A stretch of 51,838 bases of DNA from Mycobacterium phage prophiGD51-2. The stretch lies in sequence record MW584195.1. One strand, given 5' to 3'. This document shows positions 1 to 51,838 of the stretch, in pieces. The position numbers and the translations under genes were made by a program. Within the stretch, counting starts at the first letter, position 1; each line of letters begins with the position of its first letter. The notes beneath the pieces are model-generated. The model searched no databases and was not told the DNA's origin. It saw only the letters and a list, made by a program, of their open reading frames with translations.

Positions 1-43
1 CTGGGGGTCAAGTGGTCGCAGGTTCAAATCCTGTCAGCCCGAC
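1..43 (+). tRNA. 3' end of a tRNA gene (T-arm GCAGG-TTCAAAT-CCTGT plus acceptor 3' strand); attL core. The tRNA 5' part lies upstream of the window and its identity is unresolved.
   Basis: It has a canonical T-stem/T-loop (GGTTCAAATCC) followed by a 7-nt acceptor strand. The exact sequence is repeated at 51796..51838. Confidence 0.7.
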
Positions 44-48
44 ACAGA

Positions 49-80
49 GAACCGCCTCTTCGGAGGCGGTTTTCTTGTTT
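49..80 (+). terminator. Rho-independent terminator directly after the tRNA 3' end (phage-derived P' side)
   Basis: GAACCGCCTC-TTCG-GAGGCGGTT hairpin followed by TTTCTTGTTT. Confidence 0.75.
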
Positions 81-113
81 GCTAGGCCGTCTGCGTGGTG
101 CAGAATCGGGGGC

Positions 114-137
114 TCTGACCCCAATTCTGACCCCAAT
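114..137 (+). repeat. Two tandem 12-mers 'TCTGACCCCAAT'; candidate integrase arm-type sites (P' arm)
   Basis: There are exact tandem copies at 114..125 and 126..137. The same motif occurs twice at 51667..51690 near the integrase/attR. Confidence 0.6.
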
Positions 138-140
138 ACG

Positions 141-180
141 AAAGAACCCCGCCGAGGCATCCTCGGCGGGGTTCTTCGTC
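141..180. terminator. GC-rich hairpin with flanking T/A runs; likely terminator for the leftward operon ending at 209
   Basis: AACCCCGCCGAGG-CATC-CTCGGCGGGGTT, with CTTCGTCGTCGT on the + side and a TTCTTTCG-equivalent run on the minus side. Confidence 0.6.
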
Positions 181-208
181 GTCGTGGGACCGGCCCCTCG
201 TCGTTCCG

Positions 209-964
209 CTACCAGCGGGTCGGCGGCGTACCCGCGCACTGCGCCGTGGCCTGCGGGGTCACGGTCGGGGTGCTGGCTCCGAACGCGTCGCCCTTGCGGG
301 GCGGCTGCAGCGCCACGGTGTAGCCGGTGCAGTAGCCGGTGTCGAGGCGCAGGACGCGCCATCCCTCCGGGGTGGTGTCGATGTATGCGTACGCCCCGCC
401 CCGGTACATCGCGGTGCGCCACCGGAGCGCGCGCTCGGTCTGCTTCTCCACCTCGTCGCTGTAGGTGCGGGCGCTCGCCCCGACCATCTGGCCGACCTCG
501 CCCACATGCTCACCGGCCGTGAGCACCACGCCGTCAGGGAGGCGCACCGCGGTGCCGCTGTACTCCGCGGGGTAGGCGTACGCCTGCCGGCGGTCGGCGG
601 CGAGCTTCGCCGCGGCGCGGTCCACGCCGTCGGGCAGCTGGTCGATCGCCACCACCCCGCGCTCGCGGTCCGCCTTCTTCTTGAGGGCGTCATCGGCGGC
701 GGTCTTCGCTTCGGCGGCGATGCGATTCACCTCGCGCTGATCCACCGCGTGCTGAGCCTCGACGCCGGCCAGGTAGCCCGCGCTCCAGTGATCCTTGCGG
801 CCGTCGTTGTGGCCGTCGACCCACGCGAGGCCGCTGGCGGTCAGCATGCCCACGGCCGCGATGGTGGCGATGCCGTACGGGGTCGACGCCGCTCGGTTGG
901 TGGCACGGCCGACCTTGCTGAGGCCGGCACCGGCACGGTTCACGGTGTCCTTGATCTTGCTCAT
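209..964 (-). CDS. Membrane-anchored hypothetical protein (N-terminal cytoplasmic segment, one TM helix, then a ~190-aa extracytoplasmic domain with Cys residues)
   Basis: ATG at 964 is preceded by AGGAGAAC. The TM segment is 'IATIAAVGMLTASGLAWV'. The in-frame upstream ORF extension is Arg-rich junk. Confidence 0.6.
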   Translation of the reverse strand: MSKIKDTVNRAGAGLSKVGRATNRAASTPYGIATIAAVGMLTASGLAWVDGHNDGRKDHWSAGYLAGVEAQHAVDQREVNRIAAEAKTAADDALKKKADRERGVVAIDQLPDGVDRAAAKLAADRRQAYAYPAEYSGTAVRLPDGVVLTAGEHVGEVGQMVGASARTYSDEVEKQTERALRWRTAMYRGGAYAYIDTTPEGWRVLRLDTGYCTGYTVALQPPRKGDAFGASTPTVTPQATAQCAGTPPTRW

Positions 965-1092
965 GGTGTTCTCCTGGTGTTCTCGGGGCGGTGTGCCCCG
1001 GGTGCTGATTCCTGATCTACGGCTGTCCCGGTCGGTGGTTGTGCCTGTGCCCCGGGCGGCGTTATCGGCCTCTACTGCGGTCTCGGCGTGCG

Positions 1093-1569
1093 TTACGGGC
1101 CACCTCCGGTCACGTTTCCGCTGGTCGTGCCGTAAACGGCCTCGTCCACGGCCGCTGCGACGTCTACCGACGACACGGGCACGGTTTCCGGTGCCGGCCA
1201 CCAACCGTCTCGGCGGCTCGCGTCACGGACCAGCGGCTTCCCGCGCTGCGCGCCCCACCCGCCCGCGGCCCACTTACGGGCGGTCTGCGGCTTGATGGCG
1301 AGGCGGTCGGCGATGTGCGTGAGGCTCTCGCCGCCGAGGTGACAGACCTCCAGCAGCTCGCGCTTGAGCTGGGCGATCTGGGCCTCGTGACGGCTGATCT
1401 CGGCGACGGCGGCGAGGGCGTCGGCGGTCGTGGCGGCGGGCTTCGCGGCCAACTCCGCGAGCTGCCGGGCGGCGGCGACCCACTCATCGAGCAGGCGCTT
1501 CGCGTGCGCCGGCACCATCTCCGCGGCGGCGAGCTTGTTCAGGTCGGTGGCGTTCTGGTGTCGTCCCAT
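1093..1569 (-). CDS. HTH DNA-binding protein (HTH 'ESLTHIADRLAIKPQTARKW'), encoded immediately downstream of the FtsK-like ATPase
   Basis: ATG at 1569 is preceded by AGGAGAAG. It lies 12 nt after the stop of the upstream gene. Confidence 0.6.
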   Translation of the reverse strand: MGRHQNATDLNKLAAAEMVPAHAKRLLDEWVAAARQLAELAAKPAATTADALAAVAEISRHEAQIAQLKRELLEVCHLGGESLTHIADRLAIKPQTARKWAAGGWGAQRGKPLVRDASRRDGWWPAPETVPVSSVDVAAAVDEAVYGTTSGNVTGGGP

Positions 1570-1581
1570 GTCGGTCTTCTC

Positions 1582-3540
1582 CTAGCTCAGGTGGCGTTCG
1601 GGGGCCGGCTCGGCGCCGGGGTCGTAGTCGGGGCTGGTGGGGTCATCGCGGACCCGGTCCGGGTAGGGGCGGAGGTTCTCGTCGTCGAGCCACACCGCCT
1701 GCAGGTCGTCGCTGCTCGGCTCGCTCAGCGGGTGCCACTGCACCCAGGTGCCGTCACCCCCGGCCTCGGCCCCGCGGGGCAGCTGGTACGCCCACCGGCG
1801 GTGTCGCGGTGCCTGCCTGAGCGCCGCGTCGAAACGCTCGGCGTCGGGGGTGCCGGGCGCGTTGAAGAAGCCCCTGAACAGGACCGGTCGCCGGGTGTGC
1901 GGGTCCATGACCACGCCGACACCGCGGTCGTCCGGCGTGATGGTGCCCGCGAGCTCCATCGCGGCCTTCTCCTTGCCCACGAACAACGCGTTGATGTTCA
2001 CGGCCTCGGGCTCTCCGAGCTGGATCAGGGTCCGCGTGTTCGCCCGGATCGACCCCGGGTAACCCTCCACATATGCCGTCTGACCTGCGACGATGAAGAA
2101 AATGCGCAGCTCGCGCGCCTGCGATCCCATGTAATCGAGGCGGGCCTCGGTGAGCTTCGCGGCCTTGGCGGAGTCGCCACCCATCTGCTTCATGTCGCGG
2201 ATAAATGCAGGCAGCTCGTCCATGACGACGAGCAAGGGGCGCGGCCGGTACTTGATGCCGCGGTGAGCCAGCCGCTTCGCGATGCGCTTGCGCCGGTCGA
2301 ACTCATCTCGCATGAACAGGACTGCCCGATGCAGCGGCGCGGGCTTCGAGGTGTCGCCGACCGCGTAGTGCACGATGCCCGGAATAGTGGGGTCGGTGGC
2401 GAGTTCCCGCAGGTCAGAGCCCTCCTTGGCGTCCCAGAGGATGATGTCCGCGCAACCCTGAATCGCTGCTGCACGAACGCAAATCGCCAGCCACACGGTC
2501 TTTCCCGAACCGGTCGGGCCGAAGACAGCCCCGTGCGGGGTGACGTCCAGGTTCGCCGTGAGCAGCACCATGCGTCCGGTCTCCGGATCCGTGCGAACGC
2601 CGATCGGCAACGTGAAGTCCTTCGCAGCTGCGTACTGTTCGGCCTCCGTGCGGGCGCGGGTGAACATCGACGGGTCGAGCGCCGCGGACTTCGGCAGCTC
2701 GGTGCGCAGCGGGGCCGTGTTCAGGTGGAGAACAGGGTCGACCGTTCCGGGGGCAGCGTCCACGACGAGGTCCGGTGCGCGCAGCGCCTGCGCAAGCTTG
2801 CCGGTCGCCGCGACCACCTGGGCGATGGTCATGCCGGGCGGCAGCGACAGGCGCGCGGTGCCTCCGCGGGCGTCCTCCGACCACTCGGTGACCGCCGGCC
2901 ACCGGCGGGCCTTGGTGCGCTGATTCGTCTGGAACAGGCCCGCGGTGTTGAAGACCTTGCGCTGCCCATCACGGTCGAGGAACAGCCGAGCGGCGGTGCC
3001 GTGCGCCTTCCACGCGAGGTGTGCGCCGGTGACATTCTCTCGGTCTAGGTAGATCGTCACGCCGTCCTCGGCGTACTTCGCGGTGAACGTTCCGAGGTTG
3101 CCCCGGCCGTGCAGCTCGTTCAGCGCGAGGGCGGCCATCTCGCGGCGGTCGGTGCCCGGCGGGCAGGTGATCGCTGCGCTGATCGCGTGGCCGTTCACCG
3201 CGACGTCCACGGTGAACGGGCTGTCGTCGGGCACGGGCAGCGCACGGCGGACACCGTCCACCAGCCACTCGACACCGGACAGCGGGGCTTCCGGCGTCCA
3301 CTCTGCGGCGAGCGGCTGCGCGGCGGCGATGGCCGGCAGCATCGCGGCGTAACGGTCACACTCGGCGATCAGCCGCTCTTCCTCCGTCGCCTTGCGCTTC
3401 TCATCCCGCAGGGTGTCGGCACTGTCTTCGCGCTTCGGGCCGGGACTGGCGGGCTCGTCCTGACCTGCAGGAACGGGTTCCTGCGTCGGGGGCTCCGGCT
3501 TCTTCGCCGCGGTGGTGAGCAGGTCGTCGAGCGGGTTCAT
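1582..3540 (-). CDS. FtsK/SpoIIIE-family P-loop ATPase (TraB/TraSA-like), no predicted TM segment
   Basis: Walker A is 'GPTGSGKT' and Walker B is 'LLVVMDE'. The ATG at 3540 overlaps the upstream gene's TGA stop (TGATG coupling). The listed ORF's upstream 229 codons are Arg-rich out-of-frame-type junk. Confidence 0.75.
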   Translation of the reverse strand: MNPLDDLLTTAAKKPEPPTQEPVPAGQDEPASPGPKREDSADTLRDEKRKATEEERLIAECDRYAAMLPAIAAAQPLAAEWTPEAPLSGVEWLVDGVRRALPVPDDSPFTVDVAVNGHAISAAITCPPGTDRREMAALALNELHGRGNLGTFTAKYAEDGVTIYLDRENVTGAHLAWKAHGTAARLFLDRDGQRKVFNTAGLFQTNQRTKARRWPAVTEWSEDARGGTARLSLPPGMTIAQVVAATGKLAQALRAPDLVVDAAPGTVDPVLHLNTAPLRTELPKSAALDPSMFTRARTEAEQYAAAKDFTLPIGVRTDPETGRMVLLTANLDVTPHGAVFGPTGSGKTVWLAICVRAAAIQGCADIILWDAKEGSDLRELATDPTIPGIVHYAVGDTSKPAPLHRAVLFMRDEFDRRKRIAKRLAHRGIKYRPRPLLVVMDELPAFIRDMKQMGGDSAKAAKLTEARLDYMGSQARELRIFFIVAGQTAYVEGYPGSIRANTRTLIQLGEPEAVNINALFVGKEKAAMELAGTITPDDRGVGVVMDPHTRRPVLFRGFFNAPGTPDAERFDAALRQAPRHRRWAYQLPRGAEAGGDGTWVQWHPLSEPSSDDLQAVWLDDENLRPYPDRVRDDPTSPDYDPGAEPAPERHLS

Positions 3541-4712
3541 CACGACCACACGTCCTCGTCGGGCTGTGCGGTCTGCGCCTGCGGCTCCTCGCGGGTGTTC
3601 GTCACGGTGAGCGTCCAGGTGCCGGCCAGGTGATCGCGCGTCCACTCGCCGACCGCTCGGCGGATGTGAGCGGCGGCCAGGAACGGGGCGGTCAGCTGCG
3701 CGAGCTGCCGATCGCCGAAGTCCACCGTGGACGGCTCGACGTTCAGCTGCACATCGCCGTTCGGCGAGACGTTCACCCCGATCAGCGTCGCGGCGGGCAC
3801 GAACGTCGCGCGGCCCTTGCTGTCCACCGCGTGCTGACCGTGGCCGATCGACTCGCAGGCGGTCGACCAGGCGGCGGTTGCCGGGGTGAACGCTCCGAGT
3901 TCGGTAACGAGCGCCTCCGCGGCCGAGCCGGCCGGGCGCTGGATGCCGCCGGACACGGCGTGCACGTACGCATCGCGACCGGTGACGGTGGGCTCCGGAA
4001 CGTGCACGGGCTGCGGTCGGGAGATGACCACGTCGGGGTGGAGCGGGTCGTAGACGGTCGGAGCGTTCGCCGCCGCGTGCTGTGCCTCGGCGAGCGCCTG
4101 CTGATACTCGCGCTCCTTGGCCTGGAACCCCTTCTCGCGGGCCTCGGCGCTCTGGTAGATCTTCACGGCGATCGCGGCGGCGATGCCGGCGGGCACAGCG
4201 ACGAGGATCGTCGCGGAGATGCTCCACCCGGACAGGGAGTAGCCGACCGCACCGAGCGCAGCGAGCACGACGCCGGCCGCGCGGTTCTTGGTCAGCCGGG
4301 CGGCGTTGATACCGGCCGCGGGGCCGGTATCGGACCGGCCGGTGAGGTCGAGCGCCTCGTCGCGGTCGAGCTTGCGGAACAGCATGCCGATGCCGGCCAG
4401 GATGAAGAGCACCGCGATCCAGGCGTACCAGTGGTCCAGCGGGGCGATGAACTGCTCAAACGGCGACTGCTCTGGCTTCGCGGCCGGCCTGTCCCACGAG
4501 TCGAGCACGTCCTGCAACGGGTGCTGCGTGGCGGTCTTCGCCCCGGCCGGAGGAGTGCAGTCCGACGGGACGCGCACGACGTTGCCGAGCGCGTCGAGCA
4601 TGCAGGTGTCACTGGGATCAGCCGACGCGCGGCCGGCACCCGTCACGGCGAGCGCAACGTAGGTGGCACCGGCTGCGGCGACCAGGTACGGAGTCCGGAA
4701 GAAGCGGTTCAT
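3540..4712 (-). CDS. Secreted/polytopic membrane protein (signal-peptide-like N-terminus, Cys-containing extracytoplasmic segment, 3-4 TM helices, ~200-aa C-terminal domain)
   Basis: ATG at 4712; an alternative GTG start lies at 4721. The hydrophobic stretches are 'WYAWIAVLFILAGIGMLF' and 'AAGVVLAALGAVGYSLSGWSISATILVAVPAGIAAAIAV'. Confidence 0.55.
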   Translation of the reverse strand: MNRFFRTPYLVAAAGATYVALAVTGAGRASADPSDTCMLDALGNVVRVPSDCTPPAGAKTATQHPLQDVLDSWDRPAAKPEQSPFEQFIAPLDHWYAWIAVLFILAGIGMLFRKLDRDEALDLTGRSDTGPAAGINAARLTKNRAAGVVLAALGAVGYSLSGWSISATILVAVPAGIAAAIAVKIYQSAEAREKGFQAKEREYQQALAEAQHAAANAPTVYDPLHPDVVISRPQPVHVPEPTVTGRDAYVHAVSGGIQRPAGSAAEALVTELGAFTPATAAWSTACESIGHGQHAVDSKGRATFVPAATLIGVNVSPNGDVQLNVEPSTVDFGDRQLAQLTAPFLAAAHIRRAVGEWTRDHLAGTWTLTVTNTREEPQAQTAQPDEDVWS

Positions 4713-4980
4713 GGCACCCACTGTCCGGATACCGGTTGCCGGGGCAGCAGTATCGGGGCCGGTTACGGCGCTGCGGCGCTTGAGGTTTCGGAGCGTCCGA
4801 GTGTCAGCGGGTGCGTCACGATGTCAGCCAGTGCAATGTGTGAAGTACGTCACAGTGGGCGCGGAGCGCCGTTCTCGGTACTGCTGCCGTGTCGAAACAG
4901 GCTGGTAGGACTGCAGTTACGCGACACACGCGACGTACGCGCCACGGGCGCTTGAGCTTTCGACAGAGGGGAACCTAACC

Positions 4981-5184
4981 ATGAAGCACGAGACGGGGTT
5001 CGGCACCGCCGAGGCCGCGCGCCGGAGCGGGAGGAGCCAGCGCACCGTGCAACGGGCCGTCGCCGCAGGCGAACTCGTTGGCTATGTGACGGGCAAGCGC
5101 TCGATCACCATCTTCGAATCGGACCTCGCCGCGTGGATGCACGCGACGGGGCTGCGGCCGGCGACCGCCGAGGAGGTGGAGTGA
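4981..5184 (+). CDS. Small excisionase/MerR-like HTH (HTH_17-type) DNA-binding protein
   Basis: It contains 'AEAARRSGRSQRTVQRAVAAGEL'. The RBS is GAGGGGAACCTAACC-ATG. It is divergent from the leftward accessory operon. Confidence 0.7.
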   Translation: MKHETGFGTAEAARRSGRSQRTVQRAVAAGELVGYVTGKRSITIFESDLAAWMHATGLRPATAEEVE

Positions 5185-6038
5185 TGCAGATCCATCTGGA
5201 CCGGAACACGCGCTGGTACCTGCTCGCTCTGCTCGTGCTGGTGACCGCTGGATCGGTGGCGTGCAACGTGCAGTACGCCGACATGACCTACAACGGAGCC
5301 GTGGACCGCGAGTTCACCCTCGGCAAGGCTGCGGCGTTCCCGATTGTTCTGCCGCTCGCGGTGCACGCTGCGGGGATGCTGGCCGGCGTGGGCGGGCGGC
5401 TGCGCTGGATTCTCGCGGGCCTGGTGATGGCCATCGCGACCGTGTCCTTCGGTATCAGCTTCCACGGGATCTACGGCCTGACCCTGGCCGAGGGGTACCC
5501 GCTGCCCATCGCCATCGCGAGCCCGGTCGTGCTGGATCTGTTCGCCGCGCTGCTCACCGCAGCACTGGTGCTGGACACTCCGGCCGACAAGGCGGAGACG
5601 GTGGACTCCGAGGCCCCCGAGGCGATCGACACCGTGATCGCCGAAGCGGCGAGCACCCCGGACGCTGTGACCGTTCCCGCAGCTGAGAACGTGTGCTCGC
5701 CGGTGGACGTCGACGAGCAGCCGGTGGTCGCCGAGCCGATCACCGTTGACGCTGCCCCCGCCGCTCCGACCGTCACGCCGACCGCTACGCCGGTCACCCC
5801 GCCCGCTCCGACCGTCCCGGTGGACAGCGACGTCCAGGCGCTCGCCGAGCAGATCGCGGCCGAGAACGTGGTGAAGGCGTCCGTCGAGGACATCGTGGCG
5901 GTGATCGCGATGCTCGCGGCGGGTGAGAGTGGACGGGCGGCGTCACGGGCGACCGGTCTCCACACCACCACGGTGGGGCTCATTAAGAAGGCCGTCGAGG
6001 CGCAGGCGAACCGCCCCGCCGAGCTGGTCGCCGCGTAG
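5184..6038 (+). CDS. Polytopic membrane protein (~5 TM) with a Pro/Thr/Ala-rich linker and a C-terminal HTH-like domain (DUF2637-like architecture)
   Basis: ATG at 5184 overlaps the preceding TGA stop (ATGA overlap) and follows a perfect AGGAGG. The TM helices fall in residues ~25-150. The C-terminus contains 'SGRAASRATGLHTTTVGLIKKA'. Confidence 0.6.
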   Translation: MQIHLDRNTRWYLLALLVLVTAGSVACNVQYADMTYNGAVDREFTLGKAAAFPIVLPLAVHAAGMLAGVGGRLRWILAGLVMAIATVSFGISFHGIYGLTLAEGYPLPIAIASPVVLDLFAALLTAALVLDTPADKAETVDSEAPEAIDTVIAEAASTPDAVTVPAAENVCSPVDVDEQPVVAEPITVDAAPAAPTVTPTATPVTPPAPTVPVDSDVQALAEQIAAENVVKASVEDIVAVIAMLAAGESGRAASRATGLHTTTVGLIKKAVEAQANRPAELVAA

Positions 6039-6055
6039 CCGGGTCCGAACATGGC

Positions 6056-6088
6056 GAAACCCCCGGGCAGTGTGCCCGGGGGTTTCTT
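6056..6088 (+). terminator. Rho-independent terminator
   Basis: AAACCCCCGGGCA-GTG-TGCCCGGGGGTTTCTT. Confidence 0.8.
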
Positions 6089-6287
6089 GCGCCGGCACTC
6101 AGAGGCTCTGGCGCGGGGAAGGGAACCACTCCGTCCCATAGTCGGCGATGTGGAGGACCGACACCGTCAGCGTAGCAACCACCGTCGACAGTTCCGCGCA
6201 ATCCGTATCGCAAGCTCCACCAGTATATTTCGGATTGAGTGTGCTACCATAGAGACAGGCTAGCAAACGCTACGGGAGGGAACCACC

Positions 6288-6521
6288 GTGTACATCAGCC
6301 ATAGTCAGACGATCGACCAGGAGGTCGGCCGGCGCCTCGCCGAGGCGCGCACCACCGCCGGTGTCACCGTGCGCGACGCCGCCATCGAGACCACGATCGA
6401 CCGCAGCGTGATCAGTCGGATCGAGGGCGGAACCCGCCCCTGCCGCGTGCATGAGCTGCTCGCGCTCGCGGGGGTCTACGGGCTCACCGGCTCCGCCGTG
6501 ATCGAGGGGGTGCGCTGGTGA
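6288..6521 (+). CDS. XRE/Cro-C1-family HTH transcriptional regulator
   Basis: The HTH is 'VTVRDAAIETTIDRSVISRIEGG'. The GTG start directly follows GGGAGGGAACCACC. Confidence 0.7.
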   Translation: MYISHSQTIDQEVGRRLAEARTTAGVTVRDAAIETTIDRSVISRIEGGTRPCRVHELLALAGVYGLTGSAVIEGVRW

Positions 6522-6862
6522 ACGCTGGCCTGCACCTCGCCACCAACGACTGGGTCGACGCGCACCCGTGGTGGAGCGACCACGAGAGCCGCTCCGCCGT
6601 GCGCCAGCTCGCCGGCTGGTGGGCCTGCGCTCGGAACGACGCCGAGCCGCTCGGTGACCGGTCCGGACCCGCGCTGGAGCGCATGATCACCGCGGTGGAG
6701 AAGGGGAAGGATGACCCGTACTGGACCCTTCTTCACCTGCGGGAAAACGCCGAGCGGATCGGTCCCGAGCTGTTCCTCCTCCTGCAGGACCTGGAGGAGG
6801 ACTGGCCGGAGATCGTTACCGCCGCCTGGTTTTGGGAGGCGGTGATGGCCCCCGAGGCCTAG
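6518..6862 (+). CDS. Hypothetical protein
   Basis: The GTG start overlaps the upstream stop (GTGA overlap). Codon usage is GC3-rich throughout. Confidence 0.5.
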   Translation: MNAGLHLATNDWVDAHPWWSDHESRSAVRQLAGWWACARNDAEPLGDRSGPALERMITAVEKGKDDPYWTLLHLRENAERIGPELFLLLQDLEEDWPEIVTAAWFWEAVMAPEA

Positions 6863-6884
6863 CGCCTACCGGCGCACGCGCACG

Positions 6885-6920
6885 AACCCCGTCACCGTCT
6901 CGGTGGCGGGGTTCTGTCGT
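6885..6920 (+). terminator. Rho-independent terminator (one G·U pair in the stem)
   Basis: AACCCCGTCACCG-TCT-CGGTGGCGGGGTT followed by CTGTCGTG. Confidence 0.6.
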
Positions 6921-7265
6921 GTCCGGGGTCGGTTCTGGGACTCGCGGGCGGATGCGTCTCACATGCTGGGATGAACGGACCGGCAATATCGTGCCGGTTC
7001 CTTCTCTGTTTCCGAGAAACGTTGTCCCGCAACGGGATGTGTAGTGAAGTTTTTGACCTGCGGGTATGCGAGCTGTTTCGGCGTGTCGTGCCGGTTCACT
7101 TGACACAGCTAACCCTCTGAGCGGGGGACGTGACACGCGAAAAATGGCCTCTGCCAGCGGGTTTAACGTTGCTGCCGTCGGTCGGCGTGTGTACGTTCGG
7201 AGGCACAGCAAACGTACGCCTGCGATACATGGAGGCGATACGACACAACACCGAAGGGGAACCAC

Positions 7266-7676
7266 ATGGACGGCTACATCACCACCACCGAGGCTGCTGC
7301 CCGCGAGGGCGTCAGCGTGCAGGCGATCAGGAAGCGGATCGAGCGCGGGAGCATGGCGGGGGTCAAGGTCGGCGGCAGCTGGATGGTGCCGGCCACCGGT
7401 TGGGAGCCGGTCACCGTGACCGTCACCGGACCGTCCGGGTGCGGTAAGACCAGGCTGGCGGGCGCCATCGCCGAGCTGTGGAAGCAGCAGGGCGGCACCG
7501 TGCACCGGACCGAGCGCGGCTCCGGCTACGAGCGGCTGATCCTGAGCGCCGTGGACTACCAGCTGGCGGACCGGGTGCACGTCAGCCCGGTCGAGGTCAT
7601 CGAGGTCTCCGACCTCGCCGAGGGCAAGGGACGGCTGGCCTTCATGAGCTCGGCGTGGGCCGAGACCGCCAACTAG
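7266..7676 (+). CDS. HTH (excisionase/MerR-like N-terminus) fused to a small P-loop (Walker A 'GPSGCGKT') domain
   Basis: The RBS is GAAGGGGAACCAC-ATG. The HTH is 'ITTTEAAAREGVSVQAIRKRIERGSM'. The Walker A motif sits at residues ~55-62. Confidence 0.6.
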   Translation: MDGYITTTEAAAREGVSVQAIRKRIERGSMAGVKVGGSWMVPATGWEPVTVTVTGPSGCGKTRLAGAIAELWKQQGGTVHRTERGSGYERLILSAVDYQLADRVHVSPVEVIEVSDLAEGKGRLAFMSSAWAETAN

Positions 7677-7705
7677 CCCAAGCTCCAACACCGAAGGGAA
7701 TCACA

Positions 7706-8293
7706 GTGAACACGACCGTGAAGCACTACGAGACCGCCACCAAGCGCGACGCCGCCGAGGCCGAGATGCTGGCCTGTGTCGCCAGCTACTTTGAGCAGGG
7801 CCTGCACCTCGTGAAGGTCCGCCCGTTCAGCAAGGTGCCGGTGAGCCGCACCTGGACCACCGATCCCAACCTCACCGTGCGCGAGGCGATCGAGCACCTG
7901 CGCGCCGAAGGCAACATCGCGATGCACCTCGGCAAGAGCGGGCTGATGGTCTACGACGTGGACGCGACCACCGTGGCGAACGCTGAGTTCCTGGGTGCGC
8001 GACCGTTCGCCGACGCTGACGTGCGGACCCCCAACGGCGGGGCGCACTACTGGCAGGCCGATACCCCGGGCGTGGACCGGGACGGGTTGCTGCACGGGAA
8101 TCGGTTCGTGCTGTTGCCGCCGAGCCGCCTCCGGGTCGATGAGGAGCCCGACCTCCCGCGCGGGTTCAGGCGCATCGGCGCGGCGCCGGTGATCGGCACC
8201 GTCCGCAACCGCCACGGGGTCGACTACGACTACAACGTGATGAACACCGGCTTCGTGGGCAGCCCTCCGCGCATCGTGAACCTCGGCGACTGA
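7706..8293 (+). CDS. Small primase-polymerase (PrimPol / bifunctional DNA primase-polymerase N-terminal domain) protein
   Basis: The GTG start follows GAAGGGAATCACA. It carries the PrimPol-like motifs 'HLGKSGLMVYDVD' and 'TPNGGAHYW'. Confidence 0.6.
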   Translation: MNTTVKHYETATKRDAAEAEMLACVASYFEQGLHLVKVRPFSKVPVSRTWTTDPNLTVREAIEHLRAEGNIAMHLGKSGLMVYDVDATTVANAEFLGARPFADADVRTPNGGAHYWQADTPGVDRDGLLHGNRFVLLPPSRLRVDEEPDLPRGFRRIGAAPVIGTVRNRHGVDYDYNVMNTGFVGSPPRIVNLGD

Positions 8294-8378
8294 CTCGAAA
8301 CACCCTCGGAAACAGCGAAGCCGGAGCACCAGGTGCTCCGGCGTTCGCCCCTCAGTCCCTCGGAAGGACACCACCAGT

Positions 8379-11372
8379 ATGGCAAACAACTCCGACGCGC
8401 ACCGCTACGCGCTCGACCGCCCCGCCGCCGAGGCGTGGGCAGATTTCTGGATCGCCCTCGGGGCGCACGTCCTGCCGCTGCGCAAGGACGGCTCGAAGAA
8501 GCCGTTGAACCCCGGCTGGCCCGACGCCCGGGCGATGACCCGCGACGACATTGTCACCTGGTTGATGCAGGGCGGCGGGATCGGCGTGAACCTGGGCAAG
8601 AGCGGCTGGGTCGGCGCTGACGCCGACAACGCCGCCGCCACCGACCTGTTCCGCAGTGCCGGTCTGGTGCGCACCGTGATCACCGCCAACTCGCAGGTGG
8701 AGGAGTCGCCGAAGTTCGGTGGCGGGCAATTTCTCATGTATGCGCCTGACGGCTACGACCCGGACACGCTGCACAGCCGGGCGTTCGAGCTCCCGTGCGG
8801 GGCAAAGGGCGACATGCTCGGCGGGCGCCGCTACATCGTCGTCCCGCCCACGCGTCTCGACGAGGCCGGCGGACGCTCGTACATGCCGGACCCGGAGGGC
8901 ATCTGGGGAGGCACCGGCGCCCCCATGCGGAAGGCCGGTCCCTGGATCGTCGACCCGAATGTGCAGGGCGACTTCGGCCGGCTGACGCCGCTGCTCGGCC
9001 TGCTCGGGCCGCGCAAGCCGCACGAGCGCGAGTATGACCCGGACGGCGAGTGGCGCACCGAGCGGCAGCAGCAGATCGACGAAATCCCCTGGGAGCGGGT
9101 GTTCGACTGCGCGGAGGGCCACAAGTTCACGGCCGACAGCACCGACAGCTGCGGCTGCGCTGTGTACGCCTACGCGGGACAGACCAGCAAGGACGGCCGC
9201 GGCCTCACCGCCCACGATGGCTGCAGCTGGGGCTGGTACGGCGCGACCTGGTCGGGTACGGCGCGGGCGCACTACGACCTGCCGCAGACCACTGATCGCC
9301 TGCGGATCGCGGCCCGGCTGCGCCACCTCGACACCGACGGCGAGGTCGCGCTCGGCCGGTCGTGGCGGGTCGGGTTCGGCGGGTTCCGCGACTTCGCCGA
9401 CACGATGGACGAGGCCGCGGAGAGGTACGAGGACTTCGCCGACGACCCGGAGAAGTGCACCGGTACCGCCCACGTGCTCGACCCGGACGTTCGGCCCACG
9501 GTCACGTCTTTCAATCCGCACGTCGCGGTGACCCGGCCTGACGCGTGGCGCGTGGTGCCCGCCGACCGGCAGCACTGGATCCGGCAGGCCGGGCAGTGCC
9601 GGGCAGTCGCGCGACAACTGCGCAGCGGGAAGCCGGCCGCGCCGCAGGGCAACGGGGAGACCTACCTGAACGGACCGGTCATCGGGGCCGAGGTGCCTCC
9701 GCAGCCGGTGTCGCAGCCGGCCGACCCCGCTGAGCCGATCGACGCCGAGACCGTCGAGCTGCCCGGTCAGGAACCGCCGACCGACACCGCCCCGGCCGTG
9801 GACGACGCGATCGACGCCGAGCTGCTCGACGGCCTGGGCACCGACAGGGCTGCCGAGTGCCGGCGGATCCTCCGCGAGCTGCGGGCAAAGATCATCCCGA
9901 TCGAACAGGAGATGGCGAAGTGCACGCCGGGGCTGCAGCGCCTGTACGACTTCGCGGAGAGCCGCGGGGTCTTCCCGCACGGGCTCGCGGGCGCCGCTAT
10001 CCCTCGCATCCTGGCGTCGGTCCCGCCGAACGTTGTGTTCCCGCCGCCGACGAGGCTGTGCGAGCACAAGGTCGAGGGGCAGGGCGTGAACGGGTACGTC
10101 GTGAACGTCGCCGCCACGTCGGCCGGTAAGGGCCGCACCGACTCCGCGGCGGAGGCGGCGTTCCCGCTCCAGAACGGGGTGGTCACCACCGGCACCGGCA
10201 CCTCGGAGGCGTGGTCGAAGAAGCTGCGCGGTGTGCAGGACGGCAAGCCGTACATCAAGACCACCAGCCTGCTGATCAACGTCGACGAGATGGATTCGCT
10301 CAACGGGTTCCTGAGCCAGCCCGGAAACAAGATGCCCGGATGGCTCGCCTCGACCTTCATGTCGGGGTACGGCGGGCAGGAGACCTCGGACGAGAAGAAC
10401 AGCGCACCGCTGCCGAAGCACGGCTCGAGGATCGGCATCCTGATCAACGCGCAGCCGGTCAAGATGGGCACCCTCGCCGCCCTGGACGGCATCGGGGTCG
10501 GGGCGCGCTTCGGCAAGGGAATGGCTGGCGTGGTCCGCAAGGTCGATCGCGGTCCGCTGTACGGGAAGAGCGTGGCCGCTGTCCTCGCGGACCAGAGTGG
10601 GCAGCCGTGGTACCACACCGGGCACGTCGGAGAGCCCCCGTACCCGCACATGCAGCCGCAGAGCGCCCGCGACGCCGCGACCGCCGCCGGAGCGGCTCCG
10701 CCCATCGTCAACCTCGGGCACAACGAGGACGGTGATCGGGTCGGCGTCACCGGGTTCGACGACGCGCCCCCGCTCTGGATCAAGCTGCCCGAGTGCGCCT
10801 GGGAGGACATCGCGGCGGGTGAGGACGTCGCCGCCGAGCGTGCGGCCGATCTGGAGCTGGCGTTCGACCAGGACGCGGAGGGCATCATCTCCGGCCACCG
10901 GATCCTGGTGGTGATGCACGTCTCGTTCGCGTTCGCGGTCCTCGACGGCAAGCACGAGGTCGAGGAGGCGCACTGGAAGGCCGCGAAGCTGTTCATGCAG
11001 GGGTCGGACCTCGTGGCCGCGATGTGCGGGGCTTGGCTGGAGCTGGCGAGCGAGGCCGAGGTGATCAAGGCCAACCAGCTCAAGGGTGTCGGTAACGCGG
11101 TCGCCCGTGCCGCGGACGCCACGGTCACCAACGGCGGTGTGGCCCGCTCCCGGCACGGCATCATCCGGGTGCTGTCGCAGGCGCCGGGCCTTACCATGAA
11201 GCCTGGCTACCTGAACTCCGGGTTCAAGGTCGGCGACAAAACGGTGGCGCTGTCCAAGGCGCAGAAGCGTCACGCGGCGCAGGCCGCGGAGCAGATGGAG
11301 CGCAGCGGTGAGCTGCGCAAAAACGCGGACGGCTCCTGGACCCTGTTGGAGAGCCTCGCCATCGCAGCGTGA
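8379..11372 (+). CDS. Large DNA primase/polymerase: N-terminal PrimPol domain plus C-terminal DUF3987-like domain with a degenerate P-loop
   Basis: The ATG start follows GGAAGGACACCACC. The N-terminal PrimPol motifs are 'HVLPLRKDGSKKPLNPGW' and 'GVNLGKSGWVGADAD'. The middle/C-terminal region contains 'NVAATSAGKGRT' and 'INVDEMDS'. Confidence 0.7.
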   Translation: MANNSDAHRYALDRPAAEAWADFWIALGAHVLPLRKDGSKKPLNPGWPDARAMTRDDIVTWLMQGGGIGVNLGKSGWVGADADNAAATDLFRSAGLVRTVITANSQVEESPKFGGGQFLMYAPDGYDPDTLHSRAFELPCGAKGDMLGGRRYIVVPPTRLDEAGGRSYMPDPEGIWGGTGAPMRKAGPWIVDPNVQGDFGRLTPLLGLLGPRKPHEREYDPDGEWRTERQQQIDEIPWERVFDCAEGHKFTADSTDSCGCAVYAYAGQTSKDGRGLTAHDGCSWGWYGATWSGTARAHYDLPQTTDRLRIAARLRHLDTDGEVALGRSWRVGFGGFRDFADTMDEAAERYEDFADDPEKCTGTAHVLDPDVRPTVTSFNPHVAVTRPDAWRVVPADRQHWIRQAGQCRAVARQLRSGKPAAPQGNGETYLNGPVIGAEVPPQPVSQPADPAEPIDAETVELPGQEPPTDTAPAVDDAIDAELLDGLGTDRAAECRRILRELRAKIIPIEQEMAKCTPGLQRLYDFAESRGVFPHGLAGAAIPRILASVPPNVVFPPPTRLCEHKVEGQGVNGYVVNVAATSAGKGRTDSAAEAAFPLQNGVVTTGTGTSEAWSKKLRGVQDGKPYIKTTSLLINVDEMDSLNGFLSQPGNKMPGWLASTFMSGYGGQETSDEKNSAPLPKHGSRIGILINAQPVKMGTLAALDGIGVGARFGKGMAGVVRKVDRGPLYGKSVAAVLADQSGQPWYHTGHVGEPPYPHMQPQSARDAATAAGAAPPIVNLGHNEDGDRVGVTGFDDAPPLWIKLPECAWEDIAAGEDVAAERAADLELAFDQDAEGIISGHRILVVMHVSFAFAVLDGKHEVEEAHWKAAKLFMQGSDLVAAMCGAWLELASEAEVIKANQLKGVGNAVARAADATVTNGGVARSRHGIIRVLSQAPGLTMKPGYLNSGFKVGDKTVALSKAQKRHAAQAAEQMERSGELRKNADGSWTLLESLAIAA

Positions 11373-11386
11373 CCCCCTCGACGCGG

Positions 11387-11422
11387 AAGGCCCCGGTTGG
11401 TACTCCGGCCGGGGCCTTCTCG
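11387..11422 (+). terminator. Rho-independent terminator after the primase gene
   Basis: AAGGCCCCGG-loop-CCGGGGCCTT followed by CTCGTGTC. Confidence 0.65.
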
Positions 11423-11454
11423 TGTCTGGGGCCTCCTCAGCGGGTGGAACGGCC

Positions 11455-11758
11455 CGAACAGCCCAAAGAATCTTTTGGGCTGTTTGGCAAAAGTACCCCT
11501 GAACTGGGGTTTTGGGCTGTTTGGGTCGTTTGGGTCGTGGGGCTGGTAGGCACACCCGCAGCCGCTGGAGGTTGGGTTATTGTTAGTTCTTCAGGATTCA
11601 ATTTAATTAACTATAACAAACTAGAACCCTGACTTCCGACCCGCTGAGGGGTGCCGGTGTCGGAACAGCCCAAAACGACCCAACAGCCCAATCCGCAGGT
11701 GAGAGGTGGTTTCGCAGCAGCCCAACGAATTTCCGTTGGGCTGTTTTGGGCTGTTCGG
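11455..11758. repeat. Iteron-like cluster: 8-mer CAGCCCAA/TTGGGCTG (>=8 exact copies in both orientations, plus TTGGGTCG/CGACCCAA variants) flanking a sharply AT-rich ~60-bp island (11575..11635); candidate replication origin
   Basis: Exact 8-mers start at 11459, 11476, 11512, 11666, 11684, 11718, 11736 and 11747. Two form perfect hairpins (11459..11483 and 11718..11743). The AT-rich segment 'ttcaggattcaatttaattaactataacaaactag' stands out in an otherwise very GC-rich genome. Confidence 0.6.
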
Positions 11759-11864
11759 GTAGCCAGAGAGAGTTTAGGTTAGCGAATCTCGCTGGTTAGC
11801 TGGCCTAGGCGCCGAGCGGGTCACCGACCCGACGGAACAGCTTCCGCCGAACACGTGCGGCGTT

Positions 11865-13223
11865 CTAGACCATCACGCCGACTTTCGCGAGTGCAGCCTC
11901 GACGGTCTTCCGGGCTTCCGTAGCCTTCACCGCGGCGTCAGCGAACCCCTGCCACGCTGCACTGACCATCGCTGAATCGACCATGTGCCGCGGTGGGAGG
12001 ACAACGGACGCCAAGTCTTCTGGGTAGAGGGCGTCCACGACCGAACCGCATGCAAGGGCGGCGATCTGTTCCTGGACCGCATCGCTGGCCATCGCCGCCC
12101 AGAGCCATCCGGAATCGTCCTCCGACTTCGGCGTCGCCCGCCCAACGTGGCCGGAGGCGTACCACCCGCTCCGCTCCGCGGTGACCATGCACGGATAGCC
12201 GAGGCTCTCCTCCGCCCGTCCGTCCGCCTGGAAGCAGACGACGCCGCGGCTCAGTTCGTAGCCGGCACCGTCTGGGATGCTTCGCGAGGAGATGTTCTTC
12301 GCACCGATGACATCGGCCTGCAGCAGCTGCCTGCCGGATACGAGCGGGGTTCCGTGCCCCGGGGCGACGTAGTAGGTCTTGTACCTACCTCCCGGCTTGG
12401 TGATGGTGGCGACCTCACCGAGCTCGACACCCCCCGCGGCGAGAACCTTCTCCCTGATCGTGTGGACGTGCGTCGAGTGGTACGCCGCATCCAGCCGTGT
12501 CCCTAGCGCGGCGGCGCTCGTCGTCCACCCCTGTCGAAGCGGTGTGTCCCGTGCGGTGTCGAGCGAGTTGTTCAGTGCTTCAACGGCTCCGTGGAGCGTG
12601 ATCCGCGACTGCTCCCTGGTCTGAGTGGCGTCGCGCATGAGCGCCGCCACCTTGGTGACGATCGAGGCGATGAACGGCACCTGTATCGCCGATACCTGGT
12701 CGACGGTGATGTGGTCGATGACCGACCCGCTGAGGTCGCCCCGCAGTAGTTGCTGCCCTACTGCGGATTGGAGAAACGCGAGCGTGTAGTAACGATCAGA
12801 CTCGTCGGCGATGGTTATCCGGACCATGTCGTGTGACAGCGCGAAGCGGGCTAGGTAATCGTCGGCTATGGTCAACGGCCCGAGGTTGCGGCCGGAGCAC
12901 GTCTGCAGCAGGTCTCCGGAGCTGATGCGGTACGTGTCAAGGTTCTCAGTCCGCGTCACCGACAACCGGTCCGCTTCGGGTGGCAGATACTCGAACACGT
13001 CGTACGGCCGGAGGTAGGAAATGAACGCCTCGCCCGGTGCGGCGTACGTTCGCTTGAATCTGCTGGGAGCCCGGACAGCGCCGAATTCTCCGATGCTCCG
13101 CAGCGGTGTCCTCTTCGCCTTTGAGAGCACCGCGCGCAGGCGAACGGCAGGCGCGGCGTGGAACCGGGCGTCTATCCGGTTGGCTTCTGACAAGGCGATG
13201 GCGCGTGTTGGTGCAATTTTCAT
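11865..13223 (-). CDS. Restriction-modification specificity (HsdS/BcgIB-like, two-TRD) subunit
   Basis: It has HsdS-like conserved spacer motifs, including '...VVLPPRHMV...'. The ATG at 13223 overlaps the stop of the upstream RM gene (ATGA) and follows GAAGG. GC3 is lower than in the phage core genes. Confidence 0.65.
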   Translation of the reverse strand: MKIAPTRAIALSEANRIDARFHAAPAVRLRAVLSKAKRTPLRSIGEFGAVRAPSRFKRTYAAPGEAFISYLRPYDVFEYLPPEADRLSVTRTENLDTYRISSGDLLQTCSGRNLGPLTIADDYLARFALSHDMVRITIADESDRYYTLAFLQSAVGQQLLRGDLSGSVIDHITVDQVSAIQVPFIASIVTKVAALMRDATQTREQSRITLHGAVEALNNSLDTARDTPLRQGWTTSAAALGTRLDAAYHSTHVHTIREKVLAAGGVELGEVATITKPGGRYKTYYVAPGHGTPLVSGRQLLQADVIGAKNISSRSIPDGAGYELSRGVVCFQADGRAEESLGYPCMVTAERSGWYASGHVGRATPKSEDDSGWLWAAMASDAVQEQIAALACGSVVDALYPEDLASVVLPPRHMVDSAMVSAAWQGFADAAVKATEARKTVEAALAKVGVMV

Positions 13224-15208
13224 TTTTGCGCCTTCAGCCACTCGCGGTACGCCTCTGCAACCTCCGCGAGTTCATCATCGATCTGACGTTCGGTAACGGT
13301 GACCTCTCGGAGTACCTCCTTGCCCGTCGTCTCGTCTATGTCCGTCACCATCTCGGTCCTGCTGATAAGCGCATCGTCACCATCCTCGGTGCGCCTGTAG
13401 ATCAGGTTGCCGCGCTTGTCGTGGCCGACTGTCTCCGCGACCGCCATGAACAACGGGTAGTCCAATCCGGTCTTCTGAGCCTTGGCGACCTCCGCGTCGT
13501 CCAGGCGCCGCATCAGCACCATCGAGGTCTGCGTGTCGTTCTTGGGCTGGAATAGATCTCGGTGCATGTCTACGACGGCGAGGATCTGGGCGTGAGTCAG
13601 TAGCCAGTGGCGCACGTAGGCGAGCCCGGGGTTGTTCAGGATCCCGTTCGGAATGACCATCGCCATACGCCCGGTGCCGGGCTTGAGCAGTTGGATGGCG
13701 CGCTCGATGAACAGGATCTCGGGCGGCTGCGACTTCTGGAGAACCGGGTTGCCGTTGCCATCGAGCCGTATTGACCAGTTGCCGTCTTCGTCCTGGTCCC
13801 ACATGGCGGCCAGGTCGTACTGGGACAGGATTTCTTCGTCGTCGATCGGGATGTTCGCTCCGAAAGGAGGATTGGACACGATCACGTCGACGCTGCCCAG
13901 GGGGAGGCTGTCTCTCAACGCTCGGTCCCACTTGTGCGGATTCTCCAGTGTGTTCGCTTGCCGGAGCTGGCCCGATCCGTCGTTGTTCATGACCATGTTC
14001 ATCTTGGCCGCGCGTACCAAGGCGGGGTTCAAGTCGATGCCGAAGACGTACTGGGACAGGTACTCGGTACGCCGGCGGTGAAGCTCGTCGCGCTCGGCGT
14101 CGGTTCCGTTCGTGGGATCGACCCACTGTGCGCGCTCCTCTGACTCGATGTGTTCGAGCGCGCGGTTCATGCCGGTAATCAAAAATCCGCCCGTGCCGCA
14201 CGACGGATCGAGAATGCGCTGGTCTGGCTGGGGATCGAGCATCGTGACCGCCATGCGGCAGGCGTTGCGAGGGGTGAAGAACTCGCCGCGGTCACCGCGA
14301 AGGTTCGAGCCGACGATCTCCTCGTAGGCGACGCCCTTGACGTCCACGGGGGTGTACAGAAGCGAGTAGCTCTGGAGCTGGCTCACGACGTACGCGATCA
14401 CTGCGGGCTTGAGGTCGATCGCGCGGTCGCGCTCCTCGAAGATGGTCGGGTACTTCCTGACCACCTTCTCCTCGAACAGCCCCTGAATGCGCTTCTTAGC
14501 TGCCGACGCTGCGGTGCTGCTGGCCCGCTCGGCGGGGGTGACGTAGAAGTTCAGACGAGAAGATCGCTCATCCTCGATCTTCGTGAAGATGAGCTTGAGG
14601 AGTTCCCAGAACGCCTCGGTCTTCTGCTTTCCCTCGTGCGCTGCGATGAAGTTGTGGCACCGACGGAAGGCGAACAGGAGGTTGTCGGCGGTCGCGACTT
14701 TCAGATCTTTGCGCTTGGGGCGTTGGACATCGTCCTCGGATTGGCCGTATCCGGGGATGTCGATGATCTCCTCGAACTCCCAGCCGCCCTTGCCATTCGA
14801 TCGCTTCGCGTAGCAGAACTTGTCGTCGCCGTTCGTCCAGATGCCGTACTTGGCGTTGAGGCACGCCGCCATGTACGAGTGGAGCTGACCGACGCCCTCA
14901 GTTCGGTGGGTCGGTTTCACGTCGGCGCGCTTCGTCTCGATGAGAACGTGGCCGTTGGGCTGCGTGTGCGGTTGGCCTGCGCCGAACACGACGATGTCCA
15001 CGCGCTTACGGCTAGATCCGACCTTGATCGGAAACTCGGGCTGGCAGTCTTTCGCTGCGAACTTGTACTGGCGCACCAGCGCCTTCTCGATGTTCTGCCG
15101 GACGTACTCCTCGGGGGTGTCGTTGACCAGCTTGCCGGTGAGGAAGTCCGCCACCTTCCCCTCAGGCACCGATCCAGCGGCGCTTACGGTCGGAGTTAGG
15201 TCGGTCAC
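13220..15208 (-). CDS. Type IIB/IIG-like bifunctional restriction endonuclease-methyltransferase (BcgIA-like): N-terminal PD-(D/E)xK (HsdR_N-type) nuclease plus gamma-class N6-adenine methyltransferase
   Basis: The nuclease motifs are 'VDIVVF...LIETKRAD'. MTase motif I is 'ILDPSCGTGGFL' and motif IV is 'VIVSNPPFG'. The GTG at 15208 is preceded by AGAGGA. Confidence 0.7.
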   Translation of the reverse strand: MTDLTPTVSAAGSVPEGKVADFLTGKLVNDTPEEYVRQNIEKALVRQYKFAAKDCQPEFPIKVGSSRKRVDIVVFGAGQPHTQPNGHVLIETKRADVKPTHRTEGVGQLHSYMAACLNAKYGIWTNGDDKFCYAKRSNGKGGWEFEEIIDIPGYGQSEDDVQRPKRKDLKVATADNLLFAFRRCHNFIAAHEGKQKTEAFWELLKLIFTKIEDERSSRLNFYVTPAERASSTAASAAKKRIQGLFEEKVVRKYPTIFEERDRAIDLKPAVIAYVVSQLQSYSLLYTPVDVKGVAYEEIVGSNLRGDRGEFFTPRNACRMAVTMLDPQPDQRILDPSCGTGGFLITGMNRALEHIESEERAQWVDPTNGTDAERDELHRRRTEYLSQYVFGIDLNPALVRAAKMNMVMNNDGSGQLRQANTLENPHKWDRALRDSLPLGSVDVIVSNPPFGANIPIDDEEILSQYDLAAMWDQDEDGNWSIRLDGNGNPVLQKSQPPEILFIERAIQLLKPGTGRMAMVIPNGILNNPGLAYVRHWLLTHAQILAVVDMHRDLFQPKNDTQTSMVLMRRLDDAEVAKAQKTGLDYPLFMAVAETVGHDKRGNLIYRRTEDGDDALISRTEMVTDIDETTGKEVLREVTVTERQIDDELAEVAEAYREWLKAQK

Positions 15209-15324
15209 GTCATACGTCCTCTGTCATCGTCCTCGCCGGGCGGCATGATGGTTAAGCCGCAGCCTATCGACGCCGTACATCGGTCCCCGGCAGACCCGCC
15301 GCCGGTGTCCGATTCCCGGTGCTG

Positions 15325-15531
15325 CTATCGGGGCCTGTCTTCAAGCCACCTCCGGATCGACGCCAGCTCTTGTTCCCACGTCACCGCCCCCGTTCCTCGA
15401 AGCAGCCGGTGCCACTCTCGCTCGGCGGCGAGGTACTGCTCCGCCCACTCCGGCAGCGCCACCGCATCGACCAGGTCTTCCGCGAACTCATCCACATGGA
15501 TTGGACGCACCACCTCACCGCGCGGTTCCAT
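15325..15531 (-). CDS. Small hypothetical protein upstream of the RM genes (possible controller/accessory protein)
   Basis: A 68-aa ORF starts with ATG at 15531. Its codon usage resembles the RM genes, and there is no strong RBS. Confidence 0.3.
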   Translation of the reverse strand: MEPRGEVVRPIHVDEFAEDLVDAVALPEWAEQYLAAEREWHRLLRGTGAVTWEQELASIRRWLEDRPR

Positions 15532-15703
15532 CTCCGCGCAACTTTGCGGGATCGCGCGTAGTTGCGCTGGCCACAGCTACTACCAGAATCGCACCAAGCA
15601 GCGGGTTCTGTTCGATCAGTTACCGAACTGAGCCCCCTGTGTGCTAAGCTGCGCTCGCTAGAGCGCCCGACGTGGACCGGAAAAGGTCCGTCACCCTCTC
15701 ATC

Positions 15704-15740
15704 ACCGCGCCCCGCATCACGCCGGGCGCGGTTCTTGTTT
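15704..15740 (+). terminator. Rho-independent terminator
   Basis: ACCGCGCCCCG-CATCACGC-CGGGCGCGGT followed by TCTTGTTT. It resembles the attL-proximal terminator. Confidence 0.7.
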
Positions 15741-15755
15741 CCGGGGGAGGCCGCT

Positions 15756-15929
15756 GTGCACCTCGACCTGACCGACCTCGGCGACTGCGGTGGCGTGATC
15801 GCCTCGCTTCGGCCAGCCCACGCGCAACCCGTGGCAGTCGACGCCCGACCGGCCCCCGCCTTCACCGGGCTGCGGTGGTTCGGGATCGCCCCCGACACCG
15901 ACGAGCCCGAGGAGTACTTCTGTGACTGA
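15756..15929 (+). CDS. Small hypothetical protein (58 aa)
   Basis: The GTG at 15756 follows GGGGGAGG with 6-nt spacing. The listed ORF 15672..15929 would start upstream of the terminator, which is implausible. Confidence 0.5.
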   Translation: MHLDLTDLGDCGGVIASLRPAHAQPVAVDARPAPAFTGLRWFGIAPDTDEPEEYFCD

Positions 15930-16083
15930 CCAGACCCCCGACGCCACCGACGACGCAGAGCTGACCGAGCCGCTGCCCGTGCCCGAGCAGAAGCCCGCCA
16001 CGAAGCCGGCCAAGCCCGCGGCCAAGACGAAGGCCACGTTCAAGCGCACGACGTACGTCCCGTACGACCACGACGCACAGTGA
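15922..16083 (+). CDS. Small Lys/Ala/Pro-rich basic protein (53 aa), not in the ORF track (<60 aa)
   Basis: The GTG at 15922 overlaps the upstream gene end. The translation is 'VTDQTPDATDDAELTEPLPVPEQKPATKPAKPAAKTKATFKRTTYVPYDHDAQ'. Its stop overlaps the next gene's GTG (GTGA). Confidence 0.4.
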   Translation: MTDQTPDATDDAELTEPLPVPEQKPATKPAKPAAKTKATFKRTTYVPYDHDAQ

Positions 16084-16388
16084 CGTACCGCTACCCGAAC
16101 AGCACGCGTACCACCACCCCCGAGCATCGCGCCCGCAGGCTCCGCGTCTTCAAGCGAGACGGTTACCGATGCCAGATCAGAGGCGCGCGGTGCACCGGTC
16201 ACGCCGACGAGCTCGACCACGTCATCGCGCTCGCTGAACACGGACCCGACACCGACGAGAACAGCCGCGCCGCGTGCCGCGAGTGCCACCGCGAGAAGAG
16301 CCTCGCCGAAGCCGCCCGCGGCCGACGCCGGCAAGCCCGCAGCGCGTGGCACCCCGTCGAGCCGCACCCCGGACTCCGCACCGCCTGA
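16080..16388 (+). CDS. HNH endonuclease (terminase-associated)
   Basis: HNH motif 'GYRCQIRGARCTGHADELDHVIALAEHG...CRECHREK'. It sits immediately upstream of terS/terL. Confidence 0.8.
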   Translation: MTYRYPNSTRTTTPEHRARRLRVFKRDGYRCQIRGARCTGHADELDHVIALAEHGPDTDENSRAACRECHREKSLAEAARGRRRQARSAWHPVEPHPGLRTA

Positions 16389-16518
16389 CCCCACCCGGGT
16401 ACCCCCTCGGACTCCGTCGAGTTCCTCGGGTGGCATAGGCGCTCGGCAAACGTACGGGTCTGGAGATTTTCAACCGACAACGCGCCGCTCGGCGCACCTC
16501 GCCGAGGAGGTGGTTCCG

Positions 16519-16992
16519 ATGGCTGGACGCGGACCCGCCCCGAAGCCGGAAGGCTCCCGCGCGCGGCGCAACGGCTCGGCGGTGTCGATGAAGGTGTACA
16601 CCTCCGAACCGACCACGCAGCCGGAGCTGCCGGAGTTCGACGTGCAGGTCGAGGTCGACGGCGCGATCGTCTCGCAGGCCTTCGTCTGGCCGCCGGCCAC
16701 CCGCCGGTGGTGGGAGACGTGGGGCGCTGAGCCGATGGCTGCGGACTTCACCGCCACCGACTGGGACTTCTTGCTCGACACCGCGCTGCTTCACGCGCGG
16801 GTGTGGGCGGAGGGCGACCTCAAGCTCCTCCCCGAACTGCGGCTGCGCGTCGCGAAGCTCGGCGCGACCGGCGAGGACCGCGCACGTCTGCGGATCACAT
16901 ACGCCGCCGCCGACCAGGCCGACGAGAAGCGGAAGACTCCGCCGCCCGGCGGCGGAAGCCGTTCCCGTCGGGGTCCGCTCAAGGCGGTGTAG
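16519..16992 (+). CDS. Terminase small subunit (P27-family-like)
   Basis: The N-terminus 'MAGRGPAPKP' is typical of the P27 family. The RBS is GAGGAGGTGG, then 5 nt, then ATG. Confidence 0.75.
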   Translation: MAGRGPAPKPEGSRARRNGSAVSMKVYTSEPTTQPELPEFDVQVEVDGAIVSQAFVWPPATRRWWETWGAEPMAADFTATDWDFLLDTALLHARVWAEGDLKLLPELRLRVAKLGATGEDRARLRITYAAADQADEKRKTPPPGGGSRSRRGPLKAV

Positions 16993-16999
16993 CTCCACC

Positions 17000-18661
17000 G
17001 TGCCGTGGAAGCCCTCCGAGGCCGGCGAAGTGCCGACCCTCGGCTGGTACGCGATCGACTGGATGACCGAGCACCTCGCGGCGCCCGGGAAGCTCGACTA
17101 CGAGCCGTTCCGGCCGACGCCGGAGCAGGAGGACTTCATCCTCCGCTGGTACGCGCTCGACCCGCGCACCGGCCGGTTCCTCCACGACCGCGGCCTGCTC
17201 GGCCGGCCTCGCGGTTGGGGCAAGAGCCCGCTCCTCGCCGCCATCGCGTGCTTCGAGGGACTCGGCGACTGCCTGCCCGACGGGTGGGACGCCGACGGTC
17301 AGCCCGTCGGCCGGCCATGGGCGACGGTGCGCACCCCGGTGGTGCACATCGCCGCGGTGACCGAGGACCAGACCCGAAACACGTGGCAGCCACTCCTCGA
17401 GATGCTGCGCGAGGGGCCGGTCCTCGACGCCTACCCCGGCCTGGACCCGATGGACACGTTCGTTTCGCTGCCGTGGTCCGGCGAAGCGCGCATCGAGCAG
17501 ATCACCGCCTCGGCGCGCAGCACCAAGGGCGCCCCGATCGTGTTCGCCACCCTGGACCAGACCGAGGAGTGGGTGCCCGGCAACGGTGGCCCGCGTCTCG
17601 CGCAGGCGATCCGCACCAACGCCGCGAAGAACGGCGGGCGCACGATCGAGAGCCCGAACGCGTTCATCCCCGGCGAAAACAGCGTCGCCGAGGAGTCCGC
17701 CGCGTTCGCCGCGAAGATCGCGGCCGGACAGACTCTCGCGACCGGCCTGCTACTCGATCACCGCGAAGCGCCGGCCGACACCGACATGAGCGACCGCGAG
17801 TCGCTGACCCACGGCCTCCGCGTCGCGTACGGCGACAGCAGCGCGCACCCCGACGGGTGCTTGCTGCACACCCCGCCGTGTCCGCCCGGGTGGGTGGAGC
17901 TGGAACCGCTTATCCAGCGCGCCTGGGATCCGTCGAGCGACCCGCAGGTGATCCGCTCCGACCTGCTCAACCAAATCACGCACGCCTCGGACTCGTGGCT
18001 GTCGAAACCGGCCTGGACCGCAGCGGCGGACGCCGCCAAGGTGATCGCCACCGGCGACACCATCGTCCTCGGCTTCGACGGCTCCCGCGGCCGCAACAAG
18101 GGCAAGGCCGACGCCACCGCGCTGATCGGCTGCCGCGTAGAGGACGGGCACCTGTTCGAGATTCGCGTCTGGGAGCAGGGACCGACCGACGACAAGGACT
18201 GGACCCCGAACGCGATCGAGGTGGACCGCGAGGTTCGCCGGTGCTTCGAGGACTACAACGTGGTCGGCTTCTACGCAGACCCGTCCGGCTGGACAGAGTG
18301 GATCGCGAAGTGGGAGGCCACCTTCGGCCGACGGCTCCGCGTTCGCGGCTCGCAGGATCACCCGATCATGGCCTGGCCGCGCGGCAAGGACTCGCGCATC
18401 GTCGAGTACGTCGAACGGTTCCGGCTCGCGACTGTGAACGGCGAACTGTCGCACGACGGTTCAAGCACCCTCACTCGCCACGTGCTGAACGCGCGCCGCC
18501 GCTCGACCCGGACCGGCTACCTGATCTTCAAGAAGTTCCCGGACTCGCCGGACAAGATCGACGCCGCCTACGCGGCGGTCATGGCATGGAAGGCGCGGAC
18601 CGACGCTCTCGCGAAGGGCGTTGGCGCGCAGCGCAAAACCAAGCGGAAGGCGGTGTTCTGA
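17000..18661 (+). CDS. Terminase large subunit
   Basis: Terminase ATPase Walker A 'GRPRGWGKSPLLAAIA', followed by a C-terminal nuclease region. The GTG start at 17000 is uncertain. Confidence 0.8.
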   Translation: MPWKPSEAGEVPTLGWYAIDWMTEHLAAPGKLDYEPFRPTPEQEDFILRWYALDPRTGRFLHDRGLLGRPRGWGKSPLLAAIACFEGLGDCLPDGWDADGQPVGRPWATVRTPVVHIAAVTEDQTRNTWQPLLEMLREGPVLDAYPGLDPMDTFVSLPWSGEARIEQITASARSTKGAPIVFATLDQTEEWVPGNGGPRLAQAIRTNAAKNGGRTIESPNAFIPGENSVAEESAAFAAKIAAGQTLATGLLLDHREAPADTDMSDRESLTHGLRVAYGDSSAHPDGCLLHTPPCPPGWVELEPLIQRAWDPSSDPQVIRSDLLNQITHASDSWLSKPAWTAAADAAKVIATGDTIVLGFDGSRGRNKGKADATALIGCRVEDGHLFEIRVWEQGPTDDKDWTPNAIEVDREVRRCFEDYNVVGFYADPSGWTEWIAKWEATFGRRLRVRGSQDHPIMAWPRGKDSRIVEYVERFRLATVNGELSHDGSSTLTRHVLNARRRSTRTGYLIFKKFPDSPDKIDAAYAAVMAWKARTDALAKGVGAQRKTKRKAVF

Positions 18662-18663
18662 TC

Positions 18664-20169
18664 GTGACCGTCGACCTCGCCTCGCTCACCTCCACCGCCA
18701 CACCGGAGCTGTCCGCGCACGAGCAGACGCTGCTCGGCAAGCTGCGGACCCAGCTCGACACCGCACGCGTCGCGAACGCGAAGAAGTACCGGTTCTACGA
18801 GGGCGTCCACAAGGCGCAGAACCTCGACATCGCCGTCCCGCCCCACCTCGCGGACCTGGACGTGCACATCGGCATCCCCGGGATCGTCGTGGACGTGCTC
18901 GCCGAGCGCATCGAATGGGACGGCTGGACCTCGACGGCCGACGGCGGCGACCTGTACGGCCTCGACGAGGTCTACCGGGACAACGCGATCGACGTCGAGC
19001 AGGCCCGCAACACGGTCGATTCCCTGATTTGTGGTGTCGGGTTCGTCGCCGTCGGCACCGGCCGACCGGAGAACGGCGAGCCCGCCGTGCTGGTCACCGC
19101 CGAGTCTCCGATGGAAGCCACCACGCTCTGGGATCCGCGCCGTCGCGTGGTGTCCGCCGGACTGGTGCAACGCCGAGACCCGCTGAGCCCCACCACGATC
19201 ACCGCCGAGGTGCTGTACCTGCCGAACTCGACGGTGCAGCTCGCCCGCGGCGAGGACGGCAAGCTCACCGTCACCCGCGACGACCACAACCTCGGCACGG
19301 TGCCGCTCGTGCCGTTCCCGAACCGCGAACGTCCGTCGGACATCCGCGGCCGGTCTGAGATCACCGCACCGATCCGCTACTACACCGAGGCGGTCGGCCG
19401 AACCATGCTCGGCATGGAGATCAACCGCGAGTTCTACACCGCCCCACAGCGTTACGGGCTCGGCGTGGACCCGGAGCAGTTCGGCATCAAGGACGACAGC
19501 GCGCCCGGCGAGGTGCTACGGCAGCAGTGGAAGGTCGCCATGTCGCGGATGAACTTCATCCCCGGCCCGGAGAACCCCGGCGAACCCATGCCGCAGGTCG
19601 GCCAGTTCACACCGGCCCCGCCTACGCCGTACATCGACCAGGTCAAGCACTACATGCAGCACGTGTCCGCGGAGGGCGCGATCCCGTGGAACTACCTCGG
19701 GTTCCAGACCGACAACCCGCCCTCGGCCGACGCCGTGCGCGTCATGGAATCTCGCCTGATCAAGCGCGCCCTGCTGCGGCAGCGCATGTGGACCCGGGCG
19801 TGGCGTCAGGTGGCGCTGCTCGCGCTGCTCCACACGAACCCCGGCTTCGACCGCTCGCTCATCGCGAACATCGAGCCGAACTGGCTGGACCCGACGACGC
19901 CGACCCCCGCCGCGCAGGCTGACGCGACCACGAAGCTCGTCGCCGCGCAGATCCTTCCCGCTGACAGCACCGTGACGCGCCGCCGCGTCGGGCTCTCACA
20001 GTCCGAACAGCGCCAGCTCGACGTCGACCGGCGCGCCGCGACGACCAGCACGCTGGTGGACAAGCTGCTCGCGCAGCCTCCGGCGACCGTGCCGGCCCCG
20101 CCGGCCGGCACCGGCGAGCAGGCCGCGCAGCAGGACCAGGCACCCGCCGATGGTCAGCGGGCTGCCTGA
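18664..20169 (+). CDS. Portal protein
   Basis: It is a ~500-aa protein following terL with portal-like conserved segments. It occupies the second half of listed ORF 17005..20169. The GTG start lies 3 nt after the terL stop. Confidence 0.7.
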   Translation: MTVDLASLTSTATPELSAHEQTLLGKLRTQLDTARVANAKKYRFYEGVHKAQNLDIAVPPHLADLDVHIGIPGIVVDVLAERIEWDGWTSTADGGDLYGLDEVYRDNAIDVEQARNTVDSLICGVGFVAVGTGRPENGEPAVLVTAESPMEATTLWDPRRRVVSAGLVQRRDPLSPTTITAEVLYLPNSTVQLARGEDGKLTVTRDDHNLGTVPLVPFPNRERPSDIRGRSEITAPIRYYTEAVGRTMLGMEINREFYTAPQRYGLGVDPEQFGIKDDSAPGEVLRQQWKVAMSRMNFIPGPENPGEPMPQVGQFTPAPPTPYIDQVKHYMQHVSAEGAIPWNYLGFQTDNPPSADAVRVMESRLIKRALLRQRMWTRAWRQVALLALLHTNPGFDRSLIANIEPNWLDPTTPTPAAQADATTKLVAAQILPADSTVTRRRVGLSQSEQRQLDVDRRAATTSTLVDKLLAQPPATVPAPPAGTGEQAAQQDQAPADGQRAA

Positions 20170-21934
20170 GTTCCAGGGGCTGCTCTCGGAGCTGTCGAAC
20201 CGCCTCGGCGGTGAGGTGGCGAACCTGGTCCCGCGCCTCGACCGTCTCGACGACGGCGAACGCCGCCGGTTCATCACCTCGGCGTACCCGCAGATCGCGA
20301 CGCCCTACCTCGCCGCTGCCGGAGACCTGACCGCCGCGTTCTACGACGCCCAGCCGAGCCTCACCCGTGGGTTCACCGCGCAGCCCGCTGCGCTGGCACC
20401 CGTCGAGCAGCTCGCGGCGTCGGGGCGGTGGGGGATCGCGCAGCGTGACCCGATCATCGCCCTGCAGGGCTCCGCCACGCGCAGCGTGTTCGACAGTAGC
20501 CGAAGCACGGTGCTGCACAACGTGACCCGTGAGACCGGCGCACAGTGGGCGCGATACGCCTCGGCCAACGCGTGCGGCTTCTGCCGGATGCTCGCCACCC
20601 GCTCGATCGGCAGCGGCTCGCTGTACAGCAGTGAGCGCGCCGCCACTCGGGTCGTCGGGCGCGGCAAGGACATGTCCCCGATGGAGCGCCGTATCCGTGC
20701 CGCCGGAGGGGAACGCATCGGCGGGCGGTTCATCGCCGCCGGCCGCAGCCCGCGCGGGAATCAGAAGATCGGCGACCGGTACCACGATCACTGCCGCTGC
20801 ACCGCGGTGGCGATCCGCCCCGGCGACACCTACGAGCCGCCCGACTACGTGTACCAGTGGGAGCGCGACTACGTCGAGGCGACCCGCGCACTCGGCCGCA
20901 GCGGTGAGCCGCTCACAGCAACCAACGTGGTCCGCCACATGGAGACCACCGCGGCGGAACGCACCGCGAAGGTGCAGGCCGCCCGTACAGCACAGGCCGC
21001 CGACGAGGCGTTCGCGCAGCAGGTCCGCAACGAGCACTGGCAGGCCACGCTCGACTGGCTTGACGCCGAGGACGCACAGATCGCGCGGAACCGGTACTTC
21101 CAGCAGATCGACGACGCGGCGGAAGCCGAACGGCGGCAGCGGATCCTGTCCTGGCTCGACGCCGAGGACGAGCACCGCGCCGCGGTCGCGTACTGGCACC
21201 GCGTCGACGACGAGCTGCGCGCTGTTCCCGCAGTCGAGCACGGCGCGGCACAGACGGCGGTGTCCGCCGACGTCTCCGCCACCGTCGCCGAGTCGGAACT
21301 CGACCGCGCGGTCGCGAAGCTGGAAGCCGCCCTGGCGTCCGGTGCCGACGACGCCACGATCCTCCGCCTGTCGGAGGCAGCCGAAGCGATCGAGCGCAAG
21401 GTCTCCGCAGAGGACGCGGCCACCGCTCTCCGGACTCGCCGACGCGAGCAGGCCGCAGCCCGCCGCGAAGCTGCGGACCGGGACAAGTGGGACCGGATCA
21501 TCGCCCTCATCGAGGACGAGGGCTACGACCCCGCCGAGGCCGAGTCCAAGGTCACCGGCGTCGACATCGTCAAGATCTGGAAGCGCGACTTCATGGCGCA
21601 GGCGCGCCGCGACGGTCACTACGGGGACAGCTTCGAGGAGCTGCTCGGTTCCGTGCACAAACAGCGCGTCGCCGAGCTGTACCTCGAAGCTGAGAACGCA
21701 ACGCGCGGAGCGCTGTTCAAGCGGTCGAGCATCAAGGCGGACGGCACGTTCCCGTTCGATCCGATCCTGTTCTGGTCCATGCCGGCGGAACGGGTGCGCA
21801 AGCACGCGAGCCCTGAGCTGGCCGAATGGTTCGACCAGAACGGCCGGCTGACCCGTACCATGATGCGCAACGCCATCCTGTCCGGCCGAGGCTGGAAGGA
21901 ACACGGCGGAGACAGAGAGGACTTCCTGCAGTGA
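20150..21934 (+). CDS. MuF-like head morphogenesis/minor capsid protein with a long Ala/Glu/Arg-rich C-terminal region containing internal 'WLDAED...' repeats
   Basis: It follows the portal gene and has the Cys-containing segment 'NACGFCRMLATRS...DHCRCTAV'. The tandem protein repeats are 'WLDAEDAQIARNRYFQQIDD' and 'WLDAEDEHRAAVAYWHRVDD'. Confidence 0.55.
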   Translation: MVSGLPEFQGLLSELSNRLGGEVANLVPRLDRLDDGERRRFITSAYPQIATPYLAAAGDLTAAFYDAQPSLTRGFTAQPAALAPVEQLAASGRWGIAQRDPIIALQGSATRSVFDSSRSTVLHNVTRETGAQWARYASANACGFCRMLATRSIGSGSLYSSERAATRVVGRGKDMSPMERRIRAAGGERIGGRFIAAGRSPRGNQKIGDRYHDHCRCTAVAIRPGDTYEPPDYVYQWERDYVEATRALGRSGEPLTATNVVRHMETTAAERTAKVQAARTAQAADEAFAQQVRNEHWQATLDWLDAEDAQIARNRYFQQIDDAAEAERRQRILSWLDAEDEHRAAVAYWHRVDDELRAVPAVEHGAAQTAVSADVSATVAESELDRAVAKLEAALASGADDATILRLSEAAEAIERKVSAEDAATALRTRRREQAAARREAADRDKWDRIIALIEDEGYDPAEAESKVTGVDIVKIWKRDFMAQARRDGHYGDSFEELLGSVHKQRVAELYLEAENATRGALFKRSSIKADGTFPFDPILFWSMPAERVRKHASPELAEWFDQNGRLTRTMMRNAILSGRGWKEHGGDREDFLQ

Positions 21935-22122
21935 GCACGTACACGGTCGCCGACCTGGTGCGCGCGCGTGCGGAAGGCCTCACTGCCGAGGTGGGCGCCG
22001 AGAACCCGTACGCCGGAGCGTCTCTCGTGCTCGCACAGGTCTGGCGCCGCGCGTACATGACCCGCCTCGCGGTCCGGTTGGAACGTTCACCCGGACGGCA
22101 GAGCATCACCGCCGAGCAGTAG
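21931..22122 (+). CDS. Small hypothetical protein (63 aa)
   Basis: The GTG start overlaps the MuF-like stop (GTGA). It lies in frame within listed ORF 21826..22122. Confidence 0.45.
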   Translation: MSTYTVADLVRARAEGLTAEVGAENPYAGASLVLAQVWRRAYMTRLAVRLERSPGRQSITAEQ

Positions 22123-22141
22123 CCGGCACCTCACCCGACTA

Positions 22142-22174
22142 GAAGCCCCGCAACCGATTCCGGTGCGGGGCTTC
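22142..22174 (+). terminator. GC-rich stem-loop (possible attenuator/terminator) between head genes
   Basis: GAAGCCCCGCA-loop-TGCGGGGCTTC with a weak T tract. Confidence 0.4.
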
Positions 22175-22266
22175 GTCATATCCAGACTCCCGCCATCTGA
22201 GGCGGCAGACGCGGACGGCCAGCGCATCGAATCGGCCGGGATGCTGACGAGCTCACGGAGAAGTAC

Positions 22267-22875
22267 ATGCACCGCAACAAGTTCCCCTTCCTGTTCACCA
22301 TCGAGGGCACCGAATCCGGCGCCGGAGGTGGCGGCACCGACAACAACGGCGGCACGCCCGCGGGCGGAACCCCGTCCAACGACGACGCCGGGAAGAAGTT
22401 CACGCAGGCCGACCTCGACCGCATCGTCGGCGAGCGCCTCGCCCGCGCGAACACCACGATCCTGCAGACCCTCGGCGTCGACTCGCTCGACGACGCGAAG
22501 GCCAGCCTCGCGGACCTCAAGACCCGCAAGGACTCCGAGAAGGACGCGGCGCAACTCGCCGCCGACCAGCTCGCCGAGGCCAACGACCGAGCCGCGAAGG
22601 CTGAGGCACGCGCCGCCGCAGCCGAACGCACCCAGACCGGTATCGACGCCGGACTGCCTCTGGCACTGGCGAAGCGCCTCACCTCCGACGACCCGGCCGC
22701 ACTCGCGGCCGAGATCGAGGAACTGAAGCCGTTCGCCGGTGCGGCGGCTGGAACCGGGGCACGTACCCCGGCCCCCACTGACCACCAGGGGCGCCACGAG
22801 GGCGGCGGCAGCACGACGTTGTCGACCGTCAACGAGGGCGCGGAGCTCTACAAGAAGCTCCACCCCGCCAAGTAA
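22267..22875 (+). CDS. Capsid scaffolding protein
   Basis: It is Ala/Glu-rich and coiled-coil-like, with a Gly-rich N-terminus. It is located just before the capsid genes, and its RBS is GGAGAAG. Confidence 0.7.
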   Translation: MHRNKFPFLFTIEGTESGAGGGGTDNNGGTPAGGTPSNDDAGKKFTQADLDRIVGERLARANTTILQTLGVDSLDDAKASLADLKTRKDSEKDAAQLAADQLAEANDRAAKAEARAAAAERTQTGIDAGLPLALAKRLTSDDPAALAAEIEELKPFAGAAAGTGARTPAPTDHQGRHEGGGSTTLSTVNEGAELYKKLHPAK

Positions 22876-22930
22876 CCCCGCAGCCCGGGACCACTGAGCT
22901 GCAACAGATTCCACCAACCAAGGAGGAAAC

Positions 22931-23305
22931 GTGGACCTCACTGTGACCACGGAGCGGTTCAGCTCGGGCAACCTGTCCTGGCTCGGCTCCAAGCACGGCA
23001 CCGACGCAGCGCGCACGGTGACCATCTCGCGCGCGGCACTGACCGCCGCGACGCACTACCCGGACGGCTACCTCAAGAGCGGCACCCCGCTGGCGATCGT
23101 GGCCGGTAAGGCCGTGCCGTTCAACGCATCCGGCTCGGACGGCTCCGAGGTGCTCGCCGGGTTCCTGTTCACCGACCAGCGGGTCAAGGCCGGCGGAGGC
23201 GACATCGTCGCGCCGCTGCTCGACCACGGCCGGATCGTCCTGTCCAAGCTGCCGAGCCCGGTGACCGCTGACGCGGCCACCACCGGCCAGTTCATCTTCG
23301 TCTGA
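22931..23305 (+). CDS. Head decoration-like protein
   Basis: It is a 124-aa protein directly upstream of the major capsid gene. The GTG start follows AAGGAGGAAAC. Confidence 0.5.
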   Translation: MDLTVTTERFSSGNLSWLGSKHGTDAARTVTISRAALTAATHYPDGYLKSGTPLAIVAGKAVPFNASGSDGSEVLAGFLFTDQRVKAGGGDIVAPLLDHGRIVLSKLPSPVTADAATTGQFIFV

Positions 23306-23321
23306 GAGGAGTGACGCAACC

Positions 23322-24359
23322 ATGACCCTGTGGACTGACGTCATCACCCCGGCAGCGCTCACCGGGTACGCCCGGCAGGCCCTCGCCGACCGCGAGCGCG
23401 CCAAGGGCTCCCTCGCGGCGTACCTGCCCAACCGCACCGTCGACGACATCGTCGCCCGGTTCGTGGCCGGAGCCAACGGCCTGCTCGACGCTGCCGAGTA
23501 CCGCAGCTACGACGCCGAGGTGTCCATCGGCGAGCCCGAGGACGCCAAGCGCATCACCCTGGAGCTGCCGCCCCTCGGCCGAAAGTTCCGCGTGAGCGAG
23601 TACGAGCAGCTGCGGCTGCGCGGCAACGTCGACCCCGACACCATGCTCGGCCACGTCACCCGCTACGCCGCCCGCGCCGCGTACGCGGTGAGCGACCGGC
23701 TGGAGATCGCACGCGGCAAGGTGCTCGACACCGGCGTCGCGGCGATCAACGAGAACGGGTTCGTGGCCTCGGCCGACTTCGGCCGGCGCGCCGACTTCAC
23801 CACCACCGCGGCCACCCTGTGGTCCGCCGCCGGTGCGAAGCCGCTGTCGGACCTGCGCACGTGGCGCGACGCGTTCGTCGACGAGAACGGCGAGGCTCCC
23901 GGCTCGATCCTCACCAGCCAGAAGGTGCTGAACGCGCTGATGGCCTCCGCGGAGTTCAAGGGGCTGGCCACCAACTCGGCCACCGCCCCGAGCGTGGTCA
24001 CGCAGGAGTACGTGAACAGCGTGCTCGTGTCCTACGGCCTGCCGACGATCACCGTCTACGACCGCCGCGCTCGCGTGGCCGGCACCGCGGTGCGCGTCCT
24101 GCCCGACGACAAGCTCTACCTGCTGCCCGCAGCGGTGGACGCCTACAACGCTGAGGGCACCGACCTGGGCGGCACCTGGTGGGGCACCACGCTGGAGGCG
24201 TCGGAGCCCGACTACGGCATCGCCGGACCCGACCGGCCCGGCATCGTCGTCGGCACCTTCAAGACCCACGACCCGATCGGGGTGTGGGTGCACTCGGCCG
24301 CTATCGGCCTGCCGGTGCTCGCGAACGCGAACCTGTCGTTCGCAGCGAAGGTGCTGTGA
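23322..24359 (+). CDS. Major capsid protein (HK97-fold, lambda gpE-like)
   Basis: It is 345 aa and sits after the scaffold/decoration genes. It has a strong RBS GAGAGGAGTGA, and its sequence is typical of actinophage major capsid proteins. Confidence 0.8.
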   Translation: MTLWTDVITPAALTGYARQALADRERAKGSLAAYLPNRTVDDIVARFVAGANGLLDAAEYRSYDAEVSIGEPEDAKRITLELPPLGRKFRVSEYEQLRLRGNVDPDTMLGHVTRYAARAAYAVSDRLEIARGKVLDTGVAAINENGFVASADFGRRADFTTTAATLWSAAGAKPLSDLRTWRDAFVDENGEAPGSILTSQKVLNALMASAEFKGLATNSATAPSVVTQEYVNSVLVSYGLPTITVYDRRARVAGTAVRVLPDDKLYLLPAAVDAYNAEGTDLGGTWWGTTLEASEPDYGIAGPDRPGIVVGTFKTHDPIGVWVHSAAIGLPVLANANLSFAAKVL

Positions 24360-24361
24360 CC

Positions 24362-24559
24362 ATGGCGCGCATCCGCGACGACCTGGTTGGCTCGGTGTTC
24401 CTCGGCGACGGCGTCGTGCTGTTCGCCGGGGACACCGTGCCCCGTGGCGCCACCGTCGGCGAGCACCTGCTCGCCGAGGAGAAGCCGGCACGCAAGGCGA
24501 AGGCTCCGGCCAAGACGACCGAGACGGCTGACGGTGACGGCGACGCTGCTGGCGAGTAG
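24362..24559 (+). CDS. Small hypothetical head-associated protein (65 aa)
   Basis: ATG lies 2 nt after the capsid stop. It has a Lys/Ala-rich C-terminus. Confidence 0.45.
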   Translation: MARIRDDLVGSVFLGDGVVLFAGDTVPRGATVGEHLLAEEKPARKAKAPAKTTETADGDGDAAGE

Positions 24560-24923
24560 CGCCGACGTCGAGGCACGCCTCCGGCGCGACCTCACCGACG
24601 ACGAGGAGCGCTGGATCGACGGCGTCCTCGAGGAGGCCTCGGCACTGGTCGCCGCGTACTGCGGCGGCCAGGTGCCGGACCCCGTCCCCGACGCGGTGCG
24701 CATCGTCACCTCGCGCGTGGCAGCCCGTGCGCTGTCGGGGCGCGATGACGGCGCCGCGTCGGTCGCCGAGCAGGCTGACATTTTCCAGCGCACCGTCACG
24801 CTCAACGCTGACGCCGCGAACGGCGGTGTGTACCTCACCAAGGCCGACCGCATGCAGCTACGCCGGTGGTCCGCTCGCGGAAGCGTGTTCTCCGTGGACA
24901 TCTCGGGCACGGGGCGCGGCTGA
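24534..24923 (+). CDS. Head-tail connector/adaptor (gp6-like)
   Basis: The N-terminus 'VTATLLASSADVEARLRRDLTDDEERWIDGVLEEASALVAAYCG' is typical of gp6-like connector proteins. The GTG start is uncertain. Confidence 0.6.
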   Translation: MTATLLASSADVEARLRRDLTDDEERWIDGVLEEASALVAAYCGGQVPDPVPDAVRIVTSRVAARALSGRDDGAASVAEQADIFQRTVTLNADAANGGVYLTKADRMQLRRWSARGSVFSVDISGTGRG

Positions 24924-24924
24924 C

Positions 24925-25290
24925 ATGGTCTCGCCACTCTTCCCGACGCCACACAGCGTCGGGCACATCACCCCCGCCGCGGTGTCGAACAACGCACTGG
25001 GGCAGCCGATCCCGGCCGCCGGTGCGGCCACGGTGCGCAAGGTCTACGGGTGGCGCGTCAAGGCGACCGCCGAGGGTGCCACGGCCCCGTACGCCGGCCG
25101 AACCGTCACCGAGCTGTACCTGCTCACGCCCGACGGGGACTACGCCCCGGCCGACCTCGTGCAGGTGCCCGCGGAGACCGGACCGCTGTTCGAGGTGATC
25201 GGCGACGGCGAGGACTTCAACAACGGACCGTTCGGCTTCACGCCCGGCTACCGGTTCACGCTGAGGAGGGTCGCTGATGGGGCAGCTTGA
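24925..25290 (+). CDS. Head-tail joining (head closure-like) protein
   Basis: ATG lies 1 nt after the upstream stop. It is 121 aa and its position is conserved. Confidence 0.5.
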   Translation: MVSPLFPTPHSVGHITPAAVSNNALGQPIPAAGAATVRKVYGWRVKATAEGATAPYAGRTVTELYLLTPDGDYAPADLVQVPAETGPLFEVIGDGEDFNNGPFGFTPGYRFTLRRVADGAA

Positions 25291-25543
25291 CATTTCCGAC
25301 GCCGACCACGCCGCGATCCGCACCAGTTCGCACGTGCAGAAGCACCTCGCCGAGGTGGCGGCACAGATCGCAGCCACGGCCAGTTCGGCTGCCGGTGACC
25401 CCGGCGGCTACGAGACCGACCTCGTTGTCGGCACCGACCGCGCCCGTGCACACGTACGGCCGAAGTCGCCCGCCGCGTACCGCGCCGAGGCGAAGTTCTC
25501 GCCGCTCATGCAGGCGGTCGCATCGAACGGACCGCGCCTATGA
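25277..25543 (+). CDS. Neck/tail completion-like protein
   Basis: It is an 88-aa ORF overlapping its neighbours, in the conserved head-tail gene position. Confidence 0.45.
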   Translation: MGQLDISDADHAAIRTSSHVQKHLAEVAAQIAATASSAAGDPGGYETDLVVGTDRARAHVRPKSPAAYRAEAKFSPLMQAVASNGPRL

Positions 25544-25968
25544 CGGTCCCAGCTCTCGCGGTCCCGGTAGGACCGACGGTCGCCGCTCGCGCGTACCTGC
25601 TCGACGAGCTCACCGTGCGCGGCAACACGCTGCCGGTCGGAGCAACACCCCCGACCGGGACGCCGACCAGTTACGCACTACTGAGCCGTTCCGGCAGCCA
25701 CAACCGCTCCCGCTTCACCGTCGACTTCATGATCCGCACAAGGGTTTTCGACGCCGACGCCGTGCAGTGCGAGCGCAACGCGGACCTGCTCTGGTCGCTC
25801 ATGGGCGCGGCCACTCACCGCAAGGTGTCCACGCCGCTCGGCGACGTGTGGATCTCCGCCGCGCAGCCGGCGGAGGACGGACCCTCTGAACTCGCCGACC
25901 CCGACGTGCCGCAGCTGTTCGGCCTCCAGTTCGGCACCTTCTGGACCATCGCGCTGAAACTGCTGTAG
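25540..25968 (+). CDS. Tail terminator-like protein
   Basis: ATGA overlap with the upstream gene. It is 142 aa and immediately precedes the major tail gene. Confidence 0.5.
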   Translation: MTVPALAVPVGPTVAARAYLLDELTVRGNTLPVGATPPTGTPTSYALLSRSGSHNRSRFTVDFMIRTRVFDADAVQCERNADLLWSLMGAATHRKVSTPLGDVWISAAQPAEDGPSELADPDVPQLFGLQFGTFWTIALKLL

Positions 25969-26000
25969 CGCAGCGCATTCCAAACACCAGACCGCAAGCA

Positions 26001-26030
26001 CCCCGGACCCGCTTTGGGCCGGGGTTTTCC
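26001..26030 (+). terminator. Stem-loop with a T tract upstream of the major tail gene (attenuator candidate)
   Basis: CCCCGGACCC-GCTTT-GGGCCGGGG followed by TTTTCC. Confidence 0.4.
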
Positions 26031-26061
26031 GTTGCCCGCCCGGGCAGTGAAGGAGACACAC

Positions 26062-26670
26062 ATGACCACGCCCGCACCGTCCGCACTGGGCAACATCGAC
26101 GAGCTGTTCGCCGCGTCGCCCTCGGACCTCACCACGGCCGGCGGCCTCTGGTACGCCCCGTTCGGCACCGCGCTCCCGACCGACGTCGACGAGCCGCTCA
26201 ACCCCGCGTTCAAGAACTTCGGCTTCGTGTCCAACAAGGGCGTGAAGGTGAAGATCGACGGCAAGACGAACCCCATCGAGGTGTGGGGCGGAGACGAGAT
26301 CGGCAGCCTCCGTGACAAGTTCGCGGTCGAGTACAGCATGGCCCTGTTCCAGGTGCTGTCGCCCGTCGTGAACGCCGCGATCTTCGGACCGGCCAACGTG
26401 TCCACCGCCGCGGCCACCGCAGAGCACGGCAAGCGCCTCAAGGTCGCGATCACGAACAAGCTGCCGAAGCGCTGCAGCCTCGTGCTCGACGCCGTGTACG
26501 AGGACAAGATCATCCGCCAGGTCGCGCAGATGGCGCAGCTCTCGGACCTCGCCGACATCACCCTCGTGCACAACGAGCCGATGGCGCTGGAGCCCACGTT
26601 CCGCGTCCTCAAGGGCACCGACGGCGTGCACGTCCACCAGTACAGCGACGACGGCGTCCTCGCCGTCTGA
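26062..26670 (+). CDS. Major tail protein
   Basis: ATG follows GAAGGAGACACAC. It is a 202-aa protein with the typical major tail protein position and composition. Confidence 0.75.
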   Translation: MTTPAPSALGNIDELFAASPSDLTTAGGLWYAPFGTALPTDVDEPLNPAFKNFGFVSNKGVKVKIDGKTNPIEVWGGDEIGSLRDKFAVEYSMALFQVLSPVVNAAIFGPANVSTAAATAEHGKRLKVAITNKLPKRCSLVLDAVYEDKIIRQVAQMAQLSDLADITLVHNEPMALEPTFRVLKGTDGVHVHQYSDDGVLAV

Positions 26671-26762
26671 GTCGCTCAGAGACACCGTCCCGCACGCCAT
26701 TTCCTGGTGGTGGTGTGCGGGGCGGTACCCCTCTGTCCACACCAGGGCACCAGGAGGAAACC

Positions 26763-27245
26763 ATGAGCAAGGAAAACACCCCCGACACCGAGGACGTCAA
26801 GGTCGCCGATCAGGCAGCCGATGACGTGCCCGCGGTGGAGCACACCGCCGCCCCCGACATCGACGACGCCGCGGACATCGCCGCCGACTGGGCCGACGCC
26901 TACCCGCCCGGCTCCGAGCTGTTCGTCGGCGAGTTCGGCCCCGAGGACTTCGAGACCGGTGAGTACGCCGAGGGCGAATACCCCGACGGCGCAACGGTCG
27001 CCGTCAAGCGGTGCATCAAGAAGCCGCCGCCCGGCTGGATCCGCAAGCACGCCGGAATGGGCGACCTGGAGCGGACTTTCGCGCTGCTCGAACTGCACGC
27101 CTGCCCCGAGGCGCTCGACGTGCTCGACGCGCTGACCGCAGACGCCTGGAACGAATACGTCGAACGATGGGGCGAGGACGGTGGACTCGTCTCGGGAAAC
27201 TCGCGACGTGCCTCGCGGCGTGCCGCGAGGCGGAAGACGCGGTAA
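26763..27245 (+). CDS. Tail assembly chaperone (G-like)
   Basis: ATG follows AGGAGGAAACC. It has an acidic N-terminus. It is followed by an overlapping -1 frame ORF. Confidence 0.7.
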   Translation: MSKENTPDTEDVKVADQAADDVPAVEHTAAPDIDDAADIAADWADAYPPGSELFVGEFGPEDFETGEYAEGEYPDGATVAVKRCIKKPPPGWIRKHAGMGDLERTFALLELHACPEALDVLDALTADAWNEYVERWGEDGGLVSGNSRRASRRAARRKTR

Positions 27246-27643
27246 GGCGCGACCTGCTCGCCCTCGGGCGAGAGTTCGACGACGGAACGCTGACCTGGGC
27301 CGACCTCTGCGCGGTCACCAACGCCGCGCTTCCCGGCTCCGCCGTCCACTACCACCGCACCCGCGGATGGACCACCACCGACTACCTGCTCGCCGACCTC
27401 ATCGACGTCGAGCAGCTCGCGCTGTGGCAGCGCGGCGGTGACGACAGCGTCCCGAAGCCCGAACCGGTGAAGCGTCCCGGCGACCTGGAGCGCGAAGCCG
27501 CAGAGGCGAAGACCGTGCCGATGGGCATGGGCGTATCCGCGACACCGACCACCGTCTCCGAGTTCCTCGCGATGCGCGAGGAGCGAGCCCGTCGCTGGCG
27601 CAAGCGCCACGGCGTCCCCGAACCCGCAGCGGAAGGAGCGTGA
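26763..27643 (+). CDS. Tail assembly chaperone G-T fusion produced by -1 programmed frameshift at GGGAAAC (27194..27200)
   Basis: The slippery heptamer G_GGA_AAC lies near the end of the G frame. The -1 frame stays open to 27643 and ends just before the tape measure start. Confidence 0.65.
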
Positions 27644-27646
27644 CCC

Positions 27647-30600
27647 GTGGCCGGAACCTACTACGTCACTGTCCTTCCCGAGACCTCGAAGTTCGAGGCC
27701 GGCATTCGCCAGGCGGGACAGCGCGCCGAGCGTGGCATGCGGCTGCGGCCGGAGTTCGACACTTCCGGAGCGCAGCAGGCCGGCCAGCGTGCAGGTCGCG
27801 ATGTGCAGTCCGGCATGGATACCGCCGCCCGCTCCGGCGGCGGTATCCGCGGGTTCTTCCGTGCCGACGGCGCTCGCGCGGCGGGTGAGCAGGCCGGCCG
27901 CGAGGTCAACTCCGGCCTGCAGTCCGCGAACGTGGGATCCGGTCTTGGGTCGCAGGTTCGGGCGAACCTCGGCGACGGCGAGACCGTCGGCCGATCGTTC
28001 GGTGCACGCCTCGCAGGTGGCTTGAAGGCCGCCGCTGCTATCGGCGGAGCGACCGCGGTCGCCGGCATCGGCTACGCGATGACGAAGGGGTTCTCGCGGC
28101 TGGTCGAGATCGACACCGCGAAGTTCAAGCTCCAAGCTCTCGGCAACAGCGCGCAGGACGTCCAGAACATCATGGACAACGCCACCGCCGCGGTGAAGGG
28201 CACGGCGTTCTCCCTGAACGAGGCCGCGACCACCTCGGCGTCCGCCGTCGCCGCTGGCATCAAGCCTGGCAAGGAGCTGACGCAGTACCTCGGCACGACC
28301 GCCGACGCCGCCGCGGTCGCCGGTACCTCGCTCGCTGAAATGGGCTCGATCTTCAACAAGATCAGCACGGCGAACAAGGCCTACACCGGCGACCTGCAGA
28401 TGCTCTCGGACCGCGGCATCCCGATCTTCCAGTGGATCGCCAAGGAGGCCGGAGTCACCGCCGACGAGGTCGGCGAGATGGCGAAGAAGGGCCAGATCGA
28501 CTCCGCGATGTTCCGCACCGCGATCGAGAAGAACATCGGCGGCGCAGCCAAGGGCATGGGCGGCTCGTTCATGGGCGCCCTCGCCAACCTCAAGGCCTCC
28601 ATCGCCCGGTTCGGTGCCGGTCTCGCCGGTCCCGTGGTCGAGGGGCTGCGGCCGATGCTCAACGCGGGCATGACCGTGTTCGACGGCATCACCAAGGCGA
28701 TGGGGCCGAGCATGAAGAGCCTCACCGCCATGACGGGCGCCTGGTCGGCCGACATGGCCGCGAAGGTCACCGCGTGGGCTGAGAACGGTGGCGTCGAACG
28801 TGCTGCCGCCCGCATCTCCTCGGCAGTCAACTCGGCGCTCGGCTGGCTCCGGCAGGCCGGCACGTGGATCAGCGACGTCTGGAAGCAGATCCAGAACCCC
28901 GACGCCGGAGGCGCGGACGCGGGCGCCACCTTGAAGAGCGTCGGCGACGCAGCCAAGGGCATCGGCGACGCCGCACAGTCCGCCGGCCCCGCGCTGCGCA
29001 CCATCGGCGAGTCGCTGGTCGCTATCGGTCCCGAGACTCTGCGCAGCGTGCTCGTGCCCGGGCTGCAGCTGCTCGGCGACGCGCTGAAGTTCGCCGCCGA
29101 CAACGCATCCTGGCTGCTGCCCGTGGCCGCTGGGTTCCTCGCAATCCGCGCCGCGACGAGCGCCGCAGTTCCGTTCGTGCAGGCCTACGCCGCCACCATG
29201 AACGTGATCCGCACGCCGGTCATCATGGCGCAGGCGCTCGCGCAGCGGACCCTCGCCGCCGCCATGCGTGAGCACACCGCAGCGCTCGCGGCCAACACGG
29301 GCGCGCAGATCGGCAACGACACCGCGACGAACGCCGGTGTCCTCGCGAAGACCCGCGCCGCTGCCGCCGCCATCGCGTCGACCGTCGCGGAGAAGGCACG
29401 CGCAGCCGCCACCAAGATCGGCACCGCCATCCAGCTCGCCTTCAACGCCGTCATGGCGATGAACCCGCTCGTGCTCATCATCGCCGCGGTCGTCGCCGCT
29501 GGCGTCGCCATCTGGGCGTTCTTCACCAAGACCGAGACCGGCCGCAAGCTCTGGGACAAAATCTGGAACGGCATCAAGGCCGTCACGAATGCGGTCGTCG
29601 GCTGGATCATGAACACGGCCGTGCCGTGGCTCAAGCAGGCCTGGGATCGCGTGTCGCAGGACGCGATGTGGCTGTGGCACAACGTCATCGAGCCCGTCTT
29701 CAACGGCGTCAAGGGCGTTATCGAGGCGGTCGTCGGCTGGATCATGAACACGGCCGTCCCGTGGGCGCAGCAGGCGTGGCAAAACTTCACTACAGGTCTG
29801 CGCGTCATCATCGACACCGCGACCTCGGTGCTAAACGGTGTGCGCGAGAAGTTCACGGCCGTCGTCGATTTCGTCCGCGGCCTGCCCGACAAGATCAAGT
29901 CCGCGGCGTCGGGCATGTGGGACGGCATCGGCAACGCGTTCAAGTCCGTGGTCAACGGCATGATCCGCGTCTGGAACGGCTTCGCGTCGAAGTTGTCCTT
30001 CACCACCCCCGATTGGGTGCCGGGACTCGGTGGCAAGTCGTTCTCCATCCCGACGATCGCGGAGTTCGCCGAAGGCGGCTGGACCGGCCCCGGTAGCAAG
30101 TACCAGGCCGCTGGCATCGTGCACGCCGACGAGTTCGTGCTCAGCAAGGCCGCACGCGCAGCGATCGAGGGGCGTCACCCCGGCCTGCTCGACTTCATGA
30201 ACCGCACCGGCGAGCTGCCCGCACTTCGCGGCTACGCAGAGGGCGGACAGGTGTCGGCCGCGTCCCTGGTCAACTTCGCGAAGGGCGTCGAGGGCCAGCC
30301 CTACAAGTGGGGCGGCGTGAACTGGGGCGATTGCTCCGGCGCTGTCTCGGCCATCGCCAACTACGCCACCGGCCGTGACCCGTTCGGCTCCCGCTTCGCC
30401 ACGGGCAGCGAGAAGAGCGAGCTCGCAGCGCGCGGCTTCAAGCCCGGTCTGGGACCGTCCGGCTCGCTGAACATCGGTTGGTTCAACGGCGGGCCGTACG
30501 GCGGTCACACCGCTGCGACGCTGCCCGACGGCACCAACTTCGAGATGGGCGGCGGCCGAGGCAACGGCCAGTTCGGCGGCAAGGCCGCAGGCGCCAACGA

Positions 30601-31684
30601 CTCGCAGTTCACCGACCACGCGCACTTGCCGCCGGAGTTCTTCACCGGCCTGGACGCCGGTTCTCCCACCACCGGTGGCGCGGGTGTCGGCGCTGCCACC
30701 GGTAGCGGCGGAAGCGGCGGTTCCGGCAGTAGCTCCGTGGGTAGCTCGACCAGCGGCGGCGGTGCCAGCTACCGCGCGGCCACCTCGGCCGAGCTGTCGT
30801 CCGCATCGGAGAAGACCAGCAACGCCGCGACCGCGAAGAAGAACGCGGACCAGTCCGTCTCCGATCGCGAGTACGCGCTGGAGAAGGCGAAGCGGCAGCG
30901 CGACGAGCTCGCGGCGAAGAAGCACACCGACGCGCAGATGCAGGACGCCAACCGCCGCGTCGAGGTCGCGGAGCGGGAGCTCGCCGACGCCAAGGAGCGT
31001 CAGACCAAGGCCGCCGACAAGCTGACTCAGGCGCAGCAGGAAGAGAGCGACCTGAAGACCAAGGGCAAGGAAGTCAAGGCCAAGGGCGGCAAGGACTCCG
31101 ACGGCAAGAGCAACGGGCTCAACGGCTCCGACTTCGGCAAGACGTTCGTGTCCGGTGTCCTCGAAAGCATCGGCCTCGACGGCTCGGTGTTCAGCAACCC
31201 GCTGGAGTGGCCGACCGTCAAGAGCGCGATGGCCGGCGTGAACTGGCTCGGCGGTCTGCTCAAGGGCGGAGACAGCGAGAGCGGCAGCTCCGCCGGAGCA
31301 GCCACCAGCGCGGGTGCCGGAGGTTTCGCGACCGGCGCGGCCGACGCGGTCGGGCTAGGCGGGTTCCTCAAGAACCTGCCCGGCAACCCGGTCGGCGAGG
31401 CCACCAGCCAGAGCGGCGCGGACTGGACCCCGCAGAGCGGCAGCCCGAAGCTCGCACAGGGCCAGTGGAACCCGGCGCAGCCCGGCGGCAACACGGTCGC
31501 CGGAACCGCGGCGAACACGCTGTCGGCGTTCGTGCCGAACGTCGCCCCGCAGCCGTCGACGACCGGCGGGCCGGTCGACAACTCGATCAACATCAACGGC
31601 CCGGTCGGCATGAACCCGACCGACGTCCAGAACAAGGTCCACAGCGAGCAGAACGCGCGGACCCGGACCACGGTCGTGCGCTAG
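27647..31684 (+). CDS. Tape measure protein with an embedded NlpC/P60-like peptidase motif
   Basis: It is a 1345-aa Ala/Gly-rich protein after the G/GT genes. The GTG start follows GGAAGGAGCG. The internal motif is 'QPYKWGGVNWGDCSGAVSAIANYATG'. Confidence 0.85.
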   Translation: MAGTYYVTVLPETSKFEAGIRQAGQRAERGMRLRPEFDTSGAQQAGQRAGRDVQSGMDTAARSGGGIRGFFRADGARAAGEQAGREVNSGLQSANVGSGLGSQVRANLGDGETVGRSFGARLAGGLKAAAAIGGATAVAGIGYAMTKGFSRLVEIDTAKFKLQALGNSAQDVQNIMDNATAAVKGTAFSLNEAATTSASAVAAGIKPGKELTQYLGTTADAAAVAGTSLAEMGSIFNKISTANKAYTGDLQMLSDRGIPIFQWIAKEAGVTADEVGEMAKKGQIDSAMFRTAIEKNIGGAAKGMGGSFMGALANLKASIARFGAGLAGPVVEGLRPMLNAGMTVFDGITKAMGPSMKSLTAMTGAWSADMAAKVTAWAENGGVERAAARISSAVNSALGWLRQAGTWISDVWKQIQNPDAGGADAGATLKSVGDAAKGIGDAAQSAGPALRTIGESLVAIGPETLRSVLVPGLQLLGDALKFAADNASWLLPVAAGFLAIRAATSAAVPFVQAYAATMNVIRTPVIMAQALAQRTLAAAMREHTAALAANTGAQIGNDTATNAGVLAKTRAAAAAIASTVAEKARAAATKIGTAIQLAFNAVMAMNPLVLIIAAVVAAGVAIWAFFTKTETGRKLWDKIWNGIKAVTNAVVGWIMNTAVPWLKQAWDRVSQDAMWLWHNVIEPVFNGVKGVIEAVVGWIMNTAVPWAQQAWQNFTTGLRVIIDTATSVLNGVREKFTAVVDFVRGLPDKIKSAASGMWDGIGNAFKSVVNGMIRVWNGFASKLSFTTPDWVPGLGGKSFSIPTIAEFAEGGWTGPGSKYQAAGIVHADEFVLSKAARAAIEGRHPGLLDFMNRTGELPALRGYAEGGQVSAASLVNFAKGVEGQPYKWGGVNWGDCSGAVSAIANYATGRDPFGSRFATGSEKSELAARGFKPGLGPSGSLNIGWFNGGPYGGHTAATLPDGTNFEMGGGRGNGQFGGKAAGANDSQFTDHAHLPPEFFTGLDAGSPTTGGAGVGAATGSGGSGGSGSSSVGSSTSGGGASYRAATSAELSSASEKTSNAATAKKNADQSVSDREYALEKAKRQRDELAAKKHTDAQMQDANRRVEVAERELADAKERQTKAADKLTQAQQEESDLKTKGKEVKAKGGKDSDGKSNGLNGSDFGKTFVSGVLESIGLDGSVFSNPLEWPTVKSAMAGVNWLGGLLKGGDSESGSSAGAATSAGAGGFATGAADAVGLGGFLKNLPGNPVGEATSQSGADWTPQSGSPKLAQGQWNPAQPGGNTVAGTAANTLSAFVPNVAPQPSTTGGPVDNSININGPVGMNPTDVQNKVHSEQNARTRTTVVR

Positions 31685-31691
31685 GAGAGCT

Positions 31692-32828
31692 GTGCTGTAC
31701 CACGACGACTTCTACACCGGACCACCGGCCTACCCGGATGACGCTGCGGGACAACCGATGTACCCGCCTCTGGACCCGCAGCACCCCGCCCGGCAGCGGA
31801 TGGCTGTGTGGCGGGACATGGGGGCCAACGGTCACCGACTCCGCAGCATGGAGACGAAGTGGGTGTACATGCACCCGAACACCGGCTACAAGCCGTGGCA
31901 CCTCGCCGGACCGCTGCGCGGCCGTGAGGGTGTGGTGCTGGCGCGAGAGCTGGAAGGCGTCCTGCAGCCGGACTTCGAGATCCGTTACAGCTCCGGACCG
32001 TACATGATCGGCGAGACCGCCGAGCGGGTGGACTACAAGAAGCGCGTCATGAACTTCGGGTCGGTCATCAACCCGAACGGCAACGCGGAGCGTCCGGAGG
32101 AACCGGACTTCTGGAACTTCCACAGCATCATGCAGCAGTGGACCGCCTCGTGGTCTGAGACCGTGCCCGGGTTCCTCGGCTGCTTCACCCGGATGGGCGG
32201 CTGGCGGTTCCTGCCCGTCATCTCCGGCGAGGCCACGAAGACCACGTTGTCGATCGACCCTGCGGCGCACGGAAACAACGGCCTGACGCTGAACCAGGTC
32301 GCGCACGCGCCCTGGCCGCTGTACGCGAAGAAGGCACTGACCCGCTCGTGGAAGGCGTCACCGGATCAGGTCGGCGAGGACGGAATCGCGCGCGGCACAA
32401 TCCCGATCGCGAACCGCGGCACCTTCCGCAGCTATCCGAAGTACCTCGTGCGGGGCACGGGCACCGCGACCGTGCAGGACGGAATCGGCGGCCGGCAGAT
32501 CACCCTGCCCCGACTGTACGAGGACGACGGCGCGTACATGCTCGTCGACACCGACCCGACCAAGCGGACCATCACCACGGAGAAGGAACCGGTCGACTCC
32601 GAGCTGTACCGGTACATGCGCAACGCGCAGCTTCTCCAGGTGCTGCTCCCGGACGTCTACGGCGTGGCTCACTCCAAGCTGCCCGCGCAGCGGCGCATCC
32701 CCGGCGGTATCGGCTTCGACAACGCGATCCCGCCGAAGTCGGTCGCACACCTCAACGTCTCGCACACCAACCCCAACGGGTCCATCACGTGCGTTCTGCC
32801 GCAGCCATACCGGATGCCTTGGGCGTAA
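31692..32828 (+). CDS. Minor tail protein (distal tail-like)
   Basis: The GTG start follows AGGAGAGC. It is the first gene after the tape measure. Confidence 0.65.
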   Translation: MLYHDDFYTGPPAYPDDAAGQPMYPPLDPQHPARQRMAVWRDMGANGHRLRSMETKWVYMHPNTGYKPWHLAGPLRGREGVVLARELEGVLQPDFEIRYSSGPYMIGETAERVDYKKRVMNFGSVINPNGNAERPEEPDFWNFHSIMQQWTASWSETVPGFLGCFTRMGGWRFLPVISGEATKTTLSIDPAAHGNNGLTLNQVAHAPWPLYAKKALTRSWKASPDQVGEDGIARGTIPIANRGTFRSYPKYLVRGTGTATVQDGIGGRQITLPRLYEDDGAYMLVDTDPTKRTITTEKEPVDSELYRYMRNAQLLQVLLPDVYGVAHSKLPAQRRIPGGIGFDNAIPPKSVAHLNVSHTNPNGSITCVLPQPYRMPWA

Positions 32829-32841
32829 AGGAGGTGAGTTC

Positions 32842-34593
32842 GTGCGCACCTCTCTGCTGACTCGGCCGGTCGGCACCGACGGTCCTCCGGACCCGGTCCT
32901 CGACCCGCATAGCGCGTACGCCTATCTCGACGCGAAGCGCGACGTCCTCGACGAGGAGGCGCGTGCTCGGCCGCTGATCCGGTTGCACGACAAGGACCAC
33001 AACTACATCGGCACTGTCGCGGGGGAGAAGAGCCTCGACGCCGAGGAGATGCTCCACGACACCGGCGCCGCGGAGATTCCGATCCGTGCCGATGACTGGC
33101 TGATGGAGTTCCTCCGCACCGACGTGCGCCGCGAGGAAGACCTGCATATCACGATCGACCCGTACCCGCACTGGCGCAACTGGCGCTGGCGGTGGGGCGG
33201 CAAGGTCACAAACGTTCAGGTCAAGAAGAACGAAGACGGCACGCACACAGCGCTTTTCCAGTGCAGCCACAACCGCGAGCACTGGAAGCACCTGCTCCTC
33301 GGAGCCACGCCGTTCATGCCGCCGGAGGTCCAGCCGCTCAAGGCCTGGCTCATGCTGGCGAACACTCGGACCGCCGTCGCCACAACGGGTTCCATCAACC
33401 TCGCGCGCAACTACTCGCCGATGCTCGCGCTCACGTCGAACATTCTGAACCCGGGCGCGTGGATCGGCGAGGCGTCGAACCTCGCGAACCTGTCGCCGCT
33501 CAACTGGCCGGTCCAGATGCAGTTCGTGAACCCGATCGTCGACCAGAGCCGTCTCACGGTCCTGATGTCGCGGTGGAACTACGCGCACGACGTGTGCGAC
33601 GCCCTGTTGAAGAACGCCGGGTGTCACGTGCGGGCCTACACGTGGCTGCCCGAGGACGAGGACAGCCCGCACCCCGAGCTCGCCGCGATCGTGGGCGAGG
33701 AGCTCGCGCGGCCGTCCCGTGCGTGTGTGGTGCTCGCGGTGGAGGACAAGAGCGGCGTCACCGGTCCCACGGGCACCGCGTTCGACGGCGTGCTGAATCT
33801 GCTTGCGGTGTCTGCGGACAACGCAGTCGGCACCGTCCTGCACAACGTGGACGCCGACGGCGACGGCGAGATGGACCCGTGGATCCGGTCGCTGCTCAAG
33901 GTCGCGCCTGCCGTGCCGAACGTCCGCTTCCGAGACGGCGACCTGAGCCCGATCATCTCGTCGGAACACTCGACGTTCCGCGCGAAGGCGCTCTCGATCA
34001 TGACTGGCGGCAAGAGCCCCGGCTGGGTCAACCAGGTCCAGACGTTCCTGATCAAATACGCCATCGCGCAGCTGTCCAACATGATCAGCTACGGACCCGC
34101 CGCAGCGGAGAACCCGGGCACACCCGGCCTCGAAGAGGTCTACCAGGGGCAGTTCGACGACATGCTCCTCGCGTACATCCGATTCACGGATCCGGTGCGC
34201 GCGTTCAACTCTGGGCCGTACGCCTACCTCGAACATTTCGAGCAAGGCAGCGGCTCCGCGTACACCGTCAGCTCGGTGCTCACGCTGGAGCAGGGTCACT
34301 TCAAGACCCGGCCGTACCCCGCGTTCAAGGTCGCGATCCGAAACAGCAGCGCCAACATGCTGTTCCGCGACTTCGACCTCGGCGACCGCACCCTGTTCGA
34401 GATCGACGGGATTCTCTACACCGACCAGGTTTCGGCTTGGAAGATCAGCTACGACGAGACGAACCCGAAGCGGTTCGACATCTCGATCGGCGACGACCGC
34501 GAGACGGAATCGCCTCTCGCACAGCTCACTCACTCGGTCTCGAACCTCTGGAACGGCGTCGGCATGCTCTTCGGCTCCGGCGACCTGTTCTAG
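32842..34593 (+). CDS. Minor tail protein (baseplate/Tal-like)
   Basis: The GTG start follows AAGGAGGTGA. It is 583 aa. Confidence 0.65.
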   Translation: MRTSLLTRPVGTDGPPDPVLDPHSAYAYLDAKRDVLDEEARARPLIRLHDKDHNYIGTVAGEKSLDAEEMLHDTGAAEIPIRADDWLMEFLRTDVRREEDLHITIDPYPHWRNWRWRWGGKVTNVQVKKNEDGTHTALFQCSHNREHWKHLLLGATPFMPPEVQPLKAWLMLANTRTAVATTGSINLARNYSPMLALTSNILNPGAWIGEASNLANLSPLNWPVQMQFVNPIVDQSRLTVLMSRWNYAHDVCDALLKNAGCHVRAYTWLPEDEDSPHPELAAIVGEELARPSRACVVLAVEDKSGVTGPTGTAFDGVLNLLAVSADNAVGTVLHNVDADGDGEMDPWIRSLLKVAPAVPNVRFRDGDLSPIISSEHSTFRAKALSIMTGGKSPGWVNQVQTFLIKYAIAQLSNMISYGPAAAENPGTPGLEEVYQGQFDDMLLAYIRFTDPVRAFNSGPYAYLEHFEQGSGSAYTVSSVLTLEQGHFKTRPYPAFKVAIRNSSANMLFRDFDLGDRTLFEIDGILYTDQVSAWKISYDETNPKRFDISIGDDRETESPLAQLTHSVSNLWNGVGMLFGSGDLF

Positions 34594-34624
34594 GCCTCGC
34601 ACGCACACCACACCAGGAGAAGAC

Positions 34625-35140
34625 GTGGACGAACCGCGCCCGAAAGACGCCGCGCAAGATCACATCCCGGTCGACACCAGCACCGGAATGCCCGTGCTGG
34701 AAGAGATCCCGCCGGCCTACCGCACACAGCTGCAGTCCGCCATGTACGCCATCGCCGAGGCGCTGGAGTTCCCGGTCGACCGCAAGGGCCGCGTGTACGA
34801 CGTCCGCTACTTCATCCCCGTGCTGGCGTTCCACCTCGCGCGCGCCGGTATCGGCCCCGTCGAGGGCCAGGCCGTGATCAAGCCCCGCCGCGTACAGCAC
34901 GGCCCGCAGGTGCTCGACGGTGCAGTCGAGTGGGTGCCCCTCGACGCTGCGGACTCCATCGAGGACGAGCTCGACTCCATCACCTCCGCCGAGGACTTGC
35001 AGAAGCTCTCGCCCGCCGCCCGCGCGGTCGCGATCCAGGAGCTGCTCGGCGGCAGCTCGGACGCAGCACAGCGCGCCGCCTCCGCGATCCCGCCGAAGCC
35101 CGAGCAGTGGCACACGCAGACCAGCATCCAGTTCGACTAG
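34625..35140 (+). CDS. Minor tail/hypothetical protein
   Basis: The GTG start follows CAGGAGAAGAC. Confidence 0.5.
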   Translation: MDEPRPKDAAQDHIPVDTSTGMPVLEEIPPAYRTQLQSAMYAIAEALEFPVDRKGRVYDVRYFIPVLAFHLARAGIGPVEGQAVIKPRRVQHGPQVLDGAVEWVPLDAADSIEDELDSITSAEDLQKLSPAARAVAIQELLGGSSDAAQRAASAIPPKPEQWHTQTSIQFD

Positions 35141-35156
35141 CGCACAAGAGGTTCCC

Positions 35157-36242
35157 GTGAGCAACGAATACGCCTACGCCACCAGCAATGACCCGGTGGC
35201 GATCATGCAGAGCTACATCCACGCGACGTGGTACGGCATCCCGGTCGACAAGGACATGCCGCCCGCTGTCGGCGTGACCATGGAGATGATCGACGGGCAG
35301 GCCGTCATCACCTCCGCCGTGCTCAAGGGCGACAAGGGCGATCCCGGCGACAACGCACCGCTGCTGAACATGCAGTGGCCGCCGAAGGCCACCGCTGCGG
35401 AGCTCCCGGACGACCTCACCGAGGCCGACGCGCTCACCAGCTTCTGGGTCGGCAGCCCGACGCCCTCGCTCATCTACTGCTGGACCGGCACCTACTGGCA
35501 GCCGCTGCAGGCCGGTCCTCCCGGACCTCCCGGACCGCGCCCGGTGATCACGCCGAAGGTGGAAGTGATCCCGATGTCCGAACGCACCCCGGGCATGACA
35601 TCTGAGGTGATCGTGACGGGATCGGAAGCGTTCCCGCAGTATCTGTTCCGGCTGCTCGCTCCGCAGGGTCCGGTCGGACCTACCGCCACCATCTCCACCG
35701 CAGCGGACTACAACGCCGGCAAGGCCAAGCAGCCCGGCCAGGTGCTCACCGTCAACAGCGACGGCACCAAGTGGGAGCCGTCCGACTTCGCCGCGAAGCA
35801 CCCTCGTCTGTACTCGATTCCGGAGCAGGCATTCACGCCGTTCTCCGGTCTGGCGCAACGGAAGACGATCCTGAGCTACACCATCCCGGCGCAGGACTAC
35901 GACTGGACGCCGTACGTGACCGGGCACTTCCGGGCCTACGGAATCGAGATCGACAGCGACCCGCTCACCATCGGTTCCGAGGTCCGACTCGGCGACGCCA
36001 CATCGGGCACGCTCATCGCCCGCGGCTTCGGCAACAACAGCACCTGGACCACGGTTGTGCCGCACTGGTCGACCCCGAGTTCGCCCACGGCGGCGGTCGC
36101 TCCGGACAACGGCGTCGCTCTCGTTCCCGCAGGTCAGACGGCGCAGATCAACGTCAACCTCTACAACGACGGCCTGATCGGCGCCTACATCTTCGGCCGC
36201 GACGGCGCACAGCTGGCCGTGCTCACGATCCCGCAGGGCTAA
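35157..36242 (+). CDS. Minor tail protein with collagen-like Gly-X-Y repeats (tail fibre candidate)
   Basis: Contains 'GDKGDPGD' and 'GPPGPPGPRP'. The GTG at 35157 lies in frame within listed ORF 34920..36242. Confidence 0.65.
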   Translation: MSNEYAYATSNDPVAIMQSYIHATWYGIPVDKDMPPAVGVTMEMIDGQAVITSAVLKGDKGDPGDNAPLLNMQWPPKATAAELPDDLTEADALTSFWVGSPTPSLIYCWTGTYWQPLQAGPPGPPGPRPVITPKVEVIPMSERTPGMTSEVIVTGSEAFPQYLFRLLAPQGPVGPTATISTAADYNAGKAKQPGQVLTVNSDGTKWEPSDFAAKHPRLYSIPEQAFTPFSGLAQRKTILSYTIPAQDYDWTPYVTGHFRAYGIEIDSDPLTIGSEVRLGDATSGTLIARGFGNNSTWTTVVPHWSTPSSPTAAVAPDNGVALVPAGQTAQINVNLYNDGLIGAYIFGRDGAQLAVLTIPQG

Positions 36243-36255
36243 GGGGGAGAACACC

Positions 36256-36576
36256 ATGGCGTACACCAGGACGTACACCACCACCGTTCCGGTCGAGGCC
36301 GACGAGGACTTCGACCAGCTGCGTTGGCTGATGCGCGAGTCCTTCGAGCGGAAGGCCTCCGCCGACTGCCTCCGCGTCGTCGAGTACGCGGAGAAGCAGC
36401 TCGACGCTACCGACCTGCCGCCGAAGGGCGTGCAGCAGTGGGGCGGCGGCGAAACGACGCAGTGGTGGCAGTTCACCGCAACCGCGACTGTTGACACCGC
36501 AGCGGTCGAGGCGATCGAGTCGGACATGCAGGCGGCGGAAGCCGCTGCGGCAGAGGCGGACTCCGTTGCCCCGTAA
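36256..36576 (+). CDS. Hypothetical tail-associated protein
   Basis: ATG follows AAGGGGGAGAACACC. Confidence 0.5.
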   Translation: MAYTRTYTTTVPVEADEDFDQLRWLMRESFERKASADCLRVVEYAEKQLDATDLPPKGVQQWGGGETTQWWQFTATATVDTAAVEAIESDMQAAEAAAAEADSVAP

Positions 36577-38551
36577 GTACGACCGCCGGCCGATCCCGCT
36601 GGATCGGAACCCGCTCGATCAGCTCGACACCGGCCTCGGCAAGCTGCCGAAGCTGAACCCGTTCGACTTCGTCGAGTCGGTGGTGCAGATCGTCATCGAC
36701 AACCTGCACCGGATCCCGTTCGTGGGAACGGTTCTCAGCAAGCTCGCCGAGCTGCTCGGCCTCGGCTCGGCCGGTGCCAACGGTGTGATCGCGTTCCTGC
36801 AGGGGCTCGCCGGTCCGATCGACCCGTCGCGTATCCCGCTGCTGTCGCTCGGTCACATCGGCCTGTTCGACACCGGGCAGGAACCGAACCTGCTCGACAA
36901 CCCGGACTACCTCGGCGAGATCAGTGTCGACAGCGGCGACGGCTGGGCGTGGGACGACACCGTCGGTCGCACCGCTGCTGGCTCGGCCCGGGTCACCGCG
37001 GACGGCACACGCAAGGTCCGGACCTCCAACGCGATCCCGGTCACGGTGGGGCAGAAGTTCGGCGAGCTGTCGGGCTATGCGAGGTGGGCCGGCGTCACGA
37101 CGTCGAGCAGCGGCGCAGCGTTCACGATCGAGCTGCTGACCTACGCCAACGGCTCGCTCGTCTCCACGGTCAACGTCGGCGCGATCAGCTCGCCGTCGGC
37201 GTCCGGCGGCTGGCAGAAGATCCCCGGCCCGTCCACGTGGACCGTCCCGGCCGGCATCGACACCGTGCGGGTGCGCATCGCAGTCGAGGCCCGTGTCACC
37301 GCCGGTGACGTGTGGTGGGACGACCTGGTCGCGCGCAAGCGGCAGCTGCTGCCGATGGAGTGGGTGCTCGGCTTGCTGCCGAAGTTCCAGGAAACGTTCA
37401 ACACGATCGCGGACGGTCTGGACTTCGACCACGACGGCGACGTCGACCTCGACGACGTAGCGGCTGCGCTCAAGGCCATCCCGGTCGCGAACGTCGCCGG
37501 CCTCGGCGGCATCCTCGGCGGGCTGCTCCCGAAGCTCGACTTCAACGGGTTCCTGAACGGCCTGAAGGCCGCGGGCAACAGTGGCACCCCCGGCGGCACC
37601 GGCATCTCGATCATCGACGACGCGCTCAACGCGATCGTCGGGGTGCGCGGCAAGGCGACCGCAGCGCAGCAGGGCGTCGCGGAGGTTCGCGCTACCTCGG
37701 TCACGACCACCGCGGTGGCCGGCGGAACCGTCACCCGCATCTCGGTGCCTGGGCTCGGCAGCAACCCGATCACGCTCCCGAACGCCGACCCCGGCAAGGT
37801 CATCACCAAGATCGTCGTGCAGAGCTTCGGTCCCGGCCAGGGCGGGGCTCGCGGACGGGTGCAGGACGCCGCCGAGGCCGCGCCCGGAGGACTGCACGGC
37901 GGAGTGGTCCTGCAGGAGTTCCTGCCCGACCAGCTGCCGAAGAACCTCGTGGTGTTCAACGGCTCCGGCGGCGCGGGGCAGTCCGGCACCGGATACGGCA
38001 GCTACGGCACGCCGACCTCTGTGAAGAGCGCCGACGGGGCCACCACGTATGTGGAGACGGTTCCTGGCGTCGCGGTCTCCTACACGCTCACCGGCGTTTT
38101 CCGGAACGGCGCCGCAGCCGGAAACGGTGGAGCAGGCGGCGCGCGGGTCGTGTCCGGCGTCGCGAGCAACGGCAACGCGGAGTTCGCGAACTACAACGGC
38201 TCCCGCGGTGAGGCCAGCCCCGCTGGTCTCGGCGGTGAGGGCGGAACCACCGCCACCGGCTGGTTTGGCTTCTCAAGCAACACAGCACCGGCCGACGGTC
38301 TGAATGCCCCGACCACCGACCCGTTCAAGCAGGTCGGTGGCACAGGCGGCGGTGGTGGATATGCGCGCGGCAGCGGCCTCGGGGTGACGCAGTCCGCCGG
38401 GGCGAACGGCGGCGCACCCGGAGCGGGTGGCGGCGGAGCCGGAGCCATCAACGCAACCGGTGGCTTCACCGGCACGACCGCTGCGCCCGCCGGAAACGGT
38501 GGCCCCGGCCGCACCGACTTCTGGATCTATCAGCAGGAGATCGCAGCATGA
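36566..38551 (+). CDS. Minor tail protein with Gly-rich C-terminal region
   Basis: The start is uncertain: a TTG at 36566 is preceded by AGAGGCGGA, and the alternative is a GTG near 36683. The long Gly-rich tail is typical of actinophage minor tail proteins. Confidence 0.55.
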   Translation: MPRKYDRRPIPLDRNPLDQLDTGLGKLPKLNPFDFVESVVQIVIDNLHRIPFVGTVLSKLAELLGLGSAGANGVIAFLQGLAGPIDPSRIPLLSLGHIGLFDTGQEPNLLDNPDYLGEISVDSGDGWAWDDTVGRTAAGSARVTADGTRKVRTSNAIPVTVGQKFGELSGYARWAGVTTSSSGAAFTIELLTYANGSLVSTVNVGAISSPSASGGWQKIPGPSTWTVPAGIDTVRVRIAVEARVTAGDVWWDDLVARKRQLLPMEWVLGLLPKFQETFNTIADGLDFDHDGDVDLDDVAAALKAIPVANVAGLGGILGGLLPKLDFNGFLNGLKAAGNSGTPGGTGISIIDDALNAIVGVRGKATAAQQGVAEVRATSVTTTAVAGGTVTRISVPGLGSNPITLPNADPGKVITKIVVQSFGPGQGGARGRVQDAAEAAPGGLHGGVVLQEFLPDQLPKNLVVFNGSGGAGQSGTGYGSYGTPTSVKSADGATTYVETVPGVAVSYTLTGVFRNGAAAGNGGAGGARVVSGVASNGNAEFANYNGSRGEASPAGLGGEGGTTATGWFGFSSNTAPADGLNAPTTDPFKQVGGTGGGGGYARGSGLGVTQSAGANGGAPGAGGGGAGAINATGGFTGTTAAPAGNGGPGRTDFWIYQQEIAA

Positions 38552-39105
38552 CCGACGTCTACGCGTTCACCCCTCCCGGCAGCCAGCCCGACGACGTGTC
38601 GCGGTTCTACTGGCTCGCCGAGGTGGACACCGCCGAGCCGATCACCAGCTACTCCGCCGAGACCGGCCAGCTGGAGCACGGCGAACCGATCGAGTTCCAG
38701 GCCGTGCGCATCGACTGCTGGCCGGCGCAGGAGAACGTCACGTACATCCCGGCCACCACGGTCACGCCCGTCGACAAGGCCGGGGGACCGATCGGCCCGG
38801 GTCTGTCGGTGCTGTCTGCGCAAGAACATCTCACGCACGCCGAGGTGCTCGACCGTCTCGGCTACGCCCTGATCGACGAACCCGCACCAATCCCGGTCGA
38901 CCCCACGCTGCACCTGATCGACATCGTCGACGCCGCCGAGGACGTCCCCGATGAGGGGCCGGACCCGTTGGCGTGCTTCGGTGTTCGATCCACGACCGAG
39001 CTCTGGGGATGGGTGCCCGATGACAGCGGCGCGCTCGGCTGGCAGCAGCGGCCGTGGGACGACGGCGTCACGGCGTTCTTCGGCCAAGGCCTCGGCGGGG
39101 CTTAG
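38548..39105 (+). CDS. Hypothetical minor tail protein
   Basis: ATGA overlap with the upstream gene. The RBS is CAGGAGA. Confidence 0.5.
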   Translation: MTDVYAFTPPGSQPDDVSRFYWLAEVDTAEPITSYSAETGQLEHGEPIEFQAVRIDCWPAQENVTYIPATTVTPVDKAGGPIGPGLSVLSAQEHLTHAEVLDRLGYALIDEPAPIPVDPTLHLIDIVDAAEDVPDEGPDPLACFGVRSTTELWGWVPDDSGALGWQQRPWDDGVTAFFGQGLGGA

Positions 39106-39112
39106 CGCGTCC

Positions 39113-40162
39113 ATGTCGTGGATGTTCGGCTGGACCCCCGACGGTCCGCCGCCACCGCCGCGTGTCCCGAAGCGGGGCTGGTTCGCCACGTTGGCGCAGA
39201 TCGCGCAGACGACCGGTGAAGGCGACACGTTCGCCGCTGTGCTCGCGCACTTGCGAGGTACCGCAACCGGATTCGGTGACATGCGGGCGGAAGTCCTTGC
39301 GCACCTGTCCGGTCAGACGACCGGCAGCGGAGACACCCGGACCGCGCTGCTCGCGCACCTGACCGGCCGGACCACCGGCACAGGCGACACCACCGCATCG
39401 TGGCTACTGCACTTCTCCCGGATCGCGCAGACCACCGGCATAGGAGACACAACCGCTGCGCTGCTCGCGCATCTTCGCGGTACCGCAACGGGTCTCGGCG
39501 ATACGGCGACCGCAGTGCTCGCGCACCTCACTGGCACGGCATCGGGCGGCGGTTCCACCTCGGCCGGCGCAGCGTTCACCGCACACGCGCTGCAGGACGA
39601 CAGCTGGGCAGCGGCGACCACGGTCACCTACCAGATTCCCGGCTGGTCGATCTACCTCGACCTGACCGGCGTCGGTGCCGGAGGTGGAGGGCGTGAGGGC
39701 GACGGTGCCGCCGCCACGGTAGGCAACGGAGGCAAGGCCGGCCAGTGGGGCGGTCGCACCCTGCAACGCGGCGTCGACATTCCATGGTCCGCCTCGACGA
39801 TCACCGTCACGATCGGGCAGGCCGGACCGGCCGGCGCTCGCGGAGCGGGTGACGTTGTGGCATCGAGCCGCGGCGGCGCAACCGTCTTCGACTGGGGCAC
39901 CGACACTTTGACATGCCCCGGTGGTGACGGTGGCTCCGGAGTCTCGCCCTTCCCGTCCGCCGGACAGTCGCCGGGCAACTACTCGTTCGCCGGCCGCACC
40001 TTCACCGGCGGAGGCGAAGCGGCCTCCGGCAAGAACCCCGCCACACCCGGCAAGCCGCCCGGTGGTGGTGGGGGTGGCGGCCAGGGCGGCTTCTTCAGCA
40101 CGCAGAAGGCCGGCGCTGCCGGCGCACCGGGCGCGGGGTGGATTCGCGCGCGCCAAACCTGA
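39113..40162 (+). CDS. Minor tail protein with ~7 tandem 19-aa repeats '(T/A)xxLLAHLxGxTTGxGDT' and a Gly-rich C-terminus
   Basis: Protein repeats span residues ~25-150 and correspond to imperfect 57-bp DNA tandem repeats at ~39190..39560. Confidence 0.6.
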   Translation: MSWMFGWTPDGPPPPPRVPKRGWFATLAQIAQTTGEGDTFAAVLAHLRGTATGFGDMRAEVLAHLSGQTTGSGDTRTALLAHLTGRTTGTGDTTASWLLHFSRIAQTTGIGDTTAALLAHLRGTATGLGDTATAVLAHLTGTASGGGSTSAGAAFTAHALQDDSWAAATTVTYQIPGWSIYLDLTGVGAGGGGREGDGAAATVGNGGKAGQWGGRTLQRGVDIPWSASTITVTIGQAGPAGARGAGDVVASSRGGATVFDWGTDTLTCPGGDGGSGVSPFPSAGQSPGNYSFAGRTFTGGGEAASGKNPATPGKPPGGGGGGGQGGFFSTQKAGAAGAPGAGWIRARQT

Positions 40163-40183
40163 CCCGACACAAGGAGATAACGC

Positions 40184-40546
40184 ATGCCCGCAACCGACGC
40201 GCACAACATCGACCTTTGCAGCTACAAGTGCTCCAAGGGCGCGAAGATCACGCTCCACGAGACTGACCCCGGCACCACCGGCGCAGGCCTGATCGCGACC
40301 ACCCCGGCCAGCGCGACCACCGCATGGGGAGCGGTCGCAATGGGTTCCGGCGGCGACGCCGGATACGCGGTCTCGCTCGGCAGCCTGTGCAACTTCACCA
40401 TCCCGCCGGGCAAGACCGCGGGGTGGTTCGGCGTGTGGAACGGCTCGACGTTCCTCCGCGGCTCCGCGCTCGACGCGTCTCTGACTACCAACGCGCAGGC
40501 CGTGAACGTCGACATCACGCCGAAGACGCGCCACAAGGAGAACTGA
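40184..40546 (+). CDS. Hypothetical protein (tail/lysis junction)
   Basis: The RBS is CAAGGAGATAACGC-ATG. Confidence 0.5.
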   Translation: MPATDAHNIDLCSYKCSKGAKITLHETDPGTTGAGLIATTPASATTAWGAVAMGSGGDAGYAVSLGSLCNFTIPPGKTAGWFGVWNGSTFLRGSALDASLTTNAQAVNVDITPKTRHKEN

Positions 40547-40547
40547 C

Positions 40548-41324
40548 GTGGACGCGCAGACCCTCGCCGCGGCGATGGGGAACCGCCTCGGAGGCGCGGC
40601 CGAGTACGCCCGCTTCGTCGACGGGATGAACGCCGCGATGATCGCGGCCGACATCAACTCCCCGCTGCGCGCTGCTCACTGGTGCGCGCAGATCGGGCAC
40701 GAGTCGGCCGGCCTCCGGTACATGGAGGAGATCGCGAGCGGCGACGCCTACGAGTGGCGCGGCGACCTCGGCAACACGCAGCCGGGCGACGGCCGGAAGT
40801 TCAAGGGCTCCGGGCCGATCCAGCTGACCGGCCGCGCGAACTTCACCCGGTTCTCTCAGTGGGCGTGGGAGCACAACCACATCGAGACACCCGACCTGCT
40901 GGTGCATCAGCCGCAGCTCGTGCGTGAGGATCCGCGCCTCGGGTTCCTCGCCGCGTCCTGGTACTGGACCGTCGCACGGCCGCAGTTGAACTCGCTGTGT
41001 GACCGCGACGACCTCGTCGGCGTCACTCGCGCGATCAACGGCGGCACCAACGGAATCGACGACCGCCGTGCGCGTCTCGCGCAGTGCAAGGCGCTCGGCG
41101 TGGCACTGCTCCCGACCCCCACGGCCTCGACCGCATACCTGCAACCCGACGAGATTCTCGCGCAGCTCGGCCCCGGCCACCCGTCGTGGAAGCCGCTCGG
41201 CCGCAACGACAACGGCGACCCTCTCACGCTGCGCGACGCGATCGGCGTCATCGGCCGCGAGAAGGCCGAGACCGGACGACTGCTGCGGGCTATCGCCCGC
41301 CCCACCACAGGAGGTACCCCGTGA
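40548..41324 (+). CDS. Endolysin (lysin A), glycoside hydrolase family 19-like catalytic domain plus C-terminal ~50-aa domain shared with the next lysin
   Basis: The GH19-like segment is 'HWCAQIGHESAGLRYMEEI...GSGPIQLTGRANF'. The GTG start follows AAGGAGAACTGAC and overlaps the upstream stop. Confidence 0.75.
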   Translation: MDAQTLAAAMGNRLGGAAEYARFVDGMNAAMIAADINSPLRAAHWCAQIGHESAGLRYMEEIASGDAYEWRGDLGNTQPGDGRKFKGSGPIQLTGRANFTRFSQWAWEHNHIETPDLLVHQPQLVREDPRLGFLAASWYWTVARPQLNSLCDRDDLVGVTRAINGGTNGIDDRRARLAQCKALGVALLPTPTASTAYLQPDEILAQLGPGHPSWKPLGRNDNGDPLTLRDAIGVIGREKAETGRLLRAIARPTTGGTP

Positions 41325-42052
41325 CGTTCACCGTGACCCGACAGCGCGCGCAGGAGGTCCACGACCTCGCCCGTGCTCGCGCAGGCCTGCCCTACGCCTA
41401 CGGCGGTGCCTTCACACTCGACCCGAAGCGCTCGACGGACTGCTCCGGACTCGTGCTGCAGACCGCCGCCTGGTACGGCGGGCGCACCGACTGGCCGGGC
41501 AACCGCTACGGCAGCACCGAGAGTTTCCGCCTCGACCACAAGATCGTCTACGACCTCGGCTTCAAGCGCCTCCCGGCCGGCGGCGTCGCGGCGCTGCCGT
41601 TCAAGCCGGTCATGCTCGTCGGGCTCCAGCACGGCGGCGGCGGGGTGTACTCGCACACCGCCTGCACGCTCATGACGATGGACATCCCCGGCGGGCCGGT
41701 GAAGATGTCCGACCGAGGCGTCGACTGGGAATCGCAGGGCGACGGCGTGTTCCTGTACGACGGTGCCCGCGCCTGGAACGATCCGCTGTTCCACGACTTC
41801 TGGTACCTCGACGCGCGCCTCGACGACGCCGCGCCGGCCCCCGTGCCCTCCGCGCCGAAGCTGACGACCGAGCAGGCGTTGAACGAGATCCTCGCGCAGC
41901 TCGGCCCTGGTGACCCGTCGTGGAAGCCGCTCGGCCTCGACGAGAACGGCCTGCCGCTGACGCTGCGCGACGCCATCCGCATCATCGGCGCCGAGACCGC
42001 AGAGCAAGGGCGGCTGGTCCGTGCCATCGCATCGCAGCGGGGTATCCAGTGA
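41321..42052 (+). CDS. Endolysin (lysin A), NlpC/P60-family peptidase domain plus the same C-terminal domain
   Basis: It has 'DCSGLVLQTAAWYGG' with the catalytic Cys. The GTG start follows CAGGAGGTACCCC and overlaps the upstream stop (GTGA). Its C-terminus 'ILAQLGPGDPSWKPLGLDENGLPLTLRDAIRIIG' parallels the 40548 gene's 'ILAQLGPGHPSWKPLGRNDNGDPLTLRDAIGVIG'. Confidence 0.75.
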   Translation: MTFTVTRQRAQEVHDLARARAGLPYAYGGAFTLDPKRSTDCSGLVLQTAAWYGGRTDWPGNRYGSTESFRLDHKIVYDLGFKRLPAGGVAALPFKPVMLVGLQHGGGGVYSHTACTLMTMDIPGGPVKMSDRGVDWESQGDGVFLYDGARAWNDPLFHDFWYLDARLDDAAPAPVPSAPKLTTEQALNEILAQLGPGDPSWKPLGLDENGLPLTLRDAIRIIGAETAEQGRLVRAIASQRGIQ

Positions 42053-43293
42053 CGGCACCGCATCTCAGCACCGACGCCGTCCAGCTGTGGCACGGCGACT
42101 GCCGCGATGTGCTCGCGCAGCTGCCCGACGCGTCCGTCGACAGCGTCGTGACCGATCCGCCCTACGAGCTCGGCTTCGGCGGGAAGTCCTGGGACAGTAC
42201 CGGTATCGCGTTCGACCTGGAGCTGTGGGCGGAGTGTCTGCGGGTGCTCAAGCCCGGAGGTCACCTGCTCGCGTTCGGAGCGTCGCGAACGTGGCACCGG
42301 CTAGCGGTCGCCGTCGAGGACGCCGGTTTCGAGCTGCGCGACTCGATCGCGTGGCTGCGCGGCAACGGGATGCCCAAGTCGGTCGACCTGACCGGCGCGA
42401 TGGAACGGCACCTCGCGGGCGAGCGGTTCGACGACACGGGGCCGAGCCCGGACCTATACGCCGTGACCGCCTACCTGAGACAAGCTCGTGACGCCGCTGG
42501 GTGGAGCAACCGCCAGATCGACGGGCTGTTCGGAACCCACGGGATGGCAGGGCACTGGACCACGAAGGCGAGTCAGCCCGCGTGCCCGTCGCTGCGGCAG
42601 TGGGAGGAACTCAAGAGCGCGCTCGCGCCGCACCTCGGCGACGACGTGGACGAGCTCGTGCATCGCCTCTGCTCGACCGAGCGACCCGACGACTGGGGCA
42701 CCCGCACCGAAGCGGACGGCGGCAGGTTCCTCGGCTCGCTCGCGAGCGGTGGCGCTCTCGGCGGCGGTGGCGCGTTCGGGACCGGCATGAAGCCGGCCTT
42801 CGAGCCGATCGTGGTGGGGCGGAAGCCGCTCACCGGGAGCGCGAAGCAGAACGTGCTCGCGCACGGCACCGGCGCCCTGCACATCGGAGCGTGTCGCATC
42901 GGCGAGGAACGCCGCTGGCCGCCGAACGTGATCCTCGACGACGAGGCCTCCGCCGAGGTCGAGGACCAGTTCACCGGCGCCGCGCGGTTCTTCCCGACGT
43001 TCCGGTACGCCCCGAAGGCTCCGCCGCGTGAGCGGCCGACCGCCGACGGTATCGCACACCAGACCGTGAAGCCGCTGGAGCTGATGAGGTTCCTCGTGCG
43101 CCTCGTGACGCCGCCGGGCGGCACGGTGCTCGACCCGTTCGCCGGTAGCGGCACCACCGCGGAAGCCGCGCTGCTCGAAGGCTTCTCGGTCATCACCTCC
43201 GAGCGCGAGACCGACTATCTGCCGCTGATCGAGCAGCGGATCAACCGGGCGACGGCGAACGTCGCCGACGACGAAGAGGAGATGGCGGCATGA
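42049..43293 (+). CDS. Orphan DNA methyltransferase, beta-class N6-adenine/N4-cytosine type (motif IV DPPY before motif I)
   Basis: Motif IV is 'SVVTDPPYE' and motif I is 'VLDPFAGSGTT'. The GTG start overlaps the lysin stop (GTGA). Confidence 0.75.
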   Translation: MTAPHLSTDAVQLWHGDCRDVLAQLPDASVDSVVTDPPYELGFGGKSWDSTGIAFDLELWAECLRVLKPGGHLLAFGASRTWHRLAVAVEDAGFELRDSIAWLRGNGMPKSVDLTGAMERHLAGERFDDTGPSPDLYAVTAYLRQARDAAGWSNRQIDGLFGTHGMAGHWTTKASQPACPSLRQWEELKSALAPHLGDDVDELVHRLCSTERPDDWGTRTEADGGRFLGSLASGGALGGGGAFGTGMKPAFEPIVVGRKPLTGSAKQNVLAHGTGALHIGACRIGEERRWPPNVILDDEASAEVEDQFTGAARFFPTFRYAPKAPPRERPTADGIAHQTVKPLELMRFLVRLVTPPGGTVLDPFAGSGTTAEAALLEGFSVITSERETDYLPLIEQRINRATANVADDEEEMAA

Positions 43294-43775
43294 ACGCCAC
43301 GACACAGAAGGCAGTGACCGAAGCCGCGACGAACGCCGTTATCGACGTGCTCGCCGCGCAGCCCTGGTGGCGGCGGTACGCAAACACGGTGACCACCGCA
43401 GCGGGTGGACTCGTGACGCTCGGCACCTGGGCGCTGACGACGGAGCTCGCTTTGCCGCGACCGGTGCAGATCGTCCTCGGCGTCCTGGTGCTCGTCGCCT
43501 CGGTCGTCGCGTCTCGGGCGACTCGTAACGGTGTGACGCCGCGCGGCAACACCGACGTCCTCGGAGCGGTGATCCCCGCGGTGACAGCGGCGGTGCAGCC
43601 GGGCGAGGGAAGCCTGGACCGGCTCGTGCAGGACAAGGCGACCGAGGCCGCGAACGCGGTCACGGAGCAGGTCACGCAGGCCGCGACCTACGTCATCACC
43701 GGCGCTCCTGACGCTGCGGCCAAGGTCGCCGACGTGGTCAGCGAGGCCGAGCGCGCGTTCCTCGGGCGGAGCTGA
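43290..43775 (+). CDS. Holin-like membrane protein (2 TM)
   Basis: ATGA overlap with the MTase stop. The RBS is GAAGAGGAG. The hydrophobic helices are 'LVTLGTWALTTELAL' and 'IVLGVLVLVASVVAS'. Confidence 0.55.
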   Translation: MNATTQKAVTEAATNAVIDVLAAQPWWRRYANTVTTAAGGLVTLGTWALTTELALPRPVQIVLGVLVLVASVVASRATRNGVTPRGNTDVLGAVIPAVTAAVQPGEGSLDRLVQDKATEAANAVTEQVTQAATYVITGAPDAAAKVADVVSEAERAFLGRS

Positions 43776-43777
43776 CC

Positions 43778-44200
43778 TTGCGGTGGCTGCCGCGGCGCGG
43801 CCGATGGGTGCCACTGCTGCCGCCCACGTCGCGGAATGTAGTCGTCGGTCTCGTGCCGGTCGAGCCGATCATCCGCGGCGCGGACTACGCGCTCCCCGGC
43901 GGTGACACAGCGCCGCAGCTGAACATCATCGAGCAGGCCGCTCCGATCCAGATGTGGGGCGCGCTGTGCCTGCTCGCCGGTGTCGTCGCGCTCGTCGGGT
44001 TCCTCGGCCGGTGGCGCTTGGTGTGCATCGCTGGTCTGTGGCTCGGCGCGTGCACCTACGCCGCGCTCGCGGTCGGCCAGTGGGCGGAAGTCGTCGGCCA
44101 CCCGTGGCTCGACGGTGTTCGCGGACCGGCGATCGTCACGGTATTCGCCGCTGCGCAGGCCGGCCTCGCGCTCGGCTACGCGCGGCAGGGTGACGCGTGA
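43778..44200 (+). CDS. Membrane protein, lysis-associated (start uncertain)
   Basis: A TTG start lies 2 nt after the upstream stop, with GGGCGGAG upstream. There are multiple TM segments. Confidence 0.45.
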   Translation: MRWLPRRGRWVPLLPPTSRNVVVGLVPVEPIIRGADYALPGGDTAPQLNIIEQAAPIQMWGALCLLAGVVALVGFLGRWRLVCIAGLWLGACTYAALAVGQWAEVVGHPWLDGVRGPAIVTVFAAAQAGLALGYARQGDA

Positions 44201-44592
44201 GCTGGGAGGCACCCGCTGGGGTGCACTGGCTGGTGTGGTTGATCATCGTTCTCCTTTTCGGCCCGCCGGCCCTCGGGTCTAAGGCGGCGGCGCGGATTCC
44301 GGGTGTGCTCGGCGTGGCCGGCCGATGGTGGCAGAAGCGGAAGCGAGAGCAGGTCGACCTGGACGAACTCGGGCGGCTCCGAGCAGGGCTGGAGTCGCTG
44401 CGCAAGGACTACGACCGCGACGTTCCGGCCCTGCAGACCCGCATCGACGCACTGGAGGAGCAGCTCACCGCCGCGACGCGCAAGCTGTGGGCGGCAGTGG
44501 ATCACATCCGCATGCTGACCGGGATGCTGCGCCGGCACGCTCCCGGTGTGCCGGTGCCCGACCCTCCCGACGAACTCGAAGACGTGATGTAG
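44197..44592 (+). CDS. N-terminal TM plus coiled-coil protein (spanin/lysis-accessory-like)
   Basis: GTGA overlap with the upstream gene. The TM is 'VHWLVWLIIVLLFGPPALG', followed by the coiled-coil 'LGRLRAGLESLRKDYDRDVPALQTRIDALEEQL'. Confidence 0.55.
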   Translation: MSWEAPAGVHWLVWLIIVLLFGPPALGSKAAARIPGVLGVAGRWWQKRKREQVDLDELGRLRAGLESLRKDYDRDVPALQTRIDALEEQLTAATRKLWAAVDHIRMLTGMLRRHAPGVPVPDPPDELEDVM

Positions 44593-44612
44593 CCCGAACC
44601 TCCCCATGTGAA

Positions 44613-44655
44613 TAGCCCCCGTTCCAGTTCAGGAACGGGGGCTATTCGTCGTCGT
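44613..44655. terminator. Bidirectional terminator between the convergent late (+) and early (-) operons
   Basis: TAGCCCCCGTTCC-AGTTCAG-GAACGGGGGCTA followed by TTCGTCGTCGT. Confidence 0.7.
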
Positions 44656-44659
44656 GTGG

Positions 44660-44944
44660 TCAGGCGCTGCGCTGCACCGGAATCTCGCAGCGGTCGGTGC
44701 CCATCTCGCGCGTGATCCAGTCGGCGACGTCGGCGACCACCTCGGCGGCGGTGCCGACACGGTTGCGGCGGTCGAGGGACGCGTAGCCGGAGCAGAAGCC
44801 GCTCCACCTGTAGAGCCCGCCGTGCGGCGCGATCACAGCGGAGCGCTCACCCCGGCGGACCACCGCGCCACCGTGACCGTCAGCAGCGGCGCGGGTGTCC
44901 GGTACCTGCGCGACGATCCGCATCGCGAGGTGCTGCGTGCTCAC
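44660..44944 (-). CDS. Small hypothetical protein, paralog of the adjacent upstream gene
   Basis: The GTG at 44944 overlaps the upstream stop (GTGA). It shares 'GGAVVRRGERSAVIAPHGGLYRWSGFCSGY' with 'RGAVVRLEDRSAHVLRFGHAGWCWNGYLRG' in the neighbour. Confidence 0.5.
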   Translation of the reverse strand: MSTQHLAMRIVAQVPDTRAAADGHGGAVVRRGERSAVIAPHGGLYRWSGFCSGYASLDRRNRVGTAAEVVADVADWITREMGTDRCEIPVQRSA

Positions 44945-45231
44945 GCGGCTGCCACCTCCTCCCACGTAGCGGCGACGGGTGCCTCGTCGCCGCCGCTGAT
45001 CCACTCGCGCACGTCGCTCACGGTCACCGCGTGGTCGTTGGCGAGCCGGTTCTGGTGGTCCGGGTCGGGGCGACCGCGGAGGTATCCGTTCCAGCACCAG
45101 CCCGCGTGACCGAAGCGCAGCACGTGCGCGGAACGATCCTCGAGCCGGACCACCGCGCCGCGGTAGCCGACCGCAGCGGTAGCACCCGGGGCGAAGCTCG
45201 CCACCTCGCGCGCCAAGTCGATCGGCTTCAC
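44941..45231 (-). CDS. Small hypothetical protein (paralog pair member)
   Basis: The GTG at 45231 follows GGAGGTGA and overlaps the upstream stop. Confidence 0.5.
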   Translation of the reverse strand: MKPIDLAREVASFAPGATAAVGYRGAVVRLEDRSAHVLRFGHAGWCWNGYLRGRPDPDHQNRLANDHAVTVSDVREWISGGDEAPVAATWEEVAAA

Positions 45232-45722
45232 TCGACGTCACCTCCGCTGCGGTTGCGGGCGATGTACGCCTCCGCGTCCGTGACCGTGATCCGCCACGGC
45301 CGGCCGATCCGGGTCGCCGACAGCTCACCCGACGCGATCAGGTCGCGCACGACCTGCTCGGAGACCTGCCAGGCCTCGGCGACCTCGGCGACGGTGAGCA
45401 TGCGCGCGAGCTGATCGCGACTCATGTAGCTGTCGGACGCCGCGCGGTCCTCGATCTGCGGCCACAGCTCCTCGACCAGTTCGCGCAGCTTGACGTAGCG
45501 GTCGCCGTCGATCGCCGAGACTGCCATCGCGGTGACAGGGTCGCGGCGCTCAGCGGTCTCGGCATCGACCGCGCTCTGCCCCTGCACCTGCGAGCGGTAC
45601 CGCATCCGGGCCAGGGTGCGGGCGACCACCGCGTCGGTGACGGTGAAGTCGACGACCTCGGCGCGGAGCGCCCTAGCGGCAGCGTTACCGACCTCGATCA
45701 GGCCGTAGCTCGGCGCGGTCAT
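45228..45722 (-). CDS. Protein with C-terminal excisionase/MerR-like HTH (Xis/regulator candidate)
   Basis: The C-terminus is 'LTVAEVAEAWQVSEQVVRDLIASGELSATRIGRPWRI'. ATGA overlap with the upstream gene. Confidence 0.6.
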   Translation of the reverse strand: MTAPSYGLIEVGNAAARALRAEVVDFTVTDAVVARTLARMRYRSQVQGQSAVDAETAERRDPVTAMAVSAIDGDRYVKLRELVEELWPQIEDRAASDSYMSRDQLARMLTVAEVAEAWQVSEQVVRDLIASGELSATRIGRPWRITVTDAEAYIARNRSGGDVE

Positions 45723-46084
45723 GCGGCCACCACCGGAGCCTCGGCGCGGGCCAGCTCACCGGCGCGCAGCGTGACCTCGTCCCACCGCAGGGAGACCGCC
45801 TCACGGAGGTAGCCGGCGGTGAACAGGTAGCTGTCGCCGTCGCACTCGGCGGCGGAGAGCTCCCGCAGCGCGAAGCGCAGGACAGGGTCGGCGCGGAGCT
45901 GGTCGACCTCGCGCTGCAGGCCCGCGGCAGTGAGGTAGCGCACCTTGGCCTCGTGGGCGACGACCACGGCCTCGGCGGCGGTCAGCTGGCAGCGCTGGCA
46001 GCAGTTGCGGTCATCAAGCAGCTCGATCGCGGCGGCGGCGCAGCGACGGGCGTGGGCGCGGAAGTGCTTGTTCTTGACGGACAT
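45719..46084 (-). CDS. Hypothetical Cys-containing protein
   Basis: ATG follows the purine-rich GAGAGAAAAGAGAACCC. Contains 'RRCAAAA...NCCQRCQ'. Confidence 0.5.
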   Translation of the reverse strand: MSVKNKHFRAHARRCAAAAIELLDDRNCCQRCQLTAAEAVVVAHEAKVRYLTAAGLQREVDQLRADPVLRFALRELSAAECDGDSYLFTAGYLREAVSLRWDEVTLRAGELARAEAPVVAA

Positions 46085-46099
46085 GGGTTCTCTTTTCTC

Positions 46100-46501
46100 T
46101 CAGTGGGTCTGGGGGACGGGGACGGGGAGACAGGGGCGCGCGGCCCGCTCAGCGAGACGGTCGAGCTCGGCGCGGACCAGCGGCCACTTCTTCTGCAGGG
46201 TGAAGAGCAGCAGCCACCCGGAGATCGTCGGGGTCTCACTGGCCGCGGCGGTGAGCCCCATGTGGCCATGGCCGTATCCGTAGGCGAAGTCGTGGAACGC
46301 GTCGGCGGTCGGGCGGTTCAGGCCGAGCTGGTCGGCACGGTCGAGGTCGTCCGCGTACGCGGTGACCAGCACCTGCGCGGCCTCGGGGATCGGGTACGCG
46401 CCTGGGACCGAGACGGCCTCGACGGCGAGCTGGGCGCGGACCGAGCCGGTGTCGATGATCACCTGGCGGGGGTCACGGAAGCGGTTGGCGTGGGTGGTCA
46501 C
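46100..46501 (-). CDS. Hypothetical protein
   Basis: A GTG at 46501 directly follows GAGAGGAACCACC, the same motif and spacing as the next gene. The listed ORF's ATG at 46516 lies inside that motif. Confidence 0.5.
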   Translation of the reverse strand: MTTHANRFRDPRQVIIDTGSVRAQLAVEAVSVPGAYPIPEAAQVLVTAYADDLDRADQLGLNRPTADAFHDFAYGYGHGHMGLTAAASETPTISGWLLLFTLQKKWPLVRAELDRLAERAARPCLPVPVPQTH

Positions 46502-46584
46502 GGTGGTTCCTCTCATGTGGGCCGGGTTGATCCGGCCGACGCGGCGGGTGGCCTCCGGGGAGACCAGCCACCGTGCCGGCCGGA

Positions 46585-47025
46585 TCAGGCGGCAGCGGTC
46601 TCGGCGGGGGCGAGGGTCAGGCGCGCATCCTTGAGCAGATACTCGACGAGGACGTCCTGCGTGACGGTGGGCGGGAGGGTGACGTTGAGCTGCGACGCCC
46701 GACCGTTGTGCTGCACCGTCCGCTCCACACCGACGAGCGCCCAGTCACGCGACCGACGGATCAGGGTGACCTCGGTGGCCTTCACCGACCGCCCGCCGTT
46801 GTAGGACTTAGCCCAGGGGCCGGCGGGGAGGTACGTGACGACGGTGCCGGTCCAGAGCGCCTTCGGCAGCGGAGCGAGCCGCTTCTCGGCACGCTCCGCG
46901 ATGTCGGCGAGATCCTCGGGTGCGACGCAGAACGCCGTCGCGCGCCCCTCAGCGGCGTAGACCGCCTCGCGGAGTCGGTCCAGGTTCTCCTGGGTGACGG
47001 GGATGGGCTTGAAGGTGGTGGTCAT
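46585..47025 (-). CDS. Hypothetical protein
   Basis: The ATG at 47025 directly follows GAGAGGAACCACC. Confidence 0.55.
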   Translation of the reverse strand: MTTTFKPIPVTQENLDRLREAVYAAEGRATAFCVAPEDLADIAERAEKRLAPLPKALWTGTVVTYLPAGPWAKSYNGGRSVKATEVTLIRRSRDWALVGVERTVQHNGRASQLNVTLPPTVTQDVLVEYLLKDARLTLAPAETAAA

Positions 47026-47181
47026 GGTGGTTCCTCTCGTTGAACGGGTACTGCTTGTTTGCTGTGATTCCACACTATCGTGGGCGAACCACGTCTAGCC
47101 AGGTCTAACGCGAATGTTTAAGGTGATTCTAAGTTTGCTGGGCGGTATGTCCGATTCGATCCCACGGTGTGGGACGAATGG

Positions 47182-47922
47182 CTACCCGGCGAGCGCCGCG
47201 AGCATCTCGCCGGCATTCCAGAGCGGTCGCCCGCGGGCATCCACCGAGCGGAACGGGATGCGCCTGCCCAGGTTCCGCACCCGCTTCGCCGAGCACGTGA
47301 CCCCGAGGCGGGCCTCAGCGATCACGGCGAGCTCGGCCGCGGTGAGCAGCTGATCCGCGAGGATCGTGTCGAGGCGCCCGTCCCTGTCCTCGCGGCGGAT
47401 CACCGCCGAGCAGACCGAGCACGCCACCTCGTCCTCGTCGGCGAACGCCCACAGCTCGGTGGCGCAGACCCCGCAGCTGCCGAAGAACGACCGGAACCGG
47501 GGCCGGTCCACCGCCTTCACCGCGCGGTCCACCGCGTCGACGAGCTCGTCGTACGCCTCCTCGGCGTCGGCGAGCATCGCCAAGGCGATGATCTGCGCAG
47601 GCTCGCCGAGCCACCGGGCGACACCCGCGACGTCACGTGACGGAACCGGAGGCTCCCCTCGGCGGGGGCGGATCTCCGCCGCCCACACCCGCAGTGCGAG
47701 CCGCAGGTCGTCGCGGACCTCGGCGGCGTGCGCGGCATACGGCAGCGGGGTCTCCTCCGTTGCCTTGCGGCGATGACCGCCACCGTCGCTGCGGGGAGCC
47801 GCCGCGGTCTGCCTGGTGATCGTCTCCTCCAGCGACTCGGCGAGCCAGTCGGCAACGGTGCGGAGCCGCGAGGCCAACAGCTTCTGCTGCGGGCGGTCGA
47901 TGTTGAACTGGTCCTCGGTCAC
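47182..47922 (-). CDS. Hypothetical protein with CxxC...CxxC zinc-ribbon and a C-terminal HTH-like segment
   Basis: The GTG at 47922 overlaps the upstream stop (GTGA). Contains 'SCGVCATELWAFADEDEVACSVCSAV'. The listed ORF's N-terminal 73 codons are junk. Confidence 0.5.
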   Translation of the reverse strand: MTEDQFNIDRPQQKLLASRLRTVADWLAESLEETITRQTAAAPRSDGGGHRRKATEETPLPYAAHAAEVRDDLRLALRVWAAEIRPRRGEPPVPSRDVAGVARWLGEPAQIIALAMLADAEEAYDELVDAVDRAVKAVDRPRFRSFFGSCGVCATELWAFADEDEVACSVCSAVIRREDRDGRLDTILADQLLTAAELAVIAEARLGVTCSAKRVRNLGRRIPFRSVDARGRPLWNAGEMLAALAG

Positions 47923-48176
47923 GCGCGCACCGCCACGAGGTTTCGGCGGTCGCCGCCGGTGCGCTCGCCGGGATCCTCGCTGATCGCGATCAGCAGGGCA
48001 CGCCAGCCGACGTCGATCCGGGCCTCCCGTTCCTCGTCGCTCAACTCGACCGGCGGTGCGGGCAGCCATCCGCGCTGTCGAGCCGTGTCGTAGCACGGCC
48101 TGCAGAGGCCGTGCCCCTTGCGCGGCTGGTGCTGCCTGCACCGGAGGCAGGCGGGGTGAAGGTTGGTGACGGTCAT
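47919..48176 (-). CDS. Small Cys4 zinc-ribbon protein (paralogous to the N-terminus of 49149..49517)
   Basis: 'CLRCRQHQPRKGHGLCRPCY' parallels 'CVRCSRSRSIYGRGLCRPCY' in the other gene. The ATG overlaps the rusA stop (ATGA). Confidence 0.6.
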   Translation of the reverse strand: MTVTNLHPACLRCRQHQPRKGHGLCRPCYDTARQRGWLPAPPVELSDEEREARIDVGWRALLIAISEDPGERTGGDRRNLVAVRA

Positions 48177-48580
48177 GCTGCTGCGGCCTCCTCGGCGTTG
48201 GGTTCGGGATCGGCGAGGGGGATCACCCAGACCTCGCTGCGGGGGTTCGGGTCGCCGCGGTGCACCTCGGCGGCGATCTTCTCGACCTGCGCGTCGTCGA
48301 CGTACGCGACGCCGTTCAGTGCGTCGCTCACGAGCTTGAGCAAGTTGTCGAGATCCTTCCGGCGGCGCGTCTCGCAGTAGAACCGCGCGAGCAGCATCAC
48401 CGGCACGTCGAGCGGCGGACCCGGCACCGCGGCCTTGCGGTACGCGGCGGCGACCGCCTTCTCGGCAGCGACCATCTTCGGGTCGGAGTACGTCACGATC
48501 CGACCGTTGCGCCGGCCGACGCGGTGGCGCGCCTTGCTTACGGGCTCGCCGGGGACGACAAACTTCTGCATCACGATCAT
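48173..48580 (-). CDS. rusA: RusA-family Holliday junction resolvase
   Basis: Contains 'VSKARHR...KDLDNLLKLVSDALNGVAYVDDAQV'. ATGA overlap with the upstream gene. The listed ORF 48173..49189 is a junk N-terminal extension. Confidence 0.75.
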   Translation of the reverse strand: MIVMQKFVVPGEPVSKARHRVGRRNGRIVTYSDPKMVAAEKAVAAAYRKAAVPGPPLDVPVMLLARFYCETRRRKDLDNLLKLVSDALNGVAYVDDAQVEKIAAEVHRGDPNPRSEVWVIPLADPEPNAEEAAAA

Positions 48581-48819
48581 CGGTTCACCGCCTCGGTGTG
48601 CGCCTTCTCGTACTCGTCGTCGCCGAGGTACGCGAGCCTGCAGCCACGCCCGCGGTTCGGGTCGTGGAAGTCGACGCCGTGCACCACGGTCCCGATGCCC
48701 GGCTCGAAGGTGAACGTCATCCCTGTCGTCTTCGGGGCGCCCGCGTCGTCGAGGCGGTCGGCGAGGTACCGCAGGCGCTTCGCCACCGCGCGGCGGAGGT
48801 GTGTAGTGAGGTTCTGCAT
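48577..48819 (-). CDS. Hypothetical protein (80 aa)
   Basis: The ATG at 48819 lies 13 nt after GAAGG. Confidence 0.45.
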   Translation of the reverse strand: MQNLTTHLRRAVAKRLRYLADRLDDAGAPKTTGMTFTFEPGIGTVVHGVDFHDPNRGRGCRLAYLGDDEYEKAHTEAVNR

Positions 48820-48903
48820 CGTGTCGTGACCTTCGGCTCGTCGTGACGGGGGTTGGTGCCGGCCCGCGGCGGGGGCGATCACCGCCGCGGACCGGGGATC
48901 GGG

Positions 48904-49152
48904 TTACGCGGCGGGGTCGCTCAGGGTCTCGGCGTAGGCGCGGATCCGCTCGATTCGGAACCCGCCCCACAACTCGCCGGTCGGCGTCTCGACCACGGGA
49001 GCGGTCGCGTAGCCGAGCTCCCGGAGCCGTTCCCGAGCGTGGCCGGCGACGTCGAGGCGCACCTCGCGGTACGGGATCTGATGCGCCACGAGCTGCTTCT
49101 TGGTCATCTGGCACTGCGCGCACGCGGGGAGGGTGTAGACGGTGACGGTCAC
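48904..49152 (-). CDS. nrdH: NrdH-like glutaredoxin (CxxC redoxin)
   Basis: Contains 'VYTLPACAQCQMTKKQLVAHQIPYREV...WGGFRIERI'. The GTG at 49152 overlaps the upstream stop (GTGA). Confidence 0.7.
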   Translation of the reverse strand: MTVTVYTLPACAQCQMTKKQLVAHQIPYREVRLDVAGHARERLRELGYATAPVVETPTGELWGGFRIERIRAYAETLSDPAA

Positions 49153-49517
49153 GCCGCCACCGCCTCGGTGCGCGAGTCGAGCTGCGCAAGGTACCGGCGC
49201 ATGAGACGGCTGCCGTTCGCGCGGAGCACCTCCTCGACCCGGGCCATGTCGATCAGGCCGTCGCGGTGGAGCTCCAGCACCCCGGCCACGTCGTCCGGGT
49301 GAGTGATCCTCTCGGTGATCCGGTGGCCCCACCGCACGTGGTCGAGGACGACCCAGTCAGCCTCGGCGGGGTTACCGATCATCGGCGCGGCGTGGGGGCG
49401 CCGGTAGGCGTGGAGCGTTCCTGCCGCGTAGCAGGTGGAGTAACAGGGGCGGCACAGGCCGCGCCCATAGATGGAGCGCGACCGAGAGCAGCGGACGCAG
49501 GTGCGGGTGGTTCCCAT
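49149..49517 (-). CDS. Zinc-ribbon protein (Cys4 N-terminus paralogous to 47919..48176)
   Basis: The ATG follows GAGAGGAACCACACC. The N-terminus is 'CVRCSRSRSIYGRGLCRPCYSTCY'. Confidence 0.6.
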   Translation of the reverse strand: MGTTRTCVRCSRSRSIYGRGLCRPCYSTCYAAGTLHAYRRPHAAPMIGNPAEADWVVLDHVRWGHRITERITHPDDVAGVLELHRDGLIDMARVEEVLRANGSRLMRRYLAQLDSRTEAVAA

Positions 49518-49544
49518 GGTGTGGTTCCTCTCGGAGGCCGCGGG

Positions 49545-49796
49545 TCAGGCGGCAGTGGGCTTGCTGGTGTACCGACGGTCGAGCCACGCCGCGAGGTCGC
49601 TCTCTCGCACGAGGCGCTTGCGGCCGATCCGGACAGTGGGGATCGGATCCTCGGTCTGGTCGGCGTCGGTCAGCGTGTAGACGGTTCGGATGCTCTGATG
49701 GATCGCGCCGGCCACCTCGTCGAAGGCGAAGAGCCGGTCGGCGAGCGCGAGCACCGGGGGCGAGTTCGTGTTGCGCGGGGCAGGTGTCGTATGCAT
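49545..49796 (-). CDS. Cro/Xis-like small HTH protein, first gene of the leftward early operon, divergent from the repressor
   Basis: Contains 'VRIGRKRLVRESDLAAWLD' (HTH_17/AlpA-like). The ATG at 49796 has no SD and may be leaderless. It overlaps an inverted repeat. Confidence 0.6.
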   Translation of the reverse strand: MHTTPAPRNTNSPPVLALADRLFAFDEVAGAIHQSIRTVYTLTDADQTEDPIPTVRIGRKRLVRESDLAAWLDRRYTSKPTAA

Positions 49797-49842
49797 GACG
49801 CATACGCTACCGGACGTAATGCGGATGCGCAATGCATCCGCA
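49789..49842. promoter_or_regulatory. Two inverted repeats with shared core ATGC-N5-GCAT (operator candidates) in the repressor/cro-like divergent region
   Basis: IR2 is GTATGC-ATGAC-GCATAC (49789..49805). IR1 is TGCGGATGC-GCAAT-GCATCCGCA (49820..49842). Confidence 0.6.
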
Positions 49843-49890
49843 CACAGCGAGGTGCAGCGCATTGCGGCGATGTGCAGTATGCTGCCGGTT

Positions 49891-50421
49891 ATGACTAGAC
49901 CAGTTACAGCCCACGGACCCGGATCCGTCGCCGTTGCCTACAACGTCCGCCGCCGTCGCAATGAGCTGGACATGAGCGGCACCGAACTGCGAGACCGACT
50001 GTCCGCCTTCGGATTAAACGTTCACCGCAGCTGGGTGTCAGAGGTGGAGAACCGCAAGCGAACCGTCGACGTCGACGAGCTTCTCGTGCTCGCGGCGGCG
50101 CTTACCGTCAGCCCGTCCACATTGCTGATGCCCCGGGCGGTCACGCCGGAGGACGTCGTGCCGACGGTGAGCGGCCCGCGCGACGCGCGGGACGTCTGGG
50201 ATTGGATAGCGGCCGAGCGCTCGCTCGGGAGCAGTTGGCTTGACGCCGACGACGAGGCGGAACGGCGCCGGTACCGCGCGGTGGCGCGCCCACCGTGGGT
50301 GGCATTCGCCGAGTCAGCGGTTGAGCACGGCGCCGCCGTGCAGGTCTCCCGCGACGTCCCCACGGATGAAGAGGTACCCGCCGAGGTACTGGAAGAAGAT
50401 CGCGCGGAGGCCAAACGATGA
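49891..50421 (+). CDS. Prophage repressor (XRE-family HTH)
   Basis: The HTH is 'MSGTELRDRLSAFGLNVHRSWVSEVENRKR'. The ATG at 49891 has no SD, which suggests a leaderless transcript. The gene ends in ATGA overlap with the integrase start. Confidence 0.65.
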   Translation: MTRPVTAHGPGSVAVAYNVRRRRNELDMSGTELRDRLSAFGLNVHRSWVSEVENRKRTVDVDELLVLAAALTVSPSTLLMPRAVTPEDVVPTVSGPRDARDVWDWIAAERSLGSSWLDADDEAERRRYRAVARPPWVAFAESAVEHGAAVQVSRDVPTDEEVPAEVLEEDRAEAKR

Positions 50422-51623
50422 CCGAGCAGAAGCGCACGCGGCGCAGCAACGGGGAAGCCAGCTACCGGAAGCGCTCCGACGGCCGGTGGGAGGGCCGGAT
50501 CCGGATCGTTGATGATCGCGGCGAGGTGCACCGGCCGAGCGCCTACGGCAAGACCAAGGCTCTGGCTAAGGCCGCGTTGGAGGAGAAGATCAGCCGCATC
50601 CGTGAGGGCGTCGCCGTCGTCGACTCCCGCAGCACAGTGGCCGAGGTCGCGCGCCGCTGGTGTGAGGTGACGCTGCAGGCGAGCCCGCGGAAGCGGGCCA
50701 CGAAGGAGCTGTACGACGCGCGCAGCCGTCTGCACATCGAGACCGGGCACCTCGCTGCGATCCCGCTGAACCGGCTCACGGCCGTGCACGTCGAGGAATG
50801 GATTCTGGCGGAGCGCGCGGGCGGTACCGCGCCGAGCAGCCAGCGCACGGACTACGCGGTGCTGCGCGCCGTCCTCGACGGCGCGGTCCGGGACAAGTTG
50901 GTCGCGCGGAACGTCTGCGAGACGGTCAAGCGCCCGCATGTGCCGAAGCGCGAGGCCGTTCACCTCGACCCGGCGCAGGTTGCTGCATTGCTCGCCGCGA
51001 CCGCCGGAAGCAGCCACGCGCTACCCATCCGCCTCTACGCACGGACCGGTGCACGCCGCGGCGAGGTGTTGGCGCTGCGGTGGAAGGATGTCGACCTCGT
51101 GAACGGCACCGTCACCGTCGCCGGGACCATGTCCGGGAGCGGGAAGAAGTTGCGCCGGGAGCCCGAGGCGAAGAGCAGCTCGGCGCACCGGCCGCTGCCG
51201 ATCGGGGCCGACCTTGTGGAGGAGCTGCGGACGTGGCGGAAGCGTCAGCAGCAGCACCGCGCCGCCGCGATGCAGCTGTGGGAGGACGTCGAGGGCTTGG
51301 TCTTCACGACTGAGTTCGGCCGGCCGCTCGATCCTCGGAACGTCCTCCGCACGGTGCAGACCGCCGCGCAGAGGTTGGGGCTCCCGAAGGAAACCGGGGT
51401 GCACACGCTCCGGCACAGCGCGGCCACCGCGCTGCTCGAAGGCGGGGCGCACCTGAAGCTCGTCTCGTCGATCCTCGGCCACTCGGACACGAGCATTACC
51501 GCCAACATCTACGGGCACGCGACGGACTCGGCGGCGCGTGCCGCCCTCGACGCGCTCGCTGTCACGCAGGCCGCGAAGCCGGCGGAGCCGGAGGACGGTC
51601 GGCACCTGCGCGCGGTTCCGTGA
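50418..51623 (+). CDS. int: Tyrosine integrase
   Basis: The catalytic residues are in conserved context: R in 'ARRGEVLAL', H-x-x-R in 'HTLRHSAAT', H in 'ILGHSD', and Y in 'ANIYGH'. It lies adjacent to attR. Confidence 0.9.
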   Translation: MTEQKRTRRSNGEASYRKRSDGRWEGRIRIVDDRGEVHRPSAYGKTKALAKAALEEKISRIREGVAVVDSRSTVAEVARRWCEVTLQASPRKRATKELYDARSRLHIETGHLAAIPLNRLTAVHVEEWILAERAGGTAPSSQRTDYAVLRAVLDGAVRDKLVARNVCETVKRPHVPKREAVHLDPAQVAALLAATAGSSHALPIRLYARTGARRGEVLALRWKDVDLVNGTVTVAGTMSGSGKKLRREPEAKSSSAHRPLPIGADLVEELRTWRKRQQQHRAAAMQLWEDVEGLVFTTEFGRPLDPRNVLRTVQTAAQRLGLPKETGVHTLRHSAATALLEGGAHLKLVSSILGHSDTSITANIYGHATDSAARAALDALAVTQAAKPAEPEDGRHLRAVP

Positions 51624-51666
51624 ACCGGTGCGGGGGACCGGAACCCCGCGGAGTGGGGTCACGGAA

Positions 51667-51690
51667 TCTGACCCCATTTCTGACCCCAAT
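51667..51690 (+). repeat. Two tandem copies of TCTGACCCCA(A)T between int and attR (arm-type sites, P arm)
   Basis: The copies are at 51667..51677 and 51679..51690. A third partial TCTGACCAG sits at ~51711. The same motif occurs at 114..137. Confidence 0.6.
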
Positions 51691-51795
51691 TGGACTCGGA
51701 AACGGTAGGTCTCTGACCAGCTGCGTCATGCATACGCGCAGGTCAGTTGCGGTGAGGTGCACCCGCTGGCAGTGGGGTGCACCTGGTGCCCATTG

Positions 51796-51838
51796 CTGGG
51801 GGTCAAGTGGTCGCAGGTTCAAATCCTGTCAGCCCGAC
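51796..51838 (+). repeat. attR core: exact 43-nt repeat of window positions 1..43 (tRNA 3' fragment)
   Basis: It is identical to the window start. Identity may extend beyond the window edges. Confidence 0.85.

What the first reader, a model, noticed from the sequence alone, without database searches (positions are those of the whole stretch)
49789..49900. Genetic switch: two ATGC-N5-GCAT inverted repeats between divergent cro-like and repressor genes; both genes lack SD and may be leaderless
IR2 (GTATGC-ATGAC-GCATAC) overlaps the cro-like start codon, and IR1 (TGCGGATGC-GCAAT-GCATCCGCA) lies 15 bp away. They share the core half-site ATGC/GCAT with identical 5-bp spacing, as expected for operators bound by one dimeric HTH repressor. 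The repressor ATG at 49891 and the cro-like ATG at 49796 have no Shine-Dalgarno sequence, whereas most other genes here have a strong extended one. This is consistent with leaderless transcripts typical of actinobacterial regulatory genes.
Basis: seen in the sequence. Interest (0 to 1): 0.55.

Follow-up and report, generated by a model that had tools for sequence, protein, structure and literature searches.

The report
Prophage lysis-lysogeny switch, leaderless genes
This is the on/off control region of a dormant virus in Mycobacteroides abscessus: two mirror-image DNA sites cover the promoter of the virus's early genes, and both control genes appear to be transcribed without a leader; it is an ordinary kind of switch that has not been described for this virus group.

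Summary
IR2 (49789-49805) and IR1 (49820-49842) are the only two ATGC-N5-GCAT sites in the 51.8-kb window, and they are 16/20 identical to each other.

The window is one complete Mycobacteroides abscessus prophage, bounded by a 43-bp att repeat. The 95-bp region separates an XRE-type repressor gene, which overlaps the integrase gene, from the first gene of the early operon. That gene is an HTH_17 excisionase-family protein, not a Cro-fold protein.

I read a leftward early promoter (-35 TTGCGC, 17-bp spacer, -10 TAGCGT) whose +1 is the A of the ATG at 49796. IR1 covers its -35 and IR2 covers its +1.

Both genes have TANNNT exactly 7 nt before the start codon and no Shine-Dalgarno sequence. Across the whole window this pattern precedes a long ORF only at these two starts. 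It recurs in relatives with 50-87% identical repressors even where the surrounding sequence differs. IR2 keeps its symmetry through a two-sided change in an M. chelonae relative.

New findings: a third operator-like site lies in the int-proximal attP arm, and a 10-bp-phased TGC array lies over the repressor promoter, which suggests a P2 Cox/186 Apl-like role for the HTH_17 protein.

Protein binding and transcription starts remain untested. This is a new member of a known kind, of moderate interest.

The parts
49545..49796 (-). First gene of the early (leftward) operon: 83-aa HTH_17 excisionase-family protein, in the 'cro' position, with a C-terminal -AA
   Evidence: Pfam HTH_17 28.4 bits against cut-off 27. 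phrog_66 'excisionase and transcriptional regulator'. TIGR01764 scores below its cut-off. The start is fixed by an upstream in-frame stop in L002 and by the conserved ATG. Followed on the same strand by a 122-aa gene, a glutaredoxin gene and RusA.
49789..49805 (.). IR2 / O1: GTATGC-ATGAC-GCATAC, centred 1 bp upstream of the early-gene ATG; covers +1 and the discriminator of the early promoter
   Evidence: L002 has GTGTGC-ATGGA-GCACAC at the same position, a symmetric two-sided change.
49804..49809 (-). -10 of the early promoter (TAGCGT), 7 nt before the ATG at 49796
   Evidence: Read from the sequence. Equivalent elements: TAATGT in L002, TAACAT in L006, TATCAT in L009, TAGCAT in L010, TAGCGT in L012, all at N7.
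49820..49842 (.). IR1 / O2: TGCGGATGC-GCAAT-GCATCCGCA, centred 35 bp upstream of the early-gene +1; covers the -35
   Evidence: Perfect in the window and L001; decayed in L003 and L002.
49827..49832 (-). -35 of the early promoter (TTGCGC), 17-bp spacer to the -10
   Evidence: TTGCGC plus 17 bp plus TANNNT is kept in the window, L001, L003 and L002.
49833..49888 (+). 10-bp-phased TGC array: TGCATC, (CACAGC), TGCAGC, TGCGGC, TGCAGT, TGCCGG. Runs from IR1 across the repressor promoter; candidate sites for the HTH_17 protein
   Evidence: The only place in the window with 4 or more of 6 phased TGC (it has 5/6); 200 shuffles never reach 5. It is also the window maximum of a motif-free phasing score. 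GCAG-type hexamers are kept in register in L002.
49878..49883 (+). -10 of the repressor promoter (TATGCT), 7 nt before the ATG at 49891; no recognisable -35
   Evidence: Equivalent elements: TAAGGT in L002, TACGCT in L006, TAGATT in L010, TATGCT in L015 at N7; TAGGAT in L012 at N6.
49891..50421 (+). Repressor gene: 176 aa, XRE/cI-type five-helix HTH (residues 10-79) plus a conserved C-terminal domain with no solved relative
   Evidence: Pfam HTH_31 and HTH_3 score below their cut-offs. AF2 model pLDDT 85.6. Foldseek matches C.AhdI, SinR, P22 c2 and TP901-1 CI at rmsd 1.0-1.6 A. 2328 representative relatives.
50418..51623 (+). Tyrosine integrase; overlaps the repressor stop codon (ATGA) and has its own GGAGG
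   Evidence: Pfam Phage_integrase 5e-27; phrog_1; upstream sequence.
51719..51736 (.). O3: third operator-like site (AGCTGC-GTCAT-GCATAC; core TGC-N5-GCA) in the int-proximal attP arm. 51723-51736 is an exact 14-nt copy of the minus strand of IR2
   Evidence: In 5 of 6 loci the best match to this site in the rest of the locus lies in that locus's own switch; in L002 the best match lies 39 bp inside the HTH_17 gene.
51713..51746 (.). Inverted pair of CTGACC integrase arm-type motifs flanking O3
   Evidence: CTGACCCCA direct repeats at 51668-51676, 51680-51688, 115-123 and 127-135.
51748..51792 (+). Second, weaker 10-bp-phased TGC array between O3 and the att core: TGCGGT, TGCACC, GGCAGT, TGCACC, TGCCCA
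   Evidence: The only other plus-strand place in the window with 3 of 4 phased TGC. Its sequence similarity to the switch array is not above background.
51796..51838 (+). att core (3' end of a tRNA gene), repeated at window 1-43; these repeats are the two prophage ends
   Evidence: 43-nt exact repeat. Host genes follow it in L002.

Best explanation
The 95-bp region is the lysis-lysogeny switch of a complete Mycobacteroides abscessus prophage. Two back-to-back promoters fire outward.

The leftward early promoter has -35 TTGCGC (49832..49827), a 17-bp spacer and -10 TAGCGT (49809..49804). It starts transcription at the A of the ATG at 49796. The rightward repressor promoter has -10 TATGCT (49878-49883) and no -35. 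It starts at the A of the ATG at 49891 and transcribes the repressor and integrase genes together. Both mRNAs are therefore leaderless.

The 176-aa XRE-type repressor most likely binds as a dimer to the two related 17-bp palindromes G[T/G]ATGC-N5-GCAT[A/C]C. IR1 lies over the -35 and IR2 over the +1, so RNA polymerase is kept off the early operon in the lysogen. The first gene of that operon, an HTH_17 excisionase-family protein, is thereby under direct repressor control.

That protein probably acts as the excision directionality factor. It may also act as the counter-repressor of the repressor promoter through the helically phased TGC repeats.

Shown from sequence: the repeats, their uniqueness, their position on conserved promoter elements, the absence of Shine-Dalgarno sequences, and the conserved -10 spacing. 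Inferred: which protein binds where, the transcription starts, and the roles of the third site and the phased array.
For: - **Uniqueness and relatedness of the palindromes.**
- **IR2 conservation.** IR2 sits at the identical position in L001, L003 (one mismatch) and L002. In L002 both arms changed together, GTATGC/GCATAC to GTGTGC/GCACAC.
- **Early promoter.** -35 TTGCGC, 17-bp spacer and TANNNT are conserved in four loci.
- **-10 spacing.** TANNNT lies exactly 7 nt before the start in 13 of 14 repressor/HTH_17 starts of seven loci, against 1 of 36 other genes. It extends to L012 and L015. In the whole window TANNNT-N7-RTG occurs 3 times, and only these two are followed by an ORF of 50 or more codons.
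- **Literature on mycobacterial promoters.** They have ANNNT at -6 to -13, no conserved -35, and about 24% leaderless transcripts (PMC6448022).
- **Repressor fold.** It matches dimeric palindrome-binding HTH proteins: C.AhdI, C.BclI, SinR, P22 c2, TP901-1 CI.
- **Covariation.** Recognition-helix residue 47 is Ser where the half-site is GCAT (window, L001, L003) and Gly where it is GCAC (L002, L006).
- **Known layout.** M. abscessus prophage repressors are known to be divergent from cro-like genes and linked to int (PMC8092301).
- **Parallel in P2-like phages.** The repressor's operators lie over the lytic promoter, and the RDF's operators are phased direct repeats (PMC7498355).
Against: - There are no binding or 5'-end data.
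- IR1 is perfect only in the window and L001 and decays in L003 and L002.
- Relatives with 50-63% identical repressors (L006, L010) have no equivalent perfect palindrome.
- The centre-to-centre distance of 34 bp is not a whole number of helical turns.
- A third related site lies in the attP arm, a place where an excisionase rather than a repressor would be expected to bind.
- The HTH_17 protein also differs between lineages in its predicted recognition helix, so the covariation does not single out the repressor.
- Pfam HTH_3 and HTH_31 scores of the repressor are below their curated cut-offs.
- L009 has CATGCT and L013 has TAGAAC instead of TANNNT before the repressor gene.
Confidence: 0.62

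Rival explanations
1. The palindromes IR1, IR2 and the attP-arm site are bound by the HTH_17 excisionase-family protein, not by the XRE repressor. That protein would autoregulate its own promoter and assemble the excisive complex at the att arm, as 186 Apl and P2 Cox do. The repressor would act through other sites.
For: A 14-nt exact copy of IR2 lies between inverted integrase arm-type motifs in the int-proximal attP arm. In 5 of 6 loci the best match to that arm site lies in the locus's own switch, and in L002 it lies 39 bp inside the HTH_17 gene. The matches include lineage-specific variants: GTTATGCA in L006 and ATsATCCATA in L010. RDFs of P2-like phages are the first gene of the early operon and bind both att and the switch (PMC7498355). 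The gene scores as HTH_17 and phrog_66 'excisionase and transcriptional regulator'.
Against: RDFs and HTH_17 relatives such as BldC bind head-to-tail to direct repeats one helical turn apart, not to palindromes with two-fold symmetry (PMC7498355). The XRE fold of the repressor is the one that typically reads such palindromes. Operators over the -35 and +1 of the lytic promoter are where an immunity repressor must act. No other candidate repressor operator is found in the window.
Confidence: 0.2
2. The genes are not leaderless. Transcription starts further upstream, and the repeats act as RNA hairpins in 5' leaders, affecting mRNA stability, attenuation or translation, rather than as protein-binding DNA.
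For: Both repeats fold as stable hairpins on either strand: -27.9 and -25.2 kcal/mol for 62 nt, z-scores -2.35 and -2.78. A two-sided change such as that in L002 also preserves a stem. About half of leadered mycobacterial mRNAs lack a Shine-Dalgarno sequence (PMC6448022).
Against: The -10 hexamer sits exactly 7 nt before both start codons in divergent lineages, which puts IR1 upstream of both transcripts and cuts IR2 in half at +1. There is no Rfam match. IR1 decays in L002 and L003 without compensation. There is no room for another promoter: 95 bp lie between the two starts.
Confidence: 0.08
3. The repeats are chance or neutral palindromes in a short intergenic region and have no regulatory function.
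For: Each palindrome is short. Sites with 10/12 matches occur at chance frequency elsewhere. Distant relatives lack them.
Against: Two perfect 12/12 sites 34 bp apart where none is expected. They are 16/20 identical to each other. They sit exactly on the promoter elements. They are conserved, with a symmetric change in L002. A third related site is the best match in the entire window.
Confidence: 0.03

Closest known systems
Lambdoid immunity switches (lambda, 434, P22 cI/c2-Cro at OR)
   Same: Divergent repressor and early-lytic genes. The repressor has a five-helix cI/XRE-type HTH. Related palindromic operators overlap the lytic promoter. The repressor mRNA is leaderless, as lambda cI mRNA from PRM is (my own knowledge).
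   Different: Two operators 34 bp apart instead of three tandem ones. The partner protein is HTH_17 excisionase-like, not Cro-fold. There is no S24 peptidase (LexA-like) domain. The repressor and integrase genes form one operon. The early gene is leaderless too.
P2 Cox / 186 Apl switches (P2-like coliphages; PMC7498355)
   Same: Gene order is att-int-repressor, divergent from an HTH protein that is the first gene of the early operon and is excisionase-like. The repressor's operators lie over the lytic promoter. Helically phased direct repeats lie over the lysogenic promoter, and weaker ones lie in the att arm.
   Different: The promoters are back-to-back, not face-to-face. No sequence homology to Cox or Apl was shown. 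The host is an actinobacterium and the phage is siphovirus-like. The palindrome class of site, not only the phased repeats, recurs in the att arm. The dual function is untested.
Mycobacteriophage BPs gp33/gp34 immunity cassette (PMC4557955)
   Same: The order int-rep divergent from a cro-like gene in a mycobacterial phage. A palindromic repressor operator at the early promoter, with a weaker partner site. The repressor and integrase genes are transcribed from one promoter. Additional repressor sites lie elsewhere in the genome.
   Different: BPs uses integration-dependent immunity, with attP inside the repressor gene. Here the att core lies about 170 bp beyond int and the repressor gene is intact. 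The operator sequence is different (CGACATATGTCG). The repressor is not homologous at the level tested.
M. abscessus prophage immunity groups (Dedrick et al. 2021, PMC8092301)
   Same: [quoted passage not shown]
   Different: No operators, promoters or 5' ends are described there for this type. Only MabJ stoperators have been described (PMC9934374). No close relative exists among 50,697 GenBank phage records.

Membership tests
cI/XRE-type phage immunity repressor with palindromic operators | Five-helix cI/Cro-type HTH DNA-binding domain | tested here: met
   AF2 model pLDDT 85.6, helices 10-25, 30-39, 48-53, 61-70, 75-79. Foldseek pdb matches NHTF, C.AhdI, SinR, P22 c2 and TP901-1 CI NTD with TM 0.7-0.87 and rmsd 1.0-1.6 A. 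Pfam HTH_31 (24.1 against 27) and HTH_3 (20.5 against 23) are just below their cut-offs.
cI/XRE-type phage immunity repressor with palindromic operators | Gene divergent from the early lytic operon, next to integrase | tested here: met
   the same layout in all 15 loci fetched, although L014 has no HTH_17 hit on record for its divergent gene.
cI/XRE-type phage immunity repressor with palindromic operators | Two-fold symmetric operators overlapping the lytic promoter | tested here: met
   IR1 over the -35 and IR2 over the +1. This concerns sequence only.
cI/XRE-type phage immunity repressor with palindromic operators | The repressor binds these operators and confers immunity | not testable with these tools
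   Needs EMSA or footprinting and immunity assays.
Lambda-type inducible repressor | C-terminal S24 (LexA-like) autocleavage domain | tested here: not met
   No Peptidase_S24 hit in Pfam. The C-terminal residues 80-176 have no PDB match.
Cro family | Cro/C1-type HTH or lambda Cro fold in the divergent early gene | tested here: not met
   The only Pfam hit is HTH_17. phrog_66 is an excisionase/regulator family.
Excisionase / RDF (HTH_17, TIGR01764) | Sequence membership | tested here: inconclusive
   HTH_17 28.4 bits against 27 is met. TIGR01764 19.2 against 28.8 is not met. The AF2 model is poor (pLDDT 64.7). Foldseek found nothing significant, though RdfS, the GIsul2 excisionase, BldC and TorI are among the best TM-scores.
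Excisionase / RDF (HTH_17, TIGR01764) | Stimulates Int-mediated excision and binds an att arm | not testable with these tools
   The only evidence is sites in the att arm.
P2 Cox / 186 Apl dual-function RDF-regulators | [quoted passage not shown] | tested here: met
P2 Cox / 186 Apl dual-function RDF-regulators | Direct repeats about one helical turn apart, both at the switch and at att | tested here: inconclusive
   The switch array is unique in the window (5/6 phased TGC; shuffles never reach 5). The att-arm array has 3/4 and is the only other plus-strand place. The two arrays are not more alike in sequence than background.
P2 Cox / 186 Apl dual-function RDF-regulators | Face-to-face lytic and lysogenic promoters | tested here: not met
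   The promoters read here are back-to-back, with the two +1 positions 95 bp apart.
Integration-dependent immunity (BPs type) | attP core inside the repressor gene, so the prophage repressor is truncated | tested here: not met
   The att core lies at 51796-51838, about 170 bp beyond int. The repressor and integrase genes are contiguous in the prophage.
Mycobacterial leaderless mRNAs | SigA-type -10 (T)ANNNT at -6 to -13 of the start codon, no Shine-Dalgarno sequence, ATG/GTG start | tested here: met
   Criteria from PMC6448022.
Mycobacterial leaderless mRNAs | Mapped 5' triphosphate end within 0-5 nt of the start codon | not testable with these tools
   Needs 5'-RACE or dRNA-seq of a lysogen and of induced cells.

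The most novel reading that the evidence does not exclude
The switch couples immunity and excision physically. Both classes of site recur in the int-proximal attP arm: the repressor-type palindrome O3, set between inverted integrase arm-type sites, and the helically phased TGC repeats. The immunity repressor would therefore occupy the recombination site itself, blocking excisive assembly or looping 1.9 kb to the switch around the repressor-integrase operon. The HTH_17 protein would be a Cox/Apl-like dual excisionase and anti-repressor. It is made from a leaderless mRNA and carries a conserved -AA degradation tag. This would be a P2/186-type logic that arose in an actinobacterial siphovirus with back-to-back leaderless promoters.
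Probability: 0.25. Interest if true: 0.6.

Novelty: new member of a known kind. Interest (0 to 1): 0.36.

Why it matters
M. abscessus is a drug-resistant pathogen for which phage therapy is being developed. Prophage immunity groups determine which therapeutic phages can infect a strain. About 30 immunity groups are predicted (PMC8092301), but operators have been described only for the MabJ type (PMC9934374).

This analysis gives a concrete operator consensus, promoter map and start-codon assignment for one more group. It corrects over-extended gene calls. It provides a compact 95-bp repressor-controlled leaderless promoter pair that could serve as a genetic tool in mycobacteria. The third site in the att arm and the phased array make the question of whether excision and immunity are directly coupled testable with two purified proteins and two DNA fragments.

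Tried and rejected
- **Extra operators at the suggested places (6100-6290, 47040-47180).** None found at 1 mismatch or fewer. Sites with 10/12 matches are at chance level.
- **E. coli-type promoter and terminator scan of 49500-50100.** Nothing found. The promoters were read by hand and supported by comparison between loci.
- **Relatives in GTDB species genomes and IMG/VR.** None found, with either a single protein or a 5-sequence profile. A 39-sequence alignment was too diverse to search with.
- **GenBank phages.** Only weak integrase, tail and terminase matches.
- **Rfam.** No family in the window.
- **Integration-dependent immunity.** Rejected, because the att core lies beyond int.
- **N-terminally extended repressor (198-217 aa, as in Logan calls P0001 and P0003) and 105-aa HTH_17 call (P0004).** Rejected. 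The extension coincides with the regulatory DNA, the MTRP start and its -10 are conserved, NCBI calls the short repressor form in M. chelonae, and L002 has a stop upstream of the HTH_17 ATG. An open frame of 40 codons is expected about 44% of the time at this G+C content (my calculation).
- **Sequence similarity between the phased arrays at the switch and the att arm.** Not above background.
- **Fold search of the HTH_17 model.** Not significant, because the model is poor.
- **Equivalent perfect palindromes in L006 and L010.** Not found. L006 has GT[CT]ATGCAC at +1 and at -35.
Full report
**What the window is**

Window positions 1-43 are repeated exactly at 51796-51838. The repeat is the 3' end of a tRNA gene (T-arm GGTTCAAATCC). 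In a syntenic M. chelonae locus, host genes follow this core. The window is therefore one complete integrated prophage from attL to attR.

A protein 100% identical to the early-gene product over its 83 residues, but called 22 residues longer, is annotated in Mycobacteroides abscessus. Tail, terminase and portal genes give only 70-80% nucleotide matches to Mycobacterium, Gordonia and Rhodococcus phages, and no GenBank phage covers the regulatory region.

A rough GC3-based gene map shows four blocks:
- minus-strand cargo genes at the left end;
- a long plus-strand structural block up to about 44.6 kb;
- a minus-strand early block from 49.8 kb down to about 44.9 kb;
- the plus-strand repressor and integrase genes at the right end.

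**The observation**

IR2 (GTATGC-ATGAC-GCATAC, 49789-49805) and IR1 (TGCGGATGC-GCAAT-GCATCCGCA, 49820-49842) are present as described, with 14 bp between them rather than 15.
- ATGC-N5-GCAT occurs only twice in 51,838 bp, both times here, against 0.36 expected.
- With a 12-position symmetric model these are the only perfect sites. None scores 11/12, and 10/12 sites are at chance frequency.
- The two 20-mers are 16/20 identical.

**The genes**

- *Plus-strand gene (49891-50421).* It scores just below the Pfam cut-offs for HTH_31 and HTH_3. Its AlphaFold model (pLDDT 85.6) has a five-helix cI/XRE domain (residues 10-79). This superposes at 1.0-1.6 A on C.AhdI, C.BclI, SinR, P22 c2, TP901-1 CI and ClgR. 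To my knowledge these proteins bind as dimers to inverted repeats. Residues 80-176 have no solved relative. They are conserved in a large actinobacterial family of 2328 representative proteins at E<=1e-3. No S24 peptidase domain is present.
- *Integrase.* The repressor stop codon overlaps the start codon of a tyrosine integrase gene (ATGA), and that gene has its own GGAGG.
- *Minus-strand gene (49796-49545).* It is HTH_17 (28.4 bits against 27), phrog_66 'excisionase and transcriptional regulator', and below cut-off for TIGR01764. Its model is poor, and the fold search only leans towards excisionases. It is 'cro-like' by position only: it is the first gene of the early operon, followed by a 122-aa gene, a glutaredoxin gene and RusA.

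**Start codons**

Gene callers disagree: 105 aa against 81-83 aa for the early gene, and 198-202 aa against 145 aa for the repressor. The short forms are right.
- L002 has an in-frame stop 14 codons upstream of the early-gene ATG.
- The repressor N-terminus MTRP(V/I) is conserved, with an abrupt loss of conservation upstream.
- NCBI calls that same ATG in M. chelonae.

**Promoters and leaderless transcripts**

Read on the minus strand, the early gene is preceded by TTGCGC, 17 bp, TAGCGT, 7 nt, then ATG. The repressor gene is preceded by TATGCT, 7 nt, then ATG. Neither has a Shine-Dalgarno sequence.

I fetched syntenic loci (HTH_17 gene divergent from the repressor-integrase pair) through repressor homologues. 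Their repressor identities to the window are:

| Locus | Repressor identity | Source |
|---|---|---|
| L001 | 97% | |
| L002 (M. chelonae) | 87% | |
| L003-L005 | 73% | |
| L006-L008 | 63% | |
| L009 (Tsukamurella) | 51% | |
| L012 | 51% | |
| L010-L011 (another M. abscessus element) | 50% | |
| L013-L014 (M. canettii) | 41% | |
| L015 (Rhodococcus) | 35% | |

In seven loci, 13 of 14 repressor and early-gene starts have TANNNT exactly 7 nt upstream, with different hexamers:
- early gene: TAATGT, TAACAT, TATCAT, TAGCAT;
- repressor gene: TAAGGT, TACGCT, TAGATT.

Only 1 of 36 other called genes has TANNNT within N5-N9, and about three quarters of them have GGAG/GAGG-type sequences. L012 and L015 add further cases. 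L009 (repressor), L013 and the L015 early gene are exceptions.

In the whole window, on both strands, TANNNT-N7-(A/G)TG occurs three times. Only two of these are followed by an ORF of 50 or more codons, and they are exactly these two starts.

Mycobacterial SigA promoters have (T)ANNNT at -6 to -13 and no conserved -35, and about a quarter of transcripts are leaderless (PMC6448022). Leaderless expression of both genes is therefore well supported by comparison, though not measured.

**Where the repeats sit**

- IR2 is centred 1 bp upstream of the early +1. It spans the last two bases of the -10 through +8.
- IR1 is centred at -35, and its central GCGCAA is the complement of the -35 hexamer.
- Relative to the repressor promoter, IR1 lies at -71 to -49.

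This is where an immunity repressor's operators are expected.

**Conservation of the repeats**

- IR2 is identical in L001 and has one arm mismatch in L003.
- In L002 it is GTGTGC-ATGGA-GCACAC at the identical position. Both arms changed symmetrically.
- IR1 is perfect only in the window and L001. In L002 only the left arm and the -35 centre remain.
- L002's repressor also lacks the last 31 residues. This is a single coincidence that I cannot interpret.
- L006 and L010 have no equivalent perfect palindrome.
- L006 has GT(C/T)ATGCAC at +1 and at -35, 32 bp apart.
- L009 has its own CTGGAT-C-ATCCAG at -30.

Operator sequences therefore diverge with immunity specificity, as expected.

Recognition-helix residue 47 is Ser where the half-site reads GCAT (window, L001, L003) and Gly where it reads GCAC (L002, L006). 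This is weak support for the repressor as the binding protein, because there are only two lineages with Gly and the HTH_17 protein also varies.

**A third site**

The best non-perfect hit of the operator model is at 51719-51735, in the int-proximal attP arm. Positions 51723-51736 are an exact 14-nt copy of the minus strand of IR2. The site keeps the symmetric core TGC-N5-GCA. It lies between an inverted pair of CTGACC motifs, and that motif also forms CTGACCCCA direct repeats on both att arms. These are presumably integrase arm-type sites.

I ran an unbiased test. I took the central 15-mer of this arm site and searched the rest of each locus on both strands.
- In the window, the three best of about 100,000 positions all fall in the switch: IR2 14/15, IR1 12/15, IR2 on the other strand 12/15.
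- The single best match also falls in the switch in L001, L003, L006 and L010.
- In L002 the best match lies 39 bp inside the early gene.
- Lineage-specific variants are shared between arm site and switch: GTTATGCA in L006 and ATsATCCATA in L010.

One protein therefore probably recognises the switch palindromes and the arm site. This is the main argument for the rival model, in which the excisionase-like protein is that protein. The same arm segment could also fold as an RNA hairpin (-18.2 kcal/mol, z = -1.5), which is unremarkable.

**A phased array**

From the right arm of IR1 to the repressor's -10 and discriminator, TGC recurs at exact 10-bp intervals: 49833, 49853, 49863, 49873 and 49883, with CACAGC at 49843.
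- This is the only place in the window with 4 or more of 6 phased TGC, and 200 shuffles never reach 5.
- It is also the maximum of a motif-free phasing score.
- L002 keeps GCAG-type hexamers in the same register while the spacers differ.
- L003 and L009 also have phased arrays in the switch.
- The only other plus-strand place with 3 of 4 phased TGC is the att arm between the third site and the core (51748-51778).

Recombination directionality factors, including 186 Apl and P2 Cox, bind direct repeats one helical turn apart at both att and the switch, and they are encoded by the first early gene (PMC7498355). The array is therefore a candidate binding region for the HTH_17 protein over the repressor promoter. 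One caution applies: the two arrays are not more similar in sequence than background, and the TGC motif was chosen after looking at the region.

**Model and rivals**

The best-supported reading is an ordinary repressor-controlled switch. The XRE repressor binds IR1 and IR2 and blocks a leaderless early promoter. The repressor-integrase operon is itself transcribed as a leaderless mRNA.

The excisionase-like first early gene would then be induced on derepression. This would explain how excision is withheld in a lysogen that makes integrase together with the repressor. That last step is inference from the operon structure.

The rivals are:
- the HTH_17 protein binds the palindromes (0.2);
- the repeats act as RNA hairpins in leaders (0.08);
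- the repeats arose by chance (0.03).

**Comparison and novelty**

The layout matches the general description of M. abscessus prophages (PMC8092301). It resembles the lambdoid, BPs (PMC4557955) and P2/186 switches in different respects. It is not integration-dependent immunity.

No operators or promoters have been described for this type in the papers I could search; only MabJ stoperators have (PMC9934374).

It is a new member of a known kind. The third site in the att arm and the phased array are the only features that could make it more than that.

Noticed in passing
window 1-43 and 51796-51838: An exact 43-bp direct repeat that is the 3' end of a tRNA gene. The window is exactly one prophage from attL to attR. 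ARAGORN finds no complete tRNA inside it. All Mycobacteroides relatives whose sequence reaches that far (L001-L003, L006, L010) use the same core.
   Followed up: partly
window 50-76: Just inside attL there is a G+C-rich hairpin followed by a T-run (aaccgcctcttcggaggcggttttctt). It looks like a phage-supplied terminator for the tRNA gene that integration rebuilds. L002 shows the host's own terminator after attR.
   Followed up: no
window 115-135, 51668-51688, 51713-51746, 51756-51783: attP arm anatomy: CTGACCCCA direct repeats on both arms, an inverted CTGACC pair around the third operator-like site, and two GGTGCACC palindromes 20 bp apart next to the core. These are probably integrase arm-type and accessory sites.
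   Followed up: partly
window 49545-49553 (C-terminus of the HTH_17 protein) and the same gene in L001-L015: All ten HTH_17 early-gene products end in -AA (KPTAA, KPIAAA, VDAA, AEAA, RRAAA, GDAA, PGAA) although the preceding residues differ. This is an ssrA-like end of the kind noted for Int and Rep of integration-dependent systems (PMC8092301), and it suggests the protein is short-lived.
   Followed up: no
window 49792-49796 and equivalents: In 7 of the 8 loci whose early gene has the leaderless-type -10, the gene starts ATGCA (second codon His or Gln), although the N-termini are otherwise unrelated. The exception is L006, which starts ATGACC. The conservation looks DNA-level: TGCA is also the core of the operators and of the phased repeats.
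   Followed up: no
window 47040-47180 (and L002 about 410): An A+T-richer intergenic stretch inside the early operon has 10-bp-phased hexamers (CTATCG, CGAACC, CTAGCC, CTAACG at 47075). The same is seen in L002 (CTAGCG, CTAACG, CTAGCC, CTAACG). It has no operator-like palindrome. It may be a second regulatory or origin-like region.
   Followed up: no
L002 3001-3438 and 2930-2955: The M. chelonae repressor is 145 aa and lacks the last 31 residues. In the same locus IR1 has lost its right arm. This may link the C-terminal tail to use of the second operator, but it is a single case.
   Followed up: no
window 49768-49890 and 49797-49862: Public gene calls over-extend both genes into the regulatory region: 198 and 202 aa for the repressor, 105 aa for the early gene. 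The plus-strand frame upstream of the repressor ATG stays open in the four closest loci and contains an ATG (49795) that overlaps the minus-strand ATG in CATG. I regard this as a by-product of conserved DNA.
   Followed up: partly
L010 1428-2056: The second M. abscessus element carries two further HTH_17 genes downstream of the first early gene. One of them (start 2056) has TAACGT 8 nt before its GTG and no Shine-Dalgarno sequence, so it may be a third leaderless gene.
   Followed up: no
window 209-4721: Minus-strand genes lie between attL and the structural block, including ORFs of 331 and 393 aa. They are in the position where M. abscessus prophages carry toxin, immunity or defence cargo (PMC8092301). 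I did not analyse them.
   Followed up: no
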